Numbered from the stretch's first letter, positions 1 to 32,000 are shown. The stretch: 32,000 nucleotides of DNA from Candidatus Lokiarchaeum ossiferum (GCA_025839675.1 CP104013.1:3870001-3902000); one strand, 5' to 3'. The notes: generated by a model from the letters alone, not told the origin. Made by a program: numbers and translations.

Positions 1-890
1 TCATGACCTATTGTGGTAATGGTATTGTTTATTACGGAAACCCGATGACAAGAATCAATCACTACTGGATCAAACTTAGTAATACGAAAAATGTTATTAC
101 TAATAACTCCATCTGAGGACCACAATACCGTCATCGGATCAAAAGTTGAGTTTATTTCATTGTTTGATATTGTATAATTTAATAAGTAAGAAAATTGAAT
201 TGCTCCTCCAAAATCAATTTTGTTATTTTGGACACTGATATTGCTCCCTCCTCTAAATACTAAACCACCTCTATGAGATATAGTATTTGTTTCGAAAATT
301 AAATTCTGAGTTCGAGAAATACACATTTGATATATTTTTCCAAATAATATGTTTCCAGTAATATTCAAATTTAGGTTGGAATAGGGAGAAAAATTGAATA
401 TTGGTGAATGTGAGACATTTATTTCATTCTTCGTGATGGATACATTTGAAATACGGTCAAACTCAATACCAAAAGCCACATTCGAAATAATATTCATATT
501 AATTCGAATATTTGAACAATTTTCGATTATTATTGCACTTCTGGAGTTGTTAATACCCGAAATTAAACAATTTTGGATTAAAACATATTTCGTCGTATTT
601 TGGATTGAAATTCCATGAGAGGATGAATTGGGACTTAGAATGAGATTTTCAATAATAATTGGATATTTTGAAGAGTGTCCATTATATGGGTCATTCGCAA
701 ATTGTTCCAAATCACTATCATCCTGAACTAAAATGAGCGCTGAACTTTCTTGGATGACATTATTAACTTGCGGAAAATAAACTTGGTCGAAATTTTCTGT
801 ACTCAGATCAAAGTTCAAATCATTAGGAACACGCAAAAATATTGAGGAAATTAGAATAATGATAGCTAGTAATTTTGGATAAGATTTCAT
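1..890 (-). CDS. right-handed beta-helix (PbH1/NosD-like) surface protein, N-terminal part only (gene runs off the window start)
   Basis: Absent from the ORF track because it is truncated by the window edge. My manual minus-strand translation from the ATG at 888-890 stays open to position 1 (MKSYPKLLAIIILISSIFLRVPNDLNF...KYPIIIENL...IQNCLISG...IENCSNIRINMNIISN...). The first 19 aa are identical to the 1453..3249 product. After that it is a diverged series of short N/I/S-rich beta-helix repeats. Confidence 0.75.
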   Translation of the reverse strand, partial: MKSYPKLLAIIILISSIFLRVPNDLNFDLSTENFDQVYFPQVNNVIQESSALILVQDDSDLEQFANDPYNGHSSKYPIIIENLILSPNSSSHGISIQNTTKYVLIQNCLISGINNSRSAIIIENCSNIRINMNIISNVAFGIEFDRISNVSITKNEINVSHSPIFNFSPYSNLNLNITGNILFGKIYQMCISRTQNLIFETNTISHRGGLVFRGGSNISVQNNKIDFGGAIQFSYLLNYTISNNEINSTFDPMTVLWSSDGVISNNIFRITKFDPVVIDSCHRVSVINNTITTIGH

Positions 891-1312
891 CTATAATTTT
901 ATAATAGTGATTCAAAATATAAGTCTTATTTCACAAGATTGAATAGAAGTATTTTGATAAGAAAAGAGTGAAAAAAGAGAACTAAGTATTTTTAAACTTA
1001 AATAAATGGATAATCAAACAAAAAAAAAAGGAATCAAACAGGTATATCTCTCCTATCGGAGATCATTATAGAAGAAATTGTCAATACCATGGTATATCCG
1101 AATAAAATCAACATATCTCGTAGAACATTTTCATAGCTGTGAGAAACCATGATTCTCGCGGGTTCGTAATAGAAAAAGAGACTCAAGAATTTAATATCTT
1201 GAATATTTTCTTGAAAACTGGTGTAGAATGTGCCAATTACGAAGAACACAACAAAATTGCCGAAAGCCGCTCCCGTTGCATTCTTTCTATTTAAGAACGT
1301 TGAGAAAAAGAA
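841..1312. repeat. copy A of a ~472-bp near-identical direct repeat (beta-helix gene start + intergenic + permease 3' end)
   Basis: Aligns base for base with 3200..3671 at a constant offset of 2359 nt. I counted about 17 substitutions by eye. Similarity ends abruptly at ...tgagaaaaagaa (1312), at a locally triplicated aagaacgtt motif. Confidence 0.9.
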
Positions 1313-1366
1313 CGTTAAGAACGTTGATAAACTTTCATCTCTATTTCTAACATCGTTTTTGTTCAT
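1034..1366 (-). pseudogene. truncated duplicate of the ABC-2 permease 3' end (last ~93 codons)
   Basis: FFFSTFLNRKNATGAAFG...FYYEPARIMVSHSYENVLRDMLILFGYT..DRRDIPV is near-identical to the C-terminus of the 3393..4208 product. The first ~17 aa are junction-derived. The first ~175 aa of the full-length permease are missing. The frame is still open, so expression as a 2-TM mini-protein cannot be excluded. Confidence 0.7.
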
Positions 1367-1452
1367 ATAAATTTTATTTTATTGAACCATATATAATGGT
1401 AGAAATTGAAGAAAAAAATGAATAGCATTAAATGGGCTAATTTTTTGCTTTT

Positions 1453-3249
1453 TTATTGAACTTCTATTACTTGAGAACTCTTGTTTAGCAAATATTTGAT
1501 TTCTTTAGGTTTTATCAGGAAAAATAGAGGTAATGTAAACCAAATAACATGGAAATAATAGCTATAATCTATTTGGATAAATTTTGGTGTAATAAGAATT
1601 AATCTTAGCATTTCTATGGATTTTCCTAAGATAATAAAGATACCTAACAGTCCCCCAATCAAATTTAAAATGAAAATAAAAATAAGTCTATAATTTTTCT
1701 TCTTTTTGAATTCTGCAGTCATATGATCTTCTGCAAATATTTTCAAAGCAAAAATTATTCCAATCATCACAACAAAACCGATTGTATAGATAGGAAAAGT
1801 ATTGAAATTCAAGCCACAATAACCGAATAGAAGTAAAAATGGGGGAACGCCAAAGAAGTAAATATATGTAAAGATGTCTTTCAATGTTGAAAAGTTACTT
1901 ATTTTTTCTTTTTCCTTTACTTTTCTTTTATTTTCAAAACCTTCATGGGTTTTTCCATCAACAAGATCTGATTCCTTTTTGACATTTTTTTGGATTAATA
2001 GATATCCTAAATAGAAGACACAATAAACGATAAAATAGGAAATAAATAATGTGTATTCTTTCCAAATTTTAATTGTATTGATTTCATTATTGGTGATTAT
2101 ATTTAGATCAGGTTCAGTAGAATAAATTCCTTCGTTTGATATCCCAGTGAGATGGTTGTTTGAGATAAAATTATCTATTGAATTAACCAATACAATACCA
2201 TTGGTGTGAAAATTTATAGTATTATTAATTATTTCTGAATTGTTCGTATTGAGGAAAATAATGCCTGCTCCATCAGTGTCTCTAAAAACAAAATCTTCGG
2301 GGGGATTATTTGTAGCGGAAGTTGACCAAAAATTCTTATATTTTAAATACTTATAGCCTAATGTCGTTACATTATTATCTTCTACTGAAATAGAGTCGCA
2401 AGATGAGAAATACAATGATTCAAAGAAATAATTTAGGATTGTGTTATTATTGATAAATCCATCAATTGAATTTGTAATAGAGAGTGGTTTGTAGATAGTT
2501 TCCATTATATTATTAGAAATTTTAAAAGATATCACATTGGATAGGTAAATTCCTCTTCCAAAACTTAACTCACCTTTAAAAGTATTATTTAAAACGCTTA
2601 CATTTTTACATTGGGATATTCTAAAGGCATCATTGATAACTAAATTGCCTTCGAAAAGGAGATTATGTATATATGAAAGATATGTTGGATAAGAATTACT
2701 TCTCAATTCATTGCCAATAATGGTAATATTTTCACTATGATCGAATGATTTGCTATCTAATGATTCATCTGAAGCATTGATTTTGTTATGGTTTATAATT
2801 ATATTTGAGATATTAGTCCATTGAATACCAGTTTCAACTTTGGTTATTGTATTTAAGTCAATTTGAATATTGGAACAATTTATCATTTCTATTGCTAATG
2901 TCGTTCTTGAATTTCCCGATATTCTACAATTACGGATTAATACATGTTTTCTAGTATTTTGGATGGATATTACTTTTCCAGCTGAAATATTATTCAAACT
3001 TAAATTTTCTATAATTATTGGATATTTGGAAGAGTTTCCATTAAAAGAAACACTCGCAAATTGATCCAAATCGCCATCACTATTGATGGATATGAAAACT
3101 TCACTATTTTGGATAAATCCAGTAGATTGTGGAAAAGAAGTCTGGTTGAAATCATCTAGACAATGATCATTGATCAAATTAATGGAAACAGACAAAAATA
3201 TTGAGGAAATTAGAATAATGATAGCTAGTAATTTTGGATAAGATTTCAT
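1453..3249 (-). CDS. beta-helix (PbH1 / NosD-like) ectodomain fused to a C-terminal polytopic membrane domain
   Basis: 598-aa ORF with an N-terminal signal/anchor (MKSYPKLLAIIILISSIFL). It carries many beta-helix repeat units (IRNCRISGN, NCSNIQIDLNTI, ISNIIINHNKI, ENITIIGNEL, VSVLNNTF, SEIINNTINF, IDNFISNNHL) and many N-x-S/T sequons. The last ~200 aa hold about 5 hydrophobic helices (YFIVYCVFYLGYLLI, FFGVPPFLLLFGYCGL, IGFVVMIGIIFALKIF, LIFIFILNLIGGLLGIFIILG, FHVIWFTLPLFFLI). Confidence 0.8.
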   Translation of the reverse strand: MKSYPKLLAIIILISSIFLSVSINLINDHCLDDFNQTSFPQSTGFIQNSEVFISINSDGDLDQFASVSFNGNSSKYPIIIENLSLNNISAGKVISIQNTRKHVLIRNCRISGNSRTTLAIEMINCSNIQIDLNTITKVETGIQWTNISNIIINHNKINASDESLDSKSFDHSENITIIGNELRSNSYPTYLSYIHNLLFEGNLVINDAFRISQCKNVSVLNNTFKGELSFGRGIYLSNVISFKISNNIMETIYKPLSITNSIDGFINNNTILNYFFESLYFSSCDSISVEDNNVTTLGYKYLKYKNFWSTSATNNPPEDFVFRDTDGAGIIFLNTNNSEIINNTINFHTNGIVLVNSIDNFISNNHLTGISNEGIYSTEPDLNIITNNEINTIKIWKEYTLFISYFIVYCVFYLGYLLIQKNVKKESDLVDGKTHEGFENKRKVKEKEKISNFSTLKDIFTYIYFFGVPPFLLLFGYCGLNFNTFPIYTIGFVVMIGIIFALKIFAEDHMTAEFKKKKNYRLIFIFILNLIGGLLGIFIILGKSIEMLRLILITPKFIQIDYSYYFHVIWFTLPLFFLIKPKEIKYLLNKSSQVIEVQ

Positions 3250-3671
3250 CTATAATTTTATAATTGTGATTCAAAATATAAGTCTTATTTCACAAGATTG
3301 AATAGAAGTATTTTGATAAGAAAAGAGTGAAAAAAGAGAACTGAGTATTTTTAAACTTAAAAAAATGGATAATCAAACAAAAAAAATAGGAATCAAACAG
3401 GAATATCTCTCCTATCGAAGATCATTATAGAAGAAATTGTCAATACCAAGGTATATCCGAATAAAATCAACATATCTCGCAGAACATTTTCATAACTGTG
3501 AGAAACCATAATTCTCGCGGGTTCGTAGTAGAAAAAGATACTCAAGAATTTAATATCTTGGATATTTTCTTGAAAACTGGTGTAGAAGGTGCCAATTACG
3601 AAGAACACAACAAAAATTCCGAAAGCCGCTCCCGTTGCATTCTTTCTATTTAAGAACGTTGAGAAAAAGAA
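3200..3671. repeat. copy B of the ~472-bp near-identical direct repeat
   Basis: See copy A (841..1312). Covers the first 50 nt of the 1453..3249 CDS, the 143-bp intergenic region and the last ~279 nt of the permease CDS. Confidence 0.9.
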
Positions 3672-4208
3672 GGCTGTAGTTGTCAAAGATAAAATTAATA
3701 AAAATGCCCATGTTAGTGCTGTAATAAATTCTGCGGTATTAATTTCTTGATCTTTCAGATTTGGGAGAATTAAGATGAGTAAGGCAGTAATTAATCCCAT
3801 GGAAATTATAACTGTGAGAATCGTAAATAGAAATCTCAGATATCGCCCGAGAATAAATTCCCATCGCTTCACCGGTTTGCTTAAGATTAAATCAATCGTT
3901 TTATTTTCAATTGTGGATGGAATATCTTGACCTGCTTTTAAGACAAAGTATATGCCTAGCCACATCCAAATCATGGCCAGAAATTCTACAGTGTAAAACC
4001 CCGCAAAAGTAGTCATATCAAGCACTCCCCCTACCATATCTAGAATCGCTTCAGGATAGTTAGCCACTAAATCTTCAAAATCGACAAAGAGGTCAGGGTC
4101 GAATATCACGGCGATCATTAGAACAAATAAACCCATAATGATCGAAAGGAGTAGGGTCGATTTGAGACTCTTTTTGATTTCAATCTTAGTAATTGTGAGA
4201 AGGCTCAT
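3393..4208 (-). CDS. ABC-2 type (NosY-like) transporter permease
   Basis: 271-aa ORF with about 6 hydrophobic helices. Its start overlaps the upstream ATPase stop by 4 nt (ATGA), which implies translational coupling. Typical ABC-2 architecture. Confidence 0.8.
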   Translation of the reverse strand: MSLLTITKIEIKKSLKSTLLLSIIMGLFVLMIAVIFDPDLFVDFEDLVANYPEAILDMVGGVLDMTTFAGFYTVEFLAMIWMWLGIYFVLKAGQDIPSTIENKTIDLILSKPVKRWEFILGRYLRFLFTILTVIISMGLITALLILILPNLKDQEINTAEFITALTWAFLLILSLTTTAFFFSTFLNRKNATGAAFGIFVVFFVIGTFYTSFQENIQDIKFLSIFFYYEPARIMVSHSYENVLRDMLILFGYTLVLTISSIMIFDRRDIPV

Positions 4209-5185
4209 CGTTTCATCTCCTCAGAATTTTCTTTATCATTTGTTTTATAATATTTCATAAAAATTTCTTCAAGGCTGGCACTATTTATATTGAAATCTTT
4301 GACAAATTCCCCTGCCCATTCTTGTCCACTCACTTCATGCAGCAACTGTCTTTTTTTCTCTGGTGAAATCAAAAATTCGATGGTAGTGGTGCTTTGGGAT
4401 TTGATTGATGCCTCAGGAATCTCGTTTTGGAGATAGGATATGAAATCCTTTAAGCTTGCATTGGTTACAAATTCCAAATGAAAACTTTTCAACCCCTTCT
4501 CTTTCAAATCTGTGATGTCTGAAATCTCTACGAGTTTTCCCTCACGAATAATAGCAACCCGTTGGCAGTTATCTTCAACTTCGGAAAGGATATGGGAACA
4601 TAAAAAGACGGTACAATTGGTCTTCCGTTGCTTTTCTTTCAATATTTTGAAAAATTCTGCTTGAATGAGAGGATCAAGTCCCGAAGTAGGTTCATCCAAA
4701 ATTAATATTTCGAAATCACTCATTAAGGCGGCAAGGATTCCGACTTTCTGTTTATTTCCCTTGCTTAATTCTTGAGTGGGGCGATTTATATCTAAATTTA
4801 ATCGAGTCGCAATTTTTTGAATTTCATCCAAATGGAAAGCGTTACCATACAATTTACTCAAGTATTCACACATTTGAAGGCCGGTCAGATCCCCTTCCAA
4901 TCCTAATTCTCCCGGGATATATCCTATTTTACTGCGGTAAGTGGTTTGATGATTTGGATCAATTTTTTCTCCCAAAATGGTAATTTCACCCTCGACTCCT
5001 CTAAGCATCCCTAGAATGGCGCGGATAGTAGTGGTTTTTCCCGCACCATTGGGTCCTAAAAATCCAAAGATTTCCCCTTCGTTAACTTTAAAAGAAATAT
5101 CATCAACCGCTTTGATTTCTACTCTTTTTGGGAATTTTTTAGTATAATATTTTTTTAAATTTTTAATTGTTATGACGGCACTCAA
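4205..5185 (-). CDS. ABC transporter ATP-binding protein (CcmA/NosF-like) with a C-terminal extension
   Basis: Walker A GPNGAGKTT, Q-loop region, signature LSKGNKQKV, Walker B ILILDEPTSGLD and H-loop CSHIL, followed by a ~100-aa C-terminal domain. The start codon appears to be TTG. Confidence 0.9.
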   Translation of the reverse strand: MSAVITIKNLKKYYTKKFPKRVEIKAVDDISFKVNEGEIFGFLGPNGAGKTTTIRAILGMLRGVEGEITILGEKIDPNHQTTYRSKIGYIPGELGLEGDLTGLQMCEYLSKLYGNAFHLDEIQKIATRLNLDINRPTQELSKGNKQKVGILAALMSDFEILILDEPTSGLDPLIQAEFFKILKEKQRKTNCTVFLCSHILSEVEDNCQRVAIIREGKLVEISDITDLKEKGLKSFHLEFVTNASLKDFISYLQNEIPEASIKSQSTTTIEFLISPEKKRQLLHEVSGQEWAGEFVKDFNINSASLEEIFMKYYKTNDKENSEEMKR

Positions 5186-5278
5186 TTTTTTTTACCTGAT
5201 AGAAATTTTAATACGCTTCTGAAATAAGAAATCAGTCCATGGGATTTAATTTTGACCATTAATTCATAAAATTATCTG

Positions 5279-5776
5279 ATGAATCCCAACACTGCGAAAA
5301 AAAAGGGTAGAAGCCAACAGATATGTGATTTAATTCAAATTCTTCCCGTTTCAGATACCACGGTGAATTCCGCAAAAAATTTGGTTTTGGCGGGTTTAAA
5401 GGAGCATTGGGGTTATATTGATGATACCCTGAATCCTGATCTATATGCGATCTTGGATCATTATATTGGAAAAGGGGACGATTTTCTAGTCGGAATCTAT
5501 GAAAATGAAATAATCTGCTGCGGCGCTTTAATCCTAGAGGAAAATAAAGTAGGCCGAATGCAACGAATTTCAGTTGATCAGAATTTTCGAGGTATGGGAT
5601 TAGCCAGTAAAATAGTTAGATCTTTGGAAAAGCAAGCAAAAATACGTGGAATGGATCGAATTGTGGTGGAAACAACCAACACATGGTCCGATGCCATTAG
5701 ATTATATTTGAAAAATGGATATACTGAATCCCATCGCGATCCAGAAGATATTCATTTTTTTAAAGATCTTTCATAA
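5279..5776 (+). CDS. GNAT family N-acetyltransferase
   Basis: 165 aa. Acetyl-CoA-binding motif A, QRISVDQNFRGMGLASKIVRSLEKQA (Q/R-x-x-G-x-G/A). Size is typical of a single GNAT domain. Confidence 0.8.
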   Translation: MNPNTAKKKGRSQQICDLIQILPVSDTTVNSAKNLVLAGLKEHWGYIDDTLNPDLYAILDHYIGKGDDFLVGIYENEIICCGALILEENKVGRMQRISVDQNFRGMGLASKIVRSLEKQAKIRGMDRIVVETTNTWSDAIRLYLKNGYTESHRDPEDIHFFKDLS

Positions 5777-5788
5777 ATTGTTCTAATT

Positions 5789-7003
5789 TTACCTGTTTTT
5801 AATCATATATTGTTCAAGACGCTGAGGTTTTTTGTAAGTTTGTTGAGATGCATAAGTTTCTAAGGTACGAGTTGATTTTATGAATTTTCGATAGATTTTG
5901 ACATCAATGATATCAAGATGGGAAAGAAACCATTCGCGCAAAGGTTTATCCTCAAAGTCTATTAATCGTGAAGGGGGATTTCCTTTGAAAACAATATAAA
6001 GCACGGGTAAGGAACGCGAATTTTTCAGGATTTGATCGTTTTTTTGAATTAAAAACGGGTTTTGTCTGATGATTTCGTGATTGATTTGAGCATAAATTTC
6101 TGACATAGATTGGTAGCTTTTGGAAAAAAACACGGTGATCCATTCAATTGGCCTATTTTTTAGCTTTATCAAAGAAATTTTCTGGCGAAATATCCCCTTG
6201 GACCCTGATATTTCTCCATAAAAGACACCTTTCTGAAATGTATTTTCTCCCGCAGAAACTGCTTGTGCACAACCAGGATTAAAAATCCATCCCTGAAGTG
6301 AATATCCTAAATGGTAATGTCCTAAACCTAAATAATCCACACGATCTCGCAGGCAAGATACTCGATGAAGTGATTGCCCTGGTACACCTTTCATCTGCCC
6401 TTGGATTCCGAAATGTTGAAGAAGAATATGAAACATTCCATCTTGGTCATTAATTCCCTCCCGAATTAAGTGAATTTTTTTTGGTAATTGCTTGCCTAAA
6501 TAACTGGAGCCATAAATGACACAATTCTTTATAATCACTTTTCCTCCTTTACGTAAAATAGGATCAAAAATGCTAAATCGCTGTTCTGGTTGATTTTCTA
6601 AATCTGCATCCAGAAGGATCAACATTCCCAATTTATTTAAAATCCGAAGCCATGATTGTCTACGCGGAATTTGGTTTCCATGGGAATATCTGCGGATATC
6701 GTGGTTTCCTTCAATTGCAATTATAGGAATCTTTTCATTGGTTCTTTGTTTAAAATCCGATAATATATCAATAATTTGTTCCATTTGATTAGGCAATAGA
6801 TCCTGTGATGTGAAAATGTCTCCTCCCAAGATTATAAAATCGACCTGTCTGTCAATCGCTAACGTCAAAATTTGCTGGAAGGCAAATAAATGATCATCGG
6901 CAAGCAAAGGATTCTGATATTGCTTAGATCCGAAGTGTAAATCGCTTGCATGTAGGAAACGAGTGCTTTTAGTATTGGTGGAAATATTTTGGGAAGAATT
7001 CAC
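5789..7003 (-). CDS. Mre11/SbcD-family calcineurin-like metallophosphoesterase (putative nuclease)
   Basis: Ordered phosphoesterase motifs: HASDLHFG (D-x-H), ILGGDIF (GD), IEGNHD (GNHD), LLQHFG (H), GLGHYH (GH-x-H). The N-terminal layout is typical of Mre11/SbcD. The ~120-aa C-terminal region is not recognisable. The start appears to be GTG. Confidence 0.8.
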   Translation of the reverse strand: MNSSQNISTNTKSTRFLHASDLHFGSKQYQNPLLADDHLFAFQQILTLAIDRQVDFIILGGDIFTSQDLLPNQMEQIIDILSDFKQRTNEKIPIIAIEGNHDIRRYSHGNQIPRRQSWLRILNKLGMLILLDADLENQPEQRFSIFDPILRKGGKVIIKNCVIYGSSYLGKQLPKKIHLIREGINDQDGMFHILLQHFGIQGQMKGVPGQSLHRVSCLRDRVDYLGLGHYHLGYSLQGWIFNPGCAQAVSAGENTFQKGVFYGEISGSKGIFRQKISLIKLKNRPIEWITVFFSKSYQSMSEIYAQINHEIIRQNPFLIQKNDQILKNSRSLPVLYIVFKGNPPSRLIDFEDKPLREWFLSHLDIIDVKIYRKFIKSTRTLETYASQQTYKKPQRLEQYMIKNR

Positions 7004-7116
7004 AATGCTCTAGGATATCAATTCTCCCCCAAAAAGTAAAGCACGAAGCAAGATTACTATATTTTTACAATTTTCTCATAGTTATGGAGAAAAAAATTCC
7101 GTAAAAACTATCAGTT

Positions 7117-7827
7117 CTACTTTAATTGAATCTGAATTGGTGCAAAAGAAAATTGTTTAGTCTGACCTGAAAACACAAATTCTGATGTAATCGGATAGAG
7201 AATATAGACTCCGGGATACCCTTTTTTAATGTTCCACGGCACATTTCCTACAATAATCTCTCCCGGATTGATGGTATTTGGTTGGGGAGTGTCTAATTTC
7301 TTGCCAAGCATTGTGAGCAATTCATTGCCTTGTAAATCTCCTAAACGAAATCCACATGGTGTAATATGCACTTGTTCATAAGTTACTGGTTGGTCTGTAA
7401 TATTTTTCATTAAGAGTGTCAAATTACCTTCGTACATTGCTTCATTTTCTTCAGAACTTGTCGAATATATAGTTCCTTCATCTAAGAAAAAGGAAAATTC
7501 TAATCCACTCTCTTGCTTATCCTTAATTTTGCGAATGATAGGAAGATGTTTAACATCCATTTCATGCACCAGTGAAATCGTTCCCTCTTCTAATATGTCT
7601 AGCGCGTCAGTGAGTTTTTTAAATAGTTGTTCCTCTTCGGATTTTGCTGCGTAGAGTTGAATTGGTTCATTTTTGGTGGGAATATCATAGTACATGGCAA
7701 TAAGCTTGCGGGAATCTTTTTCAGAATCATCAAATTCAAAGTGACTGAGTTGTAAACCGTATTTTTCTGCAAGAATTTCGATTTTGGATTTATCGGGAAT
7801 GTTTTTTGCAGCAATTTTCAAAAGCAT
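7117..7827 (-). CDS. hypothetical protein (no recognisable motif), between the HerA-like and Mre11-like genes
   Basis: 236-aa ORF with an ATG start, 31 bp downstream of the HerA-like stop. The N-terminal half is acidic/helical-looking. The C-terminal half is beta-rich (NPGEIIVGNVPWNIKKGYPGVYILYPITSEFVFSG). No catalytic signature identified. Confidence 0.6.
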   Translation of the reverse strand: MLLKIAAKNIPDKSKIEILAEKYGLQLSHFEFDDSEKDSRKLIAMYYDIPTKNEPIQLYAAKSEEEQLFKKLTDALDILEEGTISLVHEMDVKHLPIIRKIKDKQESGLEFSFFLDEGTIYSTSSEENEAMYEGNLTLLMKNITDQPVTYEQVHITPCGFRLGDLQGNELLTMLGKKLDTPQPNTINPGEIIVGNVPWNIKKGYPGVYILYPITSEFVFSGQTKQFSFAPIQIQLK

Positions 7828-7858
7828 AGGAAAATTAAAGGAAGGAAGAAAAAATATT

Positions 7859-9607
7859 TTATCGTTTTTTCTTTTTCATAGCAGCAACACAACGTTCTGC
7901 TAAAGCAACGGCATCATCTGCCCGCTTGGTTTCATTTTTCAATTTAGCCTTCAATTCTTCATTTTCCACTTTCACACCAGACATTTCCAGCTGAAGAGTT
8001 TGTTGAAGAACACGAATGGCATCCCGATCATCAATTGTTTCTTGTAATTGGATGGTGAGATCGTCTTTTTCCTCCATAATTTCAAGCATTTTTTCATCAT
8101 ACATTTCCCCGGGCAATGGAGTATCCGAGTTTTCCGCGTTTAGATTTGGAATAAGGTCATTAATATCGTGAAGAAGGGTGGTTTTCTCAGATTCAATATT
8201 ATTTTTAGATATATCCTCCATTTTGACCGTTTTTTGGGATTCTAAATCTAACAGGTTTTGCTTCATATTAAGATTTTCTTTCCGTAATTCATCAATTCGA
8301 GCATAGAGTTCAGATGGACTCAATTTTTGCGTTTTCAATACATCTTGAGATGCCTCTTCAAGAATACTTGGATTGAATGAATTTCGCAACCGTTCTACCA
8401 AAGCCGCTTTTGGTAAGATCTCTCCATTCTCAATAAAGTCTAGAGGATTATATCCTGCTCCACCGTGAATGGTATATCTTTTCCGAATTTTTACATATAA
8501 CGGACAGAAAGGAGACACATCTCCTGTGATTATGGCTTCCCCAGGAGATAAATTTTGGATTTCTTCATCAGCATCATTGGTCAACCCTTCGGCTGAATTG
8601 CAAGTGATTTTGATATCATTTAGATCCGTGAGTTTATGGATAATCCATGTTCCCGCTTGAGCTCTTATTGTAACGTCTAGAAGCTGAGGTTTTTGAGTGA
8701 TCACCACAAGATTGTGACCGAATTTTCTACCTTCTTGAGCTGAAAGTTTGAGGGTTTTTGTTATAGCTGTTTTTTTCTTACCAGCAAAAAGGTGTGCTTC
8801 ATCTATAAACAAGTAATGGGGTGGTATTTTCCGGAGAGTACTCGCTTTATATAGTTGATAGCAAAAATGATTGACAAAATTCTCCTGGACTGGAATATCT
8901 AGCCCGGAAAGGTTGATAATTATCACATTTCCAGATGTGATTAAATCCTCGATGTTCGCCGCCAAGAGATAATCTAAATTCAAATCTGCACCAGGATTAA
9001 CTTTAAGATCGCCAAACTCAATTATTGAGGCAGCATATTTCTTTTCTCGATCTTCAAGTTTAAAAAATGCTTCTTCTGGAGGAATGTTTTCTTTATCTAA
9101 CAATTTTAGAGATGAATATTCCCCATGGCGATCAATAATTACCAAAGGAATTCTTTTTTTCATTAATTCTTCAATTATAACTCCAACTGTGTAGGATTTT
9201 CCTGAACCAGATTTTCCCGTTATAAAAACCCTACCCAATTTTTCAACATTGATATTTCCATCAATAGTTGTGTGCAAAATTTTGCCTAGATGAAGAGCTT
9301 GTTCATCCATAATATTTAAGCCGATAGCATCTTTGATTTCTTCATCTTTTGCGTCATAAATTTCTGTCGAAATATCAAAGGGACTTAGGGGAGGCTCCCC
9401 GATAACATTCACCTTTGCATGGTATCCATTTTGATCATTCCATAACTGTTGAATTCCTAAAACATAGTTTTTATCCTCACATTGGGCGGACAGATATGAA
9501 TTTTTATGAATTGGATGAATTAAATTAACTTCAAATCCAAAAGGGGTTGTTTTTCCTTCAATTTTTGCGATAGCATTCGATTCGACAACTGGGGATTTAT
9601 CAGTCAT
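7859..9607 (-). CDS. HerA/FtsK-superfamily (DUF87-type) P-loop ATPase with a C-terminal coiled-coil extension
   Basis: Walker A ITGKSGSGKSYT followed by VIIDRHGEY. Walker B YLFIDEAHLF. Also GRKFGHNLVVITQKP and a ~110-aa N-terminal barrel-like region. The last ~180 aa are heptad-like and charged (ELYARIDELRKENLNMKQNLLDLESQK...LQQTLQLEMSGVKVENEELKAKLKNETKRADD). Confidence 0.85.
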   Translation of the reverse strand: MTDKSPVVESNAIAKIEGKTTPFGFEVNLIHPIHKNSYLSAQCEDKNYVLGIQQLWNDQNGYHAKVNVIGEPPLSPFDISTEIYDAKDEEIKDAIGLNIMDEQALHLGKILHTTIDGNINVEKLGRVFITGKSGSGKSYTVGVIIEELMKKRIPLVIIDRHGEYSSLKLLDKENIPPEEAFFKLEDREKKYAASIIEFGDLKVNPGADLNLDYLLAANIEDLITSGNVIIINLSGLDIPVQENFVNHFCYQLYKASTLRKIPPHYLFIDEAHLFAGKKKTAITKTLKLSAQEGRKFGHNLVVITQKPQLLDVTIRAQAGTWIIHKLTDLNDIKITCNSAEGLTNDADEEIQNLSPGEAIITGDVSPFCPLYVKIRKRYTIHGGAGYNPLDFIENGEILPKAALVERLRNSFNPSILEEASQDVLKTQKLSPSELYARIDELRKENLNMKQNLLDLESQKTVKMEDISKNNIESEKTTLLHDINDLIPNLNAENSDTPLPGEMYDEKMLEIMEEKDDLTIQLQETIDDRDAIRVLQQTLQLEMSGVKVENEELKAKLKNETKRADDAVALAERCVAAMKKKKR

Positions 9608-9812
9608 TTTTTTTCCTTCTATAATTAAATATCTTTTTTTCCCTTATCTAATTTAGTTAGACCAATTTTTTTTAGTAAAGAAATAGTGATTAAAAATATC
9701 AAAGAATCGAAAAAAACTGTTGTAAATGCTTCAAAAAACACTTCAAAAATATGAAATTTTGTTAAATCAATGGTTTTTTGTTTAAAGAAAGGAAAGAAAA
9801 AAGGGTAAAAAT

Positions 9813-10178
9813 TTATCGCTTCACTAATTTATAGGTCTTATATTCCGTGACTCCCTCAATAGCACCTTCTTTTACGGGAACTCGGACAAACATACTATCA
9901 TCGATTTGTTGCGGTTGTTTGGCAAGAGTAATTTGGTTTTGTTGATATTTTTGAAATGATTTGGCAGCGTCCAGCTCATGTATTAAAAAATCACGAACTG
10001 CAACTCGAATGAGTTCACTGCGGCTTGGATATAGACCTTTTTGACCTGTTAGTGCGTCAATTGCTTTTAAATAAGATACCGGAAGATTAACTGTGATTAT
10101 TCTCAAATCTGTCCACACACCGTTAGTATTGATTGTAAACCTTACATTTCCTCTAAAACGAGACGAAACGTAAAACAA
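9813..10178 (-). CDS. ribbon-helix-helix (CopG/NikR-N-like) DNA-binding protein
   Basis: RIITVNLPVSYLKAIDALTGQKGLYPSRSELIRVAVRDFL is a classic RHH strand-helix-helix. The ORF has no ATG: the track start at 10178 is TTG, and another TTG at 10106 would start directly at (M)RIITV. The start is therefore uncertain. Confidence 0.7.
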   Translation of the reverse strand: MFYVSSRFRGNVRFTINTNGVWTDLRIITVNLPVSYLKAIDALTGQKGLYPSRSELIRVAVRDFLIHELDAAKSFQKYQQNQITLAKQPQQIDDSMFVRVPVKEGAIEGVTEYKTYKLVKR

Positions 10179-10491
10179 TATTTTTCAAATTTCCCCCTTT
10201 TTGAAACCTATTATCCACTCCCGTGACGTTGCACATGAAATAAAAGGATTACGGTTGTTGCCAGCTTCTTTTAGGAAGACGACTACTATTTTATTTTGTC
10301 TGTCCTTGCTTATAAAAATATCGGCCTTTTTAAAGATGTTAGTTCTATAACATATTGGAAAAACAGCATATTTATAACGTGATTCTAAAAAACATAAGAT
10401 TTAAATAACTCTTATTCTAAAACGGATTAGAAAATGGGTGATTGGAATGTTTCCCACATTTTCTAAAAATGATTCCAAAAGAAAAGCATTA

Positions 10492-10812
10492 TTAGTGTTT
10501 TAACTTGTGATAAAACGAAATAAAGTCATTTGGCATTGATGGTTGTTTATCTATCATGGGAATTGGCTGATAATTCTTCCAATCTTTCGCTGATTCCAAT
10601 TCTTCTATTAAAAATTCACGAACAGCACATCGGATTAATTCTGATCTACTTGGATATAATCCTCCCTTTGTCAATTTTTCAATGGCTTTCAGATAAGTTT
10701 CTGGGACATTTACAGTTATAATTCTAATACTCCATCTCCGCCTTGTAATTGCCTTTGAGAGAAAAATAATCTCAGTTAAATATTTATAATCTAATTCTGT
10801 GGTACAAATCAC
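10492..10812 (-). CDS. ribbon-helix-helix (CopG/NikR-N-like) DNA-binding protein, paralogue of 9813..10178
   Basis: RIITVNVPETYLKAIEKLTKGGLYPSRSELIRCAVREFL. The core is roughly 70% identical by eye to the neighbouring RHH. GTG start at 10812, with no in-frame ATG before the RHH strand. Confidence 0.7.
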   Translation of the reverse strand: MICTTELDYKYLTEIIFLSKAITRRRWSIRIITVNVPETYLKAIEKLTKGGLYPSRSELIRCAVREFLIEELESAKDWKNYQPIPMIDKQPSMPNDFISFYHKLKH

Positions 10813-11138
10813 TTGAAATTAAGTAGTTCCAACAAACTTGTCTTTTAAACAAGCCGATTGAATTCGTATCTATGAACTTGAATAGATTATCTTTGATTTT
10901 GCACTAGTGGTTAATCTAGGTAAAAATCAACAGTAATGTTATTTGGTGGGGATTCAATAAAAAACTTTTGGCTCTTTTTAAAGACGACAAAACTCGATTT
11001 ATTGCTATTTTTATCATTCCAAACACATTTTATTGGGGATTGCACGTGATTTCTTTCCAATAGATTAATTCTTTGTTCCCACTTAATGTTCATTCCCATC
11101 TATTACTCTTTCTTATCTAAAACTACATTTTTGTGGCC

Positions 11139-13253
11139 TTACTTTAAATTACGAAGTTTTTGTTTTAGTAATTTTACTAAATCCTCGAGTTTAAAGGGTT
11201 TTTGGAGCCATGTAACAGTCGGAGAAATTAGATCTGGTATTTTATCTTGCGAATATCCCGTAATAAATATAATGTCCTGTTTCTTGTTGACTGTCCGAAT
11301 CCCATTATAAATTTCAATTCCATTTAAATCAGGTAAATTCACATCAAGGATTACAACCGGATATTGATCTGCATTTGCTATATAATGGGATAGAGTATCT
11401 TCTCCAGATGTAAAGTGTTTTACTTGTAAATTTAACTTCTGCAGATATTTCCTAATTGAAGTTGATATCGCTTTCTCATCTTCAGCAATTAAAATTTTCT
11501 GCTTGCTAAAAATCTTAAAACTTTTCTTATTACCAGTATCCACTTCTTGCTTTTCGACGTTTAGGTTAGTTAGATAAATCGGGAAAAATATCTTCGTTTC
11601 TAATCCTTCCCCTGGTTGGCTCTCCACCGATATGAATCCGTCCATAGAAAGAACATTACGATACACAATCGATAAACCTAAACCGGTACCCTTCCCTATT
11701 TTTTTTGTTGTAAAAAAAGGATCAAAAATATGTTTTAGGGTTTCTTCATCCATCCCTACTCCATCATCTTTGATAGAAATAAGTAATTCCCGCTCTTTAT
11801 CATAAAAGTGGTTTGATTTGGAAATAGTTGTATTATGTTTAGGTTGTTCAGAAATCGATACTTGGATATTGCCCCCTTCAATCAAGGCATCTCGAGAGTT
11901 CACTAAAATATTTGTAATTATTTGGTGTAATTTTGTTTGATTTCCTAGGATATAAACAGGTGTTTCATTCCAATTGGAATTAATATGAATGCGTTTGTCA
12001 ATGGTTTTGGAAAAAATTTTGATGGTTTTTTTGAGAAGGTTTTTGATTTCAATGGCTTCTTTCTCGAAATCTGTCTGACGGGAGAAAGTCAATATATTTG
12101 ACGTCATTTCCTGGGCACGTTGCGTTAATTCTTCGATATCCGCAAAATTTTCGGAATATTCTTTCTGTTTATCGGAATCTGATATTATATCTAGAACATC
12201 TTCCTTCAATAGAAACAAATTTCCTTGTAATCCCATGAGAATATTGTTAAAATCATGAGCAACTCCCCCTGCTAAAGTACCTAAAGCTTCCATCTTTTGA
12301 GCTTGGAATAATTGAGTTTCCACTTCACTTTTTTCTAGGAAAGTTTTTTCAATCAATTCAGTTTTTTTTACTAATGAGCGAGCGAAGAGAAAGATAATAA
12401 TGGAAGAAAACAGACTAATTACAATATAATGCCATTTAGCAAAATATCCTGTATTCGAAATAGAACTACTATTTGGTGATAGATGAAATTCCCAGACTCT
12501 ACCATAAAAGTGAATCTGTTTTGTTGAACAATAATCACTTTTTAGATCAAAATCTTCCTGATAGTGGTATACTGAAGAGTTGAATTCTTGCAATTCAAAG
12601 GAAAAATCTTGAAGAATTGGAGTCTGTTTAATTAATTCTTCAATTAAAGGATTGATTTGAAAAACAACGTTGAAATATCCTACAATTTCGGTCACTTTAG
12701 TAGTGGTGTTAACGTAGATCAAAGGATGATATGTGACCAAACCCATTCCTCCTTGAAACAAAGTTGTAACATTTGTCATTCCAACGAGTCCATCGTCCCG
12801 TGCTTTTGAAAATGCAATGTTTTCTGCTCCTGAAAGCAACTTTACAACAGACTTATTTACTGCTCCTTGATTATTTTCTTCTGGGTATACCCATGAAATG
12901 ACTCCTGAAGTATTTATCCAGTTTATAGCCAGATAACCTGGAAAAAATTCAAAATAATACGGAACCTTCAAGTAAAATCTTGTTGAAGAGTTTAAATTTT
13001 CAGTTCTTTGGATGTTCACCCAATCATTCGCAAAAATTTCAATTAATTCAATTCTTTGAGAGATATCATCTTCAATCTTCGATCTCATAAAGTTTGATAG
13101 TAATTCTGTCTCATTTTTTAACTTGGTTTGATCTTGCTTTACATCAAATACCCAAAACACGAAAGTTCCTATAAAAAATATTCCAAACAAAAGAAAAGGT
13201 GTTAGATTATGGATGAATTGTTGGTTTTTTTTAAAGAATTCCTTTCCCTTCAT
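11139..13253 (-). CDS. hybrid sensor histidine kinase with extracytoplasmic sensor domain and C-terminal receiver domain
   Basis: TM1 (LTPFLLFGIFFIGTFVFWVF), a ~250-aa extracytoplasmic domain, then TM2 (HYIVISLFSSIIIFLFA). H-box LAGGVAHDFNNIL. HATPase_c G-boxes (DDGVGMD, GKGTGLGLSIV). REC domain (ILIAEDE...VILDVNLPDLNG...KPF). Confidence 0.9.
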   Translation of the reverse strand: MKGKEFFKKNQQFIHNLTPFLLFGIFFIGTFVFWVFDVKQDQTKLKNETELLSNFMRSKIEDDISQRIELIEIFANDWVNIQRTENLNSSTRFYLKVPYYFEFFPGYLAINWINTSGVISWVYPEENNQGAVNKSVVKLLSGAENIAFSKARDDGLVGMTNVTTLFQGGMGLVTYHPLIYVNTTTKVTEIVGYFNVVFQINPLIEELIKQTPILQDFSFELQEFNSSVYHYQEDFDLKSDYCSTKQIHFYGRVWEFHLSPNSSSISNTGYFAKWHYIVISLFSSIIIFLFARSLVKKTELIEKTFLEKSEVETQLFQAQKMEALGTLAGGVAHDFNNILMGLQGNLFLLKEDVLDIISDSDKQKEYSENFADIEELTQRAQEMTSNILTFSRQTDFEKEAIEIKNLLKKTIKIFSKTIDKRIHINSNWNETPVYILGNQTKLHQIITNILVNSRDALIEGGNIQVSISEQPKHNTTISKSNHFYDKERELLISIKDDGVGMDEETLKHIFDPFFTTKKIGKGTGLGLSIVYRNVLSMDGFISVESQPGEGLETKIFFPIYLTNLNVEKQEVDTGNKKSFKIFSKQKILIAEDEKAISTSIRKYLQKLNLQVKHFTSGEDTLSHYIANADQYPVVILDVNLPDLNGIEIYNGIRTVNKKQDIIFITGYSQDKIPDLISPTVTWLQKPFKLEDLVKLLKQKLRNLK

Positions 13254-13383
13254 GTCATGGAATTAAGTAATCTCTTTCCTAAATTTTGTTCGAATCAATT
13301 GTAAAAACTACTCATGTAAAAAACACAATTTTGTCAGATCTTTAGAGTTGCAAGTTTTTTAATCTCATAACATCTACATGACG

Positions 13384-13535
13384 ATGGAAAAACGTTTTAA
13401 AATGAAAATCTAAAAAATTATTAGTTTAATTCAATTCATTGATTTTCATCTCGAGAAGTTAATCTATCAAATCCACTTATAATTTTAATCCATTGGTACT
13501 GTGGAGATAAGGAAAATATGAATTAGCGTTGATAT
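13384..13535 (+). pseudogene. decayed 5' fragment of an alpha/beta-hydrolase gene (paralogous to the start of 15296..16087)
   Basis: 13341..13535 aligns collinearly with 15244..15440. Shared anchors are aagtttttt, ATGGAAAAACG(T/C)TTT (start codon plus MEKRF) and TACTGTGG.GATAA.GAAAATATG (22/24 identical). The last anchor lies 113 versus 114 nt after the ATG. This copy has a TAA at codon 10 and a frameshift. Confidence 0.55.
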
Positions 13536-13561
13536 TGCTCATAAGATAAAAAATAATGATT

Positions 13562-15238
13562 CTATATAATTGGGATATAGACATCAAATTCAGAGTTTTG
13601 AGATGTGGGGTGGAATCGTCCATCATAATATTCTAAAATTGGTAAAGAAGTGATAATCGTATACTTACCATTTTCCTTCAACCATTTTTCAAAAATATAG
13701 GTCATTGTATCACCAAATTTGGCTATAGGTCCAATATGAGTAAATTTGGCCCATTTTTGACCATGAATTTTTCGCACAATCATATTATCTGGTATGTCCT
13801 CCACTTTTGAGACCTCAGTACAAGCTAAATATTCTTGTTCAGGGGAGTTTTGAATCGGAAAGGCAATTCCCCATGAGTATCCAGTTACTGGATGCTTAAT
13901 CTTCCAATCTAATTTATTGAATTCTTCCCAAAGTCCAAGATTATTCATTTTACCTATTTCACCCGTCATTGCCATTCCGACAACTGTAAATGCGGGTTTT
14001 TCAATGAATTTTGGTCCTCGAACTTGTAGATTAAAGACTTCGGAAATTTCTTTGATTCCTGTCAGAACCGCATGGACTTTCTCTAAGTTGGTTGGAATGT
14101 CAATAGCTTGGGGACATTTATCAAGACACTGGCCACATTGTATACAAAGTGACGCATCACCATTACCTGGATCTTGTAACAAGTCATCTTTTTCTTTACA
14201 CAACTCTGCATACGTATTATAGGCGGTATCTTTTGCCCCATCCCAGAAATAATCATTTAAAATCCGAAAAGTGGTTGGAATTGCTACTCCTGAGGGGCAA
14301 GGAAGACAATACTTGCAAAATGTACATGGCACAAGAGATTTTTGTTTAAAACGCGATGCGAGTTTTGTAATTAATTGGAGCTCTCTATCAGATAATTTAT
14401 TTATGCCCGAATTTTTGGCACTTTCAATATTTTCTTGTACTTGTTCCATAGAACTCATTCCCGACAGTAAAGTGGCAACTTCTGGAAAATTCCATACATA
14501 CTGGAGTGCCCAATCTGCGAGTGTCCGTTTAACTGGTGAATCTGCCAACAATTCTGATATTTCAGGTGTTGTTTTTACTAAAGCACCTCCTTTGATAGGT
14601 TCCATAATGACCACAGCAATACCTTTATTTGCAGCATATCGCAATCCTTTCATTGTTGCTTGAGTATCATGATCTACATAGTTGAATTGAATTTGAGCCA
14701 TTTCCCAGGGATGGAAATCAATTATTTCCTTAAAAACTTCGAAGTCATCATGAAAAGAAAAACCAATATGTTTGATAAGACCATTCTCCTTCGCTTTTTC
14801 CATGCGTTCAACTAGTTTCAAGGTTTTTACTTTTTCAAATAAATTTTTTCCCAACGCGTGAAACAAATAAATATCTAGGTATGGAGTGTCTAATTTCTTT
14901 AATTGTTTATCTAAAAACTCATCGAAATCTTCGGATTTTTCAACTAACCAGACAGGACATTTAGTTACCAATTTGATTTTCTCTCGATATCCGTCCTTCA
15001 AAGCTTTCCCAACAATTATTTCACTTTGTTCACCGTGATAGTTCCAAGCTGTGTCAATATAATTGATCCCTTGATCAATACCATATCGGACCATTTTAAT
15101 GGCTTCTTCTTCATCAATTACTTCAGAATCTCCTTCTTTTTTCATTGGAAAGCGCATACATCCAAAACCCAATGCGGATACTTTCCAATCTAGGGGCCCC
15201 ATCTTGCGATGTTTCATTGCAAAATAGTAATGAGCCAT
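13562..15238 (-). CDS. aldo/keto reductase fused to a 2x[4Fe-4S]-type cysteine domain and a C-terminal GyrI-like small-molecule-binding domain
   Basis: AKR N-terminus (VSALGFGCMRF, YIDTAWNYHGEQSE, VTKC, HIGFSFH). Cysteine motifs CTFCKYCLPCP and CIQCGQCLDKCP. The last ~155 aa match the GyrI-like pattern (FIEKPAFTVVGMAMTG...LWEEF...YLACTEV...IHGQKWAKFTHIGP...EYYD...EFDVYIPI). An alternative start at the internal ATG (MKHRKMG, 15217) is possible. Confidence 0.85.
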   Translation of the reverse strand: MAHYYFAMKHRKMGPLDWKVSALGFGCMRFPMKKEGDSEVIDEEEAIKMVRYGIDQGINYIDTAWNYHGEQSEIIVGKALKDGYREKIKLVTKCPVWLVEKSEDFDEFLDKQLKKLDTPYLDIYLFHALGKNLFEKVKTLKLVERMEKAKENGLIKHIGFSFHDDFEVFKEIIDFHPWEMAQIQFNYVDHDTQATMKGLRYAANKGIAVVIMEPIKGGALVKTTPEISELLADSPVKRTLADWALQYVWNFPEVATLLSGMSSMEQVQENIESAKNSGINKLSDRELQLITKLASRFKQKSLVPCTFCKYCLPCPSGVAIPTTFRILNDYFWDGAKDTAYNTYAELCKEKDDLLQDPGNGDASLCIQCGQCLDKCPQAIDIPTNLEKVHAVLTGIKEISEVFNLQVRGPKFIEKPAFTVVGMAMTGEIGKMNNLGLWEEFNKLDWKIKHPVTGYSWGIAFPIQNSPEQEYLACTEVSKVEDIPDNMIVRKIHGQKWAKFTHIGPIAKFGDTMTYIFEKWLKENGKYTIITSLPILEYYDGRFHPTSQNSEFDVYIPII

Positions 15239-15295
15239 TACTATTTAGAATTTTGGGTGGTAAGTTTTTTTAAGCTCATAGCAATTACAGTACCT

Positions 15296-16087
15296 ATGGA
15301 AAAACGCTTTCAAATTGAAAATAGACGAGGGTATGAACTGCACTCAATACATTACTTTTCTTCTCCAGAATCATCTTCCTCAAAACCTCTTGCAATTCTG
15401 ATTCATGGTTACTGTGGGGATAAAGAAAATATGGGCTTTAATGCTGAAGGATTTGAGTTAGGTCGGTTTACTAAATTGGCCAAAGCGTTACTCCAAGAAG
15501 GTTATGAAGTTCTTTCTTTTGATCTCTCTGGCCATGGTGAAAATATCCGAGAACCTTTACGTATCTCGAATTTTGTTATGGATGTAGAAGATATATATGC
15601 ATGGGCCAAAAATCAGGGCTATACCAGAATCGGAACTGTTGCATATTCTCTAGGTGGCAATGCATCCATCCATGCTCAACTTCCAGAAAGGAAAGTGGCT
15701 GTTTTTTGGTCTCCCGCATTTTACCCTACTCGATCCAAAGGTAAATTTAAAGTATTTTTCTATAAAATTCTGGCTAAATTCATGAAATCTCCTGCAAAAG
15801 ATGGAGCTAATTTTGGTGATGTTTTGGTTGATGGAACATTTTTACAAGAATCAATTAGAGGCACATCTGATAATGTTTTACAAAAATTCGTTATTCCCAC
15901 ATTAATTGTGCATGGTAAAAGTGATATGTACGTGCGCTGGGAATGGAGCCAAGAAGCCTTTAACAAAATGCCTCATGATGAAAAACATCAATTCCAAGTT
16001 GTGGAAAACGCTGAGCATCATTACGATAAAGATCTGTTACAGCAATTCATCGATCCTACGGTTGCTTGGTTAAAAATATATTTATGA
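15296..16087 (+). CDS. alpha/beta-fold hydrolase
   Basis: HGYCGD oxyanion-region motif. Nucleophile elbow AYSLGGN (G-x-S-x-G-like). C-terminal HGKSD and AEHHY fit an Asp/His pair. I chose the ATG at 15296 (MEKRFQ) over the track start at 15209. That longer start would overlap the divergent AKR gene, and the decayed duplicate at 13384 conserves this same ATG. Confidence 0.8.
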   Translation: MEKRFQIENRRGYELHSIHYFSSPESSSSKPLAILIHGYCGDKENMGFNAEGFELGRFTKLAKALLQEGYEVLSFDLSGHGENIREPLRISNFVMDVEDIYAWAKNQGYTRIGTVAYSLGGNASIHAQLPERKVAVFWSPAFYPTRSKGKFKVFFYKILAKFMKSPAKDGANFGDVLVDGTFLQESIRGTSDNVLQKFVIPTLIVHGKSDMYVRWEWSQEAFNKMPHDEKHQFQVVENAEHHYDKDLLQQFIDPTVAWLKIYL

Positions 16088-16093
16088 TGGCTG

Positions 16094-17386
16094 TTAAGAA
16101 ACGATCAAACCATAAGCTACAAGGTAAATAATGCACATTCCGATATGAATTAGAGCAAAGGTGCCTCCTTTTTTCAGCAGTGTTTTATAGGTGAAACCTT
16201 CAACCTTTTGCTCGGTTGCAATATTTAAAGTCATTATATCGCACGCGGCGCCTTGTGGAAGAATATTACCTCCTAAATTTATTCCTAATAGGAAGGCAAT
16301 TAGAACAATATTCGGTGGTGTTCCAGAATATAAATCGGAAAGTAGGGTAATTCCTACAATTGCTGTTGGACTATTTGCTAAAAAACCAGACATCAGAGAA
16401 GTGATCATTAAAACTCCAAGAGCCATTAATATTTCATTATCTGTGGGGACTTTTGAGAGTAAATTTCCGATAATATCAAAAGTGCCGTTAATATCCATAT
16501 TACCAATTAGGAGAAATAGTGAAATGAAAAAGAAAATGACTTTCCAATCAATTTTAGCCATTGAATCCGTTATAGATTTCTTATTTAAAAGACTCATCAC
16601 AATTGCTCCTAATAGAGCAATCAAATATGAATAATCGGACACAAAAATAAATCCAAGAATGACAAGTGTAAAATAAATTGAATTTAGAATAAATTGCTTT
16701 TTGTTAATAATAACAAGGCTTGGATCCATAATCTCCAGTAATATTTTTTTTCTCGCTTCTTCTGGTGGGGCTTGTTTTTTCAGCATTAATAAATCCAACA
16801 AAATAAGTGTTGCAGCTAAAGCTATCACCACAAAAATAATCATGTTTCCCATGAACCAATCTGCCCCAAGGCTGAAACCTGATGAAATCAATATATTTTC
16901 TGAAGAGGAAAAGGGAGTGATTATTGATCCGATGTTGATGGTTATTGTAATTCCAAAAAGATATGGTGCAGGTCTAATATTTAGAATTCGACAGGCTCGG
17001 ATTACTAAAGGAACAAATATGATTGCCACAGTTACATCAGCAATAATCGCTGCTGTAATCGTTCCAATAATACAAATAAGATAGAAGAAAGCACGATGAT
17101 TTCCCTTGGTTATATGCAAAGTTTTGACAGCGACCCATTGAAATATTTTATATTGCTCCGCTATCATTACCATAATTTGCATAGAGAGAATAAATATCAA
17201 GGGAGTAACTTCAATTGTAGAAACGAAGTCTTCTAAGGATGTATCAAAGCGTAATGCCGTTATCACACTGGCAATTAAAGCTGCTCCCATGGAATAGGCG
17301 ACATAATCCATCTTATCTTGGCTGAAAATAATCATCACAGCCACAAATAGTACGAGTGTTATAATAATGGAAAAATAATCTGTCAC
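16094..17386 (-). CDS. ArsB/NhaD-superfamily (CitMHS-like) anion permease
   Basis: Polytopic membrane protein with conserved blocks HITKGNHR, AAIIADVTVAIIFVPL, INIGS..TPFSSSENILI and NILPQGAACD. It is a paralogue of 17493..18836. A GTG start at 17386 gives an N-terminus (MTDYFSII) that aligns with the paralogue's MADLLPII. The track start at 17395 is TTG. Confidence 0.75.
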   Translation of the reverse strand: MTDYFSIIITLVLFVAVMIIFSQDKMDYVAYSMGAALIASVITALRFDTSLEDFVSTIEVTPLIFILSMQIMVMIAEQYKIFQWVAVKTLHITKGNHRAFFYLICIIGTITAAIIADVTVAIIFVPLVIRACRILNIRPAPYLFGITITINIGSIITPFSSSENILISSGFSLGADWFMGNMIIFVVIALAATLILLDLLMLKKQAPPEEARKKILLEIMDPSLVIINKKQFILNSIYFTLVILGFIFVSDYSYLIALLGAIVMSLLNKKSITDSMAKIDWKVIFFFISLFLLIGNMDINGTFDIIGNLLSKVPTDNEILMALGVLMITSLMSGFLANSPTAIVGITLLSDLYSGTPPNIVLIAFLLGINLGGNILPQGAACDIMTLNIATEQKVEGFTYKTLLKKGGTFALIHIGMCIIYLVAYGLIVS

Positions 17387-17492
17387 GTTGCACAATCCCC
17401 TAGTTTATCATTAAGTGTTATTATCTCTTTATGTGGAAACAGTCCCTTAAGTTTTCTTAAAAAAGGATTTTATGGGTGTTTCGAAAATTTTT

Positions 17493-18836
17493 TTATAAAA
17501 CACCTGTAATTAAAGCAAAAATTGTCATATACATTATACTATTCAAAATATGAAAGATGGTAATCATAGAACCATTCTTTAGCAGTGTCTTATAATTAAA
17601 TCCGGTGATATTATTTTTCTCTGCCAAATTTAATGCCATCAGATCACATGCTGCTCCTTGCGGGAGGAAATTTGATCCAAGATTTATTCCAAAGAGGAAT
17701 CCCATCAAAATTAGATCAGGAACCGCTCCGGGAGTTGTTCCATAGATATTTTGTAAGAGTGCAATAAAAACAACGGCTGTGGGCACTTGTGCTAAAAATC
17801 CTGATAGCACACTTATTAATAATAGAACTGTAATCCCTGCCAGTAATTCATTCTCCGACAAGATATTTCCTGTCCATTGTCCAACCACGATAAATAGACC
17901 TGAGATTTGCATACATCCAATTATTAAAAATAAGGATATGAAAAAGAATATGATCTTCCAATCAATTTTGGCAATTAAGTCAGTGATAAGACTATGATTT
18001 AATAAGCTCATAACAATCGCACCGAACACAGCCACTGCCCAAGCATTTGGGAACACAACAAAACCAATAATAATACTGATAAAATAGATCGAATTAAGAA
18101 TAAATTCTCGGCGATCGACTATAACTATATCTGGATCCATGATTTCCAATAATATTCGTTTACGTTCTTCTACGGGAGGGGTTATCTTGCGGAGAAAAAC
18201 AATATCTAATATAAAAAGAGTGAGAGGTAAGACTAAAAAGACATAGGCGGTAAATCTGGTAAGAAACCATTTAAAATCCAAGCCAAATACTCCTGCGATT
18301 AAAATATTTTCGGAAGATGAAAAAGGAGTATACAAGCTCCCAATATTGATGGTAAAACTGATTGCAAATAAGTAAGGGGTAGCATCAATCTTCAAAATTT
18401 TACAAGCTCTGACTACTAAGGGAATAAAAATAATTGCTACAGTAATATCGGCAATAATTGCTGCGGATAATGAACTAATAATGCATAATGAATAGAAAAA
18501 CAAACGATGGTTGCCCTTAGTGATATGGAGTACTTTCAGTGCCACCCATTGGAAGATTTTGTGCTTTTCACAAATCATTATAATGACCTGCATCGAGATA
18601 AGAAACAAAATCGGTTCAAATTCGATAAATCCAACAAATGTATTAAAAATGTATTTAGATGGTTCAATTCCTTGATCATTTACTCCCAAAGATGGATAAA
18701 GTATTACAATCAGCACGACAGCGATGAATGCGGCTAAGAGCGAGAACGCTACATAATCCATTGAATCTTTTGTAAAAACTATCATAATGCCAACGAAGAG
18801 AATTAATAGAACAATTATCGGAAGTAAATCTGCCAT
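17493..18836 (-). CDS. ArsB/NhaD-superfamily (CitMHS-like) anion permease
   Basis: 447 aa, ATG start, with the same conserved blocks as 16094..17386 (HITKGNHR, AAIIADITVAIIFIPL, INIGSLYTPFSSSENILI, NFLPQGAACD). Confidence 0.75.
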   Translation of the reverse strand: MADLLPIIVLLILFVGIMIVFTKDSMDYVAFSLLAAFIAVVLIVILYPSLGVNDQGIEPSKYIFNTFVGFIEFEPILFLISMQVIIMICEKHKIFQWVALKVLHITKGNHRLFFYSLCIISSLSAAIIADITVAIIFIPLVVRACKILKIDATPYLFAISFTINIGSLYTPFSSSENILIAGVFGLDFKWFLTRFTAYVFLVLPLTLFILDIVFLRKITPPVEERKRILLEIMDPDIVIVDRREFILNSIYFISIIIGFVVFPNAWAVAVFGAIVMSLLNHSLITDLIAKIDWKIIFFFISLFLIIGCMQISGLFIVVGQWTGNILSENELLAGITVLLLISVLSGFLAQVPTAVVFIALLQNIYGTTPGAVPDLILMGFLFGINLGSNFLPQGAACDLMALNLAEKNNITGFNYKTLLKNGSMITIFHILNSIMYMTIFALITGVL

Positions 18837-19079
18837 GTTTTATCAAATACAATTTTTAGTATATTTTTTGGGGTGGGATACAAAAATTTTCAATAGGATC
18901 TCGGTTTTCATTCATTTCTCCCCAGATTTCAATACTCCTAATTTAGAAAATTCTTGGTTCCTATGTAAAACACGGATTTTTGGCCTTTTATTTTTATTTA
19001 TTTCTTGTTTTGGAACTTTTATTCCAAAATAAATCGAGGGTATTTCTTCCCATTTATCGGTTCTGTAAATTCATAAACG

Positions 19080-19093
19080 AAATTCATGAATTT
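19080..19093. promoter_or_regulatory. perfect 14-nt palindrome AAATTCATGAATTT plus an upstream half-site, candidate operator upstream of the Mrp/NBP35 gene
   Basis: Read directly from the sequence. The palindrome lies ~70 nt upstream of the ATG at 19163. An extra AAATTCAT half-site sits at 19067..19074. The sequence is AT-only, so a chance occurrence is plausible. Confidence 0.25.
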
Positions 19094-19162
19094 CCTTCAA
19101 AAAGTAATCACCAATTTTAATTTCAAAGATGTTTTATATGAATCAATATTCAAGTGATTAAC

Positions 19163-20044
19163 ATGACCGATGGAAAAGTAGAAGTATCGCAAGAAGATAT
19201 TGACAGAGTGATGGGTAAACCCCAAAAAACTGCTCAACAAATAGAAATGGATGCCATTAAGAAAACCATGGCGGGAATCAAACACAAAATAATCGTTTGT
19301 AGTGGTAAAGGTGGAGTTGGAAAATCAACTGTCGCTGCAAACCTCGCAATCGCACTTGCTTCGCAAGGATTAAATGTAGGGATTTTAGATGTTGATATAA
19401 CTGGGCCAAATATCGCTAAAATGTTAAATTTAGAAGGGCAACGTCCCGAAGTTCTACCAGGTGAAAATCTTTTTCTCCCAATTAATGGCCCGTTGAATAT
19501 AAAAGTCATGTCTATGGCATTTTTACTTGAAACTCCCGATACTCCTGTTATTTGGCGTGGTCCTATGAAAATGAAGGCAATTCGTCAATTTCTTGCCGAA
19601 GGGAAGTGGGGTTCAATGGATTACTTAGTTTCTGATCTTCCTCCAGGCACCAGTGATGAAACTTTAGACATCATGCAATTAACCGAAGGAGATGTGGTAA
19701 TCGTGACAACTCCCCAAGATGTTGCTACATTAGATTCCCGTAAAACCGTAATGATGGCTAAAGGGATGAAACGTAATGTAGTTGGGATTGTGGAGAACAT
19801 GTCTGGTTTTAGTGTTGAATGTCCCGATTGTCATAAAACCCATACTTATGATCTCTTCGGTAGTGGTGGTGGAGAAAAAGCAGCCCAAGAACTCAAGGTT
19901 CCTTTCTTAGGTAGCATCCCTATTGAACAAGGCATTCGACAAGGGGGAGATGACGGATTACCTTTCACTTTAAAAGATCCAGAATCTGCTTCATCCAAAG
20001 CGTTCCAAGATATTGTGTCCAAAATTAGAAAATCACTTGAGTGA
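19163..20044 (+). CDS. Mrp/NBP35 (ApbC-like) Fe-S cluster carrier ATPase
   Basis: Deviant Walker A CSGKGGVGKSTVAANLA. Walker B-like YLVSDLPPGTSDE. CPDCHKTH C-x-x-C motif. GSIP tail typical of the family. The ATG at 19163 is preferred over the GTG at 19154. Confidence 0.9.
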   Translation: MTDGKVEVSQEDIDRVMGKPQKTAQQIEMDAIKKTMAGIKHKIIVCSGKGGVGKSTVAANLAIALASQGLNVGILDVDITGPNIAKMLNLEGQRPEVLPGENLFLPINGPLNIKVMSMAFLLETPDTPVIWRGPMKMKAIRQFLAEGKWGSMDYLVSDLPPGTSDETLDIMQLTEGDVVIVTTPQDVATLDSRKTVMMAKGMKRNVVGIVENMSGFSVECPDCHKTHTYDLFGSGGGEKAAQELKVPFLGSIPIEQGIRQGGDDGLPFTLKDPESASSKAFQDIVSKIRKSLE

Positions 20045-20203
20045 TCAATTTAATTTCTCTAATTTTTCCCTTTTTTCATCTATTTTATCAAAACATGTTG
20101 TTTGAAATCAAATTTTGATCAAATAATTTTTAAAGAATTCAAATAAAAAACACGGGTGTCATTAATTTAAGTTTGGTCTCCTTATAGTATCTAGGTGTTA
20201 TTT

Positions 20204-20377
20204 ATGTCAGAAAAAGAAAAAATTCAAGAAAAATACAACAACCTTCGCACTCTATGGTTGGATTCGACAGATGCAAGTGAATCAGTTAAGTTAGTTATGG
20301 AGATGAAGGCATTGAAGGATAAATATCCTGATTTGATTGATTTTGAACGTGTTCCTTTTGGGAACCCTGTGTACTAA
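20204..20377 (+). CDS. small hypothetical protein (57 aa)
   Basis: ORF between the Mrp and metallophosphoesterase genes on the same strand. The sequence is helical-looking and acidic (SEKEKIQEKYNNLRTLWLDSTDASESVKLVMEMKALKDKYPDL). No motif found. Support comes from position and orientation only. Confidence 0.35.
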   Translation: MSEKEKIQEKYNNLRTLWLDSTDASESVKLVMEMKALKDKYPDLIDFERVPFGNPVY

Positions 20378-20414
20378 CCAATTTCTTTTTTTACTTCTAC
20401 GTTGATAGAGGGGT

Positions 20415-21155
20415 ATGAAGATTCTCCTTCTTAGTGATCTATCAAATCGTGTTCCAAAAATCCCCATTGAAGTTATTCAATCATGTGATTGTGTTTTACT
20501 GGCGGGAGATATTACAATGGGTGCCCGAAGTGAACGATTGATTATTAAAGTTTTTACAAAACTCGCAGCATTGTTCCCAGCACCCCTACCCGTATTCTTT
20601 ATTCCAGGAAATCATGATCATCCAGACCTAATGGAATCTCCTTCCTATATTCCAGAAAATTTCTTTCAAATGCATAATAAGATTTCGATGTTTTCTCCTG
20701 AAGTAGAAAATTCTGATATTAAATCTCTTCTTCTTCTCGGTTTCGGAGGTGCAACCCCCATTCCAGGATTTCCAAGTGGGCCTGGTCCAAACTATATCAC
20801 TTTTACCGAAGATGAATTACGGGATCAATTGACAAATCTGTTTTCAGAAACCACATACCTTCGTAAAAATGCTTCCATTTGTACAATTTTATTTGTGCAT
20901 AATCCTCCCTTTAATACCACCTTAGATTTAACTCATCAACTAGTGCATGTTGGTTCAAAATCTGTTCGGGATATCATTGAAAACTATTTTCCTGAGGTTT
21001 TCATCGCAGGGCATATTCATGAATCAAAAAGTATTGAATCATTAGGAGATACTCTTATGATAAATCCTGGTGAAGCAAAGTATGGACATTACGCAGTTAT
21101 TGATATCTCCAAAAATCAAATCACGTCTAAGCTAGCGAAAGTTGAAAAAGCCTGA
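20415..21155 (+). CDS. calcineurin-like metallophosphoesterase
   Basis: Motifs LLLSDLS (D), LAGDIT (GD), IPGNHD (GNHD), FVHNPP (H), AGHIHES (GH-x-H). A GAGGGG Shine-Dalgarno-like element lies just upstream of the ATG. Confidence 0.8.
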   Translation: MKILLLSDLSNRVPKIPIEVIQSCDCVLLAGDITMGARSERLIIKVFTKLAALFPAPLPVFFIPGNHDHPDLMESPSYIPENFFQMHNKISMFSPEVENSDIKSLLLLGFGGATPIPGFPSGPGPNYITFTEDELRDQLTNLFSETTYLRKNASICTILFVHNPPFNTTLDLTHQLVHVGSKSVRDIIENYFPEVFIAGHIHESKSIESLGDTLMINPGEAKYGHYAVIDISKNQITSKLAKVEKA

Positions 21156-21268
21156 AAATGATAAAGAAATGACTCATTGAAGAAACTATAAAAAGAGATT
21201 CTGGAAAAAAATGGCTTTAATATCATAGAATGGAGGTAATCGAGTAGGTTAAAATGCTATTCCTCTAT

Positions 21269-21397
21269 TTATATGAAAGCATGTATGCTAATAAGCATAA
21301 TTAATGTGATTAGAGCTAGCATGATTAGACCTATTAATATCTTTATCCGTTTTCCACCATGTTCCTCCGAATTTTTATCCAAGCGTGGTGCTTGCAT
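21269..21397 (-). CDS. possible 42-aa single-pass membrane micro-protein
   Basis: My own translation, since it is below the track's size cutoff: MQAPRLDKNSEEHGGKRIKILIGLIMLALITLIMLISIHAFI. It has a charged N-terminus followed by one hydrophobic helix. No other support. Confidence 0.2.
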   Translation of the reverse strand: MQAPRLDKNSEEHGGKRIKILIGLIMLALITLIMLISIHAFI

Positions 21398-21468
21398 TAA
21401 ATGAATTGAAATCCAAACACAAATGCTAAAGTTTCCATGAAGTATTGTTCAATCTTAGCTGTTAAATA

Positions 21469-21942
21469 TCAAGAATCTTCTAAAGATTGGTTTTGGAATT
21501 CATCAAAATATGTTACATATACTAAAAGGGGGAGTAAAAGGCGAAAGATACCGTGTCCCAATTTGGTTAGGTTGTAACTTACCCGAATCGGTCTCTGATT
21601 TGGAAAAACAGTTCGATTGATAATTTTATCTTTCTCTAAAGATTTCAATCGTTTAGACAGTGTCCCGACGTTTACGTAAGATAACATTTGTTTTATTTCA
21701 TTAAAATACAATTTTTCTTCTTCGCGGCTCAGAATGAATATAATGTCCAAAACATACTTAGAATCTAATATTTCAATAGCTTTTCGCAAGGATTGGAGTT
21801 CTGCTTCTACATGATTAGAATCGTGATTATGAAGACCAAGAAAATGATTAGATAATCCATTTTTGACTGCATTTTGCATTTTTGGGATTAAATTGATCAT
21901 TTCTTGCATTTCCTCGATACGTTTTTCCATAGGATATGTCAT
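21469..21942 (-). CDS. HxlR-type winged-helix transcriptional regulator with an N-terminal extension
   Basis: The C-terminal ~95 aa match the HxlR pattern (KYVLDIIFIL...FNEIKQML..VNVGTLSKRLKSLEKDKIINRTVFPNQRPIRVSYNLTKLG). A ~55-aa helical N-terminal extension precedes it. Confidence 0.75.
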   Translation of the reverse strand: MTYPMEKRIEEMQEMINLIPKMQNAVKNGLSNHFLGLHNHDSNHVEAELQSLRKAIEILDSKYVLDIIFILSREEEKLYFNEIKQMLSYVNVGTLSKRLKSLEKDKIINRTVFPNQRPIRVSYNLTKLGHGIFRLLLPLLVYVTYFDEFQNQSLEDS

Positions 21943-22159
21943 TTACTTCCACTTCCAAATACAGTAAATACTTGAATAAGTATAATATCACATACTTACT
22001 TTCTTCCCGTGCACTTTTCCCTTTAAGAAGTAACAATTACTATATTAGTTAGAGTAAGTATGAATTTTGTACCTATTGAATCTATGTATTGTGATTCATT
22101 TTCGTCAAAATTCATGACTTTAATTCAAAACCATGCACTTTAACTGGAGATAAAACTAT

Positions 22160-22696
22160 ATGAGCACCCAAATGAGTAATTTTAATTTCAACCTGATGAG
22201 TTTTTTTATGACAGCGTTTAAAAAAAAATCTTTTATAGAAAAACGAATACGCGAATCTCAAATAAAAAAAGATGATTATGTCCTTGATTATGCCTGTGGT
22301 CCTGGAATATTTACAATTCCTATTGCATCATTTATAGGTGAGCAAGGAAAGGTCATTGCTGCAGATATCCATCCACTTGCAGGCGAAAAAATATGCAAGA
22401 AGGCATCTAATATGGTACTTACTAACATAGAATTCTATCAAACTGATTGTGAACTCCCAATTCCCGATAATTCCATTAATGTGGCACTTTTGTTTGATTG
22501 TATTCATATGTTTAAAAATATTAATAAGATTTTAGCTGAGATACACCAAGTTTTACGAAACGATGGTGTGTTATCCGTTGACATCCATCATATCAAAAAA
22601 GAAGATGGGATGAGCTTAATTGAGAAGAGCAACTTATTTTCTCTTGAAATGAATCATGATAATAGTAATCACTTATTATATAAACCTAGGAAGTGA
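22160..22696 (+). CDS. class I SAM-dependent methyltransferase
   Basis: Motif I VLDYACGPGIFT, post-I AADIHP, motif II VALLFDCIH, motif III LRNDGVL. GGAGA lies upstream of the ATG. Confidence 0.8.
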   Translation: MSTQMSNFNFNLMSFFMTAFKKKSFIEKRIRESQIKKDDYVLDYACGPGIFTIPIASFIGEQGKVIAADIHPLAGEKICKKASNMVLTNIEFYQTDCELPIPDNSINVALLFDCIHMFKNINKILAEIHQVLRNDGVLSVDIHHIKKEDGMSLIEKSNLFSLEMNHDNSNHLLYKPRK

Positions 22697-22700
22697 GAAA

Positions 22701-23219
22701 ATGAACCAAGAATCCCACCAAGTTCCTAAAAATAACCGGAAAGACTTAGGGAAGACGGTATCAAGGTGCGATTTAAAACAAGTGATCTTATTTTTTTCCT
22801 TTTTGATTTTTGTTAGCCTTGATCTATTATATTTAAAAATTGATGTTGGCTTGAATCTTGAAATGAAGTGGTATTATCGTTTAGTCATTAGTCTGCCGTT
22901 ATTTATCATTGGAATTATAATTGCCAAAAAGAGCATGGTTATAATGTATTATGAAGTTCGCTCTCCTCCGGTGGTAGTGGATTGGGGGCCATTTCGCTAT
23001 TCCCGTCATCCTATGTATTTAAGTGCCTTGCTTTTTTATTTTGGGATAACTGTGTTCAGTTTTTCAGTTGTAGGGATAATTTATTATCTTTTTATCTATG
23101 GGTTTTATGGCTATCTTGCACACTTTGAAGAAAACCATTTAATTTCACAATATCAAGAAGCTTATGTTGATTACAAAAAACAAGTGTTAAAATGGATTGA
23201 TTTCCGCCATTTTAGCTAA
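22701..23219 (+). CDS. ICMT/PEMT-like membrane methyltransferase family protein
   Basis: Multi-TM protein with the family signature GPFRYSRHPMYLSALLFYFG. The ATG at 22701 (MNQESHQ) lies 4 nt after the upstream stop and follows AGGAAGTGAG. It is preferred over the overlapping track start at 22656. Confidence 0.75.
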   Translation: MNQESHQVPKNNRKDLGKTVSRCDLKQVILFFSFLIFVSLDLLYLKIDVGLNLEMKWYYRLVISLPLFIIGIIIAKKSMVIMYYEVRSPPVVVDWGPFRYSRHPMYLSALLFYFGITVFSFSVVGIIYYLFIYGFYGYLAHFEENHLISQYQEAYVDYKKQVLKWIDFRHFS

Positions 23220-23240
23220 ATTTTTCCTTTTCCAGTAGTG

Positions 23241-23256
23241 TTTTTTATATAAAAAA
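23241..23256. terminator. AT-only palindrome TTTTTTATATAAAAAA between convergent genes, candidate bidirectional oligo-T terminator
   Basis: It lies in the 50-bp gap between the stops at 23219 (+) and 23270 (-) and presents a T6 run on both strands. Archaeal termination commonly uses oligo-T tracts. No strong stem is present. Confidence 0.25.
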
Positions 23257-23269
23257 TTGGAAAAAACCA

Positions 23270-24256
23270 TTACTTAATATATCCATTTTCTCTGTACCAT
23301 TTAATTGCTTTCTCAATCGTTGTCTTAATTGGCGTCTGTTTTAATCCTAATTCACTTACTGCCTTAGAACAATCAAAATGTTCGCCCATCTTTCCTAACT
23401 TTACTTGCGATACTGATACCACAGGAGGTTTCTTGGAAATTCGGCTACCTACTTGAAATAAATGTCCTAACAATAATGCCACTCGATAAGGGATCTTCAA
23501 TTTTGGAGGTTTAACTCCCGCAATATCCGCTATTAATTGGAAAAATTCACCCACAAATAAGTTTTCATTTCCAAAGAGATAACGTTCTCCAATTTTCCCT
23601 TTTTTTGCTGCTTGAATTTGACCCCGCGCGACATCTTCCACATCGATGACATTAATAGCCCCTTCAATATATCCGGGCATGTTTCTATTTGCGATATCTA
23701 CAATGAGTGCTCCTGATGGTGTTGGTTTTCTATCTCTTACTCCAATAACCAACGTTGGATTTACTATTACTAAGGGAAGTCCTTTTTTACAGATTTTCTG
23801 GGCTTCTATCTCTGCAAGGTACTTTGAAATTGCATAATGATCCCCTGATTCCCAGCCATTGAACTCTGCTGTTTCATTAACATAGTTTCCTACACCGTGT
23901 GATCCAATTGAATTTGATGTACTTGTATAAACTACTTTTTGTAACCCTTGGGCAAGAGCTTCTTCGAAAAGAATTCGGGTACCTTCCACATTGATATCAT
24001 AAAATAAATGTGTGTTTGGAGACCAATGGGCAAAATATGCTGCTGTATGATACAGTGTATCACATCCTTTCAACGCGGCCTTCACAGATTCCTTATCACG
24101 GATATCACAATAGACTTTCTCAACATCTAGATTATCTAAATTTCGAGTATCACTTCCTTTTCGAGTGGTGACTCTAACATCTGTTCCGTCTTTGATCAAT
24201 TCATGAACTAAATTTGCTCCGATGAACCCATTTGCTCCAGTTACTAACACTTTCAT
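23270..24256 (-). CDS. NAD(P)-dependent epimerase/dehydratase (extended SDR, dihydroflavonol-reductase-like)
   Basis: Rossmann motif VLVTGANGFIGANLV, catalytic YAISKYLAE (Y-x-x-x-K), 328 aa. Confidence 0.85.
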   Translation of the reverse strand: MKVLVTGANGFIGANLVHELIKDGTDVRVTTRKGSDTRNLDNLDVEKVYCDIRDKESVKAALKGCDTLYHTAAYFAHWSPNTHLFYDINVEGTRILFEEALAQGLQKVVYTSTSNSIGSHGVGNYVNETAEFNGWESGDHYAISKYLAEIEAQKICKKGLPLVIVNPTLVIGVRDRKPTPSGALIVDIANRNMPGYIEGAINVIDVEDVARGQIQAAKKGKIGERYLFGNENLFVGEFFQLIADIAGVKPPKLKIPYRVALLLGHLFQVGSRISKKPPVVSVSQVKLGKMGEHFDCSKAVSELGLKQTPIKTTIEKAIKWYRENGYIK

Positions 24257-24971
24257 CTTTTTTCTATTCCTATATGTTCTTTGAAATCTGAATTTAATAT
24301 TTTCTTTGTTACTCCTTACCTTTTTTATTCTATCCTAATATATTTTTCTTAAATCGAACCTACTATCTTCTCATCTTACTCAATTCAATGAAAAGTGTTT
24401 GTATATTTTTTCCCAATAGTTGGCTTGTCCTAAAAGAAAGAATTTTATGCAGTCGGGGTTAGTGGGATAAAATTAGTTAATTATAATAAAAAAATGTCCC
24501 TTACGTCATAGAAACTGGGTATGGGAGATTATTTTTCACGGGCGCAATTGCTGATTCAATTGGGAAGTTATTCACTGCTTTTTTCTTTTTTTTACTCCCT
24601 TTTGAATGGACATATCGCGCATTGGATTTTATATTTTCATCAAAATAGTAATACATGATTTTTCACCGAAACCCTTCCCAAAATTTAAGGATACTAATTT
24701 ATTAGTTTTCGGGAATTTAAACTTTCAGATTTTATGGTAAGTCTGCTGATATCTCAAAATTTGTGATATTCTGAATCAGAGCTATAAACAAAAAAAAATC
24801 TGCCAAAATCAATCAGATTCCCAAATAAATATTTATATGGTTATATAAGGCTAATAAAAACTAATATATCCGATCTTTAATAGTTTACAAGAATCAAATA
24901 GATAACAGTATGTTGGAATTATTCACCATGAAATCTGAAACTATATAAGAAGTGTTGTTTTTTTTACATTG

Positions 24972-26114
24972 ATGGGATCAATCCACAATCTCAAAACCCA
25001 ATTTACTCCCTTTCAAGGTAAAATTCGAGAATTTGAAAAGGAAATTGCTCAATTTTATCACCTATGTGGTGATTTAATGGGATTGCGTCCCAAATTGAAT
25101 GTTATTTTCTTTTATTTGATGATACATCCTCAATTGACTCAAAAGCAAATCATGAGTTTAACCGGATATTCACAAAGCAATGTCTCATTGATGCTCCAAA
25201 TTATGCTTGACAATGATATGGTTACCAAACAGACCATTAGTGGAAAAAATAGTTCTGCCTATATCTTGAAAATACAGGATTTTTCTTTAGATTACTCTAG
25301 TTTTCTTTCAGGAACCAAATTCCAGCTGATACTGGCCAGTTTGGAAGCATATTTAGTGCCATTACAAGTTCTTATGAAAAAAAAGACCCCTGGTAGCGCT
25401 CTTTTGTGGATGAGAATAAAGGAAATCATGTTTCTCCGAATAAAACAAAGTGACAACCGCCTTAACGGTTATAAACAATTAATTCAAAAGATTTTGAATT
25501 CCGATAATGAATTTTTGAAGCGGGAAGCCTTCACTTTAGTTCCTATTGATTTTGCTCCCGAGAGTGTTGCGATAGAAAATAAATTAATTAATATCATGAT
25601 TGAAGATGAAATTTTCTTTATCAAACAAAAACCTTCCCATTCCAAGATTTTAGCTTATTTTTACACTCGTAGAATATTAACCCAAAAAATTTTACAAGAT
25701 TTAACACATTTTTCCGCAGGAGTTATCTCTGAATCGCTTAGATTTTTTTCTAATGAAATGGATATTCGAGAAATACCGCCATCCCAATCGAAATTGAAAA
25801 CAAAAGCAAAACTGTACGGGTTAGATTTCATTCATTATAGTTTACAATATTTCTTCATAAATTACAATCCAAAAGTGTGTGCTTATATTTCTCGATTTCA
25901 AGAAATTCTTCAAGAACTTCGCCAGCTTCCCCTTCAAAATTTTCATCAAAGAGGCTTTACAGAGCTATGTACATTCTTGGATCAATATTTAATAGCACGT
26001 TTGCAGCGGTTAAAGGCTGTCCGGCATTTGATGATTCAGTTTATTAAGAATTTTTATGAGTTTTATGGAAAAATTTGTCCTGATTGTCTCCCAAAGCCTC
26101 CAACTGAAAATTAA
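24972..26114 (+). CDS. putative transcriptional regulator with two winged-helix-turn-helix-like modules in one chain
   Basis: Module 1 is LTQKQIMSLTGYSQSNVSLMLQIMLDNDMVTKQ. Module 2 is LTQKILQDLTHFSAGVISESLRFFSNEMDIREI, about 185 aa later. The rest of the protein is unrecognised. The ATG at 24972 is preferred over the TTG at 24969. Confidence 0.6.
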   Translation: MGSIHNLKTQFTPFQGKIREFEKEIAQFYHLCGDLMGLRPKLNVIFFYLMIHPQLTQKQIMSLTGYSQSNVSLMLQIMLDNDMVTKQTISGKNSSAYILKIQDFSLDYSSFLSGTKFQLILASLEAYLVPLQVLMKKKTPGSALLWMRIKEIMFLRIKQSDNRLNGYKQLIQKILNSDNEFLKREAFTLVPIDFAPESVAIENKLINIMIEDEIFFIKQKPSHSKILAYFYTRRILTQKILQDLTHFSAGVISESLRFFSNEMDIREIPPSQSKLKTKAKLYGLDFIHYSLQYFFINYNPKVCAYISRFQEILQELRQLPLQNFHQRGFTELCTFLDQYLIARLQRLKAVRHLMIQFIKNFYEFYGKICPDCLPKPPTEN

Positions 26115-26166
26115 TACGTTCTTACAGCCTAAATTAAAAAAAAACTTACTCAAAGGAATGAGGATC

Positions 26167-27450
26167 TTAATTTAGTTTATTTGCTTCGAGAAGTTCGATA
26201 AATCCTTCTAATCGTGTTTGCATGGGTGCTTCAGAAAAAGCACGGGGATCATTCATATCACAATCTAATAAGAGCACGGGAATTCCTTTATCTTCTTGAA
26301 TCGCATTTTTTAAATCAATCATTCCGACACATGAGGGCCGACAACTCATATTTGAATGCAAAATAACACCATCAAGTTTGTAATCATCAATAGTTTTTTC
26401 AAAATATTTAATGCGGCGTTCCAAGGAATAATTATATGGCAATTTAATCATTGTTTGGGCCACATCCCGAATCGACTCCTTCAAACTGAGCCCCAGTTTT
26501 TTTCGAGGACCAAAAGAGAATGTATAGGGTTCATAGGTAACTACCGCACCATAATTGGCCAATTGGTGAAAATATTTGATGCGATACCACATAGGAATTC
26601 CTTCAAATAGAATTCGGTATTTTTCGGTACCTTTTGGCATAGCTCCTTCTTGCTTGACCACTTTTTCCTTAATATCAACTAATAAATTCTCATAATATTT
26701 AATCCCAACGTCTAATCCGGGTAAAATAACCATGGGAAAAATCGCTGCCAAAGTATCTTGGAATGCAACTGGTGTAGGCATAATTTTCCGATATTCATAT
26801 ATTTCATGCCATAATTCTGCTAGTCGATCGGATTTTTTAAGGATTTCAAAGTATTTCTTTTCGGAAAAAGTGTTTCCGGTAATTTTTTCGACAAATCCAA
26901 TGAAATCATAAAATTGTTCTGCAACATAATCGATATATTCCTCCATTCGTTCATCCCCGATCCCGTCCACACAGCTGGGCACGTCAAAAGCAAAATATGG
27001 AACCTTCATTTTTCGCGCTTGGATTTGAAACCATTTCACATGGGTGTCACAAATGGTGTTGGTGGAAGCCATAAAAGTGGGTTTGTCGATGCCTCCAAGA
27101 TTAGCACTGATTTTTCTAGCGGTCGCACCAATGTTGGTTTTAAAATAAGAACAGAGATCCCGGGAAAATCCTTCACTTTCGGCTTTTTCAATCAGTTCAA
27201 GGGAAACTTTTCGTGCTCCAGAAACACACGCGGCATTCTCGGGATGGAGAGGATAAATTCCCATACTGTAGCATAGTTCAACAGGAAACCCTGCGGCAAC
27301 CCATGCGGTACTTTTCCATGGGAGAATGTGATTTAATTTTGCCTTAAGCATGTACTTGGTCATGATGCCCTTTAACTGCACTGATGACTTGAGATTTTCT
27401 ACTCGAATACGAGAAGAAACTGGTTTTTGGGCATTTGTTGTGTCTTTCAT
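26167..27450 (-). CDS. 2-hydroxyacyl-CoA dehydratase / BcrC-BadD-HgdB family subunit (larger subunit)
   Basis: 427 aa. Family-typical blocks GFPVELCYSMGIYPLHPEN, RDLCSYFK, NTICDTH and HSNMSCRPSCVG. Its ATG shares one nucleotide with the upstream subunit's TAA (TAATG). Confidence 0.8.
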   Translation of the reverse strand: MKDTTNAQKPVSSRIRVENLKSSVQLKGIMTKYMLKAKLNHILPWKSTAWVAAGFPVELCYSMGIYPLHPENAACVSGARKVSLELIEKAESEGFSRDLCSYFKTNIGATARKISANLGGIDKPTFMASTNTICDTHVKWFQIQARKMKVPYFAFDVPSCVDGIGDERMEEYIDYVAEQFYDFIGFVEKITGNTFSEKKYFEILKKSDRLAELWHEIYEYRKIMPTPVAFQDTLAAIFPMVILPGLDVGIKYYENLLVDIKEKVVKQEGAMPKGTEKYRILFEGIPMWYRIKYFHQLANYGAVVTYEPYTFSFGPRKKLGLSLKESIRDVAQTMIKLPYNYSLERRIKYFEKTIDDYKLDGVILHSNMSCRPSCVGMIDLKNAIQEDKGIPVLLLDCDMNDPRAFSEAPMQTRLEGFIELLEANKLN

Positions 27451-28502
27451 TATAACATCTCTCCAAATGCTTCAATACGGGTCTTGAGTTGATGATCGAT
27501 ATCTGCAGTAAATTCCCGTTCTAAATGCATAATTTGATACCCCGCATCTTTCACCTGTTGAACTGTATACACGGAATCAAAGGCATAGGGTTCACAAAAC
27601 TTTAAATTTTGGGATAAAACTCCGGCGAGATTATTTGATTTCATTCCTTCTAATATATAGCTTGCTCGAAGATCAGGAGGATTTTTAGTGGCAGGTCGAG
27701 GGATTGTGAAATAGTATTCGATCAATCGATCTAATACATCGTTCCCCATATTTTCAGAAATTAATGTAGCAAAATACCGTTCTCCGATAGATAAATCATC
27801 GCGAACCACTCGTAAATTACATTCATCTAATAGATCCATCCACTCTCCATAAGTGATATCTGATCCTGTAAGAAAAATCTTCTTTTTTGACGATGGGAAT
27901 GGAGCTCGTTCTTGCCAATCTTTCAATAATGTTTTGAGTTCAGAAAATAACGATTTTTTATCTTGTTGCACGGATTTTTGACACATTGTAAAGTATTCTC
28001 GATTTGAAATGTCTTTAGTTGCCCGAAGAGTTGCCAAAGATTGCATCAATTTTTTTAGTGTATTGGATTCCTGAATAGCACTTTCAATTTTTGCAGGTGT
28101 AATATCAATTTGAAATTGATCTTCTAAAGTTTTGGCCATACGTTTGAGTTCCACTTTAAAGAATTTCTTCCCTGTTTCATTCATGTTTAGTGGAGAATTT
28201 ACCCAATAGATGAAAGGGGTAGGAACATGTTTTTTCCAGACATCAAAATGGCGATTCGTAGCATCGCAACCATGAGCAACAACAATGCCTTGCCACTTCG
28301 CTGCATTAATTAAAGCATCGGATAGCATTGATCGGGCAGCTGGACAAAAAAAATTGGATAGGTATTGGTCCCCTAAATCGGTTGAGGTATGGACATCTCC
28401 TAAGATCTTATACGGATGGAATCCCGCCGCCATGATGAGTTCTTCCGGACAATCATGGGAACTATCAAAATATGCTAAAATTGGAGTGGTATTCTCAGTC
28501 AT
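27450..28502 (-). CDS. 2-hydroxyacyl-CoA dehydratase / BcrC-BadD-HgdB family subunit (smaller subunit)
   Basis: 350 aa. CPEELIMAAGFHPYKILG, FFCPAARS, AHGCDATN and LKFCEPYAFD blocks are typical of the family. Translationally coupled to 26167..27450. Confidence 0.8.
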   Translation of the reverse strand: MTENTTPILAYFDSSHDCPEELIMAAGFHPYKILGDVHTSTDLGDQYLSNFFCPAARSMLSDALINAAKWQGIVVAHGCDATNRHFDVWKKHVPTPFIYWVNSPLNMNETGKKFFKVELKRMAKTLEDQFQIDITPAKIESAIQESNTLKKLMQSLATLRATKDISNREYFTMCQKSVQQDKKSLFSELKTLLKDWQERAPFPSSKKKIFLTGSDITYGEWMDLLDECNLRVVRDDLSIGERYFATLISENMGNDVLDRLIEYYFTIPRPATKNPPDLRASYILEGMKSNNLAGVLSQNLKFCEPYAFDSVYTVQQVKDAGYQIMHLEREFTADIDHQLKTRIEAFGEML

Positions 28503-28645
28503 TATGTGAATCTCGATTGTTAATTGAGGTTAGTTTGATTTTGAAAAATATAAGTTTTAGTCTTTCAAATCTATGATATTTCCCAACCAGAAATAGAAGT
28601 TAGGAAAAATCAATAACAAGCATGTATATAATTTATTGAGAACAA

Positions 28646-29521
28646 ATGGAACAATCTAGTTTGGTACAGATATCTCCAGGGATTTACTATTTACCATGTG
28701 GGGAAAATGACCGGCCAACTTTAGGTGTCATAATAGGTAAGAACGCAACTGCCTTAGTTGATGCAGGAAATTCTCCAGAACATGCAAAACTCTTGCTCAC
28801 CGAAATTTCGAAATTACGTTTCGAAATCCCCCCAATTAAATATATTTGTATTACCCACTGGCATTGGGATCATATCTTTGGCTTATCAGCGTTCTCTAAG
28901 GATGTGAAAATTATTGCTCAGCAGCAAACGATTGAAAAAATTCTTGAAATGCAAGAATATCGGTGGGATGATCTTTCACTCGCCCAACGAGTGGCCGAAG
29001 GGACAGAAATTGTCTTTTGTGAAGAAAACATCAAGTTAGAATATCCGGATACAAATCGCCAGATCCAAGTTATAGTTCCAAATGTCTCCTTTGAATCGAC
29101 CTATAATCTTGATTTAGGTAATACACAATGTATTTTACAACATGTTGGTGGAGATCATTCTCCCGATTCCACGATAATTGCAGTAAATGATGTGATTTTC
29201 TTGGGGGATGCTATTTATCCCAATGTATACAGTCAAGAGGAAGTAACTGGGGACTTACTTCACTTGCTGGAAGATCTATTGGCATCAGATTGCGATACTT
29301 ATATTGAATCCCATGATAAACATTTCAACCACACCACATTAAACGAAATGTATGATTTATTTAAATTAATTTATGAGATTGTAAAATCCACTCCCAACTT
29401 AGATGAAATTCAAGCTGCAGTAGAAGCTTCTAATCCAATTGAAACTCTAAGAATTTCGTTATCTTGGGAGAAAGACGATATTTCATATTTTGCTGTGGCA
29501 TTTTTCAAAGGACTCTCGTAA
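28646..29521 (+). CDS. MBL-fold metallo-hydrolase
   Basis: H-x-H-x-D-H motif ITHWHWDHIFG, with later His/Asp ligand candidates (HVGGDHSPD, LGDAIY, ESHD). Confidence 0.8.
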   Translation: MEQSSLVQISPGIYYLPCGENDRPTLGVIIGKNATALVDAGNSPEHAKLLLTEISKLRFEIPPIKYICITHWHWDHIFGLSAFSKDVKIIAQQQTIEKILEMQEYRWDDLSLAQRVAEGTEIVFCEENIKLEYPDTNRQIQVIVPNVSFESTYNLDLGNTQCILQHVGGDHSPDSTIIAVNDVIFLGDAIYPNVYSQEEVTGDLLHLLEDLLASDCDTYIESHDKHFNHTTLNEMYDLFKLIYEIVKSTPNLDEIQAAVEASNPIETLRISLSWEKDDISYFAVAFFKGLS

Positions 29522-29823
29522 GCTTCTAAACCTCTTTTTTTTACATCTTAAACTGTCAAATTGGCTTTCCGTTTCTATTTTTACTTAAAATACTCTTTTG
29601 TTAAATGTTGGTCTAATTAATTAAAATGCTTTTTATTTGAATCAATGACTCGATTTCACTTATTACTCTATTTCATTTACCTAAATTCAATGAACTTGCT
29701 AAATTTTTCAATAATATTTCCAAGACATAGATTTAAATGAAAGTTTTTACTTGGGGTATATGTAGAAGTCGGTACTCTACATATCGTCCTAAAAAAATAA
29801 AAAGAAAATTTTGGTTTAATTTC

Positions 29824-31143
29824 ATGACACAAAAGACCTTTCTTAATTCTGATTATATTGAAGCAAGATCTACGCACCATCAAAGTGTAGATCCCAAAAA
29901 TATTATTGGTGTCTCTAAAACTGATGCTCAAGATGCTTTGGACTTAACCCAGTATATTATAGATCAAACGGGTCCTCGCTTAGCTGGATCAAAATCCTGC
30001 CATAAGGCGGCTAAGATGTTGAAAAATGAATTGGATGATTTTTGTGATCAGACCTATATAGAAGAATTTGCTGTACGTCCAGAATCATTTTTAGGTTTTA
30101 CAAAGTTGATAGCGATTTGTTATATAATTTCTGCAATATGTGTTCTCATTGGAAGAGAGGGAATTTATATCGCCGCTCTTAGTTTATTCATTGGGTTACT
30201 GGTTGCCTTAAGTCAGTTCATATTTTATTGGAAAATATTTGATATTTTTTATCAAAAGAAGAAAGGATTCAACGTTAGTGGTATATTAGAGCCTGCGGGT
30301 GAAGTAAGGCAGCAAATTATCTTATCTGGGCATCATGATAGTGCTTTTGAATTCAACTTCCTTAAAAAAAAAGCGCAACGATGGTATAGCCCGCGGATAT
30401 TTTTAGGAATGATCATGTTTATCGTTGCTAATGTGGCCAGCTATATTTGGTTGATCGATCACCTCATTATAGGCCATGAACCGAGTTATGTCATCGCAAT
30501 TAAAATCGCTTTTATAATTGGCTTACTTTTCGTCCTCCCTTTTTATTTCTTCATTGGGAAAAAAGGAACTCCTGGAGCGGGAGATAATTTGATCGCCTCA
30601 ACTATGGCAATTAAAGTTGGAAAAATGTTTGCCGAAGAGCGAAAACATCATGTCCCCTTATTAACTCATACAAGATTAATCATTTTAAGTAATGATGCTG
30701 AAGAAGCGGGATTACGAGGTGCGAACATTTATTGTAAACATCATCGCAAAGATCTACAAAGTATTCCTACATTTGACTTCAATCTGGATAGCATCTATAA
30801 ATTAAGTGAGCTGCAATTTATGTCTTCTGATATCAATGGAACGATCCGGTTATCCAAAGATATGGCAACTGAATGTAGAATAATTGCTGAAGAATTTGGT
30901 TTTCATGCAAAAGTCACTCCTATTCCTTTTGGCGGAGGGGGAACAGATGCTGCTGAATTTTCTAAGATTGGGGTCGAATCTACCACTTTGATTTCGATGT
31001 CAACAGATCATAATCGCGAAGGAATTGTTTATCATACGATGGATGATACAGTTGAAAATATTGAGCCGGAAGCGGTTGAAGCTTGTTTGAAAATCATGGC
31101 ACGCTATATCATGAAGAAAGAAAAGGAAATTTCTAAAAACTAA
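29824..31143 (+). CDS. M28-family metallopeptidase with membrane-spanning insertions
   Basis: Ordered M28 metal-ligand motifs SGHHDSA, PGAGDNLIAS, NDAEEAGLRGA, FNLDS and VYHTMDD, with four hydrophobic helices interleaved. The ATG at 29824 (MTQKTF) is preferred over the track start at 29737, whose first 29 aa look non-protein-like. Confidence 0.8.
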   Translation: MTQKTFLNSDYIEARSTHHQSVDPKNIIGVSKTDAQDALDLTQYIIDQTGPRLAGSKSCHKAAKMLKNELDDFCDQTYIEEFAVRPESFLGFTKLIAICYIISAICVLIGREGIYIAALSLFIGLLVALSQFIFYWKIFDIFYQKKKGFNVSGILEPAGEVRQQIILSGHHDSAFEFNFLKKKAQRWYSPRIFLGMIMFIVANVASYIWLIDHLIIGHEPSYVIAIKIAFIIGLLFVLPFYFFIGKKGTPGAGDNLIASTMAIKVGKMFAEERKHHVPLLTHTRLIILSNDAEEAGLRGANIYCKHHRKDLQSIPTFDFNLDSIYKLSELQFMSSDINGTIRLSKDMATECRIIAEEFGFHAKVTPIPFGGGGTDAAEFSKIGVESTTLISMSTDHNREGIVYHTMDDTVENIEPEAVEACLKIMARYIMKKEKEISKN

Positions 31144-31238
31144 TTTTTTTCTTAATGCAATTTTTCCATGTATTTTATCTTTATTGGGTGTTAACACATC
31201 ATAGTATAATTTATTTGACTGTACTGTGAAAGAAAAAT

Positions 31239-31889
31239 ATGGCAAGAAAAAAATCAAAGATTAAATTAAAGAAGAATAACACTCATTCTACGCTCAAAGC
31301 AGTTTCATTAAGTGTATTTTTAACTTTGCTTATCGTGGGAGCAGGAGGTTATTTTGGTTTACCCTATATTTTTCCAAATCTTACTGCAGATCTATCTAAA
31401 TATGACGATAATATTGAAAATACAGATGAAGGTATTCTTTTACAATCAATAATGGTGGAATCGTGGGATTTTGCGTACATTGAAGACTCTAGTACAACTA
31501 ACTATGAACTCGTAGCAGACATGAATCTATCTATCTCGATTACTGCAGGATCAAAAATCAGAGCTCAATTTTCAACCCCCTATGTATTAGAAATTTATGA
31601 CAATATGCAAGGTTTGCTTTCATTCTGGCTTAATCTAACGGTGGTTGGTGTGAAGAAAAAAATGGCCGAAATTTATCATTATTCAGATATAGCAACTGGT
31701 ATTTACACGCGTTTAAGCAGCTTTGCATATTTAGAAGTGTTTACTGATCCCCTTCCTCAAGGCACCTATGAAATCCGGCTTGAATGGATATCGGAATCTG
31801 ATCGTGCTGGAGATAATATCCTAATGTTTAGTCGTCCCAGTTTCTTTAATTACACTAGATCCCTCGTAGTTCAAGAATTCAAATCATAG
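31239..31889 (+). CDS. membrane-anchored hypothetical protein (basic N-terminus, one TM helix, beta-rich ectodomain)
   Basis: MARKKSKIKLKKNN, then AVSLSVFLTLLIVGAGGYFGL, then a ~165-aa beta-strand-like region. No motif recognised. Confidence 0.55.
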   Translation: MARKKSKIKLKKNNTHSTLKAVSLSVFLTLLIVGAGGYFGLPYIFPNLTADLSKYDDNIENTDEGILLQSIMVESWDFAYIEDSSTTNYELVADMNLSISITAGSKIRAQFSTPYVLEIYDNMQGLLSFWLNLTVVGVKKKMAEIYHYSDIATGIYTRLSSFAYLEVFTDPLPQGTYEIRLEWISESDRAGDNILMFSRPSFFNYTRSLVVQEFKS

Positions 31890-32000
31890 GAATTGCCTAT
31901 TTTTTTTCAAGAATAATGTTATTTTTTCCATAATATTTAATCCATAAAATTATTTTATCATAAATACCATAGCTCAACGCTTCTTTATCCGTTAGAAGTT

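Follow-up and report, generated by a model that had tools for sequence, protein, structure and literature searches.

Canonical archaeal operons place a HerA-family gene together with mre11, and the herA-mre11-rad50-nurA operon, as found in Sulfolobus and Pyrococcus, serves DNA end resection. A locus of Candidatus Lokiarchaeum ossiferum raises the question of what such a partnership becomes when only part of it is present, because here a HerA-like ATPase gene and an Mre11-like gene flank a gene for a 236-aa protein. A preliminary description of a 32,000-nucleotide stretch of this genome (the window) proposed that the three genes encode a compact ATPase-nuclease machine, acting either in repair or in defence against foreign DNA. 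The analysis below points to a narrower answer, namely a pair of genes with an inherited adjacency and a third gene that arrived late.

Layout of the locus

The translations place all three genes co-directionally on the minus strand, with the motifs and gaps originally described: the HerA-family (FtsK/HerA superfamily) P-loop ATPase (9607..7859; 582 aa; asCOG cog.000044), then, after 31 bp, the gene for the 236-aa protein (7827..7117), and then, after a 113-bp spacer (7004..7116) with runs of five and seven Ts and a TATA-like, A/T-rich segment, the short Mre11/SbcD-family nuclease paralogue (7003..5789; 404 aa; asCOG cog.000249). Against the closest relative, dN/dS is 0.10 for the ATPase, 0.05 for the 236-aa gene and 0.13 for the Mre11-like gene, and thus all three genuinely encode proteins and evolve under purifying selection. 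When every window ORF of at least 100 aa, except an ABC permease-like one at 3393..4208, was scanned against Pfam, neither SMC/Rad50 nor NurA was detected, in agreement with the preliminary description, and no NurA gene stands beside the ATPase family in the window or in about 80 related loci.

Two RHH regulators are indeed encoded upstream, also on the minus strand: RHH1 (9813..10178; 121 aa; Pfam RHH_8/RHH_1; asCOG cog.000100) and its paralogue RHH2 (10492..10812; 106 aa; Pfam RHH_1, 6e-8). Across the Lokiarchaeal clade RHH1 immediately precedes the ATPase gene, with orthologues 60-71% identical at loci L002/L005, L003/L007, L006 and L008 and an RHH gene in the equivalent position in L172 and L173, and RHH2 is kept in the clade as the second upstream RHH. 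The order ParA, two CitMHS genes, RHH, RHH, ATPase is conserved, and the locus belongs to the core chromosome of Lokiarchaeales and is neither mobile nor a defence element. RHH2 matches the CdrS model NF058555 (E 3.8e-9), and RHH1 has weak matches to CdrS and aCcr1; the function of CdrS has been described (PMC7439475). The scores of the two proteins fall below the cutoffs, at 36 bits for RHH2 and 25 bits for the other against 100 for CdrS, and about 20 against 60 for aCcr1. No ftsZ or ESCRT gene occurs in the window, leaving the RHH genes there without linkage to division genes (ftsZ2/cdv). Given the sub-cutoff scores and this lack of division genes in the window, an assignment of the RHH genes as CdrS/aCcr1 cell-cycle regulators is not supported.

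A compact HerA-like ATPase with a coiled-coil tail

That the ATPase is of HerA/FtsK type is borne out by its match to the Pfam DUF87/HerA central domain (E 1.3e-16) and by its best PDB sequence match, Sulfolobus HerA (4d2i, E 2e-23). In 14 Asgard family members, G131, S133-S138 and K137 are invariant in the Walker A motif GKSGSGKS (aa 131-138; 9194..9217, minus strand), as are D269, E270, A271 and H272 in the Walker B motif YLFIDEAH (aa 265-272; 8792..8815, minus strand), both located by translation. The arginine motif EGRKFG is likewise intact and invariant in the 14 homologues, and the core aligns to 4d2i. The DUF87 match extends over profile positions 2-69 of 220 only, whereas the HerA of Ca. 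Sigynarchaeum matches positions 3-220, and the alignment to 4d2i leaps from residue 195 to 292, skipping HerA residues 196-291; the core is thus a compact RecA-like domain with the HerA helical insert missing. The N-terminal region is predicted to be barrel-like and HerA-type; at the level of sequence, residues 72-178 align to 4d2i 93-195, and PADLOC HerA models span aa 82-169. Both NCBIfam models for HerA itself are missed, HerA_Thermprot with 112 bits against a cutoff of 800 and helicase_HerA with 71 against 970.

The C-terminal tail of ~190 aa (aa ~396-582; 7862..8422, minus strand) had been described as a coiled coil, a description supported by a crude heptad score, by composition, and by Pfam hits, below threshold, that link a homologue (P0055) with coiled-coil families (NET2A_C, KIF21A_4th and ZapB among them). 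Two segments are predicted, at about aa 421-476 and 505-575, with a proline-containing break between them, and the tail, in which no CxxC zinc hook was found, ends in a conserved terminal helix with L552, A566, A570 and K578 invariant among the 14 family members. Homologues number 623, and among the 120 listed all are Asgard wherever the source is named. The ATPase gene stands alone in about 72 further Asgard species, between an LPG-synthase-C-like gene (LPG_synthase_C) and an M42 peptidase gene (Peptidase_M42).

A short Mre11-like nuclease

The phosphoesterase carries the motifs ASDLH, GGD, GNHD, QH and GHYH, matches Pfam Metallophos (E 6e-12), and finds its best PDB sequence match in Pyrococcus furiosus Mre11 (1ii7, E 5e-14). 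Its metal ligands (D21, H23, D62, N100, H101, H197, H229 and H231, in motifs I-V) are invariant in 36 sequences, and the Mre11/SbcD motifs first ascribed to it are therefore real. An AF2 model with a pLDDT of 81 (about 51 over the last 30 residues) was compared with the PDB by Foldseek; the best 50 matches are all Mre11 or SbcD, over 380-460 aligned columns, with 3dsd at E 3.6e-18 and TM-scores, normalised to the target, of 0.66-0.74 for the P. furiosus Mre11 entries. The protein is accordingly modelled as an Mre11-like fold, with nuclease and capping domains and a complete di-metal site.

Proteins of this class stop about 15-30 residues past the capping domain and are without the conserved C-terminal extension, of at least 70 residues, that Rad50-linked Asgard Mre11s bear, both in the herA-mre11-rad50-nurA operon of Sigynarchaeum and in operons that join a helicase to Mre11 and Rad50; the helix-loop-helix region that binds Rad50 is thus missing. 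Scores lie under the cutoffs of Mre11_Pyroc (72.5 bits against 600) and TIGR00619 sbcd (49.4 against 77.65). Rad50 is beside the gene in 0 of about 75 loci of this class (class 1) and follows only the longer class-2 Mre11. The usual neighbours are instead CTP_transf_like and membrane PHP phosphoesterase genes (48 of 71 loci). Both this family and that of the ATPase are large, vertically inherited, Asgard-wide and housekeeping, each with one top-scoring copy per genome and stable synteny. Because the ATPase is usually solitary and the Mre11-like gene usually accompanied by PHP, this pattern suggests that each protein has an ancestral function of its own.

The intervening gene

Consistent with its description as an ORFan, the 236-aa protein has no match in Pfam, PADLOC or NCBIfam and only one close homologue, but an exhaustive HMMER search recovered 11 distant relatives at 22-28% identity, the named ones all from Promethearchaeota or Helarchaeales. 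The protein is therefore no strict ORFan but one of a small group of hypothetical proteins confined to Asgards. Elsewhere the family sits in unrelated genomic contexts, and a search with its HMM showed none of its members in the vicinity of other HerA-like or Mre11-like loci. Whether the protein could be a NurA, a question raised at the outset, was answered in the negative, at the level of sequence, by hhalign against Sigynarchaeum NurA (probability 0.4%) and by the lack of a Pfam NurA match. Across the family D48, N142 and G175, together with M1, are the only invariant residues, leaving a single invariant acidic one; the AF2 model is unusable (pLDDT 40).

The gene lies between the ATPase and Mre11-like genes only in Lokiarchaeum and in one 86%-identical relative (L001), and it is a recent, genus-level, lineage-specific insertion. 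The 31-bp gap that separates it from the ATPase gene is identical in length in this closest relative, so that the two are possibly co-transcribed. Its product would be at most a lineage-specific accessory factor, and probably neither a nuclease nor a substitute for NurA.

An adjacency ancestral to one clade

Most Asgard genomes keep the ATPase and Mre11-like genes apart, each at a housekeeping locus of its own. Adjacency with RHH genes upstream is restricted to a single, monophyletic Lokiarchaeal clade (6 of 8 clade loci); the two genes are neighbours in the window, L001, the cultured P. syntrophicum (L002/L005), L008, L172, L173 and the fragment L116. In P. syntrophicum and four other members the ATPase gene is followed by the Mre11-like gene with nothing between them; the co-directional spacers measure 66-86 bp in MK-D1, L172, L173 and L116, and in L008 about 58 bp separate the ATPase from the first tblastn match of the Mre11-like gene. 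In L001 an opposite-strand gene for an 866-aa MCP (chemoreceptor) lies between the 236-aa and Mre11-like genes, at the site of the 113-bp spacer, and because the locus is split in this way the Mre11-like gene probably has its own promoter. A neighbour-joining (NJ) tree groups the RHH-linked loci in a single clade, and both of its sub-branches include Mre11-adjacent members; the adjacency is thus ancestral to that clade. Since both genes exist apart in other Asgards, the arrangement reflects a relocation of the Mre11-like gene to a site beside a HerA-family gene. Of the machine originally proposed, then, the ATPase and the Mre11-like protein stand as conserved neighbours, but the trio is not a unit, its middle member lying there only in Lokiarchaeum and its closest relative.

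Readings of the locus

We tentatively favour, with a probability of about 0.45, a Rad50-independent HerA-like/Mre11-like pair for DNA end processing, and we infer that the two proteins are coupled physically and functionally. They would cooperate in processing DNA ends, or DNA that is stalled or branched, independently of Rad50 and NurA: a HerA-like hexamer, a compact ring translocase, would load on the duplex and translocate or unwind it, and an Mre11-like dimer would nick or trim the end. The coiled-coil tails may provide oligomerisation, tethering or partner recruitment, a role that we infer, and the two upstream RHH proteins, of repressor type, would set expression. A serious though somewhat less probable alternative is that the adjacency is incidental, the ATPase being a stand-alone Asgard housekeeping DNA translocase that would, for instance, segregate chromosomes, clear DNA or perform some other FtsK-like task, possibly under cell-cycle-type RHH control, while the Mre11-like protein has work of its own, in the ancestral state together with the membrane PHP phosphoesterase. 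The solitary position of the ATPase gene in the great majority of Asgard species and the PHP neighbourhood of the Mre11-like gene both speak for this, as do the sub-cutoff resemblance of the RHH proteins to cell-cycle regulators, the MCP insertion in L001, and the loss of the adjacency in L006 and Harpocratesius. The clade also retains its ParA, CitMHS and RHH synteny, and the adjacency could be inherited gene order without function. Against an incidental origin, the relocation recreates the canonical herA-mre11 linkage, directly downstream and co-directional, an outcome unlikely by chance, and the arrangement has been kept on both sub-branches with operon-like spacers of roughly 60-90 bp.

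Far less probable is the defence role that had been suggested, in which the locus would be an antiviral or anti-plasmid system of the Sir2-HerA or DUF4297-HerA type with the Mre11-like protein, the 236-aa protein or both as effector. PADLOC HerA and mad8 models do match the ATPase (E 1e-29 to 1e-8), and a PADLOC endonuclease effector model and the NCBIfam anti-phage phosphoesterase models DS9_1 and DS8 weakly match the Mre11-like N-terminus, but these matches are generic and family-level, and the best NCBIfam and PDB matches are repair HerA and Mre11. Neither Sir2, DUF4297 or another known effector nor any neighbouring defence gene was found in the window, no relatives were found in viral contigs, and both families show the vertical housekeeping pattern described above; the defence reading is already disfavoured. 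Least credible of all is that this is simply the ordinary herA-nurA-mre11-rad50 locus of the genome, its rad50 having moved elsewhere and its NurA having diverged into the 236-aa protein. The order of ATPase, small protein and Mre11-like gene recalls canonical operons, and the best named matches are HerA and Mre11; the 236-aa family, however, has no similarity to NurA and a lone invariant acidic residue, its gene is missing here from P. syntrophicum and other clade members, the equivalog cutoffs are widely missed, and the canonical-type operons of other Asgards have clearly different, longer Mre11s and a full-DUF87 HerA. Moreover, a true NurA-domain protein and further HerA paralogues, in other orthogroups, are recorded elsewhere in the genomes of both L. 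ossiferum and P. syntrophicum (PMC9834061, Supplementary Table 2). The NurA comparison and these genome-wide records already contradict the ordinary-locus reading.

Comparison with known systems

Defence HerA proteins (Sir2-HerA and DUF4297-HerA; PDB 8xau, 8wiv, 8j4u and 9c1m) share the ATPase superfamily and a partner other than NurA, but the window ATPase is less similar to them than to repair HerA, and its locus is an effector-free, vertically inherited part of the core genome outside any defence island. The idea of HerA as an FtsK analogue is said to go back to Iyer and colleagues in 2004. With FtsK/SpoIIIE translocases the ATPase has in common its superfamily, a stand-alone housekeeping position across a phylum and an extra domain on the motor; unlike them it is without membrane anchor or gamma domain, its putative N-terminal barrel is HerA-type, and no link to division genes was seen.

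Another Asgard arrangement, uncharacterised as well, is an operon (L158-L170) in which an SF1 helicase of about 1,490-1,500 aa (AAA_11/AAA_12) is followed by Mre11 and Rad50; a MAG containing it encodes the HerA-like family too. Its Mre11 is of Asgard type and 28-36% identical to the window protein, but has 500-564 aa with the conserved C-terminal extension, is accompanied by a Rad50 of 795-909 aa, and has no HerA-like gene beside it. Like P. furiosus Mre11 and the SbcD proteins of T. maritima and E. coli, the window nuclease has invariant motifs I-V and a predicted nuclease-plus-capping fold; unlike theirs, genes of its type usually adjoin membrane PHP and in none of about 75 loci Rad50/SbcC.

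The closest comparison is with the resection operon itself, which is also present among Asgards, in Ca. Sigynarchaeum (L161). As there, a HerA-superfamily gene adjoins a co-directional Mre11-family gene, neither the Walker and arginine motifs nor the di-metal site is disrupted, and the best matches are 4d2i, 1ii7 and 3dsd. The window locus differs in having RHH regulators upstream and neither rad50 nor nurA, an ATPase with a ~190-aa coiled-coil tail but no helical insert, an Mre11-like protein that stops short of the Rad50-binding region, and scores (112 against 800 and 72.5 against 600) far under those of the equivalog cutoffs. Thus the locus juxtaposes two Asgard-wide paralogues of archaeal double-strand-break resection genes; it is neither a defence system nor a novel machine of three parts, but a variant, uncharacterised, of a repair module already known.

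Gene content of the locus

Three co-directional genes make up the locus, namely an ORF for a HerA-family ATPase of 582 aa (9607..7859, - strand), a 236-aa ORF that lies 31 bp after it (7827..7117, -), and, after a further 113 bp, an ORF for a phosphoesterase of 404 aa (7003..5789, -). The products of all three are 100% identical to NCBI entries from Ca. Lokiarchaeum ossiferum. The motifs attributed to the ATPase and the phosphoesterase in the preliminary description are all present, as are two genes for ribbon-helix-helix (RHH) type regulators upstream of the ATPase. Pfam recognizes a DUF87/HerA central domain in the ATPase (E 1.3e-16) and a Metallophos domain in the phosphoesterase (E 6e-12). 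In NCBIfam, the ATPase scores highest with repair HerA (112 bits against an equivalog cutoff of 800) and the phosphoesterase with Mre11 (72.5 bits against a cutoff of 600). By sequence, the closest PDB entries are Sulfolobus HerA 4d2i (2e-23) for the ATPase and Pyrococcus furiosus Mre11 (5e-14) for the phosphoesterase. The other ORFs of the window are assigned by Pfam to transporters, a histidine kinase, oxidoreductases, ParA/Mrp and peptidases, and scans of all ORFs of at least 100 aa, except an ABC permease-like ORF (3393..4208), agree with the description that neither Rad50/SMC nor NurA occurs in the window. A small metallophosphoesterase of 246 aa (Metallophos_3/Metallophos_2; 20415-21155) adjoins the ParA/Mrp gene. 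P. syntrophicum has a 245-aa counterpart (L002:3531-4268); the gene belongs to the conserved backbone and has no relationship to the Mre11-like gene.

The genes as such are known, the ATPase and Mre11-like families having asCOG entries with generic annotations. Supplementary Table 2 of PMC9834061 places SbcD/Mre11 (ORTHOMCL847, cog.000249), HerA helicase (ORTHOMCL848, cog.000044) and an RHH regulator (ORTHOMCL849, cog.000100) in consecutive orthogroups common to L. ossiferum and P. syntrophicum. As to a canonical locus elsewhere in the genome, the same table assigns ORTHOMCL228, with a NurA domain, and orthogroups 126 and 648, annotated as HerA, to both species, so NurA and other HerA paralogues lie elsewhere in both genomes; there is no Rad50 entry among its orthogroups 0-1997, a range at whose end shared groups are still listed. 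The literature searched on Asgard repair proteins held no description of the ATPase family or of the locus, and the domain-level deviations and clade-specific pairing reported here are, as far as we found, undescribed.

Conservation of the neighborhood

Neighborhoods of the ATPase family were compared by tblastn, phmmer and ORF clustering across 80 species-level genome loci, a set that contains no L. ossiferum locus. Among these 80 loci, the two upstream RHH genes accompany only those ATPase members that are at least 50% identical to the query. Within this RHH-linked Lokiarchaeal clade, the Mre11-like gene directly follows the ATPase, in the same direction, in P. syntrophicum MK-D1 (74-bp spacer) and at loci L172 (86 bp) and L173 (66 bp). 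The same order, with a 75-bp spacer, is seen in fragment L116, and at L008 the first tblastn match to the Mre11-like protein begins ~58 bp downstream of the ATPase, the gene being split between two frames. The Mre11-like neighbor is absent from L006 and from Harpocratesius. In a rough neighbor-joining tree without support values, the RHH-linked group is monophyletic and its Mre11-adjacent members fall on both sub-branches, which argues that the adjacency is ancestral to the clade. In the remaining ~72 species, neither an Mre11-like nor an RHH gene lies within 10 kb of the ATPase, which typically has an LPG_synthase_C-like gene on one side and an M42 peptidase gene on the other, at spacers of 120-190 bp. 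That the neighbors of distant ATPase homologues (~309 aa and ~357 aa) might be hidden nucleases was considered and ruled out, as they are LPG_synthase_C-like and Peptidase_M42.

The order M28 peptidase, ParA/Mrp, two CitMHS transporters, RHH, RHH, ATPase and, further along, GNAT is common to the window, MK-D1, Harpocratesius, L172 and L173, and the synteny around the ATPase is a stable chromosomal backbone. Conservation across relatives, then, extends to the ATPase/Mre11-like adjacency in one clade but not to the trio, because the 236-aa gene sits between the other two only in the window and in its closest relative (L001). It is established that the locus is not the three-component system that had been proposed, and the middle gene is a recent insert. 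In L001, a gene for a methyl-accepting chemotaxis protein (MCP) of 866 aa (L001:2673-5273), encoded on the other strand, lies exactly in the spacer between the 236-aa and Mre11-like genes; MCPs form the largest L. ossiferum-specific orthogroup, ORTHOMCL0 (PMC9834061).

The regulator genes RHH1 (9813..10178, -) and RHH2 (10492..10812, -) have CdrS as best NCBIfam match (E 3.8e-9 and 1.6e-5) and also match aCcr1 (E 2e-4 and 4e-4), in all cases below cutoff. CdrS is a haloarchaeal regulator of cell division, and aCcr1 is a cell-cycle regulator of Sulfolobus. RHH1, with 60-71% identity across the clade, is more conserved than the ATPase that it precedes, for which the range outside the closest relative L001 is 50-61%.

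The 236-aa protein

A word-indexed search returned one close homologue of the 236-aa protein (86% identity), and 11 distant relatives, full-length and of 22-28% identity, emerged from an exhaustive HMMER search; the named ones are all hypothetical proteins from Promethearchaeota or Helarchaeales MAGs. The ORF is a genuine gene and is subject to strong purifying selection, with a dN/dS of ~0.05 against the closest relative at a dS near saturation. The 31-bp spacer that follows the ATPase gene is of equal length in that relative, making co-transcription of the two genes possible; a TATA-like stretch is also present in the T-rich spacer, so co-transcription is not proven.

The idea that the protein is NurA-like finds no match in Pfam, an hhalign probability of 0.4%, and no more than one invariant acidic residue in the family alignment. 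At the level of sequence comparison, it is established that the protein is not NurA. Searched with a family HMM, none of the other HerA-like or Mre11-like loci has a member next to it, and the contexts of the relatives (a Mg-chelatase-like AAA+ with a GFO_IDH oxidoreductase, Roadblock with Cas6, gelsolin with Arf) are unrelated to HerA or nucleases. With the same HMM, the ~220-aa genes that follow certain ATPase homologues were ruled out as relatives. On three Asgard contigs (L174:4212-5708, L176:5001-8975 and L088:7124-8620), relatives lie near genes for Roadblock/LC7, gelsolin-domain and Arf-family GTPase proteins; the presence of such eukaryotic-signature-type neighbors may be chance, as these genes are common in Asgards.

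The AF2 model, built on a two-sequence alignment, has a pLDDT of 40, too low for use, and the best PDB match of the family profile, F-actin-capping protein beta, is not significant (E 0.17). Scans of individual members gave sub-threshold Pfam matches to Wzt_C, Cep192_D4, MOV-10 Ig-like and DUF1573, all beta-sandwich or Ig-like, a suggestive hint that the C-terminal half may be a beta-sandwich.

The ATPase family

The ATPase has 623 homologues at E < 1e-5. Among the 120 listed, all are from Asgards wherever the source is named (Lokiarchaeia, Helarchaeales, Hodarchaeales, Hermod-, Odin- and Heimdallarchaeia), and most are 550-600 aa long. Walker A, Walker B, an EGRKFG arginine motif and a TQ(R/K)PQ motif are invariant in the family alignment. 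The helical insert of HerA is missing, in that only positions 2-69 of the 220 in the DUF87 profile match and the alignment to 4d2i skips HerA residues 196-291. In the C-terminal tail of ~190 aa, E, K and L are abundant and G and P scarce, and the periodicity is heptad-like. A break that contains proline falls near aa 477-504, the terminal helix is conserved and a CxxC motif is lacking; in the homologue P0055 the tail region gives sub-threshold matches to coiled-coil Pfam families.

A sister clade of the RHH-linked group (L009:9513-11795 and L010) carries an ATPase of ~500 aa with a shorter tail, in a tight three-gene arrangement of a small gene (148 aa in L009, 137 aa in L010), the ATPase and a 96-aa gene. 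The small gene precedes the ATPase by 32 bp in L009, and the spacers to the 96-aa gene are 1 and -4 bp; none of these small proteins has a Pfam match, and they may represent another set of partners of the family. One homologue with 37% identity is on a contig labelled 'Candidatus Nanopelagicaceae bacterium' (L082, DATKTW010000168.1), where it has Asgard-typical flanks, LPG_synthase_C-like upstream and M42 peptidase downstream; the contig is probably a mis-binned Asgard one.

Two classes of Asgard Mre11

The Mre11-like family comprises 321 Asgard matches, typically of ~394 aa, 42-47% identical to the window protein and with SbcD or DNA repair exonuclease as frequent annotations. The AF2 model of the window protein (36-sequence alignment) has a pLDDT of 81, and Foldseek places only Mre11/SbcD structures among its 50 best PDB matches, which extend over both the nuclease and the capping domain. 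All eight metal-ligand/catalytic residues are invariant (8/8).

A metagenome scan centered on this family separates two classes of Mre11. Class 1, to which the window protein belongs, is preceded by a divergent CTP_transf_like gene, has a gene for a membrane-anchored PHP phosphoesterase downstream in 48 of 71 loci, and is never found beside Rad50 among the loci of the scan. Class 2 proteins are 500-564 aa long, 28-36% identical to the window protein, and encoded in operons of the order SF1 helicase (~1,490-1,500 aa), Mre11, Rad50 (795-909 aa), the last with Rad50 as best NCBIfam model at 219 bits. Every Rad50-linked Mre11 aligned has a conserved C-terminal extension of at least 70 residues past the capping domain, where class 1 proteins end. 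In MAG CAZBPC01, a helicase-Mre11-Rad50 operon (L170) coexists with a HerA-like family member (L043). Because of this coexistence and the missing extension, a paralogue independent of Rad50 is the best reading of the short Mre11-like protein.

Helicase-Mre11-Rad50 operons occur at L158:3508-12313, L164, L165, L166/L168, L169, L162 and L170:5521-14220. Their helicase (AAA_11/AAA_12) has an IGHMBP2/Upf1-like C-terminal core, and the operon looks like an alternative to HerA-NurA as resection partner of Mre11-Rad50. A textbook operon of herA (full DUF87), mre11, rad50 and nurA is found at L161:4847-11748, with proteins named Candidatus Sigynarchaeum springense, so the canonical arrangement is kept in at least one Asgard lineage.

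The PHP-gene pairing is seen at L085:11264-12877, L086:11325-12869, L087:11350-12951 and ~45 more loci (L090-L153). The PHP phosphoesterase (515-545 aa) is CehA/McbA-like, with a multi-TM N-terminus and weak similarity to 5'-3' exoribonuclease/RNase RNM; its identification ruled out that the ~530-aa gene following the Mre11-like gene of class 1 encodes a divergent Rad50. A convergent metallophosphoesterase of 539-556 aa (L172:9022-10641 and, in Harpocratesius, L003:10375-12033 and L007) has its Metallophos domain in the C-terminal half and no NCBIfam name. The 539-552-aa proteins of L172 and Harpocratesius were rejected as Mre11 relatives, with no match at E < 1e-2; Harpocratesius keeps this gene though its Mre11-like gene is gone.

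Discussion

The locus juxtaposes two Asgard-wide paralogues, of HerA and of Mre11, in an arrangement that is lineage-specific, ancestral and mostly retained. A role in defence, raised in the preliminary description, is without support: PADLOC matches are generic, the locus lies in the core genome and is vertically inherited, and a scan of viral contigs found no relatives of the ATPase family. We infer a coupling of the two proteins, and give a probability of roughly 0.45 to the reading that they form a functional end-processing pair, which would be independent of Rad50 and NurA and under RHH control. Set beside the retained adjacency are two observations that favor neighbors functionally independent of each other, namely that both genes are solitary in most Asgards and that synteny is conserved generally within the clade; such independence is an alternative that we take seriously without favoring it. 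Considerably more speculative, and improbable as a whole, is an extension of the end-processing pair in which Lokiarchaeales, both cultured Asgard species included, would possess a Rad50-independent DNA-end-processing machine composed of a hexameric, coiled-coil-armed HerA paralogue and an Mre11 paralogue without the Rad50-binding domain. The coiled coils of the ATPase would tether or bridge in the manner of Rad50 arms, and the Asgard-only 236-aa protein would be a genus-specific adaptor; these roles of the tail and of the 236-aa protein are ones that we infer.

Of the known prokaryotes, Asgard archaea are the most closely related to eukaryotes, which have retained Mre11-Rad50 and not HerA-NurA. 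To our knowledge, DNA-end processing in Asgards is essentially unstudied, and we know of no cultured Asgards other than L. ossiferum and P. syntrophicum. The locus points to two uncharacterized families found throughout the phylum, one of HerA paralogues with a coiled-coil tail and one of short Mre11 paralogues that lack the Rad50-binding region. Because these became neighbors in the lineage of the cultured Asgards, whether Mre11 acts in a pathway independent of Rad50 can feasibly be tested by biochemical means. The gene trio, given its recently inserted middle gene, is not to be read as a system. Each of the two proteins is without the part that links its canonical counterpart to the customary partner: as compared to canonical Mre11, the Mre11-like protein lacks the Rad50-binding region, and as compared to canonical HerA, the ATPase lacks the helical insert, has no adjacent NurA and has gained a coiled-coil tail.
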